64,000 nucleotides of DNA from the sequence record NC_070983.1; one strand, given 5' to 3'. The notes beneath the pieces are model-generated. The model did not search any database, was not told the DNA's origin, and was given only the letters and a program-made list of their open reading frames with translations. Position numbers and translations under genes: made by a program. Below, piece after piece: positions 1 to 64,000 of this stretch. Position 1 is the stretch's first letter, and each line of letters starts with the position of its first letter. This DNA is from Escherichia phage IME267.

Positions 1-35
1 GGCCTTTCTCTCACTCAGTAAAGGGGAACTAAATA

Positions 36-100
36 AACGGGTAGCTAATGAATAGGATGGTATACACGGGGAAAGAATAACGGGGAGTAGGCACGGGGAA
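36..100. repeat. Short direct repeats (ACGGGGA-like, 3-4 copies about 13-14 bp apart) in non-coding left end
   Basis: Read directly: cacgggg / aacgggga / cacgggga recur between about 36 and 100; no convincing ORF here. Confidence 0.4.
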
Positions 101-284
101 ACGCTGGAACGTGGGAGGAGGTGTAAAGGCATTGCCAATAACCCTTTTTTAAATGAGGACTCCCCCCTTTTAGGAAACGCGCTCGGAGAGGCTAGGTCCA
201 TCTGGTCAAATTGAAATTTTAAACTCTTATATATAACTATATGCCCCAACGTTAGTTGTGGATTTAAGAATAAGGAACTATTTT

Positions 285-449
285 ATGTGGAAGATTAAGT
301 TACTAATTAAGCAATTCAAGTGTCAACACGAATACTACCCGATACGGATATCGAGAGGAGATGAACGGTTACATGCTTATTACAAGAGTACATGGAGATG
401 TGCAGACTGTGGTAAGGTGAGGAATAGTAAATGGGTGGATAGGCCTTAA
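285..449 (+). CDS. Small hypothetical protein with Cys/His pairs (possible zinc ribbon)
   Basis: ATG at 285 preceded by TAAGGAA; track ORF 258..449 begins at an upstream GTG; C-x-H ... C-x-x-C spacing. Confidence 0.3.
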   Translation: MWKIKLLIKQFKCQHEYYPIRISRGDERLHAYYKSTWRCADCGKVRNSKWVDRP

Positions 450-565
450 CATGACATGGCCTTAATGGGTATGCCTTAATGTGGGGTAGCCTTTATGAAG
501 TCCCCTTTACTTCAGCGTACATGGGTTTATACATGGGTGGGCCTTTAGATGAGTACGCCTTTATG
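441..565. repeat. Iteron-like array of about 6 GCCTT(A/T)A(A/T)G repeats
   Basis: ggccttaacatg, ggccttaatggg, tgccttaatgtg, agcctttatgaa, ggcctttagatg, cgcctttatggg in 125 bp. Confidence 0.45.
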
Positions 566-600
566 GGTTGATCACTCTCGTTTATCAGAGGAGAACAAAT

Positions 601-849
601 ATGTTTCTAGACTTTTTATCAGAGGTACTTCCCTACTTCCGCACTGAGAAATGTGCATTTGTATTTGATGAAGGGGAGGAGTCAATGACTTGTTTGGGTA
701 GATTAGTAGACCTAGACGATGATGAAGATTTTGATGCTACGATGGACATTAGTTCATTGGGCTGGTTGTACATGAGATGCTTTGTAAGTTACAAGGCTGA
801 AACGTTTAAGGATTATCGCTATAGCGCTGAAGGAGAGAATGATGAATAA
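601..849 (+). CDS. Small acidic hypothetical protein
   Basis: ATG at 601 with GAGGAG 7 nt upstream; track start 568 is TTG; Asp/Glu-rich. Confidence 0.4.
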   Translation: MFLDFLSEVLPYFRTEKCAFVFDEGEESMTCLGRLVDLDDDEDFDATMDISSLGWLYMRCFVSYKAETFKDYRYSAEGENDE

Positions 850-1498
850 CATGACAGGAACTAATACACTGAATGCAATCTATGAGAACATGGGATGTAA
901 AGGCGAGGTTGTTTACAATGGTGGCTCACTCCGTCCTTTATCAGAGGACATTCTCTATCTGAATCGTGTTCATGAAACTACTGGAGGTCAGTCCCGAGTT
1001 GAGATGGCAAAACAATTGGCTCATGGTTCTGTGTACGGTTATGCTCCTTCAACCCGTGAAATATGGGAAGGTTTGATTCCTCGTACAGAAGCTAAAGATG
1101 TGAAAGACTATTTCACTGTAGCAAAAGAAGTTAAACGTAAGTGTCCATCCAATTTAGAAGTTGTTCCGTATGTAGCTGACAAACATGCACACCTACCGGA
1201 CTATGCCCGTGAGATGATTGAGATGATAGAAGAGGCTGAGTATGAAGCTCTGAATAACTATCTCAACTCGAAAGATCAATGGTCACGTAATGTAGTAATT
1301 GATGAAGAAGGTAATGAAGTTGTAACGTGGGTGCATGTTAGTGAACAAGCTCTGGACCCCGAGCTTGAAGAATACAAAAAATTTTTGGCGTCCTCTTCTT
1401 TTGAGGTAGAGAATGACAAATCTATTCCAGTTGGCTGGGAAGGTGAAACTGTAGCTCTCCAGACTTTGTTCAACCTACACGTAGGTGATGTAGATTAA
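839..1498 (+). CDS. Hypothetical protein (219 aa)
   Basis: Long ORF with GAAGGAG upstream; start could be ATG 839 or 842. Confidence 0.5.
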   Translation: MMNNMTGTNTLNAIYENMGCKGEVVYNGGSLRPLSEDILYLNRVHETTGGQSRVEMAKQLAHGSVYGYAPSTREIWEGLIPRTEAKDVKDYFTVAKEVKRKCPSNLEVVPYVADKHAHLPDYAREMIEMIEEAEYEALNNYLNSKDQWSRNVVIDEEGNEVVTWVHVSEQALDPELEEYKKFLASSSFEVENDKSIPVGWEGETVALQTLFNLHVGDVD

Positions 1499-1509
1499 TA
1501 AAAGGTGTT

Positions 1510-1534
1510 GCCTCCTCTCGTGGGAGGCTTTTTG
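1510..1534 (+). terminator. Putative rho-independent terminator
   Basis: gcctcc-tctcgtg-ggaggc hairpin followed by TTTTT just after the stop at 1498. Confidence 0.5.
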
Positions 1535-1563
1535 TTATAACGATAATGTAGAAGGAGTATAAG

Positions 1564-2031
1564 ATGTTTGGAGAAAAAGGAGAACTCACGCCTGCACAGG
1601 TAGCTGAGATTACAGGAAGACTGCCCGGAGTAACGGAAGAACTTGAATCCAAGGGCATGGAACCAAGCACAGGGAAGTTCACTAAAGGTAATAAGTTTGG
1701 ACGACCCAGAGGTAGTAGAGGTAAATTGACACAGCTCATGCTCGATCGTGTTGCTGCTAGTCATCTGTCTCCTGATGAAGTGTTGATTCAGATTTATGAA
1801 GATCCAAGTATTCCACCCGATCTTAGATTCAAGGCTGCAAGTAAAGTCGCTGATCTGGTATATCCTAAGGCAGCTTCTGTTGAGGTTAAGATTGAGGAAG
1901 AGAATGTAATCAATGAAGAATCACTGAACGCACAGATTCGAGACTTCTTGACTGGTGCACTAAAAGTGGATGTGCTACCTCCAGAGGACTCTGAGGACGC
2001 TGAAAAGGGGGAGGAAGCGGACGAGAGTTAA
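1564..2031 (+). CDS. Putative terminase small subunit
   Basis: Sits immediately upstream of the large terminase; basic G-rich N-terminal segment, acidic C-terminus; assignment by position. Confidence 0.35.
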   Translation: MFGEKGELTPAQVAEITGRLPGVTEELESKGMEPSTGKFTKGNKFGRPRGSRGKLTQLMLDRVAASHLSPDEVLIQIYEDPSIPPDLRFKAASKVADLVYPKAASVEVKIEEENVINEESLNAQIRDFLTGALKVDVLPPEDSEDAEKGEEADES

Positions 2032-2097
2032 TAGGAATAAAGGGGAGGGTTCTTTTCGCGAGGGATCTCTCCCTTTCTTATTTTATTGGAGGAATAT

Positions 2098-3639
2098 ATG
2101 TCGTTAGATAAAGAAATCTATGAAGCTCTAACTGGAGACAAGTTGAGTATAGAGGAAAAGAAAGCTTTGCTCAATATGTTAAAAGAAAGGGACCAGTGGA
2201 GAAAATATAACAAGATGTTGGCTTTTAAAGCTTACGACTTTCAGAAGAAATTCTATGCAGCAGGGTTGAAGCATCGCTTTCGATTCCTGTGCGCAGCTAA
2301 CCGTGTTGGTAAATCTTACAGCGAGGCATACGAGTTTGCTTGTCATGTCACAGGTCGCTATCCAACTTGGTGGACAGGTTACAGATTTAATCGACCCATA
2401 TTGGCTTGGGCAGTAGGGATTACAGGGGACTCTACAAGAAAGGTATTGCAAAAGGAGTTGTTTGGAACACCTATCGGAAAGGATATGAATCTAATAGGAA
2501 CAGGTGTTATTCCTCGTGATGCTATCGTATTGGACACGATAGAACGAGATGGGAACAAATTACAGATTGTACAAATTAAGCATCAAAACGCGAGAGGCGA
2601 GTTTGACGGTTTAAGTACATTAGAGTTCCGTTCTACCCAACAGGGTGAACATACATTGATGGGTGCTACAGTTGATTATATTTGGCTGGACGAAGAAGAT
2701 CCATATGAATCTATGGCAATCTTCTCTCAGTGCGTAACACGTACACTTACAACTAAAGGTTTAGTTACTATTACAGCTACACCAGAGAACGGTTTAACAG
2801 AGCTGGTGGATAAGTTTATGAAAGGTGAAGGAGATGAGAACACAGGTTCTCTGTATTTCCAGAATGCTTCTTGGTGGGATGCTCATGTAGATTTAGGTGG
2901 ACATATCACTGACCAAGATATTAAAGACATGACTGAAGGTATTCCAACATGGCAGTTAGAGATGCGTTCAAAAGGTATGCCGTTGCTTGGTTCTGGTTTG
3001 ATTTATGATGTATCAGATGACATGATTAAGTGTGATCCCTTTGAGATACCTGATACGTGGAAACGTGTTTGTGCTATTGATATTGGTATTGATCACCCGA
3101 CAGCCGCTGTTTGGACAGCATATGATGCTAACACTGATACGATTTATGTTTATGACTGCTATAAAGAAGGTGGGTTTACTCCGGTGTACCATGCACCAGC
3201 TATTAATGGTCGTGGTCAGTGGATTCCAGTTATTCTTCCTCACGATGCCGATAATATTGAGAAGGGAAGTGGTTCGTCTGTTGCTCAATTCTATAAGAAT
3301 GCAGGGGTTAATGTACAGAGTGAGACCTTCTACAACAAGATTGGAATGGATGGTAAGAAGAACTTCTTTGTAGAGCCGGGAATTACTGATATTCGTGAAC
3401 GTATGATGTCAGGTCGTTTTAAAATCTTTAACATTGCTTCGTGTGCTAAACTCTTTGAAGAGAAAGCTCGCTATCACCGTAAGGTTGGCAAGATTGTTAA
3501 GGAACATGATGACTTGATGGATGCTATGCGATATTCAGCTTGTTCTGTAACACATCGTGGACGTAGTAAGCATGATGCTAGTTATGGTAGTTCATCGCTT
3601 TATCAAGACAATATTAACAGATGGAATCAGACCTACTAA
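2098..3639 (+). CDS. terL: Terminase large subunit
   Basis: Walker A-like ANRVGKS and Walker B-like IWLDEE; ATG 2098 with GGAGG upstream (track start 2086 is TTG). Confidence 0.85.
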   Translation: MSLDKEIYEALTGDKLSIEEKKALLNMLKERDQWRKYNKMLAFKAYDFQKKFYAAGLKHRFRFLCAANRVGKSYSEAYEFACHVTGRYPTWWTGYRFNRPILAWAVGITGDSTRKVLQKELFGTPIGKDMNLIGTGVIPRDAIVLDTIERDGNKLQIVQIKHQNARGEFDGLSTLEFRSTQQGEHTLMGATVDYIWLDEEDPYESMAIFSQCVTRTLTTKGLVTITATPENGLTELVDKFMKGEGDENTGSLYFQNASWWDAHVDLGGHITDQDIKDMTEGIPTWQLEMRSKGMPLLGSGLIYDVSDDMIKCDPFEIPDTWKRVCAIDIGIDHPTAAVWTAYDANTDTIYVYDCYKEGGFTPVYHAPAINGRGQWIPVILPHDADNIEKGSGSSVAQFYKNAGVNVQSETFYNKIGMDGKKNFFVEPGITDIRERMMSGRFKIFNIASCAKLFEEKARYHRKVGKIVKEHDDLMDAMRYSACSVTHRGRSKHDASYGSSSLYQDNINRWNQTY

Positions 3640-3704
3640 AAATAGGGGAGGCTTTGTCCTCCCTTTAGTAGTTCCTTCCAAGCTATCACCGAGGGAGAGA
3701 TTAG

Positions 3705-5948
3705 ATGGCTAAGAAGAAATTTAGTGAAGATGTTTTGGATGAATTACGCGTTGACCTTCAACGTCGATTCAATTATGCTCAAGGTTATGTAGACTTAGCT
3801 GTAAAAGGCTATGCTCGTGAGGCTTGGGAATACTTCTATGGGAACCTTCCTGCTCCAGTTACTGCTGGTAGCTCTAGTTGGGTAGACCGTACGGTATGGG
3901 AATCAGTGAATGGTACGCTCCAAGATATCATTAATGTGTTCTGTTCTGGTGACGAAGCGGTAACTTTCGTAGCCGATAACCAAGAAGATAGTGATGCTGC
4001 TGACGTAGCCACTAAACTTGTCAACCAAATTTTGTTACGTGATAATCCGGGATATAATATTATCTCTTCAGCGGCACAAGAGTGTCTGGTTACACGTAAC
4101 TCTTTTATTAAATATTATTGGGATGAACAAACTTCTACCCAAACAGAAGAAGCAGAGGGTGTTCCTCCGGAAGCTTTGGCTGCATATGTCCAAGGTTTAG
4201 AAGCTGGTGGGCTTCAAGATTTAGAAATCTTTACCACTGACAACGAAGATGGTACAGTGGATGTTAAAGTAACTTACAAACAAACAGTAAAACGCGTTAA
4301 AGTAGAATATGTTCCTTCAGAACAGGTTTTTGTTGACGAACATGCTACCTCTTTTGCAGATGCTCAGTATTTCTGTCATCGCACACGTAAATCTAAAGAA
4401 GATCTGGTTGCTATGGGCTTCCCTAAAGATGAAATTGAAGCTTTTAATGACTGGACTGATACAATGGACACCACTCAATCTACTGTTGCATGGTCACGTA
4501 CTGACTGGCGTCAGGATATAGATTCAGATATCGGTGTAGACACTGATGATATCGCTTCTATGGTTTGGGTTTACGAGCATTACATCCGTACTGGTGTACT
4601 GGATAAGAATAAAGAAGCAAAACTCTATCAAGTTATTCAAGCAGGTGAGCATATTCTCAGTTGTGAAGAAGTAACTAGCATTCCTTTTGTAACATTCTGC
4701 CCTTATCCTATTCCGGGTTCATTCTATGGACAATCTGTTTATGATATCACCAAAGATATTCAGGATTTGCGTACCGCTTTGGTTCGTGGTTATATCGATA
4801 ACGTAAACAATGCTAACTATGGTCGTTATAAGGCTCTTGTAGGTGCTTATGACCGTCGTTCTCTACTGGATAACCGTCCGGGTGGTGTAGTAGAAATGGA
4901 GCGTCAGGATGCGATTGATCTCTTCCCTTACCACAATCTACCTCAGGGTATTGATGGCTTACTAGGAATGTCAGATGAGTTGAAAGAGACTCGTACTGGT
5001 GTTACTAAGCTTGGTATGGGCATTAACCCTGATGTGTTTAAGAATGATAACGCATATGCAACTGTTGGATTGATGATGAATGCTGCTCAGAACCGTCTCC
5101 GTATGGTCTGTCGTAACATTGCTCACAACGGTATGGTTGAATTGATGCGTGGTATTTATAATTTAGTCCGAGAAAATGGTGAGGTTCCTTTACAAGTACA
5201 AACCCCTCGTGGTATGGTTCAGGTTCATCCTAAACAACTGCCTGCTCGTCACAATCTACAAGTTGTTGTAGCTATCTCTCCTAGCGAGAAATCAGAACGT
5301 GCCCAGAAACTAATCAGCCTGAAGCAATTGATTGCTGCTGATGCTCAGTTAGCACCTCTGTTTACTCTGGAGCAAGATCGTTATATGACTGCACAGATCT
5401 TCGAGTTGATGGGAATTAAAGACACTCACAAATACTTAATGCCTCTGGAACAGTATCAACCGCCAGAACCTTCTCCGATGGAAATCCTCCAGCTTGAGAT
5501 GACTAAAGCACAGGTTGAGAACGTACAGGCTTCTTCTCAGAAGATGATTGCTGATGCATTCGACCAGCGTGAACGTACTACGTTTGAGCAGCAGAAAGCT
5601 GCGGATGAGTTCAGCTTGCGTCAAGAAGAACTGCAATTTAAGCAAGAGAATGCTGCTGATCAGATGACTTTGGAGAATCGTAAAGAAGACAACAGTGCTA
5701 CACTTGAACAAGCTAAGCATAAGTTGGCTCTGCTCCAGCAACAGGTCCGTCAGTACGAATCTGTACTTAAAGAATTGCAGATGACTCTTAACCATCAGGT
5801 TGATGTTGAGAAAGTTGCAAATCAGGCTAAAATTCAAGATAAGACTTTGGAACTCCAAAAGAAAGAAGCAAATGAAACTAAGAAAGAACAGCAAAGTTCA
5901 ATCAAAGATTCACGGATTCCTAACCGTCGTCTTGGTAGTAGAAAATAA
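3705..5948 (+). CDS. Portal protein
   Basis: 747 aa ORF directly after terminase with coiled-coil-like charged C-terminal third; strong RBS. Confidence 0.7.
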   Translation: MAKKKFSEDVLDELRVDLQRRFNYAQGYVDLAVKGYAREAWEYFYGNLPAPVTAGSSSWVDRTVWESVNGTLQDIINVFCSGDEAVTFVADNQEDSDAADVATKLVNQILLRDNPGYNIISSAAQECLVTRNSFIKYYWDEQTSTQTEEAEGVPPEALAAYVQGLEAGGLQDLEIFTTDNEDGTVDVKVTYKQTVKRVKVEYVPSEQVFVDEHATSFADAQYFCHRTRKSKEDLVAMGFPKDEIEAFNDWTDTMDTTQSTVAWSRTDWRQDIDSDIGVDTDDIASMVWVYEHYIRTGVLDKNKEAKLYQVIQAGEHILSCEEVTSIPFVTFCPYPIPGSFYGQSVYDITKDIQDLRTALVRGYIDNVNNANYGRYKALVGAYDRRSLLDNRPGGVVEMERQDAIDLFPYHNLPQGIDGLLGMSDELKETRTGVTKLGMGINPDVFKNDNAYATVGLMMNAAQNRLRMVCRNIAHNGMVELMRGIYNLVRENGEVPLQVQTPRGMVQVHPKQLPARHNLQVVVAISPSEKSERAQKLISLKQLIAADAQLAPLFTLEQDRYMTAQIFELMGIKDTHKYLMPLEQYQPPEPSPMEILQLEMTKAQVENVQASSQKMIADAFDQRERTTFEQQKAADEFSLRQEELQFKQENAADQMTLENRKEDNSATLEQAKHKLALLQQQVRQYESVLKELQMTLNHQVDVEKVANQAKIQDKTLELQKKEANETKKEQQSSIKDSRIPNRRLGSRK

Positions 5949-5957
5949 GGATACTGA

Positions 5958-6194
5958 ATGAATACAAGACAGCAATTCAATAAAGAGCACGCCGCCGCTT
6001 TGGCGGCTCTCAATCACAACGGCATTCTTGACGCAGCATTAGAGGCATTAAAAGAAACCCTCATGAGAGATATCGTATTAACCGAGGCTCATGAGAATAA
6101 GAAACGCGAAGAGTGTTATCAAAAGTATAAAATGGTTGGTAGCTTAAAAGAGGTCATAAAAGCTGCTATCAATAATGCAGGAGATATTTCCTAA
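5958..6194 (+). CDS. Small hypothetical protein between portal and scaffold
   Basis: 78 aa ORF with AAGGA upstream; stop overlaps next start. Confidence 0.45.
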   Translation: MNTRQQFNKEHAAALAALNHNGILDAALEALKETLMRDIVLTEAHENKKREECYQKYKMVGSLKEVIKAAINNAGDIS

Positions 6195-7276
6195 TGGCAA
6201 ATGATTATATTGACCCGAACGATTTTAAATCTTTCCTCCAACTAGACGACTTAAAAGGCTCCTTCAAAGAAGAGCTTAGTCAATTAGAATCAGAACGTGA
6301 ACCAGAAGTGAACATCGATGATGAATTCCCAGAACAGTCTGAGACTTTTGATCTTGATGCTTCCGACCTTCTCGGTGATGACGATACGTTAGCGTTCGAA
6401 GATGAAGATGGTTGGGAAGATCGTGAAGAGGAAGGCGAAGAAGAAGAGGAAGAGTCTGAGTTCTCTGATGAAGAAGATGAAGAAGATGATTCCGGTGAAG
6501 CAGATCACGATGAAGCTGCTAACAGCGACGAAGATGGCGAAGAAGGTGAAGTCTTTGACGTAGATTATGAAACTGTTATCACCCTTCCTGATGGTCGTGA
6601 GATGACTATTGAAGAGTTGTCTAATGGCTATTTGACTGGTGCAGAAATGTCCGAACGTGAGACTACTTTGCAGCGTCATGTTGAAGCTTTTGAAGAACGT
6701 GTTGCTGGCTTGGGGGATGTATTAGAACTAGCTGCCCTAGAAGCAGACCGAGTAATTGAAGATTACAACGGTTTTGATTGGGACAAACTTGCACAAGAAG
6801 ATCCTCAAGCTTATGTAGAAAACAAACGTTTCTTAGAAAAATATACAGCTCGTCGCCAACAGCTTGAACAAGCTCAGCTTAAAATCAAGCAAGAAGCACT
6901 AGCAAAAGAACAACAGCTCTTCCAAGCTAAATGCACTGAGTGTGTAAGCGTACTTAAACGTGAGATTCCTAATTGGGATGACAACTTGTATCAGAACCTG
7001 ATGCAGTATGCAATCGACTTAGGTGCTACAGAAGAAGAAGTGCTGAAAGAGAACCGTCCGTCAATCTTCCTAGCTCTACACAAAGCATACCAGTTTGATA
7101 AAGGTAAGCAGCAGGTGATGGCTAAGATTAAACGTCCCGGCTCTCCACGCAAGGTTGTGAAGTCCGATGCTTCTAAGTCTCGTTCTTCCAATACGCCAGA
7201 CAACGCTAAGGTTGCCAAGGCATTCTCAGAGGGTCGTATTCGTCACGAAGACGCATTTAAGTATCTCGTAGATTAA
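6194..7276 (+). CDS. Putative scaffolding protein
   Basis: Very acidic low-complexity N-terminal half, charged helical C-terminal half, between portal and capsid genes. Confidence 0.6.
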   Translation: MANDYIDPNDFKSFLQLDDLKGSFKEELSQLESEREPEVNIDDEFPEQSETFDLDASDLLGDDDTLAFEDEDGWEDREEEGEEEEEESEFSDEEDEEDDSGEADHDEAANSDEDGEEGEVFDVDYETVITLPDGREMTIEELSNGYLTGAEMSERETTLQRHVEAFEERVAGLGDVLELAALEADRVIEDYNGFDWDKLAQEDPQAYVENKRFLEKYTARRQQLEQAQLKIKQEALAKEQQLFQAKCTECVSVLKREIPNWDDNLYQNLMQYAIDLGATEEEVLKENRPSIFLALHKAYQFDKGKQQVMAKIKRPGSPRKVVKSDASKSRSSNTPDNAKVAKAFSEGRIRHEDAFKYLVD

Positions 7277-7316
7277 TCGACAAATTTATTTTTAATAGTA
7301 TAGGAGCTAATATAAC

Positions 7317-8372
7317 ATGGCAAATCCAACTTTATTTGTATCTTACGACCAGAATGGTAAAAAACTTTCTTTTGCTAACTGGATTTCTGTCCTGTCTCCG
7401 CAAGACACTCCGTTTGTGTCTATGACTGGTAAAGAGTCTATCAATCAGACCATTTTCAGCTGGCAGACCGATGCTCTGGCGAGCGTAGATGCTAACAACG
7501 CCCACGTCGAAGGCTCTCGTGCTGAAGACGGCGAAATGAAACCTACTGTAATTAAGTCCAACGTTACTCAGATCCTGCGTAAAGTTGTTCGTGTTTCTGA
7601 TACTGCTAACACCACCGCTAACTACGGTCGTGGTCGTGAACTGATGTATCAGCTGGAGAAGAAAGGTAAAGAGATTAAACGTGACCTCGAGAAAATCCTG
7701 CTGTCCGGTCAGGCTCGTACCGATATTCTGGCAGACCAGTATCTGACCAACTCTGCAACTGATCCTGCTGTTGTAGGTCAGAATGATACCTCAGCTGCTC
7801 GTAAGACTGGTGCTTTCCAGTTCCTGTGTGCACACAATGGTGTTGCTGGTGGTGTTGTTAAGAAAGAAGATGGTCCTGCTGACCCGGATACTGGTGCAGT
7901 AACTGTTAAAGTTGCACAGAATGCTTCTAACCCGACTACTAACATCGGTTTTGATGAAGCTGATATCTTTGATATGACTCTGCAATTGTATACCGCTGGT
8001 TCTGAAGCAGACATTATCATGATTAACCCTGCTCACGCTAGTATCTTTGCTAAGCTTCAGGAAAACTCTGTTGGTTCTCGTCAGCGTATCTTTGAGAACA
8101 CCAAACAGTTCATCTATGAAGTTAACAGCATCACTGACCCGCTGGGCCAGAGCTATAAAATCATCGTTAACCGTTGGATGCCTGCTGATGCAGTTTACTT
8201 CTTCCGCAGCTCTGACTGGACTCAGATGGTTCTTCGTGCTCCGAAACGTACTGAACTGGCGAAAGATGGTTCTTACGAGAAATGGATGATCGAAATGGAA
8301 GTTGGTCTGCGTCACCGCAACCCGTATGCCTCCGGCGTTCTGTTCACTGCTGCGGGAAAGGTGGCGGCGTAA
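7317..8372 (+). CDS. Major capsid protein (short form)
   Basis: 351 aa ORF after scaffold with strong RBS; position and size typical of podovirus-type capsid genes. Confidence 0.7.
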   Translation: MANPTLFVSYDQNGKKLSFANWISVLSPQDTPFVSMTGKESINQTIFSWQTDALASVDANNAHVEGSRAEDGEMKPTVIKSNVTQILRKVVRVSDTANTTANYGRGRELMYQLEKKGKEIKRDLEKILLSGQARTDILADQYLTNSATDPAVVGQNDTSAARKTGAFQFLCAHNGVAGGVVKKEDGPADPDTGAVTVKVAQNASNPTTNIGFDEADIFDMTLQLYTAGSEADIIMINPAHASIFAKLQENSVGSRQRIFENTKQFIYEVNSITDPLGQSYKIIVNRWMPADAVYFFRSSDWTQMVLRAPKRTELAKDGSYEKWMIEMEVGLRHRNPYASGVLFTAAGKVAA

Positions 8373-8896
8373 CAGTAGACAGTGTGACTGTTAGCCCTGC
8401 GTCTTTAGCAAGTCTAGAGACAGGGGCTACTCGGCAGTTCACTGCAAGCGCGGAGAAAAGTGATGGTTCTACCGAAACAACTGGCTTTACTTGGTCAGTG
8501 ACAGGAGGTGGTTCTATCACTCAGTCGGGTTTGTATACTGCTCCGAGTGCGTCTCAATCCACTGATGTATCCATTACTGCAACTTTAGAAGGTGTTTCTG
8601 GTACAGCAACCATTTCTGAAATTGTTGCTCCTGCTCCTACTATTGTAGCTAAGGGTCCAATTACGGGTAAAACTGGTGGTTCCTCCACTAATTTCACTAC
8701 CATGTTTACTGTAACTAATTCTGCTGCTGCGGATTACACGTTTGTTGTAACTCCTACAGAAGCTGGTACAGTAAGCGCCGCTGGTGCGTTAACCTTAGAT
8801 GCTGCTGCAAGTGGCGAAGTTACTGTTCAAGCAAGTTTGACAGCTGACCCGTCCATCAATGCAACATGCACTTTTACTGGTGTAACACCTGCTTAA
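7317..8896 (+). CDS. Major capsid protein, long form via predicted -1 frameshift, adding an Ig-like (Big_2-type) C-terminal domain
   Basis: Heptamer G_GGA_AAG at 8354..8360 in capsid frame; the -1 frame stays open to 8896 and encodes an Ig-like repeat. Confidence 0.55.
8354..8360 (+). other. Predicted -1 slippery heptamer GGGAAAG
   Basis: X_XXY_YYZ arrangement in capsid frame, 10 nt before the capsid stop codon. Confidence 0.55.
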
Positions 8897-8904
8897 AAAC
8901 TAGA

Positions 8905-8928
8905 CCCTGCCTTCGGGCGGGGTTTTTT
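8905..8928 (+). terminator. Rho-independent terminator after capsid gene
   Basis: ccctgcc-ttcg-ggcgggg hairpin followed by TTTTTT. Confidence 0.6.
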
Positions 8929-8956
8929 CGTTTTAAGACCTATACAAGCTAGTGTG

Positions 8957-8966
8957 TAATGTATAT
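8957..8966 (+). promoter_or_regulatory. TAATGTATAT motif (possible extended -10 element)
   Basis: Exact 10-mer also at 26424 and 35616; TGn-TATATT arrangement about 30 nt upstream of the 8999 start. Confidence 0.3.
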
Positions 8967-8998
8967 TCTTTGTCTACATATAACAAGGAGGACAACCT

Positions 8999-9511
8999 AT
9001 GGCAATGCCAGATTTCAGAGGAGCTTTTACATATAACCCAAATACAGGGCATCTTTTCTGGTCTATGAGTAACATATTCAATAAACAGAAAGGTCAACGT
9101 GCTGGATGTATTAATAGTAAGGGATATCGTGTGTTAACCTTCAAGAAGAAATCTTACCTAGAGCATAGAGTCATAGCTGAACTCTTTCTTCCTAAAGTAG
9201 AAGGGAAGGAGTATGTCAACCATAAGAATGGAATAAAAGATGACAACAGGATTGAGAATCTAGAGTGGTGTACTCAACAAGAAAACTGTGTACATGCTTA
9301 TGAAACAAAACTCTCAACACCAAGGAATCTTGAGGATAATCCTAATTCCAAACTTACTAAAGAACAAGTTCTTTTCTGTTTAGAGAACTATAAACCGAGG
9401 GACAGACAGTTCGGAGCTAGAGCTTTAGCTAGGAAGTTTGGAGTCTCTTCAAGCACAATAAGCCTAATAATCAATGGCACAAACTGGAAGGAGGTATCCT
9501 ATGTTGCCTGA
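8999..9511 (+). CDS. HNH homing endonuclease inserted between capsid and tail genes
   Basis: HNH motif region HRVIAELF...VNHKNGIKDDNRIENLEW; own RBS AAGGAGGA. Confidence 0.75.
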   Translation: MAMPDFRGAFTYNPNTGHLFWSMSNIFNKQKGQRAGCINSKGYRVLTFKKKSYLEHRVIAELFLPKVEGKEYVNHKNGIKDDNRIENLEWCTQQENCVHAYETKLSTPRNLEDNPNSKLTKEQVLFCLENYKPRDRQFGARALARKFGVSSSTISLIINGTNWKEVSYVA

Positions 9512-10250
9512 CGTTCAATACCCCATCAATACCTATGGGTGGCTAAAGAAGGCCGTGGCCCTCTGGGCAGATAGGGACGACGATGAATTTGTTAATCAAA
9601 TTCCAAACTTTATTAACTTTGCAGAGAAAGAGATTTATCGTAACTTACGTATTCCTCCTCTGGAAAAAGAAGTGTATTTAGATATTAAAGATGGAGTAGC
9701 TTACATTCCTCCTGATTACTTAGAAGCTCAATGGATGATGAGAGCCAAAGATGGCACAATCTTCCAAGTAACCTCTCCTGAAGAGATTAGCTATCGTAGA
9801 CAGCATGGAACAATTAACCCATCTCACTGGAATAACCAACCTGTCAACTTTGCTCGTTTCGGTAGTCGTTTCATTTTCTACCCTAGCATCGAAGCAGATA
9901 CTCCGTACTACCCTGATGATGGAAGCCCTTTGATTCCAGCAGAAAACTCAGTGATTCTTAGCTATTATGCAGACCCACCGGAATTCCATGAAGATACAGA
10001 TACTAGTACTATTCTTACTATAGCACCAGAACTTCTTCTGTACTTCACCCTACGTCATGCTTGTCTCTTTGTTCAAGATGATAATGGTGTTCAGAAATGG
10101 TCAGCATTAGGAAAAGCTATCCTTGATGAAATGGTAGAACAGAATAAGAAACAAGAGTACTCAGGTTCACCTATCGCAATTCCGAATAACATGACTCGAC
10201 TTCAGAGCAGCCTGCCTGATATTTATGGTATTCGTACTTCTCGTGTATAA
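9501..10250 (+). CDS. Hypothetical virion protein (possible adaptor or tail component)
   Basis: ATG 9501 with GGAGGT upstream, overlapping the HNH stop; track start 9474 is an upstream in-frame ATG. Confidence 0.5.
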   Translation: MLPDVQYPINTYGWLKKAVALWADRDDDEFVNQIPNFINFAEKEIYRNLRIPPLEKEVYLDIKDGVAYIPPDYLEAQWMMRAKDGTIFQVTSPEEISYRRQHGTINPSHWNNQPVNFARFGSRFIFYPSIEADTPYYPDDGSPLIPAENSVILSYYADPPEFHEDTDTSTILTIAPELLLYFTLRHACLFVQDDNGVQKWSALGKAILDEMVEQNKKQEYSGSPIAIPNNMTRLQSSLPDIYGIRTSRV

Positions 10251-10259
10251 GGAGACAAT

Positions 10260-12902
10260 ATGATCGTTTATAATAACCAAGCACCTGATGCAGTGAATAA
10301 CGTTGGGCAGTTTGGTGCTACTGAAGGCTCTATTGGAGCTTATAAGCAAGCAGCAGAATATGCAGCTGACTCCAAATATTGGGCACTGTTAGCGGAGTCT
10401 AAGTTTGGTACAATTGATGACTTGATCGCTGAAGTAGAGCGTCTGTATCAACAAGGTGTTCTGATGAAGCAGGATATCGAAGATCTTAAGCAGGATTTTA
10501 AAGATCAAGATGCTCGTCTGATGAGCTTGATTGCTCAAACTAACGCAGCAGTATCAGATGCGAATAATGCTGTAGCTCTAATTAACCAGAAACTTATTGA
10601 AGTCCAGAATCAGCTTGACGTTCTGTTAGGAATGTCCGTTGATGTAACCACACTTCCTCCGGGAACTCCGGCTACTGGTTCTTTTAATCCTAACACTGGT
10701 GTAATCTCTTTAGGTATTCCAGAAGGTGATCCCGGAAAAGATGGTTCTGTTAAGGATTTGGATACAGCACCTACTGGTGTTCCAGAGCTAGGTGATTTAG
10801 GTTTCTATGTTGACAAAGATGACAACACCGTCCACAAAACTACTCTAGATAACATTGCTAACTTAATCCCATCTGTTCGTTCTGTCTCTATTAACGGCGG
10901 TCCAGCTCTTGACGGAGAGGTTGCTCTAACAGTTAATAAAGAGACGGTGGGTTTGGGTAATGTCCTGAACGTTGCTCAATATAGCCGTCAAGAGATTAAT
11001 GACAAGTTTGATAAAACTACCAAGACGTACCAATCAAAAGCAGAGGCTGATGCTGATGCTCAGTATCGTCAAGTAGGTGAGAAAGTTTTAGTTTGGGAAG
11101 CTACTAAGTATGAATTCTATACTGTTGCTGCTAACAAAACACTAACTCCTGTTAAAACTGAAGGTAGGATCCTTACTGTTAACTCCCGTTCTCCAGATTC
11201 CAGTGGTAACATTGACATTACTATTCCAACAGGAAACCCTTCTCTGTATCTTGGTGAGATGGTGATGTTCCCTTATGACCCAACGAAGAATATCTCCTAT
11301 CCGGGTGTTCTTCCAGCTGACGGTCGTCTAGTATCTAAAGAATCTGCTTCAGACTTAGGTCCATCTCTTGTCAGTGGACAACTTCCTGTTGTTTCTGAAA
11401 CTGAATGGCAAGCAGGGGCTAAACAATATTTCTCTTGGGGCAAGTTAGCAGACGGTATTACCGATGCGGATTCTACTAATTTTATCAACATTCGACTCCC
11501 TGATTGGACTGGAGGGGAGGCAATAAGAGCACCAGATTCTGATAAAGACTCTCAGTACAATGGGTCTGTACAGGCTCAGAAACCTTATGTTGTTACTGTA
11601 AATAACCAAGCTCCTGATGAGATTACTGGTAATGTGAACATCTCCAGATCAATTTTAGGTGCTGCTTCTTCTGGAGCAAACTCTGACATTACATCTTTAT
11701 CTGGACTCACAACACCGCTATCCATCTCTCAAGGTGGTACTGGAGCTAAAGATGCTGCTGGTGCTCGTTCTAATTTAGGTCTAGGCTCAATAGCTACCCT
11801 CAACACAATACCTGTAGCCAATGGTGGCACAGGAGCAAATACTGTTGATGTTGCTCGTTCCAATTTATCCATAGACCGAATAGATCAAGCCTCCGGGGAG
11901 AGTAAATTATTATCCCCTAACAAAGAAACCTACCTCTTTGTGGATAACAATGGGTGGGGCTGTTATAGTACCTCAGCTGGAAGGGTTGGTGATGTGGCTC
12001 TTTCTGTTGAAAGAGGCGGTACTGGAGCTAAAAATGCTGCTAGTGCCCGATCTAACTTGGGGTTGGGGAGTGTTTCCACTCTAGATAACGTCCCTATCGC
12101 TAGTGGTGGGACAGGGGCTGGAGATGCTGCTGGTGCAAGGTTTAATCTTGGGTTAGGTAACTCAGCCACAATGAATACCGGAACTAACAGTGATAATGTT
12201 CTTAAGGTTGGTGATTTTGGAATTGGAAGACCTGACGGCGCTCTTGTTTTTGATACTACTTCACAAGACCAACTTCTTGCTGGACTTGACACTTATGGGC
12301 TGTGTGTGTTTAGGAATAACCAACAAATAGCAGCACCTTGGGACATATGGAACTACTCCTCAAACCTTTTCTTTAGGGCGGGTGACACATACAGTATGAT
12401 AAGTATTCCGTTTGAGTCTGCTGGTAAGATAAAAGTTTTTGGTGGTGCATCGGGCAGTGGGTGGAAAACCTCAAGGACGGTATATGATACTGTAAATACA
12501 ACTGTTGACGTCAACGGCTTTATCAAAGCAGCGTCACCAATAGTTAAGGTATTCCATGACGGAAGTTTTGAAACAAACGAACAATCTGATGGAGTTAGTG
12601 TTAAGAAAATCTCCACCGGGGTTTATTTAATTTCAGGGTGTCTTGGTCTTAATTCTGATGCAGGATGGGGTGGTGTAGATGGAGGTTTTGAAATCCCAAT
12701 AGACCGAAACAAACAACCTAGAGTTTGGCTTGACTATGAGGTTAAAGAGGATGGTTCTCTTTTAATTAAAACTTATCATAGAACCCATTCAACATCCCCA
12801 GCTTTTGCTAGAAACGAGTTGGAAGGTTTTTCTGACGGAGACCCTGTTGACATTCCTAAGGATGCTTTCATTTCGGTTCGTGTTGAAATGCCTTCTAAGT
12901 AA
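10260..12902 (+). CDS. Tail fibre protein with internal GGTGA...ARSNLGLG repeats
   Basis: 880 aa; four copies of a GGTGAxxAAxARSNLGLG-type motif; strong RBS. Confidence 0.7.
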   Translation: MIVYNNQAPDAVNNVGQFGATEGSIGAYKQAAEYAADSKYWALLAESKFGTIDDLIAEVERLYQQGVLMKQDIEDLKQDFKDQDARLMSLIAQTNAAVSDANNAVALINQKLIEVQNQLDVLLGMSVDVTTLPPGTPATGSFNPNTGVISLGIPEGDPGKDGSVKDLDTAPTGVPELGDLGFYVDKDDNTVHKTTLDNIANLIPSVRSVSINGGPALDGEVALTVNKETVGLGNVLNVAQYSRQEINDKFDKTTKTYQSKAEADADAQYRQVGEKVLVWEATKYEFYTVAANKTLTPVKTEGRILTVNSRSPDSSGNIDITIPTGNPSLYLGEMVMFPYDPTKNISYPGVLPADGRLVSKESASDLGPSLVSGQLPVVSETEWQAGAKQYFSWGKLADGITDADSTNFINIRLPDWTGGEAIRAPDSDKDSQYNGSVQAQKPYVVTVNNQAPDEITGNVNISRSILGAASSGANSDITSLSGLTTPLSISQGGTGAKDAAGARSNLGLGSIATLNTIPVANGGTGANTVDVARSNLSIDRIDQASGESKLLSPNKETYLFVDNNGWGCYSTSAGRVGDVALSVERGGTGAKNAASARSNLGLGSVSTLDNVPIASGGTGAGDAAGARFNLGLGNSATMNTGTNSDNVLKVGDFGIGRPDGALVFDTTSQDQLLAGLDTYGLCVFRNNQQIAAPWDIWNYSSNLFFRAGDTYSMISIPFESAGKIKVFGGASGSGWKTSRTVYDTVNTTVDVNGFIKAASPIVKVFHDGSFETNEQSDGVSVKKISTGVYLISGCLGLNSDAGWGGVDGGFEIPIDRNKQPRVWLDYEVKEDGSLLIKTYHRTHSTSPAFARNELEGFSDGDPVDIPKDAFISVRVEMPSK
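11730..12160 (+). repeat. In-frame tandem repeats encoding the tail-fibre repeat motif
   Basis: ggtggtactggagctaaa-type units recur at about 11733, 11822, 12015 and 12104. Confidence 0.6.
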
Positions 12903-12911
12903 ATTAACAAT

Positions 12912-12930
12912 GCTCCCTTCGGGGAGCTTT
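12912..12930 (+). terminator. Hairpin, possible weak terminator or attenuator
   Basis: gctccc-ttcg-gggagc followed by only TTT before the next RBS. Confidence 0.3.
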
Positions 12931-12942
12931 AAGGAGATTTAA

Positions 12943-15138
12943 ATGTCTAGAGAATTAATGCCCAAATCTGGTATAATGATGCCTCATGTGGTAGTTACTA
13001 GAGATGCCGCAGTAGTGGGTGTATCTACTGTAGATGGGGCCGCTGGTGCTATCAACTTAACAGAAAAATACCTTCAGAAGTCTGACGCTGAAGCAACCTA
13101 TCAAACGAAAGCAGAAGGGGCTACTAAGCAATATGTAACCGATGCTATTAACCCCATTATGACGAATGCTCTTTTTAAAGATGACCCCTTTGTCAATAAT
13201 GACACACCTATCCGCTCCGGTGGTGGTAATGGTGTTGAATCAGTAGACATGATTAAAGTCACTCCTGAGAATAATATCAAACTGGGGAGCTATGCTTCTT
13301 CTGTTCAGGGGGTTGAGATTCATTCTGCTGGTCGTCTTCAGGTTGTTGATCAGAACGATTCTGGAGTCGAAACTAAATACCCGATATACTCCAAAAGGTA
13401 TCGCCCGGAAGTTGAGGATTTACCTTTCGCTTCAATCGGTTCCTACGTCAAAGATTCCAAAGGACGCACTATTGGTGTAACTCGTACTGGTATCAACTCT
13501 GATATCAAACAACTTACCCAGAAGGTAACTTTCACTCAACCCGTTACTGTTCCTGATGCAGTTGGTGATTATGATGCGGTTACTTTGAGACAGCTTCGAA
13601 ACAGCGGTGGTGGTTCTGGTGGTCCTACAATGAGTGGAATTTCTAACTTTGGGATTGGGGATTTTCATTTACGTGATAGTCGTGCTTTTATTCCAGCTTT
13701 TGAAGTTGTGTCTGACGGGCAGCTTTTGAATCGTGCTGACTATCCAGATCTGTGGGCTTATGCACAATTATTGTCACCTATAGAGGATTCAGAGTGGCTT
13801 TCTGACAAGTTTAAGCGTGGTCGGTACAGTACGGGGGATGGTACTACAACCTTCCGTGTACCTGACAGAAACGGCATTCAGGCTGGTTCTGTACGCGCTC
13901 TATATGGTCGTGGTGATGGTGGGTCCAGTTCTGCTAACGGAGACATATTCGAATCCGCCGCACCAAACATCTGGGCGCGGACGGCAAGCTACTCCGGTTC
14001 CAGCTATGCACAGGTTTTTGGTGATATAGCGCAGGGTGCCTTCGTAGCGGATAACACGCTGTTCCCTGCTGCTGCTGGTGATGCTATCCCAGATACAGGC
14101 GCAATCGCTATCTCTGGGCGCTATAACACACTGACCTTTGACGCATCTCGTTCAAGCCCTATTTATGGCGGGTCCGTTGATGAGATTATGGGTCGTAACT
14201 TTGTAGGTGTTTGGACTATTCGTGCTCATGGAGGTTTTACTGCTGCTAACACCTCTTGGTCTGTTATTAACAGTGACACAAACCGTCCTGCTGGTGGAAC
14301 TCGGGTAACTAGCGGTTCAGTTGTTTCTGAATATAAAATTGGTTCAGAAGTAGAAGCCTCTACTACGCTCCAAACTGATGCTTATATCGACGGAGCTTAT
14401 TATGGGATTATCAATGTTTATAATAAAACCAAAGGAGTTACCAAGCAATTAGCTTTTGACGATTCTGGAACCCTGAACTCTGATAGATATGTTGCTCGGT
14501 CTAGAACATTGATGTCTTGGAGTGAAACAGGAAGTCGCAGAGGGACGTTTTCTATAGACAACCAAGGGGTTGGTGCTAACTACTCTTTTAACTCTATACT
14601 GAGTGCTTCCCAAGCATCCCAAGGTGGATACAAAACTACTACCCATGTAGGGATGATTCACAATGATGCTGGATCTTTTGCTGATTCCTGTTGGCATGTT
14701 TCGGGAGATGAAGACAACAAATATGGTTGTCGTTTAACTCTCCGACCAAACAGGAACGAGATTTACTACTACACTTGGCAGCCAAGTTCAACCGGAACTT
14801 ATACTCTTGCTATGAATCCTGTATCTGATGAAAAGTTGAAACATAACATCCAAGATATCTCTCCTGATGAAGCAATTCGTGCGATAAAAGGTTTGGATTT
14901 CAAATCGTTTGTGTACAACAATGATAATCAAGGAAGAACTCGTCGTGGTATCATTGCACAGCAGGCAGAGAAAGTTGAACCTCTTTATGTTAAAACTCGT
15001 AAATTCCATGACAACGATGGGGTAGAGCAGGAACAGAAAGAGTTGGATGCAACTCCAATGCTTTTAGATACCATGCAGGTTGTTCAAGATCTGCTGAAGC
15101 GTATTGAAGTTCTAGAAGCGAAGTTAGCAGAGAAGTGA
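12943..15138 (+). CDS. Tail fibre or tailspike with tail-collar-like segment and C-terminal intramolecular chaperone (S74-type) domain
   Basis: C-terminal NPVSDEKLKHNIQDIS...GLDFKSF motif (Ser codon at 14824..14826); FIPAF...RADYPDLWAYA collar-like segment. Confidence 0.75.
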   Translation: MSRELMPKSGIMMPHVVVTRDAAVVGVSTVDGAAGAINLTEKYLQKSDAEATYQTKAEGATKQYVTDAINPIMTNALFKDDPFVNNDTPIRSGGGNGVESVDMIKVTPENNIKLGSYASSVQGVEIHSAGRLQVVDQNDSGVETKYPIYSKRYRPEVEDLPFASIGSYVKDSKGRTIGVTRTGINSDIKQLTQKVTFTQPVTVPDAVGDYDAVTLRQLRNSGGGSGGPTMSGISNFGIGDFHLRDSRAFIPAFEVVSDGQLLNRADYPDLWAYAQLLSPIEDSEWLSDKFKRGRYSTGDGTTTFRVPDRNGIQAGSVRALYGRGDGGSSSANGDIFESAAPNIWARTASYSGSSYAQVFGDIAQGAFVADNTLFPAAAGDAIPDTGAIAISGRYNTLTFDASRSSPIYGGSVDEIMGRNFVGVWTIRAHGGFTAANTSWSVINSDTNRPAGGTRVTSGSVVSEYKIGSEVEASTTLQTDAYIDGAYYGIINVYNKTKGVTKQLAFDDSGTLNSDRYVARSRTLMSWSETGSRRGTFSIDNQGVGANYSFNSILSASQASQGGYKTTTHVGMIHNDAGSFADSCWHVSGDEDNKYGCRLTLRPNRNEIYYYTWQPSSTGTYTLAMNPVSDEKLKHNIQDISPDEAIRAIKGLDFKSFVYNNDNQGRTRRGIIAQQAEKVEPLYVKTRKFHDNDGVEQEQKELDATPMLLDTMQVVQDLLKRIEVLEAKLAEK

Positions 15139-15142
15139 GATA

Positions 15143-15161
15143 AGCCCCTTCGGGGGCTTTT
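15143..15161 (+). terminator. Rho-independent terminator
   Basis: agcccc-ttcg-ggggct followed by TTTT. Confidence 0.5.
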
Positions 15162-15227
15162 AGGAGTGAAACTGGTGAATAAGTAATGAAACTACTATAT
15201 CCAAAAGGAAAATGAAAGGAGAAGAAA

Positions 15228-15446
15228 ATGAAAATGATGAAACAGGTAACTTATGGTCTAGCTTGCTTAGGGACAGGTTTTGTGATTTCCACAGCAGTAC
15301 CTGTAAATGCAGTAGGCTCTCATTCTACTATAGAAGCTCCTGTAGAGAAGCTTAGTTCTCAATGTAAACAAAGGACCATTCAAAATAATTTGGTTGTTAT
15401 TTGCCCAGACGCTCAATCTTCAGCTCTGAGAAAAATTCTTCCTTAA
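15228..15446 (+). CDS. Small protein with one N-terminal hydrophobic segment (holin or signal-anchored protein candidate)
   Basis: 72 aa, hydrophobic stretch at residues about 8-28, strong RBS, immediately upstream of the lysozyme. Confidence 0.4.
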   Translation: MKMMKQVTYGLACLGTGFVISTAVPVNAVGSHSTIEAPVEKLSSQCKQRTIQNNLVVICPDAQSSALRKILP

Positions 15447-15479
15447 TTGACCTAAAATAACAACAAAAGGAGGTCAAAG

Positions 15480-15971
15480 ATGGACGCTATCGCATTGCCG
15501 CCTGTACAGATGAGCCTAAGTCCGGCTGGTATGGAGTTTATCATGAAGCATGAAGGCATGAGAACTAAAGCCTATAAAGACTCCGCTGGAATCTGGACTA
15601 TATGTGTAGGGGCTACGCGCGATATGAATGGGTATCCAGTAAGACAAGGATTAACGTATTCTATAGAGGATTGTCTAGCTCTGCTAGATAGAGACACACA
15701 AGACTCTGTTCGTGCTACTCAGAAAAACATAAGAGTTCCTATGCTAGCTCATGAATTTGATGCTGTCACTTCTTTCAACTTTAATGTTGGTGGTGGTGCT
15801 TTGTCAGCTTCAAAACTTAGGAAAGTGATCAACGGAGATGTGAAGGGTGATGTTTACTCAGAGTTCTTACGTTGGGATAAGATAACTGTTAAAGGTGTAA
15901 AGCAGCGGAGTCCGGGACTTCACAATCGCAGGGTTGCAGAAGCAAATCTATACACTACAGGAAAATATTAA
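15480..15971 (+). CDS. Lysozyme (T4 lysozyme-like, GH24-type)
   Basis: MKHEGMRTKAYKDSAGIWTICVGAT parallels the T4 lysozyme catalytic Glu/Asp/Thr region. Confidence 0.8.
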   Translation: MDAIALPPVQMSLSPAGMEFIMKHEGMRTKAYKDSAGIWTICVGATRDMNGYPVRQGLTYSIEDCLALLDRDTQDSVRATQKNIRVPMLAHEFDAVTSFNFNVGGGALSASKLRKVINGDVKGDVYSEFLRWDKITVKGVKQRSPGLHNRRVAEANLYTTGKY

Positions 15972-15983
15972 TGGAGGTGCCTT

Positions 15984-16787
15984 TTGGCTATCGAAACAAC
16001 TGCGGTAGTAACTACCGATTTAAACCCCCTATACCCACGGGACAGGGATTATCTTTATGAAGGGGCTGCCCAGATACGACTGGTCAAACAAGTATTAATT
16101 AACACCTTTCCTAACATCACAGAGCCAGTTCAACTTGACTCAGATTCTTTCAACATCTTAGCAAACAAGGTTTCCTTTACTGGAGATTCTATGGATGTTG
16201 GAGGTTTGATGATCAAAAACTTAACTCCGGGAACTGGTGATAAAGATGCTGTAACCAAAGGTCAGATGGAAGCTTTCATGTTAAACTGGATGCAGAATAA
16301 ACTCTATCGTATTGGGGCTTACTATATCACTGAAGAAGATATCAACCCCGGAGATTCTAGCTCTCTTGGTTTTGGTTCTTGGGCTAAAGTAACTGGTGTT
16401 GTTATGGGTACTGGTGTTGTTAACCCTGATGGCTCTGTTCCTAATGCTCAGCGTGTAGAGTTCCAAGCAGGTGGTACTGGTGGTCGTGTATTTAACACAA
16501 TTCGTGCTGACAACATGCCTCTGACTACAATCAATGGTTCTAGTTTTCAAGTTAGTTCTTATTCTCACTCACATAATATCACAATGGGTCGTGGAGATGC
16601 TAGTGGTCACAACAGCAGTCCTAATTGGTATAGTCCGGGTGGTGGTTATACTCAGGTAACTGACACTAACACCCACTCTCACTCAATTACAGGTTCTGTT
16701 AGTTTTGGACGTGATGATGTATCAAGACAACCTATTAACACTTTGCCGCCTTTCAGAGCAGCGCATATCTGGAGACGTATTAGCTAA
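15984..16787 (+). CDS. Tail fibre-like protein
   Basis: TTG start with GGAGGT upstream; LTPGTGDKDAVTKGQM motif resembles fibre N-terminal motifs. Confidence 0.45.
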   Translation: MAIETTAVVTTDLNPLYPRDRDYLYEGAAQIRLVKQVLINTFPNITEPVQLDSDSFNILANKVSFTGDSMDVGGLMIKNLTPGTGDKDAVTKGQMEAFMLNWMQNKLYRIGAYYITEEDINPGDSSSLGFGSWAKVTGVVMGTGVVNPDGSVPNAQRVEFQAGGTGGRVFNTIRADNMPLTTINGSSFQVSSYSHSHNITMGRGDASGHNSSPNWYSPGGGYTQVTDTNTHSHSITGSVSFGRDDVSRQPINTLPPFRAAHIWRRIS

Positions 16788-16796
16788 GGAGGAATT

Positions 16797-19700
16797 ATGG
16801 CGCTTTATCCAATAAAATCTTTAGGGGCTGTAGGGGTTATTGCTGACCAAGCTCCGACTGATTTAGCACCTAATGCTTTCACTAATGCTATCAATGCCCG
16901 CTTTGTAGAGCAAAGAGTTTTTAAGACGGGGGGCAATGCCCCTCTTTCTTATGTAGAAGAAGATAAAGAGATTACACCACTTTCTTTTATATCAATGCCT
17001 TTTGACTACTACAGTGCAGGTAATAGCTTTCTGATTGTTGGTACAGACAAAAAGCTATACAAGCTAACAGATGAAAGTTTGACAGATATTAGCCGAAAGG
17101 TTGCTACTGTCACAAAAAGAGCTTCCGCTTCTATTAAGATATATCCAGTTGTTTCTCAGATTGTTCCTAAAGAAACTTCTATTTCAATGAATTTCAATCA
17201 AACTAAAACCTTGGAAGTTTCTATTCTTCCTGAAGATGCTAACAACACAGCTTTAGTTTGGGAGGTTAGTAATTCTTCTTATGGTAAAGTAGAAGCTGAC
17301 ACCGAGAACCCTAAAACTGCAACCTTGACGTCTTATGAAAAAGAAGGGAATTTAGTAGTTACTGTATCAACAGCTGATAAATCTATTAGTGCTCAGATTG
17401 CAGTAAACATCATAGACGGTGATTCTGGTATCTTCTTAAGTCAGGATACAATAACTGTCCGCAAAGGTGGTAACACAACGCTAACTGCTGTTACTGGAAA
17501 AACTCCTGTAACTTGGGTCTCTAGTAATGCTTCTGTTGTGTCTGTAACACCTAATGCTAATACACTGACAGCTACTTTGTCTGCTAATGGTGAGGGTACT
17601 GTAACAATAACTGCTGATAACGGAACTAAGAGTGCTTCTTGTCAAATTACTGTTATATCTCAGATAGACAGTATCACTCTGAGTCAGACAAGCGTTCAAA
17701 TGAGCAGAGGTACTCAGTATGTTTTAACTGCTACGGTTAATCCTTCAGATGCTCCCAATAAAAACATAACTTGGACTTCCTCTAATCCTGCCATTGCCAC
17801 AGTTTCTGGAAATAGTACAGAAGCGGTAATAACAGGGTTACTAGCTGGGTTTACTGAAATCACAGCTGTTACTCAAGAGGGTGATAGATCAGCAACCTGT
17901 ACAGTGAGAGTTGATTTAGCTGGGAGAATGATGCGAACTTCTGCAATGGCTTTATCAGAACCTGTTGTAGATTCTATACAAGAAGAAGAAACCAATAATA
18001 CTCCTATCGAATCAGAAGAGGTTTTATATTTTGTTAATGAGCCATCTGGAGTTGATACCTCAGGGATGTATGAAGGTAACAACTTCTATGATTACTCAAA
18101 CGTCAATGATATGGAAGGTTTTGCACGAGCTGCACTTATGTCCAGCGATACTCCGTTGCAATCTTTATCACTAGATATCATCGATGCCTCTCTTGATGTT
18201 GGGGAAGATATTGTAATTACAGCCAATGCTTTGCCTGAGGGAGAGTATTTCTATCAGTGGACAGTGGACAAAGCAGGATATGTTTCAACCACATCTACTA
18301 CCGGGAAATCTCTAAAACTGACAGCTATTCGTAAAGGTGAGATCAAAGTTACTTGTACTGCTAGTCAAATGACTCAGAAAGATTATGATGCTTTTGACGA
18401 CTATCCTTGGTATCACACCATAATCTCTAACTGTGCAGTGGCTACCACTCACTATGAAACACCACAGGTCAAAGAATTTGAATCTGAGTATTTCGTAGAT
18501 CTTCCGGGATGGGGTGAGCAAACAGTCGTTGATAATGATGGCAACCCTTCTGTTAAGAAATTTAACTGGAAGTGTGAGCGTATTCGTGCATTCAACAACA
18601 GACTTTTTGCTCTGAATATGAGGGAATCTAATGCATCTGGTGTAACTACTCACTACCCTCTAAGACTTCGGTGGTCGAATTTCGCTAACGAAAACAAAGC
18701 TCCATCTCTTTGGGATGATTATGCTTATGATCGTTTAACAACTTCAGACCTATCAGCAAACATTGTTGGTCAAACTGAGGCTTTGGAAAATGGGTACGCT
18801 GGGTATATAGATTTAGCAGATTCTAACGGAAGCTTGATTGATGTACTTCCTCTGAAAGATTACCTTTTTGTTTACACGGAGTTCGAAACCTACATTGGTT
18901 CTCCAACCAATAACACATATCAGCCTCTTATGTTTAAGAAGCTGTTTAATGACTCTGGCATACTTGCTCCTGAGTGTGCAGTTGAAGTCGAAGGTGGACA
19001 CTTCGTAGTAACTCAAAATGATGTGATCTTACACAATGGTGCATCTAAAAAATCTATAGCATCTAACCGAGTCAAGAATCTTCTCATTAATGAGATCTGT
19101 CTAGTAAACCCTCTAGCTACTAGAGTTCACCTACACCAAGACAAGAAAGAGGTTTGGGTTTTATATGTAGGTCCGGGAGAGCCTAAAGAGAGTTTTGCTT
19201 GTAATAAAGCCGCTGTTTGGAATTATGAGTTTGACACTTGGTCTTTCCGTACAATACCATATGCTCAGTGTATTGGGTTAGTCGATCCACCAGTTCTTGA
19301 GAGAGGTCCAATCTGGGCAGATTTTCAAGAGATCACTTGGGATGATCCCTCTATTAACCAATTAGTCTGGAGAAAGGATGCTAATAACTTCCGTCAAAGG
19401 ATTACAATAGTTGGCTCTTTCCTGAAGGGATTCTATCAAGTGGATGTTGGTGCTCTGGACTACATCTATGACAGAACCAATGATAGGATTATAGAAAAAC
19501 CTTTAGAAATGAGGCTAGAAAGAACTGGTATTGATTTTGATAGTGTCACTAACGAGTGGAATCAAAAACATATTAATAGATTTAGACCTCAAGTCACTGG
19601 TACGGGTACTTATACTTTTGAAGTCGGTGGAAGTCAATTCTCAAACGAGTATGGACACAATCACTCAACTAAAGAGTTTAGGGTAGGCTCAGATCGTCAT

Positions 19701-19817
19701 GTATCCGTGAGACTGAACCATCCATACCTATTCTATAATGTTATAGATAATGATGTTAACAGTAATGCTTCTATGAATGGTTTAACCATAGAGTTTAGTG
19801 TTGGCGGTCGAAGATAA
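16797..19817 (+). CDS. Large tail protein with three Ig-like (Big_2-type) repeats
   Basis: 1006 aa; repeated VxWxSSNxxVAxV...GxxTITA segments in the N-terminal third. Confidence 0.6.
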   Translation: MALYPIKSLGAVGVIADQAPTDLAPNAFTNAINARFVEQRVFKTGGNAPLSYVEEDKEITPLSFISMPFDYYSAGNSFLIVGTDKKLYKLTDESLTDISRKVATVTKRASASIKIYPVVSQIVPKETSISMNFNQTKTLEVSILPEDANNTALVWEVSNSSYGKVEADTENPKTATLTSYEKEGNLVVTVSTADKSISAQIAVNIIDGDSGIFLSQDTITVRKGGNTTLTAVTGKTPVTWVSSNASVVSVTPNANTLTATLSANGEGTVTITADNGTKSASCQITVISQIDSITLSQTSVQMSRGTQYVLTATVNPSDAPNKNITWTSSNPAIATVSGNSTEAVITGLLAGFTEITAVTQEGDRSATCTVRVDLAGRMMRTSAMALSEPVVDSIQEEETNNTPIESEEVLYFVNEPSGVDTSGMYEGNNFYDYSNVNDMEGFARAALMSSDTPLQSLSLDIIDASLDVGEDIVITANALPEGEYFYQWTVDKAGYVSTTSTTGKSLKLTAIRKGEIKVTCTASQMTQKDYDAFDDYPWYHTIISNCAVATTHYETPQVKEFESEYFVDLPGWGEQTVVDNDGNPSVKKFNWKCERIRAFNNRLFALNMRESNASGVTTHYPLRLRWSNFANENKAPSLWDDYAYDRLTTSDLSANIVGQTEALENGYAGYIDLADSNGSLIDVLPLKDYLFVYTEFETYIGSPTNNTYQPLMFKKLFNDSGILAPECAVEVEGGHFVVTQNDVILHNGASKKSIASNRVKNLLINEICLVNPLATRVHLHQDKKEVWVLYVGPGEPKESFACNKAAVWNYEFDTWSFRTIPYAQCIGLVDPPVLERGPIWADFQEITWDDPSINQLVWRKDANNFRQRITIVGSFLKGFYQVDVGALDYIYDRTNDRIIEKPLEMRLERTGIDFDSVTNEWNQKHINRFRPQVTGTGTYTFEVGGSQFSNEYGHNHSTKEFRVGSDRHVSVRLNHPYLFYNVIDNDVNSNASMNGLTIEFSVGGRR

Positions 19818-19823
19818 CAAATA

Positions 19824-19850
19824 GGGGCTTCGGCCCCTTTTATTGTTTTT
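19824..19850 (+). terminator. Rho-independent terminator
   Basis: ggggc-ttcg-gcccc followed by TTTT and a further T-run. Confidence 0.6.
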
Positions 19851-19864
19851 AATTGGAGGTACTT

Positions 19865-20833
19865 ATGGGTGCTGGAGGTTTTCGAAAGAACACTGGTAGA
19901 AACAACACCACACTTCCGTACAATGTTGGTTTTCTAAACAATGTGCAGGATACAGAAACTTACAACGTTGCCGTCTATGATGAACTACAAAAAGTTAGTA
20001 CAGCAACTAATCAGATGTTTCAAGCTATTGATGAAATACATGAAGAAATTGATGTTAGGATTAAAGCTCTTAATGCAATGAATCTTCAATTTGATGAACT
20101 TGAAAACAGAATTACTACAGAGATCGAAACAGCTATTGCTGATATTCAAACACAGATGGGCAATCTGTCCACTGAAGATATTTGGGATAATTCAGTACAA
20201 CCGCCAGTTAAGCTAGAAAGTTCTATGGCAGGGTTTAAAACTTCTATAGAAGGTAATGAGGTTAAGATACAATCTGTTGAGGGAATCGTAAACCAGCAGG
20301 GAGAGGAAATTGGCTTAGTTCAAACAGAGATCTCCAACATTAACAGCAGCCTATCTTCTTATATGAAGCTATCTGACTACGAGGCTACGTGGGGGGTTAA
20401 CTCAAATGTCAACGGTAGGTATGCTGGTGTCAAGTTAACTAACAACGGAACAAACAGTCAATTCCAAGTAACAGCTAACAAATTTATTGTTGGTGATGGC
20501 AGCTCTGGTAACACACCTTTTGTGTTTGAGGGTGGTAGGGCTAGAATGGAGTTCGCTGACATAAAGAACGTCAACATCACAACTGCTCAGATTGCCAACG
20601 CTAGGATCCAATGGGCACAGATTGATAACGTATCTATCTCCAATGCTCAGATTCAGAATTTATCAGCGGATAAAATCACTGCTGGTTCTATGTGGGGTTC
20701 TAACTGGAGACTTACTGTTGGTGGTGATTTTGTTATGGGTGGTACAGGTGGTTCTCAGTTGTGGATGAATGGTAATAGAATAGATTTTTATGATGGGAGT
20801 GGAACTCTTCGCATAAGAATAGGGAGTTGGTAA
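19865..20833 (+). CDS. Tail fibre-like protein
   Basis: ATG 19865 with GGAGGT upstream (track start 19853 is TTG); NVNITTAQIANARIQWAQIDNVSISNAQIQN repeat. Confidence 0.5.
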   Translation: MGAGGFRKNTGRNNTTLPYNVGFLNNVQDTETYNVAVYDELQKVSTATNQMFQAIDEIHEEIDVRIKALNAMNLQFDELENRITTEIETAIADIQTQMGNLSTEDIWDNSVQPPVKLESSMAGFKTSIEGNEVKIQSVEGIVNQQGEEIGLVQTEISNINSSLSSYMKLSDYEATWGVNSNVNGRYAGVKLTNNGTNSQFQVTANKFIVGDGSSGNTPFVFEGGRARMEFADIKNVNITTAQIANARIQWAQIDNVSISNAQIQNLSADKITAGSMWGSNWRLTVGGDFVMGGTGGSQLWMNGNRIDFYDGSGTLRIRIGSW

Positions 20834-20834
20834 C

Positions 20835-21869
20835 ATGGCATATGGAATATGGACACGCCCGGTTGGTCCGGGTCCAGCGGCCCCTGCTGATATTTATATT
20901 GATAGTGGTAGCACATTCCCTCAACTCAGAAATAGGGTCAGTGGGAATTTCTCTTTTAGTGGAAATACCTGTGACTTGCCTATAAGTGGTTGGGATGGTA
21001 GTGGTCAGATAGTTATAGTTCCAACAGGGTCTGTTGTTTGGGAGAGATACATACCTCCCAATTTAACATCTGATGTATATTGGATAACTGACATATCTGT
21101 TATTAATAACTCAACCTTCAGAGTTACTATGGACTATAATGTAAACGGTTGGATATTTGATATGGCTTTTAATGTGTATCAAATATGGCCTAGAGCTAAT
21201 AGGAACTATGGAATCACATTCTCCAACTCTGCTGACTATTTCTCAATCTCTGATTCTGGAGTTGTTGGTCAATGTATTTGGGCTTGGGAAGGTGACATAA
21301 ATGGTTCTCTTCAAATACCAGATATTGGTGGTTTTGATATGAGCCGAGCAACTGTCTACGCAAATTGGAGTAACGGAGGAGCAGGGCTTCTATACAATCC
21401 ATCCAATAGGGTTGTTTATGTGTACCAGAACAGGTCTCATGATAATGGTAACACAAACCAAACAGGATCCATTGGCGGTGTTAGAATTGCCGTCTTCTGT
21501 GATGGTTCTGGAGTACCGACTCATAATGGAGGTTTAAATATCTTTTCTCCAAATGGGTCTCAGTGTGTATTTTCTACATATAGAACCCCTTTTAGTGTTG
21601 AGGGATTTATGCCTATGAGTGGTGGTAACACATCTCTGGCCTATCCAATGATACCACTATCTTACGGAGCCGGAGCAATAAGAGGCAGGACTAGTGGTTG
21701 GTATTTTCAACACACAAGATCTCACATGATGAATGGCTCTTCTTTCAGCACAGGTTTCGGTAGGATGATTTACTCTTGGAGTGACCAATACGATTTAGGA
21801 GGAGGTGGTGCTCTCGGATTAAGCATTCCGATATTAGATGCTAGGAAAATATTCAGGAGTATACAATAA
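20835..21869 (+). CDS. Hypothetical virion protein
   Basis: 344 aa ORF within the tail-gene block, AGGGAG RBS. Confidence 0.5.
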   Translation: MAYGIWTRPVGPGPAAPADIYIDSGSTFPQLRNRVSGNFSFSGNTCDLPISGWDGSGQIVIVPTGSVVWERYIPPNLTSDVYWITDISVINNSTFRVTMDYNVNGWIFDMAFNVYQIWPRANRNYGITFSNSADYFSISDSGVVGQCIWAWEGDINGSLQIPDIGGFDMSRATVYANWSNGGAGLLYNPSNRVVYVYQNRSHDNGNTNQTGSIGGVRIAVFCDGSGVPTHNGGLNIFSPNGSQCVFSTYRTPFSVEGFMPMSGGNTSLAYPMIPLSYGAGAIRGRTSGWYFQHTRSHMMNGSSFSTGFGRMIYSWSDQYDLGGGGALGLSIPILDARKIFRSIQ

Positions 21870-21878
21870 GGAGTTATT

Positions 21879-22676
21879 ATGTCAATTAGAATGGGTATTG
21901 AAGAACTAGACCCAATGGTTCAACAGGCTTCAAAGAAGTATGGGATTCCTGCTGCTTTGATTCATGCTGTAATCCAAAGAGAGTCTAGTGGTCGTCCTAC
22001 AGTGGCTTCTGGAACTGGTCCTGTAGGCTTAATGCAGATTAGTAAAGGGTTGGCTAAAGATTATGGTTACAAACTTGAAGATAGGTTAGACCCTGCAAAG
22101 AATATTGACATGGGTGCTAGATATTTAAGAGATAACCTGAAAGCTTTTGACGGTGATGTGAGGAAGGCTTTGGTGGGGTATTCAGAAGGGACTGGTGGTG
22201 CTAAGCAAATGTTTGCTGGTAAGAAAGGGTTTACACCTCAAGCTTTAGATTCAATGAATAATAAGCTGTTCCTACCATTCTTTGATAAGAACACAGCAGC
22301 GGCACAAGTGGCTAATCCTGTAGGTGCTTTGAAAGCAGTACAGCCTGTGGACCAGTTTGATTCTAATACGCTGACTAGAGAAGGTGCTGCAAACGCTCCT
22401 ACTCAAGCAGAGATAGCTGCAAGCAAGGCTGGAGCTTTAGGTGGTCGTCCCGTAGAGTTTTACTCTGATGAACAATCTACTGGGGAAAATCAAAAACCTC
22501 AACAGAACTTTGGAAATGCTGTATTGGCAGCTGCTTCTATGCTTGCAGGAAAACAGCCTAACTCTCAAACCGTACAGAGAGCACATGCCCCTACTCAAGC
22601 AGGTTCTCGATATAGTCCACAAACACAAGCCGTGCTGAGACGTTTGTCTAGCATAGGTACTGATATTTACAGATAA
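21879..22676 (+). CDS. Lytic transglycosylase (SLT domain) virion protein
   Basis: ESSGRPTVASGTGPVGLMQISKGLAKDYGY matches the SLT catalytic-Glu region. Confidence 0.75.
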   Translation: MSIRMGIEELDPMVQQASKKYGIPAALIHAVIQRESSGRPTVASGTGPVGLMQISKGLAKDYGYKLEDRLDPAKNIDMGARYLRDNLKAFDGDVRKALVGYSEGTGGAKQMFAGKKGFTPQALDSMNNKLFLPFFDKNTAAAQVANPVGALKAVQPVDQFDSNTLTREGAANAPTQAEIAASKAGALGGRPVEFYSDEQSTGENQKPQQNFGNAVLAAASMLAGKQPNSQTVQRAHAPTQAGSRYSPQTQAVLRRLSSIGTDIYR

Positions 22677-22685
22677 GGAGGACGT

Positions 22686-23738
22686 ATGTCTCTTTTCGGT
22701 TCTGCTCCTAAATCTAAGACTACGGTAGCTCCGTCTTCTCAGGTTGATGCTCTTCTGAAACAGATTGTAGCAAATGCTCAGGCTATGAATCAAAACGATC
22801 AAGGTTTTATTAATCGTAACATAGCAGGTTTTAATGAAAATCAAACAGCAGCTCTTTCTAATTTAGCAAATTCTAACACACTCAACCAACTCAGTCAGAT
22901 GTACACCCCTAGAACTCAACAAGGGTTGGACCAGATGAATGAGTTGGCTCAGAAATATCAAAACCTAGTTAATAAGGGTGGTATCTCCGCTCAAGATGTT
23001 AATAATTTTAGCTCTGGACTGAATAACTCTGCACTAGCTAAGTCTACAGGCAAAGCTGCTGCTAATGTATCTCTTGGCAATGGCTCTGACTCAGGCTCTC
23101 TGAGACGCGCTGCTGCTCAAGGTGCTGCTCTTTCTTCAGCGAATACTAACCTCTCTCGCTCTATTCAGGGTAAAAATATGGGTGTTAGTAATCTTCTGAA
23201 TAACAACTCTTATCAGCAAGGTTTGCTCAATGCTCAGTCTGGTTTAGCAAATCAGAATCTGAACCTAGGAGCTGCTGGGGTGCAAGCTGGTCAACAGGCA
23301 ATACAGAATCAGCTCACTGCTGGAAACCTTCAACAGCAGCAAGATCAACTCCAAGCTAACAACAATTGGGAGAATGCTATTGGTAGTCAGCGGTATGGTT
23401 GGAATCAGCTTAACAATCAGCTTAATGTATTAAACTCAGTAAGTCCAATGGCTGGGTACACTATTACTAATAGAGGTGCTGCCCCTAATGCTTCACAACA
23501 AATCCTTGGTGCTGGGGTTACTGGTCTTGGTATTGCTGGTCGTCTAGGTGCTTTTACCCCTAATCAGCAAACTACTAATGCTTGGAACTCATACAATGCT
23601 TCTGGAGGTCAAGCTGGGATGGCTGGTCCTATGATTGGCGGCTCAAACCTGTCTCAACAGAATGGTCAGAGCAACTGGCTATCTACCGCAGGAAGTAATA
23701 TCTTAGGTGGTGTTCTAGGAGCCTTTGGAGCAAATTAA
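22686..23738 (+). CDS. Q/N/G-rich internal virion protein, paralog 1
   Basis: Low-complexity Gln/Asn/Gly/Ala-rich; N-terminal region similar to the next ORF. Confidence 0.5.
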   Translation: MSLFGSAPKSKTTVAPSSQVDALLKQIVANAQAMNQNDQGFINRNIAGFNENQTAALSNLANSNTLNQLSQMYTPRTQQGLDQMNELAQKYQNLVNKGGISAQDVNNFSSGLNNSALAKSTGKAAANVSLGNGSDSGSLRRAAAQGAALSSANTNLSRSIQGKNMGVSNLLNNNSYQQGLLNAQSGLANQNLNLGAAGVQAGQQAIQNQLTAGNLQQQQDQLQANNNWENAIGSQRYGWNQLNNQLNVLNSVSPMAGYTITNRGAAPNASQQILGAGVTGLGIAGRLGAFTPNQQTTNAWNSYNASGGQAGMAGPMIGGSNLSQQNGQSNWLSTAGSNILGGVLGAFGAN

Positions 23739-23747
23739 GGAGGAGCT

Positions 23748-24716
23748 ATGGCTTTATTTAGTGGTGGGAGTAGCAAGACTACTTCTAAAATGACAAGACC
23801 TGACTACATTCAGTCCTATATTGATCAGTTGGTCAATCAGGTTAATAACACTAGTTCAGGCGATTATGTGTATCGAGAAATTGTTGGACTTAATCAAAAC
23901 CAGCAAGAAGCTCTGAATAATCTATCACAATCTGGTGCATTAGGTGCACTTTCTTCTCAGTATATGGATGCTGCTCAATCTGGCTTAGGTTATCTAGATA
24001 ATGCATACTCTGGATATAACAACCTGTCTAACTCTGGTCAAATCACTGGGGAACAGATTGGTGCTCTTGCAGGCCAGCTCTATGACGATGAGGCTGTGCA
24101 AGCAGCTATTGCAGCGAATAATGAACAAACCCAACAGAGTTTGGCTAGGAATGCACTTCCTCAAATCTCTCAGCAGTTTGCTGGTCAGCAAGGTTCTGGT
24201 GCACGTATGGCTAAATCTTTTGCTCAGGGTGATGCTCTGAACCAGATGCAGAACACAGCAACTAATATTACTAACAGTGCCTACGACTCCGCTCTAACTC
24301 AAGCACAGAACATTCTTTCTGGTAATAGACAAACACAAGCATCTGCTTTAGGTGGTTTATCTAACATTGGCTCCAATCTTGCTAATCTAGGAAACCAAGC
24401 TGGTCAGTTATCACAACAGCAAATGATGAATCAGTGGAATGCAGGACTGCAACAGCAGCAACAACAGCAATCTGATTTGAACAATGCTTATGAGAATGCT
24501 CAGAATGCTGCTAATTGGGGTTGGCAGGATATTAACAATCAACTAGGTGCTGCCGGGGTTCTTAATGGAGCTTTAGGGACAACCACAACTACTAAAACAT
24601 CTGGTGGTAGTGGAGGCTTCCTAGGTGGTGCTGCGAGTGGTGCTGCTGCTGGTTCAGCTTTTGGCCCTTGGGGCGCTTTAGCTGGCGGTGTTATCGGTGG
24701 ATTAGCTAGCTCTTAA
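23748..24716 (+). CDS. Q/N/G-rich internal virion protein, paralog 2
   Basis: Shares MxLF..., NxNQxxALxNLxxS and Q/N-rich architecture with 22686..23738. Confidence 0.5.
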   Translation: MALFSGGSSKTTSKMTRPDYIQSYIDQLVNQVNNTSSGDYVYREIVGLNQNQQEALNNLSQSGALGALSSQYMDAAQSGLGYLDNAYSGYNNLSNSGQITGEQIGALAGQLYDDEAVQAAIAANNEQTQQSLARNALPQISQQFAGQQGSGARMAKSFAQGDALNQMQNTATNITNSAYDSALTQAQNILSGNRQTQASALGGLSNIGSNLANLGNQAGQLSQQQMMNQWNAGLQQQQQQQSDLNNAYENAQNAANWGWQDINNQLGAAGVLNGALGTTTTTKTSGGSGGFLGGAASGAAAGSAFGPWGALAGGVIGGLASS

Positions 24717-24730
24717 TTAGGAGAATAATT

Positions 24731-26398
24731 ATGCAACAAACTTCTTATGCGTATCTTCGCAGTCAAGACCCAAGAAATCAGATTTATGGTGTTAAACAAG
24801 GGGCCGCTTCGGCCTCTCCATACATGGCAAGACCTGCTTATCCAGCTGCTGATGTTTCTATGTATAACCGGAGACCTCCTGCTTCTCCTGTAGGTTTGTC
24901 TTCTCTTGTTGCCAATGCTCAAGAAGACCAAGAAGCTATGTTAAATCCGGGATTTAGACAGCGCCTTATGGAAGCAGAGAATCAAGGAACTCCTACAAGC
25001 CTTCAGGGTATTGATATTGGTGAACCAGCTCCTGCTATGAATAACCCAGATCTATCCTCTGATGAGGGTCTACAAGCTGCTGGGTTGATGCCTAGTGACC
25101 CACTTCCTGTTACTCCTCCTCGTAAACCTCTGGAAGAAACAGATAAAGAGTTCTCTCCAGTTCAAGTGGAACAGGCTCAGAATGTTATTAACACTTTAGC
25201 TAATAGTAATCCAGCTCCTGAAGGTATGGCTGGTGCAACTCGTGCTAAAGACCAAGAACGTATTAATAATGATATTATGGAAGTAGCTAAAGCTAAAGAC
25301 CCAGCACAAGCTTGGAATGAGCTTCAGAAGCAACCGTTCTATCAGAAGTCTAGTTTCTATACAGGGTTGATGGGTGTTGGTCTTTCTATTATGTCTGGTA
25401 AGTCCCCTATTGAAGCTTTCCAGATTGGCTCTGGTTTGGCTGCTCAGGATGAAACTAAACAACAGTTAGAAGCTAATCGTGATGCTCTGTTAGAGCAAGG
25501 CTACTCTCAAGACTCGGTTGCTGCTGCAATTGCTTCAGGAGATCCTTCTCTTCTTAAAATGCGTCAAATTAGTCCTCAGGAGAAAATGGCTCTTGCTGCT
25601 CAAGATGAAGAACGTGCTAACCGTGAATGGGATAGACGTCAGCAGATTCAAGAGAACTCTATGCGAGAGCGTGCTGCTGAGACTCGTCGTGCTGCTGAAG
25701 AACGTGCTGATGCACAATTTGCTAAACAGAAAGAGCTTATTGAATATCGTGATAAGGTTAAAGCAGACCGCGCTGAACAAGCTGCTCAGAGCTTCAACTT
25801 CAGTACGAAAGAGCTTCGTAACGTTCAGAATACTGCTGAAGGTTCTGTTGCTAAGCAGTGGGCAGAAAAAGCTGCTCTGTTTAAACAGTCTCATAAGGAC
25901 TTGGATTTGGCAGATCAGGCTATTAAAGATAAAGACTACCAATCCGCTCGTACCGCTTACATGCAGGCTATTATGAACTCCGCAAGGGCAGAAATTGGTG
26001 CTAACCGCTCTCTCCAAGCTGATGACTTGGCTCACTTTGCAGAAGACCCATCAATCTTTGTTAAGGTTGGTAATACTTGGTCACTTAAAGCAGGCTATCG
26101 TCCTTCTGATGCTGCTCTGTCATACGCTCGTAAGCAGGCAACTGTTGGTGCTTCTTCGGCTGACAAAGGTGTTCTGGAGTCTAAGAAATCAACTATTGAT
26201 GCTTATGTGGGTTCTGGCATGAATAAGAAACGTGCAACAGCTTTGGTTAACCGTGGTATACCTTCTGGCGGTTTCTATGACCCATACAAGACTTTTGATG
26301 CAGAAGCTGAAGAATCTGTTGGTGGAGATGCAACCAATCCTCGCTTAACAGGTGCTCTTTCTTCTTCAGCGACAGATACGAGTTGGATGTTACAGTAA
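24731..26398 (+). CDS. Internal virion protein with coiled-coil region
   Basis: 555 aa, charged helical central region, within the internal-protein block. Confidence 0.5.
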   Translation: MQQTSYAYLRSQDPRNQIYGVKQGAASASPYMARPAYPAADVSMYNRRPPASPVGLSSLVANAQEDQEAMLNPGFRQRLMEAENQGTPTSLQGIDIGEPAPAMNNPDLSSDEGLQAAGLMPSDPLPVTPPRKPLEETDKEFSPVQVEQAQNVINTLANSNPAPEGMAGATRAKDQERINNDIMEVAKAKDPAQAWNELQKQPFYQKSSFYTGLMGVGLSIMSGKSPIEAFQIGSGLAAQDETKQQLEANRDALLEQGYSQDSVAAAIASGDPSLLKMRQISPQEKMALAAQDEERANREWDRRQQIQENSMRERAAETRRAAEERADAQFAKQKELIEYRDKVKADRAEQAAQSFNFSTKELRNVQNTAEGSVAKQWAEKAALFKQSHKDLDLADQAIKDKDYQSARTAYMQAIMNSARAEIGANRSLQADDLAHFAEDPSIFVKVGNTWSLKAGYRPSDAALSYARKQATVGASSADKGVLESKKSTIDAYVGSGMNKKRATALVNRGIPSGGFYDPYKTFDAEAEESVGGDATNPRLTGALSSSATDTSWMLQ

Positions 26399-26423
26399 TC
26401 TAAGACCTAAGTCCTATCTCTTA

Positions 26424-26433
26424 TAATGTATAT
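26424..26433 (+). promoter_or_regulatory. TAATGTATAT motif (possible extended -10 element)
   Basis: Exact 10-mer shared with 8957 and 35616, 36 nt upstream of the 26469 start. Confidence 0.3.
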
Positions 26434-26468
26434 AGGAGGTAGGACATTTTTATTTATAAGGAGACGTT

Positions 26469-29400
26469 ATGGCTAATTTAAAATCGTGGGAAGAAGCTTC
26501 CAAAGCTCCTGCGTATCTGAATGCCTCTCCAGAGCAACAGGCTCAAATGAGAGAACAATACAAGGCAGCAGGGGGCACTATTCCTGAGACTCAACCACAA
26601 GAGCAACCACAACAAGAAGAACGAGGTGCTATTGGGGAGTTTGCTCAAGGTGTGTCTAACGCTCTTCAATCCGGTGGTGCTAACATTGCAGCTAGTGCTG
26701 CTAGAGGTATAGGTGGGCTGGTAGAGATTGGTGAAAACTTAACTGGTTCAGAAACAAGCTACGGTAAGCGTATTCAAGAGAACTCCAAGCAATTGCTGGA
26801 AGAGCGCTTATCTAAGATAGAAGATGGTTTTGGTAAAACAGCTGGTCAGTATGCTGGAGTTGCTGCTGATATTGGTTTGACAGTTGCAAACCCTGCTGTT
26901 GCTGCTGCTGTTATTGCGGCTCGTGAAACAGGTCGTGCATATGCTGACCAAACTCCAAAAGAAGACGAAGACAAGTCAGTTCTGGATGCTGCTCTTGTTG
27001 GTGGTGCTAACTACGCTGCTCAGAAAATCCTTCCGGGTATGACTGGTACAGCTTCTACTACTCTTGGTCGTGTAGGACAAAGCGTAGCCTCTAACGCAGT
27101 TGCTGGTGCTAAGGGTGGTGCTATTGTTGGTGCTGCTGAAGCTCAGAACAAATATGGGGATGACACTACTCTAGCTAACATATTAGAAGGGGCTATTGAA
27201 GAGGGTGCACTCGGTGCTGCTTATGGTGGGGCGATTGGTGGGGTTCATGGGTTAATAAGCCGTCCTAGCCCTCAAGTGTTTGATCGTACTCCTGAGCATG
27301 TTAAGACTGACATTGCTGCTGAAGATGAGGCTATTCGTAAAGCTGCTAACGCTGATGAACTCCGTGAAGCCTATGCTAAAGCTGAGAATGCTAATGCTGC
27401 CTCTGCTTTAAACCTTCTGGATGAAAATGGTTTCCGAATCACAGATGCAGTTGCTATGGACTCTCCTGCTGTTCAGCGTATCTTAAATACAGACCAAAGT
27501 CGTGCAGAGAAGGCTGCTACGGTTCAGAAAGATAGCTCTAACGTTCCCGGTCTTAATCCTCTCGCTTCTCCTAAGAAGACTCAAGGTAAAGCTTTTGCTG
27601 ACAATGAGTACAACCAGAAACAAGCTGTGGCAATGAAAGATGCAATGGCTGACTACACTAAAGATAACACCAAAGCCCTTACTGATGTTCTAGACAACCT
27701 AGACCGAGAGTTAGTAGCTCTGAGAGCAAGTGGTGATTTTACTGGTAGTGCTATTGACATTAAAAACCGTACTCAAGCTGATCGTGATTTTATTGATGCT
27801 TATAAAACTTTTTACAGTGAAGCTAATCGTTTCAAAGCTCGTGATGGTGAAGACCTAAACAACTTCATTGATAAAGCTACTCAGTTGCAGAAGCTCTCTG
27901 AAAATGTTTCTCCAGAAATGAAGAAGGCCATTGGTGGATTAAAGAAACTAAAAGGTATGCCTGAAGGTTTTAACCCTATCCAAGATGCTTTCACTCTGAA
28001 TAATACAGCTAAGTTCATGAGTAACCAAGACCGTGGTTGGACCTCTCTGACTGATGACGGTTTTCGTGAAGCTCCGGCTCCTGTGTTAGTTAAGAATCCT
28101 CTCGGTGCAGCCAAGTATGTACTTAACCGCTTTACTTCCGATCGTGCTCGTGCTCAACGTGAGAAGCAACAGTCAGCTAATAGTGAAGCTATCCGCTCTT
28201 TGGCTAGGGCTGATTTAGAAGTACAACGAGCTAGGACTCAGGCTGAAGAAGCAAGAGCAAAAATGGAAGAAGAACCAACCACAGAAGACATCAAATTCCG
28301 TACTCAAAATGATGCACCTTCCGAACCGGTTCGTGAGGAGCCTTCTGCTACTACTGTGACGGAAGAAATTCCTTCCTCTCCAGCTCCAACTGAAACACCT
28401 CTTACTGCGAGGGATTTGGTTGCTCAAAGACGTGCTCTCCAACAAGCAGAGCTTAGACGTCAAGAAGCTGAAGCTGCTCAGGCTCAAGAAAGTGCTACAC
28501 CAGAACCTGAACCGCAGCAAGAAGCTCTTACAGCTAGAGAATTAGTAGCTCAGCGTAGGGCTGTAGCAGAGGCTAAGAAGCGTCAAGAGGCAGAGGAAGC
28601 AGAACGTGCTAAAGAAGCTCCTGAGGAGGCCGTAGAAGAGCCTAAAGAGAAACCTGAGCCATTACCTGCTCGTGCTCCTAAAGCTCCTGAGAAGGCTCCT
28701 GAGCCTGTTAAACCGTCACTTGGTGTAGAGCGTCTAGCTTCTATGTCAACTGCTGCTCGTCAAGCAACGAAAGACCGTGCTGATCGATTTGCTCGTTCTT
28801 TATATTCGGCTGCTGCTAAAGCTAAAGCCACTGCGGAAAACTTCCTTTCTTACAAAGGAGACCCTAAAGAGCTTATGCGTCGTATCCGTCAGGAAGACCA
28901 AGCAAACAACACACAGCGTCATGAAGAGATGGCTAGAAACCAACTAGCTTCACAGCAAGGCATTGCTTCTGCTAAATCTCAACATGTTCGTGCTTCTTTT
29001 GCTGGTTGGGTGAAAGAACGTGGGTTGCCTTCTGATATTGCTACTAAGGCTTTACGGGCTGAAGAGAAAGGTTTAGGTGGGAACGTCACAAGTCTAGATT
29101 CACTGAAGCGAAGAGCTGAGCGTTTATATCAGAAACAAAGAGATGATGAGTTTGACCGTCTCTATCGAGAGGCTCTGGAAGAGAATAAAGCTTTTGATAA
29201 GAGAGATGCTCCTAAACTGGTAGACCAGAAGAAAGAGCTTCAGGATGAAATTGGTGCGTTGCTTGATGCTGAACCGTTACGTCCTGCTCAGAAAGATGCT
29301 ATGCGTAGGATTATGGAAGACTTCGTGGAGAGTAAGTTTAAATCTTCAGAGAGAGCTGGAAGGGTTGAGGCTTTGGAAGTTGGTCAGATGAAGGATGTGT

Positions 29401-30914
29401 GGGATGGGTTTATTAATACCTATAACCGAGAAGTTAACATGTTCAACAAGGCTAACAAGAATTCTCAATACGAAGCAGCAGCTAAACACTTGCAAGCACG
29501 TCAAGAACGTCTTGAGACGCTCCGTAACAGAGCTAAAGCTCGCAGTGATGCTAAGGCAGCCATGGAGGCTGAGAAGCAGTCCTTGGAGGCTATAGCGGCT
29601 CAGAAATCAGAGATAGAGAAGATGTTCAAAGAATTGCCTGAAAGTGTCAGAGAGGCTCAGGAAGGGCGTACTTTGAAACAGCTTGCTGCTCACCATGATA
29701 AGAACTCTCCAGTACCACCAGAGCGTTTCCGTAGTATCATTGAACGTATTCACAACGCTGAGAGTGATTACCTCGATCGCAAACGTCGTTTGACCGAAGC
29801 AGAGGAAGATGCTCGTGAAGCTAAGTGGAATAGGATGTATGAACAGGCTGAGGAAATGAACCGTAAGTTTGATATCGATGCTAGAGTGAAGAGAGATAAG
29901 GCTCTGAAGGAAGCTCAAGAACGAGAAAATGACTTAATGGCAGTTCAACGTCAGCGTGACGACATTCATAAGCGTTTGGTCAATACTCTGGAAGAGAAGG
30001 GAGTTTCTAGAGAAGATGCTGAAGCATATGCTGGGTCTTACATGGATAATCGGTATGCTTTGTTAGAGAAACCAATGACTCCAGTGGAACATCAGAATGC
30101 TCGTGCTCGTATCGAATCTGACGTAGAGAAGTTTGTTAAGAAATACGAAACAGCTACTCCAATCGAAAGAGAGATTGCTAAAGCAACTGGTGATGCAGAT
30201 GGGAAACCTTCTGACTTAGATGCAGAAACATTAAAAGCTATCGAAGATGCTCGTAAAGTTGATTCCGATTTTAAGAAACTCTTAGATGAAGAGAAGGAAA
30301 TGGAGAAGATTCGTTCAGCTCTACCTGAAGATGAAAGATCTCAGGCGAACTCTGATATTCTGGAAAGTATTAAGAAACAGGAAGATGATTTTGCTAGCAA
30401 AGCAGAGAAAGCTTTTATTGAAGGGAAGGACTTGCAGGAGTTAGCGAGTGTTGCAGAAGTTCTAGATAGGGTTCATGGTGCAGACAAGGCTGGTAACAAC
30501 CGTCGATTTGTACGTGCTCTACAGACTGCTGCCGAGAACAAGAAACGTTATGGGGATAATCCAGTGGCTTGGTTTAGTGCTGATGATTACTCTGCTATTG
30601 CGAAACTTGGTGCTGCTTCGGCAGGTGGTAACAAATCTCGAGCACTTGAGAAAATCTTTGGTTCTACAGCAGAACAAGCTAAAGGGAAACTTTTAGGGCG
30701 GGATGATGTAGCTAAGATTAGACGTGTGATTGAAGCGAATCCCAATGTTAAGATTCCTTCTTACAAGACAACTACTCGACAAGAGTACATGCAGTTCTTG
30801 GAGAAGTATAATGACGAGGGAGAGTTGAAAGTCAAACGTGGTTCTCTGTCTGACAAGTTGGAGAGAGGTAAGCGTCAAGCTAAACTCCGTGTTAGAGTTC
30901 GAGCTAAGGAGTAA
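26469..30914 (+). CDS. Very large virion protein (internal or ejection protein, or tape-measure-like)
   Basis: 1481 aa, Gly/Ala-rich N-terminus then extended charged coiled-coil regions; last gene of the + block. Confidence 0.55.
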   Translation: MANLKSWEEASKAPAYLNASPEQQAQMREQYKAAGGTIPETQPQEQPQQEERGAIGEFAQGVSNALQSGGANIAASAARGIGGLVEIGENLTGSETSYGKRIQENSKQLLEERLSKIEDGFGKTAGQYAGVAADIGLTVANPAVAAAVIAARETGRAYADQTPKEDEDKSVLDAALVGGANYAAQKILPGMTGTASTTLGRVGQSVASNAVAGAKGGAIVGAAEAQNKYGDDTTLANILEGAIEEGALGAAYGGAIGGVHGLISRPSPQVFDRTPEHVKTDIAAEDEAIRKAANADELREAYAKAENANAASALNLLDENGFRITDAVAMDSPAVQRILNTDQSRAEKAATVQKDSSNVPGLNPLASPKKTQGKAFADNEYNQKQAVAMKDAMADYTKDNTKALTDVLDNLDRELVALRASGDFTGSAIDIKNRTQADRDFIDAYKTFYSEANRFKARDGEDLNNFIDKATQLQKLSENVSPEMKKAIGGLKKLKGMPEGFNPIQDAFTLNNTAKFMSNQDRGWTSLTDDGFREAPAPVLVKNPLGAAKYVLNRFTSDRARAQREKQQSANSEAIRSLARADLEVQRARTQAEEARAKMEEEPTTEDIKFRTQNDAPSEPVREEPSATTVTEEIPSSPAPTETPLTARDLVAQRRALQQAELRRQEAEAAQAQESATPEPEPQQEALTARELVAQRRAVAEAKKRQEAEEAERAKEAPEEAVEEPKEKPEPLPARAPKAPEKAPEPVKPSLGVERLASMSTAARQATKDRADRFARSLYSAAAKAKATAENFLSYKGDPKELMRRIRQEDQANNTQRHEEMARNQLASQQGIASAKSQHVRASFAGWVKERGLPSDIATKALRAEEKGLGGNVTSLDSLKRRAERLYQKQRDDEFDRLYREALEENKAFDKRDAPKLVDQKKELQDEIGALLDAEPLRPAQKDAMRRIMEDFVESKFKSSERAGRVEALEVGQMKDVWDGFINTYNREVNMFNKANKNSQYEAAAKHLQARQERLETLRNRAKARSDAKAAMEAEKQSLEAIAAQKSEIEKMFKELPESVREAQEGRTLKQLAAHHDKNSPVPPERFRSIIERIHNAESDYLDRKRRLTEAEEDAREAKWNRMYEQAEEMNRKFDIDARVKRDKALKEAQERENDLMAVQRQRDDIHKRLVNTLEEKGVSREDAEAYAGSYMDNRYALLEKPMTPVEHQNARARIESDVEKFVKKYETATPIEREIAKATGDADGKPSDLDAETLKAIEDARKVDSDFKKLLDEEKEMEKIRSALPEDERSQANSDILESIKKQEDDFASKAEKAFIEGKDLQELASVAEVLDRVHGADKAGNNRRFVRALQTAAENKKRYGDNPVAWFSADDYSAIAKLGAASAGGNKSRALEKIFGSTAEQAKGKLLGRDDVAKIRRVIEANPNVKIPSYKTTTRQEYMQFLEKYNDEGELKVKRGSLSDKLERGKRQAKLRVRVRAKE

Positions 30915-30920
30915 ACAAGA

Positions 30921-30960
30921 AAAGCCCCCAACCTGTAAAAAGGAAGGGGGCTTCTTTATT
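30921..30960. terminator. Putative bidirectional terminator at the convergence point
   Basis: gccccc...gggggc stem flanked by T-rich runs on both strands, between the 30914 and 31032 gene ends. Confidence 0.45.
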
Positions 30961-31031
30961 TCTAGATGTTAGAATCCATCAAATTCATCATACATCCCAA
31001 TTTTCTTCTTCAAAGTCAACCATAAAACCTC

Positions 31032-31331
31032 CTAGATTAAATCGTAATACTTAATAATATCAGAGAGCTTAAACTCTCTAATGTCATTCTTGTCATTATC
31101 CCAAGCAGTCATTATCCAACAAGGTTTGCCCCCATTATGATAAGGGGAAGAAGCAACTGAGGTTCGTATAGGAATAACGGAGCGGTCTGCAATCTCGCCT
31201 CTCCAATTACGATAGCTAAAGCGAAGAATTTGTTTCGTAGATACTTGATCATTTGTGCTTTCCTTGTTCATTGATTCAAAGACTTCTTTTTCTTCAGGAG
31301 TCTCTAGATTTTTTAAATTCACGTCTTGCAT
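31032..31331 (-). CDS. Hypothetical protein
   Basis: ATG 31331 with AAGAGGA upstream; track start 31454 would overlap the HNH gene by 160 nt. Confidence 0.4.
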   Translation of the reverse strand: MQDVNLKNLETPEEKEVFESMNKESTNDQVSTKQILRFSYRNWRGEIADRSVIPIRTSVASSPYHNGGKPCWIMTAWDNDKNDIREFKLSDIIKYYDLI

Positions 31332-31698
31332 CGTTTTCCTCTTTAGTTTTAATCTTATGGCACGGTTCTTTACATAAGACCTGAAAGCCATCTTTCTCAA
31401 CCAAAGCTCTCTCAATAATCTCATCCCAAGTAGCTTCATGGTCCACTGGAACAATAGGCTCGATGTGGTCGACAGCCACCTCTTTCAGAGGAGAGTCATT
31501 ACCGCACATGGCACACTTGTAGTGCATTGCCAGCTTGCCAGTCTTAGGATTGATTTTACGTTCTGTCTGAGCTTCTTTGAGAGCATCAAACATAGGCTTC
31601 CACTTTCTAGTCAGAGAACGAATCCCTGACTTAATGAAGGAGTTGTAACGTGCTTCAGTCCACTGATTTGAACATCTTGTCTTCTCAGCCTTCGCCAT
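31294..31698 (-). CDS. HNH endonuclease
   Basis: CAMCGNDSPLKEVAVDHIEP ... LCKEPCHKIK has HNH-type Cys/His spacing. Confidence 0.6.
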   Translation of the reverse strand: MAKAEKTRCSNQWTEARYNSFIKSGIRSLTRKWKPMFDALKEAQTERKINPKTGKLAMHYKCAMCGNDSPLKEVAVDHIEPIVPVDHEATWDEIIERALVEKDGFQVLCKEPCHKIKTKEENDARREFKKSRDS

Positions 31699-31876
31699 AA
31701 CCTACATCCATATCAGCGTCTTCCCAAATGCGTTTATTGACTCGGTGTGATTCTTTATCAGCACGAGGGATACGACCTGTGCGACGATCAAATGCTTGGT
31801 GCTTAATCTTTTGATCTTTACGAGATTCACGAGTAGAGAAGTTTTCATCATACGAACGATAGTCAAATTTACCCAT
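31685..31876 (-). CDS. Small hypothetical basic protein
   Basis: 63 aa ORF tiling between neighbours; no motif recognised. Confidence 0.3.
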   Translation of the reverse strand: MGKFDYRSYDENFSTRESRKDQKIKHQAFDRRTGRIPRADKESHRVNKRIWEDADMDVGYGEG

Positions 31877-31886
31877 TATAATATCC

Positions 31887-32708
31887 TTATTCCCAAGTTT
31901 TATCTAACCATGACCAATCAAAGAGGTCACCTTCAGCTTGTCCAACGAAGAGCAATCGAGCGTTTTCTAACATCTTATCTTCTGCTTCTTCCTCGAACCT
32001 CTTATAGTATTCCATTCGTATAATATGATAAAGAGTCCACTTATCGAATACCTTCTCAATAAGTTTGATTGCAGCCTTGCTACCAATGCCTTTACGGCGC
32101 ATAACCAAGTTGCCACCCCACATCATTTCAACCTTCTCACCACAACCGGGAATATTATCTGTATTATCCCCAATCAACATTTGGTAGAAGAAATTCTGCC
32201 ATGCTACTTCTTCTGATACATAATGAGGAGGTACTTCTTTCTGTCTTTCTCCACAAGCCCAACGATAATGCCATCCGGGAGTGATTAACAAATCTTTATC
32301 ACGAGTACAGATAATCGTATTCTTATCTCGTCTCTGTCTTTCAGCTAGGGCATCATCTGCCTCTCTCCCAAAGACTTCTATATACTCGTAATTTTCTTTA
32401 ATATAATCACTAACGTTCTGCCAGTGGTGGGGTCTTTCTCCCGGTGGGCGATTAGCTTTGTAGCCTTGCTGTTTAGCAATGTTAAATCGAAAGTTACCAC
32501 CTTCACTGAAGTAAAAGATTGTTTTCTCACAACCTGACCTTGCAATGATTACATCAATTTTGTGTTGAAGTCGTTCAATCAAGAATCCATAATCAACTGG
32601 AACACGACCTGTGTCTAGAAAAGGATGCTCTTGTGTAAGAGCACCGACTTCATATCGCAGAACATCTGCATCCACAATTGCTACTTCAGGATAGATTACA
32701 TCAGACAT
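31887..32708 (-). CDS. 5'-3' exonuclease (flap endonuclease family)
   Basis: AIVDADVLRY, GYKANR, EADD, TRDKDL, IGDNTDNIPG motifs; ATG 32708 just after the kinase stop (track start 32735 is TTG). Confidence 0.75.
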   Translation of the reverse strand: MSDVIYPEVAIVDADVLRYEVGALTQEHPFLDTGRVPVDYGFLIERLQHKIDVIIARSGCEKTIFYFSEGGNFRFNIAKQQGYKANRPPGERPHHWQNVSDYIKENYEYIEVFGREADDALAERQRRDKNTIICTRDKDLLITPGWHYRWACGERQKEVPPHYVSEEVAWQNFFYQMLIGDNTDNIPGCGEKVEMMWGGNLVMRRKGIGSKAAIKLIEKVFDKWTLYHIIRMEYYKRFEEEAEDKMLENARLLFVGQAEGDLFDWSWLDKTWE

Positions 32709-33297
32709 AGAGTTCTCTCCGTGTCCGTACAACAATCCAGTTTAAATAATCTACTGCATCTTCTACAGTAGAATTATTCGCTAGGTAGTATGTATTTCTC
32801 TGACTACCTTCAATGTAGGAACGAGAATCTCCTTTAAAATCACAACCTTCACGAATCACCTGAATTACCTGAACATGGAAATGTTTCTCTAGTTCTTCAA
32901 CTTCGGCTTTGAACCCACCATCAGAGAAGACGATAACATCATTCTGTGATGGGATACGTTGTTGAATACTGCTAACAGCAAGTTTACCCATGCAGGTCTC
33001 ACCAAACATAGGCTTCAGGTAATTCTCGCTAGTTGCAATCATCAAGTCTCGAACTGACTTACCGTCCCATTCAGGACGGCTATGCTCTTTCCACTCACGA
33101 TCGTTGTACAGCTCCATGAACTCATAAAGAGGTAGACCTAATGCAGCAGCAGCCACTCGATACATAGGCTCCTTAAAAGCCTTTACATGAGGCCTAAACT
33201 CGGTGTTACCAAGTGTTTTCTCTAACCAAGAATTAGCGATTGTATCTTTACCACAACCCGGTGGTCCATTCAGAATTACTACTAATGGTTTACTCAT
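32701..33297 (-). CDS. Deoxynucleoside monophosphate kinase-like P-loop kinase
   Basis: P-loop VVILNGPPGCGKDT resembles the T4 dNMP kinase N-terminus. Confidence 0.65.
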   Translation of the reverse strand: MSKPLVVILNGPPGCGKDTIANSWLEKTLGNTEFRPHVKAFKEPMYRVAAAALGLPLYEFMELYNDREWKEHSRPEWDGKSVRDLMIATSENYLKPMFGETCMGKLAVSSIQQRIPSQNDVIVFSDGGFKAEVEELEKHFHVQVIQVIREGCDFKGDSRSYIEGSQRNTYYLANNSTVEDAVDYLNWIVVRTRRELYV

Positions 33298-33947
33298 TAT
33301 TGAATCATCCCTTGAAGATCTTCTTTATCAAAGTGCTTCTCTACTACCGCTTCATACAGATCACGATTCTCTGAATAACGACGATAGAAGGTTCCGTGTG
33401 AAATTCCCAACTCTTGCTGGATGTGATCATGTGGGATGCCGAGAAAGAGCATTGAGAACATGCTTGCCATCTTACGGTTTTCCATAATGTCACTCAGGTC
33501 TTGGAAGAAGAAAAAGATTCTAGATTCCAAGAACGGGTCTCCAGTAGAATCATGCTTATCCATCGCAATCTCTAAAGGACTTTCCCATGAATTCATCTCA
33601 GGAGGTCTAAACATATCAGCCTCTGGAATAGAGTAGATACGTCGGTCTCCAACTGTCTGGCGATTAGAACGAATCGACCAGATGATATTCTTGACACGAT
33701 AAGTCATGTGCTCAATATCTTTTTCATCAGTGAGCAGAAGTTCTTCTTGCTTTGCAAACACAAAACGCCAAGCGTTCAGTAATACTTCCTGAGCAACATC
33801 CTCTGCCTCGTGATAGTCTTTAATGTCATACATAAAATACTTATGCACAACTTTCCAGTTCTCTCGATAAAATTCATCGAAGGTTGGATAATATTTAATA
33901 GGAATGCCATGAATACGATAGCGTGTGGGTGTTGTCTTCTTCTTCAT
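33297..33947 (-). CDS. Putative sigma-70 family (ECF-like) sigma factor
   Basis: [15 protein letters not shown] resembles sigma region 2; C-terminal segment resembles region 4 helix-turn-helix. Confidence 0.4.
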
Positions 33948-33971
33948 AAGTCGTCCTTAACTTACTTTATG

Positions 33972-34196
33972 TTAGGCTACACAGAATAGATACATTGCTG
34001 TGTCAGGACAAGGAATGGCTGTCTGAATACCACTTACCTTAATCCACATATCTTCTTCAGAGTCATAATAGGCCCAATAGGATTGGTCTCCATCTACAAA
34101 GAACTTAAAGGTTCGTCCCCAAACTTGATTGTTGTATTCCCATACTGCATGAAGTTGGGTAACGCCTTCTGGTATTGTAAGTTCTGCTCTTATCAT
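33972..34196 (-). CDS. Hypothetical protein
   Basis: 74 aa ORF, Trp/Tyr-rich; no motif recognised. Confidence 0.35.
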   Translation of the reverse strand: MIRAELTIPEGVTQLHAVWEYNNQVWGRTFKFFVDGDQSYWAYYDSEEDMWIKVSGIQTAIPCPDTAMYLFCVA

Positions 34197-34453
34197 TGTA
34201 TCCCTCTCTCTTTGAGAGCTTTAAGTAAACCATTGTGATTAGCAGCACAGGTTGTATAATTATCCTGATACCACTCAAGTGTTGTTGCAAGTGCTACTCC
34301 CTGTCCACTCTGAAGTAAAGGGAGGTCTATATCACACTCAGTTTTTAGGTTTGTTGGTAAGGGCACTAACTGCCTGCTGTTGTCTCTCGTTGAACAAGCT
34401 GACATACTCATCGCTAGCACACACATTGTAAAAAACTGGCTTAGTCTTTTCAT
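34193..34453 (-). CDS. Small lipoprotein, o-spanin candidate
   Basis: Signal peptide with lipobox-like MSAC; start lies inside the preceding gene in another frame. Confidence 0.35.
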   Translation of the reverse strand: MKRLSQFFTMCVLAMSMSACSTRDNSRQLVPLPTNLKTECDIDLPLLQSGQGVALATTLEWYQDNYTTCAANHNGLLKALKERGIQ

Positions 34454-34685
34454 AATGCATCTCTTTGTAAATAGTTTCTGTGTTCTTCTTCCAGTTTGAT
34501 AAACTAGTTAGAACTTTCTGAGCCACTTCATCAGCAGCCTTAGCTCTCTCAATCTCGATCTCTTGTTGTTTCTTCTCTTGGTCAAGAGTGTTACTATCAT
34601 TTCTATATTGCTCAAACTTCATGCCACCAAAGAAAATAATAGCTGTGAAAATAAGAAAGCCTATATTGTTTTGAAGCTTTTCCAT
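34338..34685 (-). CDS. N-terminally anchored membrane protein with helical domain, i-spanin candidate
   Basis: ATG 34685 with GGAG upstream (track GTG 34709 lies in a terminator hairpin); one N-terminal hydrophobic segment then charged helical region. Confidence 0.35.
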   Translation of the reverse strand: MEKLQNNIGFLIFTAIIFFGGMKFEQYRNDSNTLDQEKKQQEIEIERAKAADEVAQKVLTSLSNWKKNTETIYKEMHYEKTKPVFYNVCASDEYVSLFNERQQQAVSALTNKPKN

Positions 34686-34696
34686 TTTAACTCCAA

Positions 34697-34723
34697 CGAA
34701 AAAAGCCACCCGAAGGTGGCTAA
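34697..34723 (-). terminator. Rho-independent terminator
   Basis: agccacc-cgaa-ggtggct hairpin followed on the - strand by a T-run. Confidence 0.55.
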
Positions 34724-34744
34724 GCTATTACAAGGAGAGATTCA

Positions 34745-35485
34745 TTAGAAAGGGCTGTCATCTTCTTCAAAGGTAGACTGCGGCTCTTCGTTAATAGTAG
34801 GGATACTTGGAGTAGCATCTTTCTGTTCCGTATCAGAAGCTTTAGTAACTTCACGACCAGCCAGAGGGATATTCTTAGCATCGTTAGCTTGAGTCAAGAG
34901 GTTGCGTTGGAATGGAAAGATTGCTTGATAAGCAGCTAAGTTAGCGTCAGTCTCAGCATACGGTTCGAAGAAGATCAACTCACTACGAGGAGCACCTACC
35001 GCGTCACGATATTTAGTCGGGATTGGAGTGATGCTTTTAATGGAGTTTTTCTTCTCACCAGCTTTATTGGTGTAAGAGTTAACCAGAATGTTAACAGGCT
35101 GACCTAACAGCATATCTTTAAACCAACCCAAATCACCTTTCAGTGCTTGAACACTTGGGTCGATCATTTTAATCAGATTTAGAATACCAGAGTTCTTAGC
35201 TCGTGGGTTTACATCGAAAGATTTAAACTGGCAAGCAGGACGAGGGTCCAGAGGTTTGCCTTCATTATCAGTCCCTGTTGCATCTACGCCAATCAGCTCA
35301 AAAGCTAAGTCCATACGGAAAGCTGGGTTCTTAGGGGTAACTGCTTTGGTCTTAGGGTCAATCCAAGGGTCACGATTGTGAACACCCAAACCTACAACAC
35401 GAACAATACGTGCTTCGTACTCACCATCAGGGATTACATCGTAGTTGGATTTACGGGATACAGACAGTTCAGGGATCATAGACAT
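34745..35485 (-). CDS. ssb: Single-stranded DNA-binding protein (T7 gp2.5-like candidate)
   Basis: Acidic C-terminal tail ending FEEDDSPF; AAGGAA RBS; sits in the replication block. Confidence 0.55.
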   Translation of the reverse strand: MSMIPELSVSRKSNYDVIPDGEYEARIVRVVGLGVHNRDPWIDPKTKAVTPKNPAFRMDLAFELIGVDATGTDNEGKPLDPRPACQFKSFDVNPRAKNSGILNLIKMIDPSVQALKGDLGWFKDMLLGQPVNILVNSYTNKAGEKKNSIKSITPIPTKYRDAVGAPRSELIFFEPYAETDANLAAYQAIFPFQRNLLTQANDAKNIPLAGREVTKASDTEQKDATPSIPTINEEPQSTFEEDDSPF

Positions 35486-35900
35486 ATTAATATTTCCTTA
35501 TATAGATTTAAGATTGTTGCTCTCTTTGAGCGGTTTGTATACTATATACATTACACTTATACAGATAAGGTTCTATTATACTATAACCTTTTTGGTAGTA
35601 GATAATGACAAGTAGTAATGTATATATGGTATAGCTAGTAAAGCTATTGCAGGCTTGTATATTGGGCAATCATTGTAACCCTTGCAAGTACCGAAGGGCA
35701 GGAGACACCTGCGAGATAAAAATAGAGAATTAAGGAAATCCTTGATTTAGGTTGTAGGGACTCCTAGGGACTTTGATTCTCTATTTAAAAGAATATTAAT
35801 TACTTACTACCTAAATAATTAACTAACTTACTTAAACCAAATTCAATAATAATAGATAAAAAGATTATTCCTAAGAAAGCTAAGAAGTAAAGAACATAAG
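35486..35900. promoter_or_regulatory. 415-bp AT-rich non-coding region with short direct repeats (promoter and/or origin candidate)
   Basis: No ORF on either strand; repeats TATACTATA x2, TAGGGACT x2, TTACTTA x2, GTAGTA x2; TAATGTATAT at 35616. Confidence 0.3.
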
Positions 35901-36152
35901 TTACCACTCCATCATTCCTTTTAATCTAGATTCTTCTACTATTCGCTGATAAAGTAAGTTAGATTCAGCTTGATCTTTTAACATCTTACTGTATTGATCT
36001 CTGAGACTATCTTTATAAACAACAGGTGGTTTAAATAGTGATGATACTTTGTTCTTTTCTTCTTTCATCAAAAATCTTCCTAATCTCTTGCAGAGATACA
36101 GCTTTAAAGTTGATTTGTTCCATCGAAGTACAGAAGTATCTCCAATCACCAA
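35901..36152 (-). CDS. Hypothetical protein (start uncertain)
   Basis: ORF overlaps the phosphoesterase gene end; real start probably an internal Met. Confidence 0.25.
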   Translation of the reverse strand: MVIGDTSVLRWNKSTLKLYLCKRLGRFLMKEEKNKVSSLFKPPVVYKDSLRDQYSKMLKDQAESNLLYQRIVEESRLKGMMEW

Positions 36153-36660
36153 TCACATGATTATGAGTATGAGCATAGATGTTGAACTTCCCTCTCATTT
36201 CATCAGAGTGAATAGGAATATGAGTTACCCAAAACTCTTTGTACTTATAATCACCACTGATGTGTCTAAAGACTTTCATCATATCAGGGAGAAGTTCTAA
36301 TCTATCATGGTTCCCTAAGACAAGATGTTTCTCTCCCTTTACTTCAGCGATAATATCAAGTGCATACTTCTCAAACACCCAGTCACCTGTAAAGAAAGTT
36401 TTATCACGTTTAGTAACATGGTCAAACGCTGCTAAGATAGCTTTGTCGTGTTCTTCAATACTACTAAACCTCTTCCTAAAGCTACAGATGTTACGATGGC
36501 CTAGGTGACCATCACCTGCAAAATAAACTTCAGCCATTCTCGTATGTGTCCTCATAATATGAATAGTTGAAGGATTCAGCTTTCGTTTCAGCCTCCTCCA
36601 TATCATCTGTTTCCAGAATAACTTTCCAGCCAAAACCTTCAGGATACTCAGCTCCTTCAT
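36031..36660 (-). CDS. Metallophosphoesterase (calcineurin-like)
   Basis: GDGHLGH, GDWVFE and GNHD metal-binding motifs. Confidence 0.7.
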   Translation of the reverse strand: MKELSILKVLAGKLFWKQMIWRRLKRKLNPSTIHIMRTHTRMAEVYFAGDGHLGHRNICSFRKRFSSIEEHDKAILAAFDHVTKRDKTFFTGDWVFEKYALDIIAEVKGEKHLVLGNHDRLELLPDMMKVFRHISGDYKYKEFWVTHIPIHSDEMRGKFNIYAHTHNHVIGDWRYFCTSMEQINFKAVSLQEIRKIFDERRKEQSIITI

Positions 36661-36680
36661 CTAGCCAGACTTTATATCGT

Positions 36681-37166
36681 TTAGATTGAAGAGACATGCT
36701 CTTGCTCCTTCTCTTGTCTACACTTGGCAGCCTCTTCTAAAGTGTCAAAGGTTCCTAAGTATAAGGTCTTCCCTTGAATAAATATATTTGCAATGTATCG
36801 GCCTTTGCTTAAGTAGACACCCTTAACTCCAGACCTGTTATTTGAGTTGAGTCCTTTGTTCCAAGAGTTTACTTCATTGGTCACAAGACGAAGGTTAGAA
36901 AGTCTATCATCCAGTGGGTTTCGGTTGATGTGATCAATCTGAGTTTCCGGAAAAGTTCCGTGCTTTAAACACCAGATAACTTGATATCTTCTAAAAGTAA
37001 AACCTTGACAGCAGAGTTTCCATCTTCCGAGGGAGTCGATACACCCTGCTTCATCTCCTGCCCTGATTTTAGTCCCTCTTCGAACTTTCCAGTATACTTG
37101 ACCTGTTTCAAAATTGGCTTCAAAGAAGTCATGTATGATTTTAGATTTTACATCCTTCGCAATCAT
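36681..37166 (-). CDS. HNH endonuclease with AP2-type DNA-binding domain
   Basis: IDHINRNPLDDRLSNLRLVTN plus SGVKGVY...LGTFDTLEEAA; ATG 37166 with GGAGGT upstream (track start 37211). Confidence 0.75.
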   Translation of the reverse strand: MIAKDVKSKIIHDFFEANFETGQVYWKVRRGTKIRAGDEAGCIDSLGRWKLCCQGFTFRRYQVIWCLKHGTFPETQIDHINRNPLDDRLSNLRLVTNEVNSWNKGLNSNNRSGVKGVYLSKGRYIANIFIQGKTLYLGTFDTLEEAAKCRQEKEQEHVSSI

Positions 37167-37347
37167 CAAGACCTCCAAGTAAAGACAAGGACAGTAAGCG
37201 AGACTGTTCATCCGATACTAACGTATCAACCTCTTCTTTCAGAGCCATAAGCTCAACAAAAGTTAACAGTTCATGTCGGTCAGCAATCACTTGGTATTTG
37301 TAGTCATTGATATGTGGTGCGCTTTGTACAATGTAAATATTAGACAT
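37141..37347 (-). CDS. Small hypothetical protein
   Basis: ATG with AGGGAG RBS; 68 aa. Confidence 0.4.
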   Translation of the reverse strand: MSNIYIVQSAPHINDYKYQVIADRHELLTFVELMALKEEVDTLVSDEQSRLLSLSLLGGLDDCEGCKI

Positions 37348-37571
37348 TATAAAATCTCCCTTTGTTTAGCATTAATGACTGACATTGCTGTGATTGGGTT
37401 GTTTGTTCCGAGATACTCCAGAACAGGTGGACTACTTGCTGGTTTACCAGCCTCTATATAATTCTTAACCTTACCACCAAGAACTGCCAGAGAAGCCTGA
37501 GCTTCTGCCTCATCAGTATGAACTCGGTCAACTACTTTCTTTCCAATCTTATAAGTATGAACCCAAATCAT
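37347..37571 (-). CDS. Small hypothetical protein
   Basis: ATG with GAGGAAG RBS; stop overlaps next start. Confidence 0.45.
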   Translation of the reverse strand: MIWVHTYKIGKKVVDRVHTDEAEAQASLAVLGGKVKNYIEAGKPASSPPVLEYLGTNNPITAMSVINAKQREIL

Positions 37572-37774
37572 TTAACTTCCTCAATATCAACTAATTCAAA
37601 ACTTCCTATTTCTTCAAGCTTAATAATCTCTTTAACCTTCTCAACAGCTTTAATAGGGTTTTCTTCTTCTACAACTTTACACCCTGATACTTCAAGACTG
37701 CCTGTTCCACGAAGGTATAAATTCAACTTATAAACTACTTTGTAGTATTTCATCGTGCTCCCAATTTCTTTCAT
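37568..37774 (-). CDS. Small hypothetical protein
   Basis: 68 aa, ATGA-type overlap with the downstream gene. Confidence 0.45.
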   Translation of the reverse strand: MKEIGSTMKYYKVVYKLNLYLRGTGSLEVSGCKVVEEENPIKAVEKVKEIIKLEEIGSFELVDIEEVK

Positions 37775-37907
37775 AATATCCAGAGTTGTAGTTTAGGGCG
37801 CATTTCTCGGCCTCTTCTATGTCGTCTGTGTTTAGGATATTAACCCAACCACCAACTTCATCAAAACCCTCTTCTACCTCATTGAACCACACGCTGTATT
37901 TCTTCAT
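37728..37907 (-). CDS. Small acidic hypothetical protein
   Basis: Internal ATG 37907 forms an ATGA overlap with the upstream small ORF; track start 37943. Confidence 0.35.
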   Translation of the reverse strand: MKKYSVWFNEVEEGFDEVGGWVNILNTDDIEEAEKCALNYNSGYYERNWEHDEILQSSL

Positions 37908-38083
37908 CTTGATAAGACCCTTCCCCAATCCTTGATGTAACATCGACCATCAACCCACTTGGTCTCTGATTTAAACTCTTGAGAGATTCTTGTTTCACAG
38001 TCTTCTTTACTGTAATCACCAAGAGCATCCATCACCCAAAGAAACAGAGCAATTACAATAGACCAGATTAGAAACTTCTTCAT
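37904..38083 (-). CDS. Small protein with N-terminal hydrophobic segment (59 aa, below track threshold)
   Basis: Own translation: MKKFLIWSIVIALFLWVMDALGDYSKEDCETRISQEFKSETKWVDGRCYIKDWGRVLSR; ATGA overlap with the HAD gene stop. Confidence 0.3.
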   Translation of the reverse strand: MKKFLIWSIVIALFLWVMDALGDYSKEDCETRISQEFKSETKWVDGRCYIKDWGRVLSR

Positions 38084-38472
38084 CGTATCACCAGAGGCTC
38101 TTCAGAGTACACAGGAGAGGTTATTTCTACCGGAGGTGCTGCTCTAAGGTCATTAAGCCTTACGCCCTTCAGCATACCATCTAGGTGGTCCATTTTAGGG
38201 ATACCTACAGGGAAGTCATCAATCCAAACATCCACAAAGAAACCCAAGCTCTGAGTGACGGAATCCTTCTGAACACCATTGCAAAAGATAACAGGAATAT
38301 CTAGACTTGCTGCATCTGCTAGAAGCTCCTCATTTGAATACCCATTAGGTTGAGCAAAACGATAGGTGACAATACGTACATCATGTCCACGAGATTTCAT
38401 AAGACCTACAATGTGGGTCCACATCTCTTTGTCCACTGTAAAAGTATCATCATAATCTAAACCAATATTCAT
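38080..38472 (-). CDS. Small HAD-like phosphatase
   Basis: N-terminal DYDDT (DxDxT) and C-terminal WIDDF acidic motif. Confidence 0.5.
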   Translation of the reverse strand: MNIGLDYDDTFTVDKEMWTHIVGLMKSRGHDVRIVTYRFAQPNGYSNEELLADAASLDIPVIFCNGVQKDSVTQSLGFFVDVWIDDFPVGIPKMDHLDGMLKGVRLNDLRAAPPVEITSPVYSEEPLVIR

Positions 38473-38487
38473 ATTAGCCTCTTAGAC

Positions 38488-38517
38488 AAGAAAAGCCACC
38501 CGAAGGTAGCTTATTTA
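38488..38517 (-). terminator. Rho-independent terminator
   Basis: agccaccc-gaa-ggtagct hairpin, the same sequence family as at 34697 and 42197. Confidence 0.45.
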
Positions 38518-38756
38518 TTCTGTGTTTCCAGTTCGCTGATACGAACTTTCAAACCGTTAATCTCAGCCTGAGCAGCTTCTAGTTTAATTAGAGCTTCTTC
38601 AGCGTCAGCTTCTGTTTGAAGAACCGCAGTGGTTAGTTCGTATAAAGCTTGGCGGAGAGAATCTTTTCCCATAGCATGAATCTGTGCAACAAAGAATTGC
38701 TTACCTTCCGTGGTTTCCAAAGTCTCTTTTAATTCTTTAGATGTTAAAATCATCAT
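38511..38756 (-). CDS. Small coiled-coil hypothetical protein
   Basis: 81 aa, heptad-like charged sequence; TAATG overlap with the upstream small ORF. Confidence 0.5.
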   Translation of the reverse strand: MMILTSKELKETLETTEGKQFFVAQIHAMGKDSLRQALYELTTAVLQTEADAEEALIKLEAAQAEINGLKVRISELETQNK

Positions 38757-38923
38757 TACTCCCTTTCATAAATTTTAAGAACTGTACCGCCATCTGCTTC
38801 AATCTGAGCAACTACTTCATCGCGCTCTTCATCAGAATAAACCAGTTGGTTGTGAAATTTGCCTGTACTATCTTGGAAATACACATTCCATTTTGGAGCA
38901 GGTTTACGAATCAAATCCATCAT
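38756..38923 (-). CDS. Small hypothetical protein (55 aa, below track threshold)
   Basis: Own translation: MMDLIRKPAPKWNVYFQDSTGKFHNQLVYSDEERDEVVAQIEADGGTVLKIYERE; GAGGAG 8 nt upstream. Confidence 0.45.
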   Translation of the reverse strand: MMDLIRKPAPKWNVYFQDSTGKFHNQLVYSDEERDEVVAQIEADGGTVLKIYERE

Positions 38924-39054
38924 TGATCTTTCTCCTCTCGTTCAACCCATGTATGGAAAAGCTCCCCATACACTTTGGCATCATCAAAACGTCCTTCTTC
39001 CTGTGCGAGTTTTTGTTGCTTCAAGCACCATTCAGAACTTTTTACTTCTTCCAC
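38920..39054 (-). CDS. Small hypothetical protein (44 aa, GTG start, below track threshold)
   Basis: AAGGAG 8 nt before GTG; ATGA overlap with the next gene. Confidence 0.35.
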   Translation of the reverse strand: MEEVKSSEWCLKQQKLAQEEGRFDDAKVYGELFHTWVEREEKDQ

Positions 39055-39068
39055 TTCCTTGTCTCCTT

Positions 39069-39096
39069 AAAAAGAACTAATCAATAAGACTAGTTC
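39069..39096 (-). terminator. Weak hairpin plus T-run (terminator or operator candidate)
   Basis: gaacta...tagttc inverted repeat followed on the - strand by TTTTT; 10-mer gaactaatca also at 39126. Confidence 0.3.
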
Positions 39097-39135
39097 ATTT
39101 CGTAATACGATTCAGCTCTTCCACTGAACTAATCA

Positions 39136-39447
39136 CTACTTCTCCACCACAAAGAGGTTAACTTCAATGAAAGTTTCGTATTGTGTTGACTCCTGCTTAC
39201 GGGTGTAGTAGAAATGACGACCTTCTAATGCACCTCCGTACTGAGTGGCACATCTTTTAACCATCTCTTTTATCACATCTACAACTGATTCGCCTTTCCA
39301 CGGACGTAACCCCTGAGTTGGGACTTTTGCTGTACAGGTTACTTGTGTGTAACCTACATCTTGTAGAGATATCTCAAGAATCAGCTTTGCCCAAGCATCA
39401 AAATTAAGCTTGGGGTTATATTTAACTTCAGTTTTGATATCAATCAT
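39136..39447 (-). CDS. Hypothetical protein
   Basis: 103 aa ORF, stop overlaps the polymerase start region. Confidence 0.45.
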   Translation of the reverse strand: MIDIKTEVKYNPKLNFDAWAKLILEISLQDVGYTQVTCTAKVPTQGLRPWKGESVVDVIKEMVKRCATQYGGALEGRHFYYTRKQESTQYETFIEVNLFVVEK

Positions 39448-41291
39448 TAGTGAGTATGATTCCAGTTTAATCCAATCTTACAATCTGATGCAAGAGGACA
39501 TTCCATCTTGAGGTATTCCCCTGCTTTACGAACACATTCTTCAGTGAGGGTACGAAGTTTGTTAACATCATCACGATGTACAGTGAACTGTCCTTCATCA
39601 TGCATGTCAATAACCTTCGCACAACGAACACCATCCCGCTCAATCCATTTATTGAGGAATAGCATTGCATACTTCATAACAATCGCCCCAGCGCTCTGTA
39701 AGAGTGTATTTAAGGCTTTATGGACCATAACCTTTCCAGTTGCATCTCTTCTCATTGTAATACGACGTCCATCCACACCGTAGATGTATCCACTTTGCGC
39801 TTTCTCTGTCATACGTTCAATAAGGATTGCAATACAAGGGTTCTCTGCTAAGAATCTTGCTCTCATGATAGCCCCTTCGTCAGAGCCACCACCTACAATA
39901 CTTCCTAACTTAGCGTCACCTGCCCCATAGTTAAAGGCATATATAAACGTCTTAGCGTTATCACGAGTAGGAAGACCAGCAAGTTTTTGGTTATGTGAGT
40001 GAATGTCTCCTTCTAAAAGAATATCTCTGTACATAACAGCAGAAGCTAGACCACGTTCAGCTTCTCGTTTCTTAGCCGGGTTGTTTTCTCGCTCTGCTTC
40101 AGCGAGCATCTCACGACATTCTTTAATAAGGTAGTGAGCTAGCATCCTCAGCTCAAGACCAGAGCCATCGTAACCTAAGAAGATTTCACGACCAGCAGGA
40201 ACATAGAACTTATAGGCACCTACAGGTTTGTCTTTCTTGCCCGGTTTTCCCACTTCGTAGATAATGTTAGTACCCTTTCGTACGTAACACCCATCAGGGA
40301 TATGGTTGGTAATGATGAAAGGATGGTTATGACTATCGTCTGAGGAATAGTCAGATTGAAAAAGACTGCGGCACTCGTGACCAAACAAACCGCGAGAAGG
40401 AATATTAACAACAATGCGATGTTTAAAACGAAATGTCGGAGTAGCGCAGCTATTAGCTTCGGCGGACAACTTACCATCTTTACGTTCCTTGTCGATAAGC
40501 CCGCTAATCAAACCTAGCCTGTGAGCCGCTACAACGCGTCTCTTAAGCAAACTTCCTACACCCCCTAGCTCACCCCCAAGCCCCTCTTCAAGAGTCTCCT
40601 CAAGGTTTGTAGGGGCTGTGGGCCACTTGTTTGATGTAGCCAAAGCTTTTTTGATTTCATCAAAGGTTACAGGTTTCTTCCTATTCGGATTAAGACCTAA
40701 ACCACTGACGTAGGCTTTCATGTAGTTGACAGTGTGATAACGGAAATGTTTATCCAAAAATCTTCGGATATCAGCATCTATCATCTCCGCTGTCTGTTTC
40801 TCTTTAGCATTACCTCGAATCCAAGCAGAATACCATGCAGAGTATGTACCATACTTCTTCATAGCTCTACGGATTTCAAATGTATTCCAAGGTTTCTTAG
40901 AATAATTCCACTCTGGAGGTATGAAGCCCTCATCCATCAAGGCTTCTTTAATACGTGCATCTTTCGATGGGTCGAAGTCTACATACTCAACGCAAGTAAA
41001 CGCCCCACCGATATCTTCTCTTTTAAGACCAACCCTATCGCAATAGAGCTGAGGCCACTTCTGTAAAGCACCTGATTTCTTAAAAGGCTTAGCATAAGTT
41101 GAACCATCCACCCGCATTTTAGGGAGGAGAGGAATCAGTTCTTTATCAATATTGACAATAATCTCTTTGAGAAGGTGAACAAACCACCGAGCGTTTCTTC
41201 TGTTGAAGTTGACTCCATGCTTCGCTTGTTTTGAGATTATATCAGCGACTGTCATCTCCGTTATGAAAGGTAACTTATCAGGGTTATCCAT
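39447..41291 (-). CDS. DNA polymerase, family A, polymerase domain only
   Basis: Motif A YDGSGLELR, motif B RDNAKTFIYAFNYG, motif C VIDMHDEGQF; ATG 41291 with AAGGAG upstream (track GTG 41294). Confidence 0.85.
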   Translation of the reverse strand: MDNPDKLPFITEMTVADIISKQAKHGVNFNRRNARWFVHLLKEIIVNIDKELIPLLPKMRVDGSTYAKPFKKSGALQKWPQLYCDRVGLKREDIGGAFTCVEYVDFDPSKDARIKEALMDEGFIPPEWNYSKKPWNTFEIRRAMKKYGTYSAWYSAWIRGNAKEKQTAEMIDADIRRFLDKHFRYHTVNYMKAYVSGLGLNPNRKKPVTFDEIKKALATSNKWPTAPTNLEETLEEGLGGELGGVGSLLKRRVVAAHRLGLISGLIDKERKDGKLSAEANSCATPTFRFKHRIVVNIPSRGLFGHECRSLFQSDYSSDDSHNHPFIITNHIPDGCYVRKGTNIIYEVGKPGKKDKPVGAYKFYVPAGREIFLGYDGSGLELRMLAHYLIKECREMLAEAERENNPAKKREAERGLASAVMYRDILLEGDIHSHNQKLAGLPTRDNAKTFIYAFNYGAGDAKLGSIVGGGSDEGAIMRARFLAENPCIAILIERMTEKAQSGYIYGVDGRRITMRRDATGKVMVHKALNTLLQSAGAIVMKYAMLFLNKWIERDGVRCAKVIDMHDEGQFTVHRDDVNKLRTLTEECVRKAGEYLKMECPLASDCKIGLNWNHTH

Positions 41292-41307
41292 CACCCACTC
41301 CTTATAG

Positions 41308-41661
41308 TTATTGGTATATTAAGTCTGTGAATGCTTGGTTGTCTTCAACAATATCTAAAGCTTCATATGAATCAGCCAATTCATCCACATAAAAGACTGC
41401 TGGAATATCTTCTGCTCGCTGTCTACGAGATTCCCTTTGTTCATTGATATTTCTTTGAACCTGTGCAAGTTTCATACCCCACACCTGATCATACAACTCT
41501 GGATATTTGTCACTAACCACTACATAATTTCGAGCTGGTTGGTTTCTATTAATCTTCGCTGTCAACTCAATAAACTGGCGAAACTCTTGAATAGAGAGGT
41601 TGTCATGAATATTATCCCATTTGAGAACGCAGTGACGTTCTAGGCGTTGAGGTACTGGCAT
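41308..41661 (-). CDS. Hypothetical protein
   Basis: 117 aa ORF tiling between neighbours. Confidence 0.45.
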   Translation of the reverse strand: MPVPQRLERHCVLKWDNIHDNLSIQEFRQFIELTAKINRNQPARNYVVVSDKYPELYDQVWGMKLAQVQRNINEQRESRRQRAEDIPAVFYVDELADSYEALDIVEDNQAFTDLIYQ

Positions 41662-41664
41662 AAC

Positions 41665-41922
41665 TTACTCCACTGTCGGGAATGGTTTTAGGTTGTTCAT
41701 GGCTGTACGAACATCAGCACAGATTTCAGGATCACGATAAGAGAGGAATTTACCATCCTTACCACGAATCATTACATTAGTCCGTGCTGTTTTATTAGGC
41801 AATAAAGAAATCCCTCCAATAAGATGGTTGGTAGGGTGTTGTCCTTGATTAACCTTGTAGTCATGAGTCTGAGCGTCACCATTAAAGAGATGATCACGAA
41901 TTTGGATTAAGCTAATCTTCAT
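41665..41922 (-). CDS. Small hypothetical protein, tandem paralog A
   Basis: Shares KTARTNVxxRGxDGKFxSxRD and NLKPFP with the adjacent ORF; internal ATG chosen. Confidence 0.45.
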   Translation of the reverse strand: MKISLIQIRDHLFNGDAQTHDYKVNQGQHPTNHLIGGISLLPNKTARTNVMIRGKDGKFLSYRDPEICADVRTAMNNLKPFPTVE

Positions 41923-41923
41923 A

Positions 41924-42175
41924 TTATGCACCAAAGTTAGGGAAAGGTTTCAGATTTTCAATAGACTTAGCAATACGCTTAGGAACAGCCTTATCACGGA
42001 AGGAGATGAACTTTCCATCAGGACCACGAAGGGCTACATTAGTACGAGCTGTTGTTTTGTTAAACTGAATCATCTCAACAGAGCTTGTAACATTTTCTAC
42101 AGGAAAAGTATAGCTCTCAGTTGTGTTCAGAGAAGGGAGGAAATCAGTTACAGTGATGTAAGTTACTTTAGACAT
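41924..42175 (-). CDS. Small hypothetical protein, tandem paralog B
   Basis: ATG 42175 with AAGGT upstream; track GTG start 42211 lies in a terminator hairpin. Confidence 0.45.
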   Translation of the reverse strand: MSKVTYITVTDFLPSLNTTESYTFPVENVTSSVEMIQFNKTTARTNVALRGPDGKFISFRDKAVPKRIAKSIENLKPFPNFGA

Positions 42176-42196
42176 ATTTATTACCTTAGGTTCTAT

Positions 42197-42226
42197 AAAA
42201 GAAAAGGCCACCCGAAATGGGTAGCC
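42197..42226 (-). terminator. Rho-independent terminator
   Basis: ggccaccc-gaaat-gggtagcc hairpin followed on the - strand by a T-run. Confidence 0.5.
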
Positions 42227-42231
42227 TTATA

Positions 42232-42549
42232 TCAACTTGAGCTTAAAGCTCCTTTGCGACCGCCTGCTGATTTTCCAGCACGATCTCCACTTTTGCCGCC
42301 GTTCGAGCGATTTCGAGAGACTGATTCAACACGTAAGTTACTTGACGCATTAGAACCTCCCGACTTGATTGATCGTTTGTGTCCAACATCTTTACCTCGG
42401 ACAGCAGCTTTTCCATCGCGCTTTTCAACGATGCGACGTGCACGGTGGCGCTGAGCATCTCCGCTCTTGCTACCAACGCCGGTCTCACCCCTTGCGATTG
42501 CAGTTCTTCGTTCTTGTGCATAATCACGTTTCGCCTTATCGGTCATCAT
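42232..42549 (-). CDS. Small basic Gly/Ser/Lys/Arg-rich protein
   Basis: AAGGAG 4 nt before ATGATG at 42549; preferred over the overlapping frame 42243..42527. Confidence 0.5.
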   Translation of the reverse strand: MMTDKAKRDYAQERRTAIARGETGVGSKSGDAQRHRARRIVEKRDGKAAVRGKDVGHKRSIKSGGSNASSNLRVESVSRNRSNGGKSGDRAGKSAGGRKGALSSS

Positions 42550-42593
42550 AACTCCTTAATATATCAGTGTACACTAAGGAGTATACATTATGT

Positions 42594-43331
42594 TTATGAT
42601 TTTTCAGATTCCATTGCTTTAACAATAGCTTTACAGAAACCTGAACGAACAATATCATCTGATTCGCCATCTACTAGAGCGGCAAATTCAAATAACTGGT
42701 GACGGTAGATGAAATCAGTAGCCCAATCAAGACCGCTCTCACCACGCATGTCGTGCTGGTTAGTGTCCCCCATGCAGAACATCTGAGAGGTTTCACCAAG
42801 ACGTGTCATGATTGAATATGCTTCATCAGGAGTAGTGTTCTGGAACTCATCAACAATCACGATAGCATCATTGAACGAGCGACCACGTAGATATTCCAGA
42901 GGTACGAACTCAATATTACCATTACCTACTTGACATTCGTAGAAACCTTTACCGTAGCGCTGAGTAATAACATCAACGATTGGCATTAGGTATGGTTCAA
43001 ACTTCTCACGAAGCCCACCGGGAAGTAATCCAAGACTATTACCCATACCAACAGCAGGTCGGCTTAGGATAATCTTCTCAATCTTCCCACTCTTCAGAGC
43101 ATCAATCACTGTAGAAGTGATTACGAAGGTCTTACCACAACCAGCAGGAGCATCTGTGAATACAACCTGTTTGGTTTTAATTGCATCAAGCAGCTCACTC
43201 TGGAATTGGTTCTGAGGTACTACCGGCTTAGCAAGAACTACTTCTTCAAATTCCCGCTTTCCTTTCTTGGTGACGAGAGCTTCACGACGTAATTCTCTCC
43301 GTGATGCTTTCCGAGATTCTCTACGACTCAT
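42594..43331 (-). CDS. phoH: PhoH-like P-loop ATPase
   Basis: Walker A DAPAGCGKT, Walker B-like IVIVDEFQN; GGAGGT RBS. Confidence 0.8.
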   Translation of the reverse strand: MSRRESRKASRRELRREALVTKKGKREFEEVVLAKPVVPQNQFQSELLDAIKTKQVVFTDAPAGCGKTFVITSTVIDALKSGKIEKIILSRPAVGMGNSLGLLPGGLREKFEPYLMPIVDVITQRYGKGFYECQVGNGNIEFVPLEYLRGRSFNDAIVIVDEFQNTTPDEAYSIMTRLGETSQMFCMGDTNQHDMRGESGLDWATDFIYRHQLFEFAALVDGESDDIVRSGFCKAIVKAMESEKS

Positions 43332-43509
43332 TTCCTACCTCCGTGTTCTTCATATAAGAAGCTACAGGATTTACACTCTGAGCAATGGATACCTATAACC
43401 TTAATTTCGACAAACTTCTTATTCTTCCCTTTAGTCGGGGAGCCTTTGGCAAGCTCCCGTATTACTTTCGAGTCCAAATGGAGAAGAGTTGATTCACATT
43501 TAAAACATT

Positions 43510-43830
43510 TCAGATTGATTTGTCCTTATGTAAACGGTATACTTCAGTAGCCATACAAGCTATACGCTCGTCATGTGGGAGATGCATACCAGTAGAGCCG
43601 TTCCATCCTTCGAACTCTGAATCAAAGAATCCAATAGGCTCGGGATACATCTCTTGCAAGGTGGTTAAGTCATCAGCCACTTGTTGCCACTTATCGTCAG
43701 ACCAGATTGGGTCATCCAACCAATAATACAAATAGGAGTGGATAAGCATCTGTGTTCTATGTCGTTTAATCACTTCAGCAGGACTGATTTCATTTCCGTT
43801 ACCAGTCCTAAATGTATTATTGTTGATCAT
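43510..43830 (-). CDS. Hypothetical protein
   Basis: 106 aa; ATGA overlap with the upstream gene. Confidence 0.45.
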   Translation of the reverse strand: MINNNTFRTGNGNEISPAEVIKRHRTQMLIHSYLYYWLDDPIWSDDKWQQVADDLTTLQEMYPEPIGFFDSEFEGWNGSTGMHLPHDERIACMATEVYRLHKDKSI

Positions 43831-44306
43831 TCCAAAACCCTTTCTTCTAAATCATAAAAGATTTGATTTGTCCCATTATTCTCAACAAGCGCTGTTCCAT
43901 TATCTAGCAGGGTAGCAACTTGGGAATAAGGAATGTTCTTTAACATCAGAGCATTAATGGTCGGCTTGTTTTTGAAGTAAGCGACAGGCTCAACATAGAA
44001 GGAAATCCCACGACTTCCTTTAATTGGGGTGCTTGAAGATAGAACCCAAATTGTTTCTGGCTTGTCTATTTCCTTTTCAACACCAACCTCAACAAGAGAG
44101 TCAGCAGCGAAACCTACAGGACGCCTAGAAGAACCAAGCAACCGAACATATCCCGGTAATTTTGACATATTAGACCAACTACCAGTGTTTTCATTAAACA
44201 CAGGTCTTACATCACCATATGCCCAAACCAGATTATCATAGTCACGGGCTATGTATTTAACCCAATCAGGAACATCATACTCCCTTCCTTCAAAAATAGC
44301 TTTCAT
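43827..44306 (-). CDS. Hypothetical protein
   Basis: 159 aa ORF. Confidence 0.45.
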   Translation of the reverse strand: MKAIFEGREYDVPDWVKYIARDYDNLVWAYGDVRPVFNENTGSWSNMSKLPGYVRLLGSSRRPVGFAADSLVEVGVEKEIDKPETIWVLSSSTPIKGSRGISFYVEPVAYFKNKPTINALMLKNIPYSQVATLLDNGTALVENNGTNQIFYDLEERVLE

Positions 44307-44478
44307 TTAGATAACCTTGTGCTTATAGATGTTAGGGTTGTAGTAATGCAACCAGTTTATGTATTGCTTCTGTTCGAGGTAGTGCCTGCAATCATGACAA
44401 AAAGCATGACCCAAACCTGTTTCCTCGTTCAGCTTGAAATTGATAAGAAGCTTCTGCTTTCGACAGAAGCTACATGCT

Positions 44479-45129
44479 TTAGTGGGCTTCACGTAATGCA
44501 TCCCAAGAGATTGGATATATTTTACGAAGCTCTTCATCAATGGTTGATGCGAACACTCGTACTTCGTACTGAGCATGGTCTGACAGTCGCTGACGACACA
44601 ACTCTGACCAACCATATAGAGAACCGGTCCATACCCACTCAGTGATCATACCCTGAGGTAATACGAATCGAGCTTGTTCTGGAGCAATAAACTTAATCAA
44701 CTCATCATATGACTCAAGAGCTGTTTCATATGCCCGATTAATCAGAACTAGTGCAGAGTTTTGCGCTCCTGTGGTGAGGAGATTCCCTGCACCTGCATGG
44801 AGGTCCGAAGGTCTTTCAAAAACCTCTTTAGGGATGAAGAGTTCAACTGCTCCATCTTTATACCTCCGGGACATTTCGTTCCACGAGAATCCAACTTGAT
44901 GCTTGCCCAGCTGTCTCGCAATTGCGATTGGCGCTTTGCATCGGAAGCTAATTGTCGGATGGCGGAATGGTGTGACATGCTTTTCTCTGGCAAGGAACTT
45001 GATAAGGCGTTCATCTCGTTCATTTAACTCTCCTTCACGAGTAACCCCAAAGGAAACTCGAGCTGCATTAACAACAGATTTATCAGAACCCATTGCTTCA
45101 ATTAGTGTTGCTTGTAATTGTTCGTTCAT
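44479..45129 (-). CDS. thyX: ThyX-like flavin-dependent thymidylate synthase homolog with a variant substrate-binding motif
   Basis: ARVSF...TPFRH...KAPIxxARQ...SxxxxSRRY...SDHAQYE parallels ThyX, but the RHR motif position reads KHQ. Confidence 0.7.
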   Translation of the reverse strand: MNEQLQATLIEAMGSDKSVVNAARVSFGVTREGELNERDERLIKFLAREKHVTPFRHPTISFRCKAPIAIARQLGKHQVGFSWNEMSRRYKDGAVELFIPKEVFERPSDLHAGAGNLLTTGAQNSALVLINRAYETALESYDELIKFIAPEQARFVLPQGMITEWVWTGSLYGWSELCRQRLSDHAQYEVRVFASTIDEELRKIYPISWDALREAH

Positions 45130-45143
45130 CCTTGAATTCTTCC

Positions 45144-45359
45144 TTAGTAATGAATCTTTTTATAAATCAGGTTGCTTCCACTTTCTGTTTCAATCCCTTT
45201 CTGGATTGTAATCTTAGAAGCACCGGTATTAGCAATTTTTAAAGCTCGTTTAAAGCGGCGAGCCTCTCTCCGTGTTGTGTATGAGGAGAAGCTAGGGATT
45301 GTACTATCAAAATTAAACCACTTAACTACCCAAAAAGTAATCCAAGGTTTCTTTTCCAT
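45144..45359 (-). CDS. Small basic protein, paralog family member 1 of 3
   Basis: Shares W..W, TRxEARxxKK and C-terminal KxxY with 47224..47439 and 47439..47651. Confidence 0.45.
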   Translation of the reverse strand: MEKKPWITFWVVKWFNFDSTIPSFSSYTTRREARRFKRALKIANTGASKITIQKGIETESGSNLIYKKIHY

Positions 45360-45360
45360 A

Positions 45361-45636
45361 TTAAATACCTTTCAGAGCTGTATCTAAAAACGCACGGAGG
45401 TTTGATTCAGTTTGCATACCGGACAAGCTGTAGTGAGCACCACTGTTCATGTTAGGAACCACAAAGGATGGGATACTGCGAACACCATATTCAATGGCTC
45501 GCTCTCGACCATCACCTTCAGAGATATTTACTTCTTCAACTTCTACGTTGTAATCAGCTACAACTTTCTTAAACACAGGAGCCATAGCTGCACATGGAGC
45601 ACATGAATTACTATAAAACTTAATTACTTTACTCAT
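45361..45636 (-). CDS. Thioredoxin or glutaredoxin-like protein
   Basis: CAPC active-site motif in a thioredoxin-length protein; ATG 45636 with AAGGAA upstream (track start 45690). Confidence 0.65.
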   Translation of the reverse strand: MSKVIKFYSNSCAPCAAMAPVFKKVVADYNVEVEEVNISEGDGRERAIEYGVRSIPSFVVPNMNSGAHYSLSGMQTESNLRAFLDTALKGI

Positions 45637-45826
45637 TCTATTCCTTGTTAATAAACAGGTTGATATGACGCTGGGTAGCAGGAACAACAATAAAAGATTT
45701 ATACTGACCTTTTGCTAAGTCATGAGCAATCTTCTTTGTCTGACCAAGACCCATCACACAGCCACTAACGATAATGGCATGTGCTTGTAATTCTTCAGGT
45801 AGGTTTAGTTTCACTCTTTGGGTTCC

Positions 45827-46012
45827 TTATAGCATGCAAAGAATAATAACAAGAGGTAGTGTTATAGCAAAATGTACCAGAACAACACTACCTAGCTTGA
45901 TAGCTTTAACATCCTCTTCTGCTGGGTTTTCTTTAATTGCTAAATTTCGAGCTTTATATATAACAGTACCAACTATTAACGACCACACGGCCCACACAAT
46001 CAGTGAAATCAT
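45827..46012 (-). CDS. Small membrane protein, tandem paralog 1
   Basis: Two hydrophobic segments around a conserved KENP loop; similar to the adjacent ORF. Confidence 0.4.
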   Translation of the reverse strand: MISLIVWAVWSLIVGTVIYKARNLAIKENPAEEDVKAIKLGSVVLVHFAITLPLVIILCML

Positions 46013-46021
46013 ATCAAACCC

Positions 46022-46201
46022 TTATGCAGTCAACAGGTGGAGAAGGAAAGGAATAACAACAGAGAAAATTACCAGAGCAATGCTGCCATGTTTAATGGGT
46101 TTAGCGTCATTCGGGTTCTCTTTAAGCATCTGTTTCTGAGCTACATAAACGATACCGCCAACAAAAATTGCCCATACAGACCATACGATTGCTGAAAACA
46201 T
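46022..46201 (-). CDS. Small membrane protein, tandem paralog 2
   Basis: ATG 46201 gives a 59 aa protein colinear with 45827..46012 (IVWxVWxxxVG...KENP...). Confidence 0.4.
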   Translation of the reverse strand: MFSAIVWSVWAIFVGGIVYVAQKQMLKENPNDAKPIKHGSIALVIFSVVIPFLLHLLTA

Positions 46202-46264
46202 ACTCATATCCTTATAAAGAAGTTCGCCCCACCTCTTAAACAAAGAGACAGGGCGGAGGTTTGA

Positions 46265-46831
46265 TTAGTAAGACACATCACCACTGGAGTGGGACATGTT
46301 GCTCTTGACGAAGTAACAGAACTTGCCAAGACCTTCATTAATTTCTTGAAGCATACTCTGGTCCACTGGATAGGTGCACAAGTCTGAATCAAACTCATCC
46401 ATCTTCTCAATGATACACATAAGAGTCATGCACACGTCGGAAAGCATACCATCCATGTCGAGATCAGCGTTACCTTCTCGGAACCAAGCACGACCTAAAT
46501 AATTACTAGCAGTAGCATCCACTTTAACACAATGAAAGCGCATACGCTCTGCTATTCGGTCGCCTGCCTCACGAGCATAATCTTCTAGTTCATCGAACAT
46601 ACCATGAACACCTTGGAAACCGGCTCCAGAGACGTTCCAGTGGTAGTTCTTTGCTTTGATGTGTAGAAGTTCAAGGTTAGCCTGCACACCGCAAAGAATG
46701 TGCTCTAGGCTGTTACTGCTAATCAGTTTATTCATTCCCTCAAGACGAGAGATAGAAGAGTCAGCAGTAGAGAATGGGTTGCTAGAACCCACTCGTGTTA
46801 GTTCTGGTAAGTCGAAGACATTATTATGCAT
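46265..46831 (-). CDS. Dps or ferritin-like protein
   Basis: LLHIKAKNYHWNVSGAGFQGVHGMFDELEDYAREAGDRIAERM matches the Dps ferroxidase-site helix pattern. Confidence 0.6.
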   Translation of the reverse strand: MHNNVFDLPELTRVGSSNPFSTADSSISRLEGMNKLISSNSLEHILCGVQANLELLHIKAKNYHWNVSGAGFQGVHGMFDELEDYAREAGDRIAERMRFHCVKVDATASNYLGRAWFREGNADLDMDGMLSDVCMTLMCIIEKMDEFDSDLCTYPVDQSMLQEINEGLGKFCYFVKSNMSHSSGDVSY

Positions 46832-47171
46832 TAGGTGCATCCCCTTCTAAGTTAGTTGAATTAGCTACGTTACGAGCAATGTTGTCCATGACCTGCTGGG
46901 TAATAACAATGCAATTCTGTGGGTCTACAGACTTAGAACGCCCCATTTCAGGGTCATAGACTTTGACTCGCTTGGCTGTTGAGCCAGTAACTTGCAACAC
47001 TTTGAGAAGATAACCTTGGTTTCCAATAGACCATGCAACAACATCACGATTCTTGATATAACGACCAAGCATATCACGATGATAGAACTGCTGCATAACT
47101 TTAGCTTTGCTAATCTCTTCAGATGGCGGGGCCACTTTACTCAAATCTAACATAACTCTCTCCTGTTTCAT
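46824..47171 (-). CDS. Hypothetical protein
   Basis: 115 aa ORF. Confidence 0.45.
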   Translation of the reverse strand: MKQERVMLDLSKVAPPSEEISKAKVMQQFYHRDMLGRYIKNRDVVAWSIGNQGYLLKVLQVTGSTAKRVKVYDPEMGRSKSVDPQNCIVITQQVMDNIARNVANSTNLEGDAPNA

Positions 47172-47223
47172 ACAATATTCTTATACTGTATATACATTTG
47201 AGAGTTATCATATCTACTACCAA

Positions 47224-47439
47224 CTAGTAATAAACTTTGCTGGATATGAATCCAGCACTGTTATGGATATTTTCAATCCAACGATGAATCTCCACCTTTT
47301 CAGCGATTCCTAAAGCTTTTGTAGCTTTTATAGTTTTCTTAGCAAGACGAGCCTCTTGTCTTGTGTTGAATAATTGAATACAATCACCACCAAGAGCTTT
47401 GTTAGCCCATTTAGTACGAACTGCCCACAATTTATCCAT
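47224..47439 (-). CDS. Small basic protein, paralog family member 2 of 3
   Basis: MDKLWAVRTKW...TRQEARLAKK...KVYY, colinear with the other two members. Confidence 0.45.
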   Translation of the reverse strand: MDKLWAVRTKWANKALGGDCIQLFNTRQEARLAKKTIKATKALGIAEKVEIHRWIENIHNSAGFISSKVYY

Positions 47440-47651
47440 TAGTAATGTACCTTTCCACTGATATAGAAACGACCTGATTTAAAGTCCTGAGCTTTATGAA
47501 TAGTGATCTTGTCGATGGTGCTTTCACAGCTTAATAGGAACTTCTTATGAGCGCGAGCTTCTTGACGGGTGTTTCTAATACCCATTGACTCTGTACCACT
47601 GCTCCAGTGAATACGAACTACCCAACGTCTTTTCATTGTTCCAAACTCCAT
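47439..47651 (-). CDS. Small basic protein, paralog family member 3 of 3
   Basis: ...RRWVVRIHW...TRQEARAHKK...KVHY; stop overlaps the next start. Confidence 0.45.
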   Translation of the reverse strand: MEFGTMKRRWVVRIHWSSGTESMGIRNTRQEARAHKKFLLSCESTIDKITIHKAQDFKSGRFYISGKVHY

Positions 47652-47842
47652 TATCTGTCAACCGATTTAGGGACAAACTGCATTACACAGACCTGACTAC
47701 GAGGGAGATTTATTTCACAAGCGGCTCTTCTCGTCTCAATCTTAACGCTAGAATCTGGACCAACGTTAGATATAAATACTCCCATAGCAAATGCCCCAAC
47801 TACAAAACCAATAGCTAAGTAAGTAGCTTTTTCCTCTTTCAT
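47651..47842 (-). CDS. Small membrane protein
   Basis: 63 aa with one N-terminal hydrophobic helix. Confidence 0.35.
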   Translation of the reverse strand: MKEEKATYLAIGFVVGAFAMGVFISNVGPDSSVKIETRRAACEINLPRSQVCVMQFVPKSVDR

Positions 47843-47847
47843 CTTGG

Positions 47848-48381
47848 TTATACACCCTTAGATGCAACTACACCATTACTGCCGTTGTATCGACCCTTCA
47901 CTGCATAAGAGTCATCACCAGCGTGAGAGTGTTCGAACATAACCATTTGACCAACACGCATCCCAGCACGAACTCGTAAGCTATGATTATGGGTAACGTT
48001 ATGAAATTCAAAGGTTAGTTTACTGCTGTTAAACCCTGCATCAGCCCAACCAGCATGGAGGTGGTTTAAACCACAACGAGCCATTGAGGAGCGAAGTACA
48101 AACAGGCTTGAGATGTTATCTGGAAGGTTAAACTCTTCCATTGAGTGCGCTAAGAAGAATTGCCCCGGAGTGATAACAATACCATCTTCAGGGATTTTTA
48201 CTTCTTTCCACTTGAGGTTTTCTTTAGCATCAATGTCAACAATTCCGTCAGCCTGTTCTTCAACAAGGATAGTATCACCAATACGGATATCCACGCTAGC
48301 AGCGTTAACATATTTATGCTCCGCATCTAAAAAGCCATTATCAATAACGCTGTGTAATTCTTGAGAACCTAAAAGACTCAT
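47848..48381 (-). CDS. dcd: dCTP deaminase
   Basis: LRSSMARCGLNHLHAGWADAGF matches the dCTP deaminase signature; AAGGAG RBS. Confidence 0.75.
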   Translation of the reverse strand: MSLLGSQELHSVIDNGFLDAEHKYVNAASVDIRIGDTILVEEQADGIVDIDAKENLKWKEVKIPEDGIVITPGQFFLAHSMEEFNLPDNISSLFVLRSSMARCGLNHLHAGWADAGFNSSKLTFEFHNVTHNHSLRVRAGMRVGQMVMFEHSHAGDDSYAVKGRYNGSNGVVASKGV

Positions 48382-49814
48382 GAGTTTCTGTCTCCTTGTA
48401 CAGATGATGCCAAATTATTAATCATGTTACGAGCTGTTTCACGAGATAATGTAACACCTGCTAAGTTGTTATGAAGCTCACCAGATAGCTCACGAGCAGC
48501 AGCTCGAAGTTCTGTACCAAGTGTAGTATCGGAGTGAGCCAAACCATTACGACGACTATAAGGTCGAGGAGCTTCGTTAGCGTCATTAGCCAATGATGCA
48601 AAACCAATATGAGCAGCTTCACGAGCCGCTATAGTTGACACTCGATCTTCCGTAGGGGTTGGCAAATCACCAACTTCTACACGTTCTATATCACCAGCAC
48701 GTAGACCCTGAACGACTGAGCTTACTGTTTCCCATGAACGACGAGAACGCTGTAAATCACCCATTGACGGAGAAGGAATAGGACGAGCAGTTCCTCCTTG
48801 GACATGCCATGTACGAGTATCCATTCCAGAAGAGCGTGCACTACCAAAACTGCCAGTGAAAGTGTCACGAGGTGCCATTGTAGGAGGAACTGCGAATCTT
48901 TCCTGTTGCCAAGAATCGCGTCTGTTAGTTCCCGGAGTCCAAGGCTGCGTGATTGCTTCAGCACCTATAGTGGTTAATCCGCTAGACCATTCTGTCTGTA
49001 GGTTAACTTCCTCGTCCAGATAACTACGACCCCTTTCCTGAGGAATGTTTAATATAGTTTCCATCATCTTCAGGGTATAATGACGACGCTGATTCTGATA
49101 TAAATTTACACCAGCCATAGGTCCAACTAAATCACTAATCAGGTGAACTTCTGGCTCACCGAAAGCTCCCATTGCAAGGTGCATATATTCGATAGAACTG
49201 CTATAAACTGCAACAGTTGCTTCAGGCCACTTTTTGTGAACATACTTCATTTCACGACTAGATACCACAGGAATGTCACGAGTGTATGACATTGCAAACA
49301 AACCTTCGTTTGACACATACATGTCATCAAGAGACATGAACCCCTGACAGATCATAGGAAAGCGACGGCTTAAAGTATCCATATCCAAAGGTAGATTAAT
49401 CATCATCTGGATTTTAACTTGATCAATCTCAATTTCCAGAATCTCTTGGAAAGTGAAAAGTGATTCAGTATAGGTTGTTCCACTGATAGGCTGAACTAGT
49501 CGAGATGTGACTTGAAGTCCTTTACTCTCTGTCCAAGACAAGAAGTTGTCAAGGAACAGTGCAGCATTACTTACGTTAGCAGGGCTGTTTTCCTGACGAG
49601 TGTTCCAACGAAACCCTCCTTGAACTAGGAAGATATCAACATCATTCGGAGTTCTATTTTGAAAGAACGTATCACGGATAGCACCACCTGCAATAACAGG
49701 GTAGATACCATCAGGAACTACGTTATCTCTGATCAGGTTACGAATCAGGTCAAGCCCTACACTGAGGGCTTCTCCTTCTTGAAGGTTTAATTCAGACAAT
49801 GGAATCTTAATCAT
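48378..49814 (-). CDS. Nucleotidyltransferase with CCA-adding/poly(A) polymerase-type head domain and low-complexity Ser/Arg/Thr-rich C-terminal half
   Basis: AGGAIRDTFFQNRTPNDVDIF fits the GGxxRD...DxD Pol-beta superfamily motif; ATG 49814 (track TTG 49829). Confidence 0.55.
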   Translation of the reverse strand: MIKIPLSELNLQEGEALSVGLDLIRNLIRDNVVPDGIYPVIAGGAIRDTFFQNRTPNDVDIFLVQGGFRWNTRQENSPANVSNAALFLDNFLSWTESKGLQVTSRLVQPISGTTYTESLFTFQEILEIEIDQVKIQMMINLPLDMDTLSRRFPMICQGFMSLDDMYVSNEGLFAMSYTRDIPVVSSREMKYVHKKWPEATVAVYSSSIEYMHLAMGAFGEPEVHLISDLVGPMAGVNLYQNQRRHYTLKMMETILNIPQERGRSYLDEEVNLQTEWSSGLTTIGAEAITQPWTPGTNRRDSWQQERFAVPPTMAPRDTFTGSFGSARSSGMDTRTWHVQGGTARPIPSPSMGDLQRSRRSWETVSSVVQGLRAGDIERVEVGDLPTPTEDRVSTIAAREAAHIGFASLANDANEAPRPYSRRNGLAHSDTTLGTELRAAARELSGELHNNLAGVTLSRETARNMINNLASSVQGDRNS

Positions 49815-49816
49815 TT

Positions 49817-50365
49817 CTACATTTTCCAATTTAGAGATGGGGGATTCTTATAATCAAATCCAGCCATTTGACAAAGACACATGTAAACTTTAACTGTCAA
49901 GTTAACGTCTTGCTCACAATAGGTGAACATGTCTTCAGTGAATGCGTCCCATGCCTCCTCCTGTTCTCCATAATCTCCTTTCAGCTCCCCAAGAAACTCG
50001 CCCCATTGTTTGAGGCCGTGACCACGAGGGCCATGTCTAGGGTCGCCTTTGGGGTATTCTGGACTATCACCAATACGGTCAGGCTTGAGATATCTACTCA
50101 GGCACAAAGTATCGAAGACGTTAAAGCGAAAAGGTATCACATGAGAATAAAACTTAAACAAAGCAGGAAGGTCAAAATCAATAATATTGTGACCTATTAC
50201 TACATCAGCTTCTTTCAGTTTGTGTAGTGCTTCTTCAATTTGGTGAGGGCGATACCCCCACCGCTCTCCAGATAATACATCAAATATCCAGATACACCAG
50301 ACATTCTGAATACCATCATAGAGATTATCCCCCTCGATATCAAACGCATACAGTTTCTTTACCAC
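49817..50365 (-). CDS. Stand-alone DnaQ-like 3'-5' exonuclease
   Basis: Exo I FDIEGD and Exo [11 protein letters not shown] motifs; GTG start with GGGGAGG upstream, overlapping the primase stop. Confidence 0.7.
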
Positions 50366-52149
50366 GGACGTGCCTCCCCTTCTTGTGCAAGTAAGGAAGC
50401 TGCATCCTCTCCATTGGTAACGGTAAAAGGATGCTCTTCATCAACTTCATGATCTTCTCGTTCTACAAGACGACCTGTTTCATTGATGTATTTGGTATAG
50501 CAAACCCCTGTCTGTCCATAGTTACGCTCTTTGAGCAGTCGTATGATTGACAAGTTTTTACCTAACCCATCCGCTTGTTTGTTACGTTCAAAACCAATAA
50601 TACACTGACACCAGCGCATCAATGAACGTGAACCAGTAAACTGTACTTCTTTAACCTGACCACCTTCTTCGTGGGGTGCACCACCTGCCGGAGCGTTCAA
50701 GTGAGATAATACAAAAGCAGTGAAGTCTAATTCCTTACACATACCAGCAAGCTCTGAAGCAATCTTGCTGATTTCTGTGTTTACCTCAGATGGGGTTAAG
50801 TGAGATACCAATGCAGTGATGTTATCAAGAATGATAAATTTACACTGATTCTCAACTACCCAAAAGCGAATACACTGCTTAATGTCTTCCCACTCGTTCT
50901 GCCCAAAGTTGTCATACAAGAAAAACTTATCAGCGTATCGAAGTGCTTCATCTCGTAGCTGGCTTTCTTCGTACTCAACATCCGGTCGGTGGAATGGAAT
51001 AGATGCAGATTTACCTGCAATGTTCTTAACAGACATGCCTACCTTCTCTTCCAAGAAGAAGCCACCACCATTAAAACCATGCTCAAGGCAAAGCCATGCT
51101 ACTAGTTCGTGTGCGATTAAGGTTTTACCTGAACCAACACCACCGCCGATTGCAACCATCTCTCCCCAACGAATACCAAAGGTCATGTCGTTAAGAGTTT
51201 TCCACGGATAAGGAATACCCCATTCCGCTTTCTTCAGAGCATCTTCGAGGCAATCAAAAACTGTAACAGCTCCAGCAGGAGATTCCCGCTTAGCTGAATA
51301 TTTCAGATTGTTGAAAAGCTCTTGACCTCTCCCTGCAAGTAACATGTCGTTTGCATCTTTGATTTCCTTTTCTTGTCCGTTATAAGTGAACGTACCTTTT
51401 GGAATCCTTGCAAACTTAACATGCGGGTACAGAGAACGACCCTTAGTTAAAGCAATCTCACCTGCATCATCATTGTCCATGCAGAGTACAATCTCCTCGA
51501 AACCATTAATAAAATCACGGTTTCTTGATAATACAGAAGAGATTGAACCTGCACCGAACGGAAGAGAGACGCAAGCAGGTTTGATGTTAGTTGCGTTTGT
51601 AAACGCGGTAAGTACGTGGAACCCAGACATACAAGAGAGAGGATCTTCAAAGATGAAGAGTTTCTTGTTGTATACGTCACCACGTTGTGCTTGAGCCATA
51701 CCAAACAAGTCGGCTTCTTTCACATTACCTACATAATAGAACTTCTTGCTGTCTAGAAGTTTTACTTCATATCCAACAATGTTCCCATCACGTTCACGAG
51801 GGAAGAAGTAGCTGTCAGGAGTTTGACCATCTGTTTGGCTTAAACCGATACGGCATCCATAACGTTCAGATACAGCTTTAGGAATTAAGCGACGAGTCAA
51901 CTCTCCCTGAGGAAGCTCTAAGCAATCGTCTAGGACTTCTCGGAGTTCTTCAGGGGACAGCTCTTTCTTTTCATTAGGAGTGGGCGTCGTTCCTTTCTCG
52001 AAGATTTCATACGCACCACATCTGTTACATGAACCCCACTCCTCACCGGACTCTTCATTTCGGAAGAGAATCATGTGATTGCGGGTCTTATCACGACCAT
52101 GAGAGATACACTCTTTACAGCCAGTGTCTCCCAAAATGATCTTTGACAT
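50359..52149 (-). CDS. Primase-helicase (T7 gp4-like)
   Basis: N-terminal Cys4 zinc ribbon, TOPRIM-like region, C-terminal Walker [10 protein letters not shown]; AAGGAGG RBS. Confidence 0.85.
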
Positions 52150-52184
52150 GCTCTATCCTCCTTGGAATTCCTTGAGCAATCTTC

Positions 52185-52391
52185 TTAGTAAAACGATCGT
52201 ATTTCTTCCCACACATCATCTTGCAAGTTTCTAAAACCCTGCAAGGTTTGCTTTGTTCTGTGAATAAATTCTTCAGAGTGCTTATCAGGTGTGAGCATAC
52301 TGACAAACTTTTCATAGCGATTAATCTTCCACCGCATCTTCAAGTAGTCAGATTCCAGCTTTCTTAACTTCTGCCTGTCAGTTACTGTCAT
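52185..52391 (-). CDS. Small hypothetical protein (start uncertain)
   Basis: Internal ATG 52391 minimises overlap with the upstream gene; track start 52487. Confidence 0.3.
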   Translation of the reverse strand: MTVTDRQKLRKLESDYLKMRWKINRYEKFVSMLTPDKHSEEFIHRTKQTLQGFRNLQDDVWEEIRSFY

Positions 52392-52809
52392 CCTTCTCAC
52401 CTGCCAGATATGCTGTCCAGTCACCAGATTCAACCAGAACATCTTGTTCTTCGTCGATGTGATAAATCCACGCTTCCACAGTTTCACCGCTGTCTAATAA
52501 TACTGGAATCAGTGTACGCTTGTAAAAGGTGTATGGGTTATCATTACCACGATGACCTTCCAGACCGTCATATGGACCTTCCAGACCAGCTTGGGTTGTT
52601 TCAAAGACTTCTACACGAACAGGCTTACCATTGCTGTCATGCTCCAAAGATACACTTGGGAAGTATGCTGTGCAATACTGATACAGGTTACAGTTGTTTA
52701 CTGTCCACCCTTCACCAATAGACACACCACCTGCACGAGCATTGATAGCGTGGTTGTGTTGACCTTTACGAAGAGAACCATACGTTGCAACTAATACTTT
52801 ATCAGACAT
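52378..52809 (-). CDS. Gamma-glutamyl cyclotransferase-like (AIG2/GGCT fold) protein
   Basis: N-terminal VATYGSLRKGQHNH matches the YGS/TLxxG signature of the family. Confidence 0.6.
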   Translation of the reverse strand: MSDKVLVATYGSLRKGQHNHAINARAGGVSIGEGWTVNNCNLYQYCTAYFPSVSLEHDSNGKPVRVEVFETTQAGLEGPYDGLEGHRGNDNPYTFYKRTLIPVLLDSGETVEAWIYHIDEEQDVLVESGDWTAYLAGEKDDSN

Positions 52810-52813
52810 TACA

Positions 52814-53011
52814 TTACCTTTTGTTTAAAATTTCTTTTGTACAAGAAGTCCCGTTACACACGAGAACTGTTTGAGTTATAGAATCGACAACTGTTACATG
52901 GCTGCCGCATTGAGTTATGATTTGACCTCTCCCTGAATCTTTAGAGATGCATTCATCAGCGGCGATCGCTGACACACTGAATAAGGAGAGTAAAAATAGA
53001 ATCTTTTTCAT
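52814..53011 (-). CDS. Small secreted Cys-containing protein
   Basis: Signal peptide MKKILFLLSLFSVSAIA followed by 4 Cys in 45 residues. Confidence 0.4.
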   Translation of the reverse strand: MKKILFLLSLFSVSAIAADECISKDSGRGQIITQCGSHVTVVDSITQTVLVCNGTSCTKEILNKR

Positions 53012-53017
53012 GGCTGC

Positions 53018-53434
53018 TTACCAATCATGTTGGAAACCAGAATATCCAGAGAAGATGATTGATCGGATTGGCTTTTCAGGGAATTCTTCAAAACATCCCT
53101 TAATGGCTTTCTTGGTTTCATCAGAAATTGACTCTTTTTCACCAAACCAATATTCTTCAAAAATATCAGAGAAGATATAAGTTCGGTATCTTTCCAAGTC
53201 ATAAAAACCTTCCACTGCACTTGTAACAGCTCTACTAATTACACTTGAAGCTACAGGAAATAAGTCACCGTGTTCCAGAAACAAGCACCAACGATCAAAG
53301 AGAGGAATCTCTTCATCTTTCAGAAGACTTTCTAACTCTTCCTTTGCCTCTTTCTTGTGCTTCTCAAAGAGGTTTTTGGAATACTCTACATCTAAGATAC
53401 GACTTTTAAACATATCCAGTTTATTATTAACCAT
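53018..53434 (-). CDS. Hypothetical protein
   Basis: 138 aa ORF. Confidence 0.45.
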   Translation of the reverse strand: MVNNKLDMFKSRILDVEYSKNLFEKHKKEAKEELESLLKDEEIPLFDRWCLFLEHGDLFPVASSVISRAVTSAVEGFYDLERYRTYIFSDIFEEYWFGEKESISDETKKAIKGCFEEFPEKPIRSIIFSGYSGFQHDW

Positions 53435-53491
53435 TTTACAACCTCTAGTTAAATTCGAACTAGCCTCCTCTTTCGAAGAGGCTAAAGCAAA

Positions 53492-53677
53492 TTATTCTAC
53501 TTCGAAGTGTTTGATCACACCAGTCAGTACATCAGATTGGAATGTACCAACTAGCTCTGTACCTCGGAAGAAGTTAACACTTGTTCCAAGTGATTCAAAG
53601 CGATCTGCTTGAATGTCCAGAGATTGAATATTTCCTTCTGCTGACATTGTACGAAACATGATTGTGTATTTATTCAC
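53492..53677 (-). CDS. Small hypothetical protein
   Basis: 61 aa, ATGA overlap with the upstream gene. Confidence 0.35.
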   Translation of the reverse strand: MNKYTIMFRTMSAEGNIQSLDIQADRFESLGTSVNFFRGTELVGTFQSDVLTGVIKHFEVE

Positions 53678-53916
53678 AGACTTGTTACTCCCTTATCTGC
53701 TTGTGCAATTGCGATGATACGCTCAGCACATTCCATTGAATATTTATCACCTCGTTTGAGGAAGGTGATGATTGCAGAGAACTGATTACCAATCACTCTC
53801 TTATTTGTGATACCAAACTCTTCACAGAGTTGGTTGATAGCTTTACGAGAGCCTACAATCAGAGGCTCTTTTTCTTCGGTCATTCCACGGCTGATCAAAT
53901 CTTCGATAGACAACAT
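53674..53916 (-). CDS. Small hypothetical protein
   Basis: 80 aa ORF. Confidence 0.4.
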   Translation of the reverse strand: MLSIEDLISRGMTEEKEPLIVGSRKAINQLCEEFGITNKRVIGNQFSAIITFLKRGDKYSMECAERIIAIAQADKGVTSL

Positions 53917-53942
53917 TACAAATTCCTTTTTGTTTAATTTAA

Positions 53943-55178
53943 TTACAGAGTTACTGCTACTTCGCTACCTTCAACATTGACAGACTCTAACTTGCGAGGG
54001 TTATGAATCTGGACTGGATTGACCGGAACGTTCCAACCACTGCGGTAGAAGTTACGACCATCACAGAACAGGATGACATTGGCAGACATTGCATTCGGTT
54101 GCAGGTTGTTGTGGACATGACGGATATTTGCAATCCAGTAGCCACGAGACAAAGTGTAGCCAGTAGGTGCATTACGAATAGTTTGAGTATTCATCTGACC
54201 TTCCAGTTGCATTTCTTCAGGAACCACATCAACTGAATCAATCGGCTGTGCTACTTGTCCTTCCAGTGCAAAGTTTTCATCATCAGCACTTTCAATATCA
54301 TCCACCAACTCACCGTCTCCATCTTCAATCGGAGTCTGGTAAACCACTTTATACTGAGGAGTATAGAGAGGGTTCTGAGCTTTAACAAACTCAAGAATGT
54401 TATGACGGTAGGTATCCAGAGTTGTACCAGTCAGGCCCGGTGCTGTATTAACTTCCAGTACCCACGCTTCTTGACCTTTGGTGATAATATCAACTGCACC
54501 GAAATCCAGACCTATTGATTCAACAGCTTTCACTGCATTGATCAGAGAGGCGTCATTCGGAGCATCTGTGAAGGAGCTTGAGTAAACCCAGCCAGTGTGG
54601 TGATTACGAATATCTTCACGATAGTTAGGGTCTTCGCGATAACCATTGCGACGAATCTTCTTCTGAACATAGGTGATTACACCTTTGAACACATGGACAC
54701 GCCACTCACGACGTGGGCCTTGAATGCCTTTAGTGTACAGTTCAGCTCGACCAAGACCATCACCCGGTTCTACAACAACAATGCCCGAACCAGAGTGACC
54801 AGTCAGCTCATGGCGCTCATACACAATATTACCAGTGTTTGACCACTCTTGAGCAGTCTCTTGAACATCTGTGTATTCCACAGTTTTAACACCTGCTTGG
54901 TCCATCACGCTGAAAGCACGACGTTTGTTCGCTGCCATATGTAAGGCTGCGGTACGGTTAAGGACGGTTGCAGAACCAAAGAATGATTCAGGATAGCGAC
55001 GGTTCCCGTAGTTAACAACCACATCACCTTCACGAGAACGCCAGCGGCTATTCTCTGAAAGAAGACCCATCACGTTAGCATTGATTCGTTCATCACGGAT
55101 AGTATCACTGATAGCAGATACTAGAGCGTTAACAGAATCAGACGGGCCATACGGAAGAACACGGATACGAGTAGTCAT
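53943..55178 (-). CDS. ATP-grasp ligase (RimK-like) with C-terminal extension
   Basis: GAVDIITKGQEAWVLEVNTAPGLTG matches the ATP-grasp C-terminal motif (D...E.N..PG). Confidence 0.65.
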   Translation of the reverse strand: MTTRIRVLPYGPSDSVNALVSAISDTIRDERINANVMGLLSENSRWRSREGDVVVNYGNRRYPESFFGSATVLNRTAALHMAANKRRAFSVMDQAGVKTVEYTDVQETAQEWSNTGNIVYERHELTGHSGSGIVVVEPGDGLGRAELYTKGIQGPRREWRVHVFKGVITYVQKKIRRNGYREDPNYREDIRNHHTGWVYSSSFTDAPNDASLINAVKAVESIGLDFGAVDIITKGQEAWVLEVNTAPGLTGTTLDTYRHNILEFVKAQNPLYTPQYKVVYQTPIEDGDGELVDDIESADDENFALEGQVAQPIDSVDVVPEEMQLEGQMNTQTIRNAPTGYTLSRGYWIANIRHVHNNLQPNAMSANVILFCDGRNFYRSGWNVPVNPVQIHNPRKLESVNVEGSEVAVTL

Positions 55179-55180
55179 TT

Positions 55181-55402
55181 TTAGATACCTTTTAGTTTAA
55201 GAATTTCGTTACGACAGGATTGAATTTTAGCTTCGATTGCCCAATACTCAGCGAACATTTCGTCTTCTTGGGCATCGCTTGGAGAGTCGATTAAGTTAAA
55301 AGCAAACGGATACAGCTTTCGCTGCTCCGTTACCAGTTGTTGAAGTCGGAGTTGTTGATACTCCAGCATTGTCAGGTGAGGCTTAGCTCCCTTGCTTGAC
55401 AT
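55181..55402 (-). CDS. Small hypothetical protein
   Basis: Track start 55411 is TTG; ATG at 55402. Confidence 0.4.
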   Translation of the reverse strand: MSSKGAKPHLTMLEYQQLRLQQLVTEQRKLYPFAFNLIDSPSDAQEDEMFAEYWAIEAKIQSCRNEILKLKGI

Positions 55403-55616
55403 GAGGCTCAACTTTAATCCCCTTCATTTTAACATAGTCAGCCAACACGTTATTGATAACGGTTGGAAAAGGGATTTCTACTGGAGAGTCAACCAGCTTC
55501 CCAATACCTTCTTGCATCCACTTCTGGATTGCTCGGAGGTTATCACATCCTGTGCTTGTCATCGGAATACGGCGGGTAGTTACCACGTTATCCAACATCA
55601 GTTTACGAACTTCCAT
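55383..55616 (-). CDS. Small hypothetical protein
   Basis: 77 aa ORF. Confidence 0.35.
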   Translation of the reverse strand: MEVRKLMLDNVVTTRRIPMTSTGCDNLRAIQKWMQEGIGKLVDSPVEIPFPTVINNVLADYVKMKGIKVEPHVKQGS

Positions 55617-55627
55617 AACTATACCTC

Positions 55628-57661
55628 TTAGTGTTTACCTTTACAGTAATCTGAATTACAGATCACCCTGTTTTCTTTGTTCAGTGAGCAAGTTTCTGCA
55701 TCACGCCACGGAATTTGTTTATAACAGACTGCACAAAACCCAATTGAAGTCCAGAGGGCTTTTGTAAACTCAGCTGTTCGTTGTCCATCGTAACTGACAA
55801 CTGTTTTTCGGAGAGAGGTTGACTTTTCTGGAAATGTCTCCGCTTTCTCAGCGGGTACCTCCTTTGGGGCATTCTTTGGACCATAAACAGAGATGGCATA
55901 AGTATCACCACCACGTTTTTCCAAATACGAATTAGGAACATCTGCAAGTGTGATGTCCCCTGAACGTTTTGCTGAGCTGACCATTACAATCATACGGCTA
56001 AGCATACGTTCATCAACACGAACAGCTACTTCAGGACGACGTGGGTTGGTTGTGTCTACTGCTTTAGTCCAAATATAACCTTCAGATAGAGTAACATTCT
56101 TTACTTTATCTTTGATTTCTTTGGAGCAGATATAACAAACGTCTTCACCACGAAGTTTACTCATTTCGTTGTCAAACTCGAAATCAGTCTTGACTTCACC
56201 ACAGATAGCACATACACCCAAAGGCACATCTTCTTCCTCTTCAGAGGTTTTAGATAACGCTTCGAAGCATTCTGGATGCCAGTATGCCTGATAAGCAAAC
56301 ACAGCCTTACGAGCATCTTTCCAGTCAATGTGCTTATCACAACCACCACAGTCACCATGAGAGTGAGATTCCCAGAACTTACGAGTGACTTCTACACCAT
56401 TCTTAGTGATGAAGGAGTCCTCTGCATCAAAAGGGATATCATCATCAAAATCAGCAGTAGTGCTTTGAGGCTCCTTATCTGTAGCATCAACAAACAGCCC
56501 TGAAGTTAGTACGAGGCGAATCATACTGTCCACTTCGGAGATACAAGCAATCGTCCCGCGATATACTACCTTTGGGTTTTCAAGAGCCTTAAGATATTCA
56601 TCTTTGGCTACGTTGTGAACATCCCCTTCGACATACTCTTGAGCTTTATCATCGTAGATGTAACCAACCATCTTACCACGATCTGTGTTGTTATAAGCAT
56701 GGAACTCGTGAGGAATAATATCCACACGACCATCACGACGATAAGGAAGACCACGATCGGCAGCCAGTTTGTTCTGGTCTTCAATCGCTTTACGACGACG
56801 AATGTCTCCGCTTGTCACGCCGGGCTTGTCGTCTTTGTTTCCGTAAATGTCGCTTGTGCTGCTGCTTGATTTGTTTGTCTGTTGGTTCTGATAAAGAGAG
56901 GAGTTCGAGTAATAGCCGCCCCAGCGACTCGTTACCGTAAAAACCGGAAGCGTGTGCTCCACCTCTTGAACCAGAGTCATACGACTGTTAGACACATCAA
57001 AGATATACTCAGTTCCCACTTTACATTCGAAGTGGTCATTGATACGGTTCTTATGGGACTTAGAACGCTCTAAAATCCACATAAGCATAGCTTCTTCAGA
57101 AGCTCCAAACCAATCCAAACCACAGCGGGCTAGGTGGAAAGGACGCTCATCATTACGGATAATGTGAAGCGTGTTGTCTTTAGCATCATGCCAAATCAAA
57201 GTGAATGCACCATCCAGTTTTTGGATAGTCTCTGCTGCTCCAATGGTGTTAATTGAGTGGCAGATGTTTTCACTATCAACTTCGAAACGCTTACTGTCAG
57301 GAAGGAGATCTTGATCTAACAGGGTTCCATTATGAACCAGAGTAATATCCCCGTGAGTAAATGGGTGAGCATTTCGAGCATTGACAGCCCCACGAGTGGC
57401 ATGTCGGCTGTGACCAACAATCCACGAAGGAGGAACTACGTAGTTCGTAAGCCCTTTGGTAATATTTGTATATTCTGTCTGGAGCATAAAAGCATAAGAA
57501 GGAAGAGCTTCTTTATAAGAGAAGACTTGCTTTTCACCTTTACGCTGACCAAACACACCAGTTGAGTGCTGTCCACGGAAAACACCAGCATACAGAAGTT
57601 GGTTGAAAATGTCCAAATCTGCTGAGGTCATGTTGCCGCCAGCTAATACGATACCACAAAT
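55628..57661 (-). CDS. Class II (Ntn-type, PurF-like) glutamine amidotransferase domain protein with Cys-rich C-terminal region; predicted AUU start
   Basis: In-frame upstream of the track ATG (57631): TAG-AAA-ATT-TGT... encodes CGIVLAGGN, then RGQHSTGV, GHSRHATRGAVNARNAHPF, LVHNGTL as in PurF. Confidence 0.65.
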   Translation of the reverse strand: MCGIVLAGGNMTSADLDIFNQLLYAGVFRGQHSTGVFGQRKGEKQVFSYKEALPSYAFMLQTEYTNITKGLTNYVVPPSWIVGHSRHATRGAVNARNAHPFTHGDITLVHNGTLLDQDLLPDSKRFEVDSENICHSINTIGAAETIQKLDGAFTLIWHDAKDNTLHIIRNDERPFHLARCGLDWFGASEEAMLMWILERSKSHKNRINDHFECKVGTEYIFDVSNSRMTLVQEVEHTLPVFTVTSRWGGYYSNSSLYQNQQTNKSSSSTSDIYGNKDDKPGVTSGDIRRRKAIEDQNKLAADRGLPYRRDGRVDIIPHEFHAYNNTDRGKMVGYIYDDKAQEYVEGDVHNVAKDEYLKALENPKVVYRGTIACISEVDSMIRLVLTSGLFVDATDKEPQSTTADFDDDIPFDAEDSFITKNGVEVTRKFWESHSHGDCGGCDKHIDWKDARKAVFAYQAYWHPECFEALSKTSEEEEDVPLGVCAICGEVKTDFEFDNEMSKLRGEDVCYICSKEIKDKVKNVTLSEGYIWTKAVDTTNPRRPEVAVRVDERMLSRMIVMVSSAKRSGDITLADVPNSYLEKRGGDTYAISVYGPKNAPKEVPAEKAETFPEKSTSLRKTVVSYDGQRTAEFTKALWTSIGFCAVCYKQIPWRDAETCSLNKENRVICNSDYCKGKH

Positions 57662-57738
57662 TTTCTAATCCACCTGAAGGGTAAACCCTTTCATCTAATT
57701 AACCTTTAAATGCGCCCTGTATAAGAGCGCCCGTTGTG

Positions 57739-58839
57739 TTACAGCAGTCGTTCTAATTGCATTTCCAGATGGTCTGGAATATAACCAGTGACGTTATCAT
57801 CACTGCTACCTGATTCACGCATCAATGCAAACATGTGACGAATTTCACGAACCGTTGCGATTCGAGTGCTTTCAATCTGAGGGGTGTAGTAGGTCATGAT
57901 CTCTTCGTAGACACTGTTGGCATTACCGCGCACATATCCCAAGAAACCATAGAAGTCATTCATATCACGTAAGTTGATAAGGACTTCACCATCAGGGCCA
58001 GTCTGTTGCACACGAACACGACCAACCAAAGTCACAGATTGCTCACGACAGAAGAGAATATCACGAGCAAGACGATACCCTTCAGTGAGATCACTGTCTC
58101 TTGGAGTATAGTCTAGGGGTAGATGTTGAATCATAGGAGCGAAGCGCAGCTCATTCAACTTCTCAACATAAGCTTCATTGTCTAAATCTGCATATTCAAC
58201 AGCCAGTTTCTTGAGAACCAAGAAGCGGTTGACCAGATTCAGAAGTTGGCTCTTTTTCCACTTCGGCTCTGAGATACGGAACTCAACAGAACCAAATTGA
58301 GATAGAGGCAAAAGATTAAGGGAGGTATATTTATCCCAGCTATTAACAAGAGAGTGGAAGAAAGCTTCCCCGTCTCGGTTGAACGCTGACGAAGCATTCA
58401 TAACTTGTGCTTGAACGACAGCAAAAGCTGGACAGAAGTTGCTACGATAGCGATGGTATCCAGAACATTTGAACATCATCTTTTCATAGAACGTCCATCC
58501 AAGAATAACTTTCTTAAGGATATTACTATCAGCGTCACGCATATCCATATGAACGTGAGTGGAGCAGCGCCAAGTTCCCTCGGCTCCAGAATCCTGTACT
58601 GCTTCACTCAGATTGTTAATAGCACGAAGTAATTCTTCACCGTTGTAAGGTCGTGCACACACTAATTCACAACCATCACGAAGAGAGCCATCTTCAGTAC
58701 AAACCCACATATCAGCGTCAATATCAGTTGTACCTTCGACTTCTAACTCAATACCAACACCACACTGAAAAGCAATACTTGGATGCGGTTCAGATAAGCG
58801 AGGGTTACGGTATCCAAAAACTTGTGCTACGGTTGTCAT
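57739..58839 (-). CDS. Glutamine synthetase-fold carboxylate-amine ligase (amidoligase / GCS2-like)
   Basis: N-terminal QCGVGIELEVEG resembles the TLGIELEMQVV first-strand motif of YbdK-type ligases. Confidence 0.5.
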   Translation of the reverse strand: MTTVAQVFGYRNPRLSEPHPSIAFQCGVGIELEVEGTTDIDADMWVCTEDGSLRDGCELVCARPYNGEELLRAINNLSEAVQDSGAEGTWRCSTHVHMDMRDADSNILKKVILGWTFYEKMMFKCSGYHRYRSNFCPAFAVVQAQVMNASSAFNRDGEAFFHSLVNSWDKYTSLNLLPLSQFGSVEFRISEPKWKKSQLLNLVNRFLVLKKLAVEYADLDNEAYVEKLNELRFAPMIQHLPLDYTPRDSDLTEGYRLARDILFCREQSVTLVGRVRVQQTGPDGEVLINLRDMNDFYGFLGYVRGNANSVYEEIMTYYTPQIESTRIATVREIRHMFALMRESGSSDDNVTGYIPDHLEMQLERLL

Positions 58840-59462
58840 AATGATTCCACCAACTCTACATTATATGATGACAGGTCTGAAGAAATATGCTTGAACTTCT
58901 CCAGAAGGTTTAAAGATTGACGACCATTGTCGCCATAACCAGCTTCAAGAAGCACGTTTCCAACGTAAGCTCCTTTGTAATAAACTTTTCCATCGACAGG
59001 GTTGATATAGATGAAACGAGTAACCAACCCTTCAAACTCTGGATTAAACAGGTTGTACACCAAATCACCCGGAATCGAACGTCCGAGAGAAGGTGGAGTA
59101 CCACGAAGTTTATTCCCCATCAATCCTTTAGCTCGCTGACGAACAGGGTTGATATGGGTCCAGCTCACCATGTTATTACCATGCTGAAGGTATCCTACAT
59201 CTGGAGACTCCAGAATGAGGCTGTGATCAAACACTGGGATATTACTAACAATCTGACGTTCAAACTGACCTTCGGAGTTTTTAGTCCAGCGTTCCGCCTC
59301 AAACACTAAAGACATTTCAGCGTCGTGTGAGTAGTCGTCAATATCAAAGTTACCTTGCTGACGAACATCAAGCACATATAGAGGGAGGTTTTTACCATCA
59401 GGTGATCGCTGAGCAATCCATGTTCCACAATAATAGTGTTGAAAATCTCTTAACAAGCTCAC
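58836..59462 (-). CDS. Hypothetical protein in ligase cluster
   Basis: 208 aa; ATGA overlap with the amidoligase gene. Confidence 0.45.
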   Translation of the reverse strand: MSLLRDFQHYYCGTWIAQRSPDGKNLPLYVLDVRQQGNFDIDDYSHDAEMSLVFEAERWTKNSEGQFERQIVSNIPVFDHSLILESPDVGYLQHGNNMVSWTHINPVRQRAKGLMGNKLRGTPPSLGRSIPGDLVYNLFNPEFEGLVTRFIYINPVDGKVYYKGAYVGNVLLEAGYGDNGRQSLNLLEKFKHISSDLSSYNVELVESL

Positions 59463-59471
59463 AATATCACC

Positions 59472-60278
59472 TTATACAATCTGGAGTTTAGAGGAGAATT
59501 TATCCGCTTCTTTAACATCGTTACTGTTGATGATGTTGTGAAGCTTTTCAATTGGAAGGCGAGAGTGAAGTGACATCAATACTTCCATATCACAGCCTTG
59601 AACAACCTTATCAACTTGCTCATAAACAAACTTGCGGGTTGACTTCTCGCCAATCCAGAAGTTAGAAAGAGAACGATATTCAATGCCGTAATCCTTGTAA
59701 CGAATAGCAGAAGCCTTTCCGTATAACTCTTTACGACGAGTGTCTTTATCCATGATCACAGCTGGCAAGGACAGGAAGTAATCACACAACACACCCAACA
59801 TCATTTGAGTCTGACGACTAATTTCCAGCGTACCAGCGACGCCAAGGTGAACGTGACCGCCAGCAGTACGCAGACCTTTGTCTGTCGCTACTGGTGAAGG
59901 GTTCTTTTGTCCAGTGAAGGCATTGAAATCAGGAGTACAACCAAATACAAAGGCTGACGGATGGAAAGATTCCAGCTCTTCTGAAGTGAACACATGAGAG
60001 CTAATCCCAAGTGCTGCCTCCATGCCACGTTCATTGAGAACTTTGTTAGTCAGATCAATACCACGCTGAATGTTATCATTAAACGCTTCAAACCCTTTCT
60101 GTGGGTTAATATCAAACTCGGCCAGAACGTTGTCTTCTTGAAGACGAACATCAGGAGCCAGATCAATTTTATTATCTTTAGAACAGCCCAGCTTACCAGC
60201 CACAGAGGTGATAATACCGGAAGCAGTACGAACAAACATTTCAGGGTCAGAGCCAATAAGGAAAGCGCGCTTAGTCAT
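59472..60278 (-). CDS. Hypothetical protein, possible second GS-fold ligase
   Basis: ATG 60278 with GGAG upstream (track GTG 60323); N-terminal FLIGSDPEMFV weakly resembles the ligase first-strand motif. Confidence 0.3.
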   Translation of the reverse strand: MTKRAFLIGSDPEMFVRTASGIITSVAGKLGCSKDNKIDLAPDVRLQEDNVLAEFDINPQKGFEAFNDNIQRGIDLTNKVLNERGMEAALGISSHVFTSEELESFHPSAFVFGCTPDFNAFTGQKNPSPVATDKGLRTAGGHVHLGVAGTLEISRQTQMMLGVLCDYFLSLPAVIMDKDTRRKELYGKASAIRYKDYGIEYRSLSNFWIGEKSTRKFVYEQVDKVVQGCDMEVLMSLHSRLPIEKLHNIINSNDVKEADKFSSKLQIV

Positions 60279-61221
60279 TGTAATACTCCACGAGTTCATC
60301 AAAAAGGGAAACAACACGAGCACCAGCTTCTTCTGGTGTCATTGAGGAAGGTACTGCTTGCATCAGACGTTCGATAAAACTTTGAACAGTAATTCTGTCC
60401 ATACGCTGATCTAATACTTCTCGCTTGTGGCCTGCACAAGTTGACCAGAGACGTAACCACTCACTCATACTCTCATAATGGTCAGGGTCTTGGTCACGAC
60501 GACGTGCCATACGACGGAGAACTCCATCATTATGGTTTCGTACATAACCATCTCGGTTGTCATCAACACCGAATACATTCTGAACCCATACGTTTTCAGA
60601 AAATTCATCAGTGGTGCAAATTAATGGCAGAAATGCAATTGCACTCATGTCGCCATCAAAATAAGTCGCTGCTGACTCATCGGTTGAGTCTACGTCATTA
60701 CTATAACACCAGCGACCAAAGAAGTTACGACTTAAACCAGCTAAGCGTAGAGCTAAACCGATTCGTTGTCGCTTAAGCAACTCTTCCTTGTCTTGTACGC
60801 CTTCCTGAAGGAACTCCATTCCATTAAAATCACCATCCAAATAGCTACGGATGGTCATTAGTCCAGTAAACACCTTATCTGCTGGATGGTTTCGAAGGTT
60901 CACGGCAATAGAGTTCACCGAAGTGACAGAGAACATATCTTTATAGCAAGACATTGAGTTAAAAATGTCTGTTGCTTCAACTAAAGCTCTTTCGATATCT
61001 TTAGCTGGTACGCCATAAAAATTGTGAGGCCAGAAGTTAATAACTTCAATTTCTGAAGTTCTGTCACGAAGGCTTGTTCGGTTACGACTTTCACCGTTAA
61101 TGTCTGTAACAGAATACATGTGCATACAGTTAAAAGTACCAAAGCAAGCTCTTCCTTTGAACACTGACTCACCGAAATCCTCTGCCGGTGTTACCGGAGC
61201 AATCGATGCGGAGATTGACAT
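60271..61221 (-). CDS. Hypothetical protein in ligase cluster
   Basis: 316 aa ORF. Confidence 0.45.
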   Translation of the reverse strand: MSISASIAPVTPAEDFGESVFKGRACFGTFNCMHMYSVTDINGESRNRTSLRDRTSEIEVINFWPHNFYGVPAKDIERALVEATDIFNSMSCYKDMFSVTSVNSIAVNLRNHPADKVFTGLMTIRSYLDGDFNGMEFLQEGVQDKEELLKRQRIGLALRLAGLSRNFFGRWCYSNDVDSTDESAATYFDGDMSAIAFLPLICTTDEFSENVWVQNVFGVDDNRDGYVRNHNDGVLRRMARRRDQDPDHYESMSEWLRLWSTCAGHKREVLDQRMDRITVQSFIERLMQAVPSSMTPEEAGARVVSLFDELVEYYND

Positions 61222-61229
61222 ATTCGCCT

Positions 61230-62447
61230 CTATTTATTAAAGAATAATTTTTCCATAATGGTTTCCCACTCTTCTGAGGGGAGGGTTGAGAACCCGTTTC
61301 CGTGAAGCCTGTTTGTCATGCAACTAATAATATTGTACATGTTGTAGCTTCGGGTGGATTCTGTTCCATTGTTCCAGTTATAACCGAAAACAATTTTATC
61401 GAAGGAGGTTTTATCCGTAGTTACTTCTCGGATAAACTCAACCAAGAGCGATTTCTCTGTGATGACCGCACGTTCACCATCTGGCAGATTGCAATACTGA
61501 GGAAGAAGGATTGGTAAGAACATCGAATTGTTCACTCGACAATCACGAACACCTTCACTGCGATAGATTAGGCTTGAGAAGTCTTCATCACGCAGGTGTC
61601 CTTCACCTTCAGTGTATTCACACTGTCGCCACTTGGTCTGGCGAGGCTCAATCATTGTACTACCAACGCCTACTGTATACAGAGACGCTTGGAAAATACA
61701 TGAATCGTAATCATTCCCTGTTAAAGCAACTTGCTCGTTGCCGAACACATCCACTGAAGAGTTAATCAGTCGGCTGAATGCAAGAGAGGCTAGTGGAGAC
61801 CAACCTTTCTTATACATCTTGTTCAGCATTTCATACACAGCAGATTTTTCATCATCTGTATAGAATGTACGATTCAGCATCAGATAGAACAGAGCGCGAT
61901 CAGCAGGACAACCATCAGTACAAACACCCATGAATCCTACTTCATGCCATACCAGACATGAGTCAGAATCTTTATCCATGAATGCTTCAAAGGCTTCCAT
62001 TACAGCCCTGTCAGTAACATCAGGACGGTTGTTTTCTTCTGCCCATGTTTCTACATGAGAAGGAGGACGAGGGTCTCCATTCTCCACCCCTTCGCGGAAA
62101 TATTGAGTGGTAATAGGCTTTTTATCACCATAACGTTTTACACCATAAGCGGGAAGGTGTGTACCAGAGTTCCAGATGTACTTAATTTCGGACATAGGCA
62201 TCATGTTTTCGAGAACGTTCTCTTCAGCAGTGCCTTGACGAACCATCATATTTTCACTCCACACCTTAATGCGGATATTCCAGCCGTAGTTGCTGTCATA
62301 CGTGTTATAATAATCAGGATCACCATCTTCATCTTCATCATAATCACCACCCTGATAGTAACCTGCTTTCAGGAAACCATAACAAGGAGGCCAGACGGTT
62401 ACAACATCATCTGATTCTTTCCAGCTTTGAAGTGTTACAGGGAACAT
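61230..62447 (-). CDS. Hypothetical protein in ligase cluster
   Basis: 405 aa ORF with AGAGGT RBS; acidic Tyr/Asp-rich N-terminal segment. Confidence 0.45.
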   Translation of the reverse strand: MFPVTLQSWKESDDVVTVWPPCYGFLKAGYYQGGDYDEDEDGDPDYYNTYDSNYGWNIRIKVWSENMMVRQGTAEENVLENMMPMSEIKYIWNSGTHLPAYGVKRYGDKKPITTQYFREGVENGDPRPPSHVETWAEENNRPDVTDRAVMEAFEAFMDKDSDSCLVWHEVGFMGVCTDGCPADRALFYLMLNRTFYTDDEKSAVYEMLNKMYKKGWSPLASLAFSRLINSSVDVFGNEQVALTGNDYDSCIFQASLYTVGVGSTMIEPRQTKWRQCEYTEGEGHLRDEDFSSLIYRSEGVRDCRVNNSMFLPILLPQYCNLPDGERAVITEKSLLVEFIREVTTDKTSFDKIVFGYNWNNGTESTRSYNMYNIISCMTNRLHGNGFSTLPSEEWETIMEKLFFNK

Positions 62448-62458
62448 CTTTTACCTCT

Positions 62459-62821
62459 TTACTCTGCTACCAAAAGGCTCAGAGATTTGCGAATGTAGTC
62501 AATACTACGGAAGTTTCGATAACTCTCTTGGAAGCGCATCTTTTCAAACTCTGCTTCCTGAAGCTCTACCTCTGCTGCTTTATATCCTGATAAAGCTAAA
62601 CTTACCACATCCTGAGGTAAGGTATTACGACGGCGAATAAGATATTTATTCGCTTTTAGTTTACCTTGTGCACGAGCCATTTTGGCCTTTGCCGCCTTGA
62701 TACCATGAGAAATCCAAAGCAGTTGCTGTTTCAGATCTTCCTCATCCATACCACCTAAATCATTTGCTACTTTATGCAGCGTAGACAGGTTCACATGGCC
62801 TTTAATGGGGCGTAGGTTCAT
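62459..62821 (-). CDS. Hypothetical basic helical protein
   Basis: 120 aa with AGGAGA RBS. Confidence 0.45.
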   Translation of the reverse strand: MNLRPIKGHVNLSTLHKVANDLGGMDEEDLKQQLLWISHGIKAAKAKMARAQGKLKANKYLIRRRNTLPQDVVSLALSGYKAAEVELQEAEFEKMRFQESYRNFRSIDYIRKSLSLLVAE

Positions 62822-62985
62822 AACTTCTCCTGTTTGTCACATTGATTGGTTAGCCAGTTGTAAGACCCACTGTTGTTCTTGCTTAACTCGCAAGATGCAA
62901 AAGAGTACATCCTGACAAACCCCACAGTGGCTAAGCAAATAAAGATTGCTGCCAATAAGAATTTAGCTTTCAACTTATTATCCAT
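62818..62985 (-). CDS. Small membrane or secreted protein (55 aa, below track threshold)
   Basis: Own translation: MDNKLKAKFLLAAIFICLATVGFVRMYSFASCELSKNNSGSYNWLTNQCDKQEKL; AGAGGT RBS; ATGA overlap downstream. Confidence 0.4.
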   Translation of the reverse strand: MDNKLKAKFLLAAIFICLATVGFVRMYSFASCELSKNNSGSYNWLTNQCDKQEKL

Positions 62986-63004
62986 ACAACCTCTTCTTTG
63001 AGCT

Positions 63005-63030
63005 TAAAAAAGGACTCTCCTAAGAGAGCC
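63005..63030 (-). terminator. Putative rho-independent terminator
   Basis: ggctctc-ttag-gagag(t)cc hairpin followed on the - strand by TTTTTT. Confidence 0.4.
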
Positions 63031-63226
63031 AAGCTTTAAGGCCAATTAAATAGATATCACCCAATATCTGTGGATAACCTGCTCTTAAAATATTCTATCC
63101 GACGGATGTTCGAGGATTATTCCTCTCCCTAGCATCGGCCCCATACGGGAAAGATTAAATTAAGTTTAGGTTAGTTGAGCCAGAATAGCTCACATAGCCC
63201 TCTGATACTCACAAGGGCTATAGATG

Positions 63227-63475
63227 TTACTCTGTGGCTCCGTCGAATCGGAGGATTGCTGCTGGAACAGGGTATACTTCCAGATCTTCATCCAGTCGGT
63301 ATAGATGCCCTGTACTTAAATTTACAGCTGTTACTGGCTTAGAGTGGCCTCCAGCCTGTATGGAAGGAACTCTGATAAAGAACTCTTCTGGATATTCAAC
63401 AGAGTGGAACACACTTCCTGAATAAAGATCTTTTATTTTAGAAGTTTGTTTAGGAGTTTTATCAGCAATTTTCAT
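63227..63475 (-). CDS. Hypothetical protein
   Basis: 82 aa; TAATG overlap with the upstream gene. Confidence 0.4.
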   Translation of the reverse strand: MKIADKTPKQTSKIKDLYSGSVFHSVEYPEEFFIRVPSIQAGGHSKPVTAVNLSTGHLYRLDEDLEVYPVPAAILRFDGATE

Positions 63476-63708
63476 TACAGACCTTTCTTAGCACGATCTT
63501 TGGCAGTTTTGCCAGTGCGGATACGATGGGAAACATTAACCAGCTCGCCACCTTCGACGATGGTTACGCTTTTGTTTTTCGCAATATCAAACACAGTTTT
63601 CTCTGTGCCGCCCAGACGAATCTGTTTAGGCTCACTGTGGGTCTGAGTTGATTTAGACTGGAACTGGAACGGCTGACGGATGGCATCAATTGCGCTAACT
63701 TTAGACAT
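63475..63708 (-). CDS. Hypothetical basic protein
   Basis: 77 aa ORF with AAGGT upstream. Confidence 0.4.
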   Translation of the reverse strand: MSKVSAIDAIRQPFQFQSKSTQTHSEPKQIRLGGTEKTVFDIAKNKSVTIVEGGELVNVSHRIRTGKTAKDRAKKGL

Positions 63709-63736
63709 GTTTTTATTACCTTACATTAAAGAGAGA

Positions 63737-63970
63737 TTAAACAACGAATTGGAACGCTTCGTATCCAAACTTGTATAAGAAATCGTGTTTGAACTTTACT
63801 ACACGACCACGATCGCGGAAAGCTTTCAGGCGACTGCTGAACCCAACCATTGGCTCAGGGTCAATAGGGCTACGAATCTTCATAGCTACAGAGTGCAGCT
63901 TGAAGCGTTTACCAGTGCTACAGGCCATCATCACATACTCCATACGAGTAGTCCAGATGTTGAGCACCAT
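63737..63970 (-). CDS. Hypothetical protein
   Basis: 77 aa ORF near the window edge. Confidence 0.4.
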   Translation of the reverse strand: MVLNIWTTRMEYVMMACSTGKRFKLHSVAMKIRSPIDPEPMVGFSSRLKAFRDRGRVVKFKHDFLYKFGYEAFQFVV

Positions 63971-64000
63971 GCTTGTTTTCTCCGCTGACCAACCAGTCTT

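Follow-up and report, generated by a model that had tools for sequence, protein, structure and literature searches.

The window, a 64,000-nucleotide stretch of Escherichia phage IME267 (NC_070983.1), a phiEco32-like Escherichia coli podophage, raises the question of where translation of its amidotransferase gene begins. The minus strand carries, in order, AGGTGG (57675-57670), the spacer attagaaa (57669-57662), ATT (57661-57659) and TGT (57658-57656), followed by GGT ATC GTA TTA GCT GGC GGC AAC and then ATG (57631-57629). An in-frame TAG (57667-57665) is located two codons 5′ of the Cys codon, and a scan of the minus-strand sequence between that TAG and the Cys codon found no ATG, GTG or TTG. 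A preliminary description of the locus had given these same positions for the ATT and the ATG, had placed AGGTGG 8 nt upstream of the ATT and a stop two codons upstream of the Cys codon, and had concluded that no ATG, GTG or TTG start can include the Cys codon; on re-reading of the sequence, every coordinate is correct and the placement of the TAG is confirmed. We consider it likely that AUU 57661-57659 is the start codon and exposes Cys1, that ATG 57631 is internal, and that the weak start is selected and offset by the Shine-Dalgarno site and an adjoining hairpin. The features discussed are collected in Table 1.

Table 1. Features at and around the proposed start of the amidotransferase gene (positions within the window)
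Feature	Position	Strand	Basis or remark
Full CDS from the proposed start, 677 codons + stop	55628..57661	-	phrog_4736 (E=3.8e-184), alignment beginning at profile position 2
Predicted class II (Ntn) glutaminase domain, ~residues 2-235	56957..57658	-	Pfam GATase_6, GATase_7; GlmS/PurF profile match
ATG taken as start in most annotations, read here as internal Met11	57629..57631	-	CTG in phiEco32, CTC in EP335 and KBNP1711
Near-invariant leader + start element, 56 nt	57647..57702	-	≥98.2% identity in 95 records; flanking coding sequence only 74-90%
TGT, putative catalytic N-terminal Cys codon (Cys1 once Met is removed)	57656..57658	-	Aligns to GlmS 1xff Cys1; invariant in family alignment
Proposed initiation codon ATT (AUU), to be decoded by initiator tRNA	57659..57661	-	Invariant in 97 phage records; annotated CDS start in phiEco32, Bas87
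Mini-ORF ATG AAA GGG TTT ACC CTT CAG GTG GAT TAG (MKGFTLQVD*)	57665..57694	-	In frame with main gene; stop 3 nt 5′ of ATT
Shine-Dalgarno AGGTGG, 8 nt 5′ of ATT	57670..57675	-	Sequence; 7-9 nt spacing in 43/45 ATT/ATC homologues
Compact hairpin UGAAaGGG-UUUA-CCCUUCA adjoining Shine-Dalgarno	57675..57693	-	Core AAGGG/CCCUU, -4.6 kcal/mol
Stem-loop GCGCUCU-UAUAC-AGGGCGC 3′ of amidoligase gene	57712..57730	-	Both arms of the stem vary among relatives, pairing kept
Upstream amidoligase gene (Amidoligase_2), end 77 nt 5′ of ATT	57739..58839	-	Pfam + PHROG; included as operon context

Read from the ATT, the CDS has a class II glutaminase domain at its N-terminal end, followed by a Ser-rich linker and, at the C-terminal end, a Cys-rich region. 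Its first Cys lines up with Cys1 in mature E. coli GlmS (PDB 1xff, E=2.5e-15) as well as with chain position 2 in PurF and GlmS, and the profile match to the glutaminase domains of these enzymes begins at residue 1. Across 19 family members, no variation is seen at C2, R29, G30, H84, R86, A88, T89, H110, N111, G112, D129 or S130, and the conserved Arg (RG), the glutamine-binding H-x-R-x-A-T, the Asn-Gly oxyanion hole (HNG) and the Asp (VDSE) align to their GlmS equivalents. The Pfam scores are 53.7 bits for GATase_6 (cut-off 27) and 25.1 bits for GATase_7 (cut-off 25). The position of the Cys, the catalytic residues and the profile score point to a class II (Ntn) glutamine amidotransferase as the probable gene product. 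The earlier suggestion that CGIV at the N terminus is the hallmark of this class is backed by the alignment to GlmS Cys1 and by the invariant catalytic residues, and the Cys directly follows the initiator, as in class II amidotransferases, only given the ATT start.

The more specific name GlmS, which appears in many records, does not fit: the protein scores 41 bits against NCBIfam PRK00331 (cut-off 381) and 34 against TIGR01135 (cut-off 418), only residues 2-194 match, and Pfam finds no SIS domain. The product name 'L-glutamine-D-fructose-6-phosphate aminotransferase', given to phiEco32 gp83 and in the Bas86-94 phages, is likewise unsupported. The genomic neighbours, identified by Pfam and PHROG, are Amidoligase_2, a phiEco32-type COOH-NH2 ligase (type 2) and a RimK-like ATP-grasp gene, and such neighbours are also present in the distant loci L011 and L013. 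By its gene content, the locus belongs to the phiEco32-type amidoligase gene cluster. The stem-loop that follows the amidoligase gene has the counterpart GUGCCUC/GGGGCAC in phiEco32.

The leader, the ATT and the first four codons form a 56-nt stretch whose identity is 98.2% or higher across 95 phiEco32-like phage records and 94% for Aeromonas phage BUCT695. The ATT itself is invariant across 97 phage genome records. A sequencing or assembly error that hides a conventional ATG, an eventuality that the preliminary description had allowed for, can be given practically no weight, because the leader and start recur in the 95 related records; the identical ATT is found in 97 independently sequenced phages and recurs in unrelated metagenomic contigs.

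Alternatively, ATG 57631 might be the true start, with the CGIVLAGGN codons an untranslated relic and the product a non-catalytic, amidotransferase-like protein devoid of the nucleophile. It is the sole canonical start in frame, it is preceded by a weak GGCGG, and most database records annotate the start there or further downstream. However, this ATG is poorly kept, being replaced by CTG in phiEco32 and by CTC in EP335 and KBNP1711; in these three phages, the first in-frame ATG is much further downstream. Moreover, the nine codons that precede it evolve by synonymous changes: from the ATT to the annotated ATG, variation among relatives is almost wholly synonymous, and the 48 nt upstream are invariant. 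The Cys segment is conserved on alignment with homologues, and distant relatives begin exactly at M/I-Cys. The catalytic residues of the glutaminase are all conserved, so a start that leaves out Cys1 would be senseless, and we regard initiation at ATG 57631 as very improbable.

Annotation from the ATT is not new. The CDS already starts there in phiEco32 (2008; GenBank and RefSeq CDS phi32_83), in SU10 and in the Bas86-94 phages. By contrast, most of the approximately 95 phiEco32-like records, together with those of other phages such as BUCT695 and K4, shorten the CDS such that the catalytic Cys is lost, and they often misname the product GlmS. A literature search for published discussion or experimental support of the phiEco32 gp83 and Bas86-94 start returned none, and the BASEL paper leaves the gene undiscussed. 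The protein was detected in the SU10 proteomics paper, the text and three supplementary files of which give no N-terminal peptide.

Start codons were then compared across the wider family. In a set of 192 non-redundant phage loci homologous to this one, the Cys is preceded by ATG in 136, ATT in 35, ATC in 11, TTG in 9 and GTG in 1, and never by ATA, CTG or ACG; these counts describe a single gene family. An initiation-competent triplet precedes the Cys in 192 of the 194 deduplicated loci, and of the remaining two, one reads ATG-TGC-TGT and the other is probably a mis-call of the motif finder. The 80 loci from IMG/VR gave ATG in 61, ATT in 12, ATC in 5 and TTG in 1, and a scan of 185,579 bacterial genomes returned only three loci, on 18-50 kb contigs from metagenome assemblies, starting with ATG, ATG and TTG. 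ATT/ATC loci occur in 27 of the 117 sequence clusters (60% identity); ATT-to-ATC switches are seen inside clades, and switching from ATG to ATT or ATC is frequent inside clusters. An in-frame upstream stop without an intervening canonical start is present in 30 of 46 ATT/ATC loci. Distant homologues (35-50% identity) independently have ATT or ATC at this very place, preceded at 7-9 nt by a strong Shine-Dalgarno site. Conservation, homology and recurrence in the family, as far as comparison of sequences can tell, all favour initiation at ATT 57661-57659 over ATG 57631, as had been proposed in the preliminary description.

Two features of the leader accompany the ATT and ATC codons. ATT/ATC loci have the stronger Shine-Dalgarno sites (-8.1 vs -6.9 kcal/mol, p=5e-4), and in 43 of the 45 with a recognisable core, the site is 7-9 nt from the start codon. 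In addition, a hairpin ending at -18 to -11 is present in 29/46 ATT/ATC loci and in 9/136 ATG loci (p=3e-14). An independent set gave the same association (9/24 vs 5/71, p=9e-4), and it holds at the level of clusters (p=1e-6) and when the loci are stratified by intergenic gap (p=8e-10 and 0.007), which rules out that the link is a by-product of intergenic location. The ATG loci L090, L073 and GAP52 have no hairpin, whereas their ATT/ATC sisters have one. BUCT695 has the same hairpin as the window, the sole change within it falling in the loop. The hairpin is missing or otherwise placed in 17 of 46 ATT/ATC loci. Only this local structure stands out in the fold: compared with shuffled sequence, the whole leader showed no extra stability (z=-1.0; z=+1.85 for BUCT695). 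Searches of the leader against Rfam gave nothing near thresholds, scans for sigma-70 promoters and terminators found nothing relevant there, and a literature search for AUU starts preceded by a hairpin found nothing relevant. The start-codon counts, and the link of the hairpin and of Shine-Dalgarno strength with ATT/ATC, appear to be new.

Directly upstream of the gene and in the same frame lies a nine-codon mini-ORF (ATG 57694 to TAG 57665) that the preliminary description did not mention. It is kept in all phiEco32-like phages and, with two substitutions, in BUCT695.

One role for the mini-ORF would be to supply a propeptide. B. subtilis PurF carries an 11-residue propeptide that is cleaved off. 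Here, initiation at the mini-ORF AUG and readthrough of the UAG would add 12 residues (MKGFTLQVD-X-KI), to be removed autocatalytically to expose Cys1, and the shared frame, a relation conserved in the phiEco32-like phages and BUCT695, is consistent with such a scheme. Amber suppression would be required, however, and wild E. coli hosts do not provide it; the ATG members of the family begin directly at Met-Cys with no propeptide, and other ATT/ATC loci have in-frame upstream stops at varied distances and no canonical start. The triplet before the Cys is, moreover, always ATT or ATC, which argues for a start-codon role and not for a cleavage site. Readthrough is, in our judgement, extremely unlikely. 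An uninterrupted ORF of the B. subtilis PurF type, running through to the Cys, was rejected as well: the only upstream ATG frame is broken by the in-frame TAG.

The mini-ORF could also act by termination and reinitiation, in which case the AUU would be reached mainly by ribosomes that load at AUG 57694, melt the hairpin, halt at UAG 57667-57665 and restart 3 nt on. The mini-ORF would then be a coupling adaptor that replaces the upstream-gene stop of infC and of some homologues. In keeping with this route, a weak AAAGG Shine-Dalgarno-like site lies 8 nt before the mini-ORF ATG, the ATG and TAG are both conserved in phiEco32-like phages and BUCT695, and in the homologues L009, L013, L102 and L104 the stop of a long upstream ORF lies 1-4 nt before the ATT. 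The order of stop, 3 nt and AUU is identical at thrS-infC (PMC3592434). Across the family, however, tight coupling to a long upstream ORF (-4 to 10 nt) is not enriched and was rejected as a general cause of ATT/ATC starts: it is found in 4/20 ATT/ATC loci and 26/66 ATG loci, and the median gap is 35 nt in the former and 2 nt in the latter. Nor are ATT/ATC loci marked out by a spacer stop codon, which is no commoner there (33/46) than in ATG loci (92/136). The feature common across clades is the hairpin and not the mini-ORF, the UG of whose AUG is paired within the hairpin stem, and in BUCT695 an AATGTA promoter-like motif would set the 5′ end of the transcript at about the mini-ORF ATG (PMC12276001). 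These observations make reinitiation an unlikely main route to the AUU.

Direct initiation at the AUU, the reading that we favour, would proceed as follows. The AGGUGG Shine-Dalgarno site, 8 nt upstream, would place the ribosome so that fMet-tRNA reads the AUU; deformylase and methionine aminopeptidase would then strip the fMet, leaving the catalytic Cys as residue 1, and the predicted N-terminal peptide is CGIVLAGGNMTSADLDIFNQLLYAGVFR. The weakness of the AUU would be a selected feature and not an accident, setting glutaminase translation at a low or IF3-sensitive level, and would be offset in part by the strong, optimally spaced Shine-Dalgarno site and the small hairpin adjoining it. The hairpin may stack on the Shine-Dalgarno helix and so stabilize 30S binding, or it may protect a poorly translated mRNA. 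Within AUUUGUGG, out-of-frame UUG and GUG triplets lie 2 and 4 nt downstream and could rival the AUU for its Shine-Dalgarno site. The frequent switching from ATG to ATT or ATC could reflect weak selection on the start codon instead of regulation; the lack of AUA, together with the compensations in the Shine-Dalgarno site and hairpin, suggests that the start codon itself is under selection. More tentatively, the hairpin, the strong Shine-Dalgarno site at 7-9 nt and the AUU or AUC might constitute a distinct, recurrently evolved module that ties glutaminase synthesis to the initiation state of the host (IF3 availability, ppGpp, temperature), as at infC, and does not simply keep it low. We see this as a possibility on the less probable side.

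AUU and AUC starts in bacteria are regarded as exceptional, the examples being infC and pcnB. In this one phage gene family, they occur in about a quarter of the lineages, together with a stronger, tightly spaced Shine-Dalgarno site and an adjoining hairpin as compensations, and the absence of AUA along with these compensations offers a testable link to IF3 discrimination. If the module proposed above exists, this would be the first gene family besides infC to keep AUU/AUC across many lineages, and its more than 40 variants would form a natural series for the study of how ribosomes accept non-canonical starts. On the practical side, gene callers restricted to ATG, GTG and TTG will repeat the truncation of this CDS. 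In Ntn enzymes, the fixed Cys1 provides an internal mark of where translation truly begins, and it could expose hidden non-canonical starts elsewhere.

Among known systems, the protein resembles GlmS, PurF and AsnB in its N-terminal Cys nucleophile within CGI[VL], conserved Arg, Asn-Gly oxyanion hole and Asp. It differs from them in having no SIS, PRTase or synthetase acceptor domain, its C-terminal 440 residues being phage-specific and Cys-rich. Cellular class II amidotransferases start at ATG or, in B. subtilis PurF, carry a cleaved propeptide. Iyer, Abhiman, Burroughs and Aravind reportedly described, in 2009, a phage cluster of amidoligase, ATP-grasp and GATase genes, with translation initiation not addressed; the neighbours of the gene in the window are of the same kinds. 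The closest counterparts are phiEco32 gp83 (phi32_83) and the Bas86-94 genes, in which both the gene and its leader are those of the window and the CDS is annotated from the ATT.

As a start site, the locus mirrors E. coli infC, which begins at AUU (across bacteria, at AUU or AUC), is preceded at 8 nt by a strong GGAGG-type Shine-Dalgarno site and has the stop of an upstream frame 3 nt ahead of the AUU. The sequence at the infC junction is GGAGGAaTAAggtATT, and that in the window is AGGTGGatTAGaaaATT. With no canonical alternative in frame, an appropriately spaced Shine-Dalgarno site and a codon conserved among orthologues, the phage start would qualify, by its sequence features, as one of the infC type. 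Both infC and the phage family use AUU and AUC but never AUA, and the infC codon is the target of autoregulation by IF3 (PMC5499595). However, infC is regulated by its own product, whereas the phage product is an enzyme unrelated to translation, such that dependence on IF3 would amount to sensing and not feedback; nor is a hairpin adjoining the Shine-Dalgarno site seen in the infC leader. The second chromosomal AUU gene, pcnB, encodes poly(A) polymerase, the expression of which is limited by its AUU start (Binns and Masters 2002, as cited in PMC3592434). Its logic would be the same, a potentially harmful enzyme being kept scarce, but pcnB is a single gene in one lineage, whereas the phage AUU/AUC start recurs across a gene family.

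The window derives from a phiEco32-like E. coli podophage (Gordonclarkvirinae); over a 2.2-kb region it matches Escherichia phage vB_EcoP_HC-25922 at 100% identity and ~95 further records at 74–99%. On the minus strand, the beginning of the amidotransferase gene reads ...TTTAAAGGTTAATTAG ATG AAA GGG TTT ACC CTT CAG GTG GAT TAG AAA ATT TGT GGT ATC GTA TTA GCT GGC GGC AAC ATG ACC.... The preliminary description had placed the start at this ATT, and its coordinates and sequence statements were all correct when the strand was re-read: ATG, GTG and TTG are absent between the in-frame TAG and the Cys codon, which excludes a canonical start that reaches the Cys. A base-call error is likewise excluded: across the 56-nt leader and start, identity is at least 98.2% among 95 records, and 94% to Aeromonas phage BUCT695. 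The layout of the ATT start is thereby confirmed.

Features at the start of the amidotransferase gene
Feature	Coordinates	Strand
Hairpin UGAAaGGG-UUUA-CCCUUCA	57693-57675	-
Shine-Dalgarno site AGGTGG	57675-57670	-
In-frame TAG	57667-57665	-
ATT, proposed start	57661-57659	-
TGT (Cys)	57658-57656	-
Annotated ATG	57631-57629	-

The annotated ATG is disfavoured as the start, as the codon is not kept in relatives (CTG in phiEco32; CTC in EP335 and KBNP1711). Among the relatives compared, codons from the ATT to this ATG vary almost only synonymously (GGT/GGC, GTA/GTC, TTA/TTG, GCT/GCA and GGC/GGG/GGT), and the 48 nt 5′ of the ATT show zero changes. Such variation, together with the invariant stretch before it, is the sequence signature of a coding region beginning at ATT and preceded by a constrained non-coding element, and the AUU start is supported by these comparisons. 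UAG readthrough yielding a propeptide for cleavage is a formal possibility, but one that is neither needed nor supported. Within AUUUGUGG (57654–57661, minus strand), out-of-frame UUG (+2, in a frame that stays open for ~44 codons) and GUG (+4) codons are reachable from the same Shine–Dalgarno site and are potential competitors of the AUU.

The ATT start of this gene is already in some database records and is not itself a discovery. The phi32_83 CDS (phiEco32, GenBank and RefSeq) starts exactly there, as does that of Bas87, and the CDSs of SU10 and Bas86-94 are annotated across the ATT stretch. Most records cut the N terminus short and lose the catalytic Cys, with truncated genes annotated in HC-25922, SU7, ECBP2, EP335, BUCT695 and K4. 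No paper discussing this start was found in the literature searched. The protein was detected in SU10 proteomics, but no peptides were found in the paper and the supplements examined.

The proposed role of the Cys as a class II nucleophile is supported by homology: the family Cys aligns onto Cys1 of the mature GlmS chain 1xff (E=2.5e-15), and the match of a 19-member family profile to the E. coli GlmS and PurF glutaminase domains begins at residue 1. The protein matches Pfam GATase_6 and GATase_7, both over gathering scores, and aligns to PHROG family 4736 from profile position 2; Arg-Gly, H-x-R-x-A-T, His-Asn-Gly and Asp-Ser motifs are invariant in the family. Identity as GlmS was rejected (41 bits against the NCBIfam cut-off of 381; SIS domain absent). 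GenBank records widely name the gene (55628–57661, minus strand) ‘L-glutamine-D-fructose-6-phosphate aminotransferase’ (GlmS), with which it has only the glutaminase domain in common. The C-terminal 440 residues (55628–56950, minus strand) contain a Ser-rich low-complexity linker, several CxxC pairs and a weak LIM-like Pfam match, and CxxC...CxxC motifs also lie at the ends of distant homologues; the region's sequence suggests a putative zinc-ribbon module. Neighbouring genes encode Amidoligase_2, a phiEco32-type COOH-NH2 ligase and a RimK-like ATP-grasp protein. The ligase ORF, called mechanically at 59472–60323 (minus strand), has a GTG start; its true start is probably the ATG at residue 16 (…SITMTKRAF…), because the PHROG profile aligns only from there.

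Among homologues the Cys is kept, and relatives have ATG or ATT/ATC, less often TTG or GTG, before it. The majority of the distant homologues start with M-C-G-[IL]-V. In three database proteins, odd N-terminal extensions end in Ile-Cys, and the DNA has GGAGGA, AGGAGG or AGGTGG, followed after 8 nt by ATT-TG[TC]. In one homologous locus (L061, 595–606), ATG TGC TGT GGA (Met-Cys-Cys-Gly) provides two candidate nucleophile Cys codons after the start. The pre-Cys codon was surveyed in GenBank phages and three IMG/VR scans. A first unbiased set of 80 loci gave ATG 61, ATT 12, ATC 5 and TTG 1; after duplicate removal, 192 loci gave ATG 136, ATT 35, ATC 11, TTG 9 and GTG 1, and ATA, CTG and ACG occurred in none of the 192. 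ATT/ATC was found in 27 of 117 clusters (60% identity); on a neighbour-joining tree built from the first set it occurs in no fewer than nine separate clades, with ATT-to-ATC switches within clades and ATG relatives nested among them. An upstream in-frame stop with no canonical start in between was present in 30 of 46 ATT/ATC loci. Across 185,579 bacterial and archaeal genomes, only three family loci (L273–L275) were found, on 18–50 kb contigs from metagenome assemblies. Because the gene is nearly absent from bacterial genomes and these three contigs resemble phage genomes, it is essentially a lytic-phage gene.

Within this gene family alone, and with only a crude phylogeny correction, the Shine–Dalgarno was stronger in ATT/ATC than in ATG loci (mean duplex energy −8.1 vs −6.9 kcal/mol, p=5e-4), and its spacing was 7–9 nt in 43 of 45 ATT/ATC loci vs 4–12 nt in ATG loci. 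Intergenic gaps were longer in ATT/ATC loci (median 35 nt vs 2 nt), and tighter coupling to a long upstream ORF was not found in them. Their usual companion is a compact hairpin of ~5–6 bp with a 3–4 nt loop, its 3′ end at −14 to −16, adjoining the Shine–Dalgarno. Hairpin position, and often the loop, is kept between clades while the stem sequence differs; one clade has GAACCU-guu-AGGUUC, AACCUC-guu-GAGGUU, GUAGCC-guu-GGCUAC and GCCCU-guu-AGGGC. BUCT695 shares the window hairpin, the sole internal change being in the loop, and three ATG sisters of ATT/ATC loci (L090, L073 and GAP52) lack one.

Loci with the hairpin, by start codon (criterion set after viewing the first set and applied unchanged to the second, which was sampled around ATT/ATC clades; phylogeny correction crude)
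Loci	ATT/ATC	ATG	p
First set	20/22	4/65	9e-14
Independent second set	9/24	5/71	9e-4
All loci	29/46	9/136	3e-14
Cluster level (60% identity)	14/22	9/85	1e-6
Intergenic gap >10 nt	25/36	4/53	8e-10
Intergenic gap <=10 nt	4/10	5/83	0.007

The window hairpin lies in a 9-codon mini-ORF (ATG 57694 to TAG 57665), which shares the gene's reading frame and stops 3 nt short of the ATT. The arrangement mirrors the E. coli thrS–infC junction, which reads GGAGGAaTAAggtATT (PMC3592434), and reinitiation at the AUU after mini-ORF termination is therefore possible. However, the hairpin, not the mini-ORF, is the common feature across the family, and part of the mini-ORF AUG is base-paired in the stem. Moreover, an AATGTA motif in BUCT695, which is the consensus for gp36-dependent promoters of phiEco32 (centre at −11.5), would put the transcript 5′ end near the mini-ORF ATG (PMC12276001). 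Such coupling would be minor or contributory. The motif belongs to TTTAAATGTAA(T)ATTAG, found 5′ of the gene in Grimontviridae-type phages (BUCT695 locus L014, 251–275; upstream of L015, L035 and L037), and the AATGTA consensus marks middle and late promoters; in phiEco32-likes, where the gene counts as early, the equivalent stretch is degenerate (TTTAAAGGTTAATTAG). The hexamer ATTAGA occurs at 57695–57700 and 57664–57669 (minus strand), either side of the hairpin and Shine–Dalgarno site (ATTAGA-TGAAAGGGTTTACCCTTCA-GGTGG-ATTAGA-AAATT); both copies recur in BUCT695, and the pair may reflect protein binding or coincidence. Farther upstream, 3′ of the amidoligase gene, a stem-loop (57712–57730, minus strand) differs between phage groups on both sides of its stem yet stays paired (GCGCUCU/AGGGCGC vs GUGCCUC/GGGGCAC). 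Only three U follow, and the element may act in weak termination or in RNA processing or stability.

For direct initiation at the AUU, fMet-tRNA would initiate at this codon and Met would then be removed, exposing Cys1. ATA is one transition away from ATG, and in vitro AUA is at least as efficient, so the absence of AUA argues for something specific to AUU/AUC rather than plain drift. IF3 discriminates against AUU and AUC; these starts do poorly in competition with AUG mRNAs, and their use is sensitive to ppGpp and to nutrient limitation. The phage may thus keep this glutaminase scarce, or make its synthesis depend on the condition of the host's initiation machinery, and the strong, exactly spaced Shine–Dalgarno and adjoining hairpin may prolong 30S residence or protect a sparsely translated mRNA. 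The recurrence of AUU/AUC, the lack of other near-cognate codons and the hairpin association across the family were not found in the literature searched; all three are worth an experiment. Reported AUU/AUC efficiencies range from few-fold to ~20-fold under AUG (PMC3592434, PMC5499595), and in infC, the IF3 gene, an AUU or AUC start serves autoregulation (PMC5499595).
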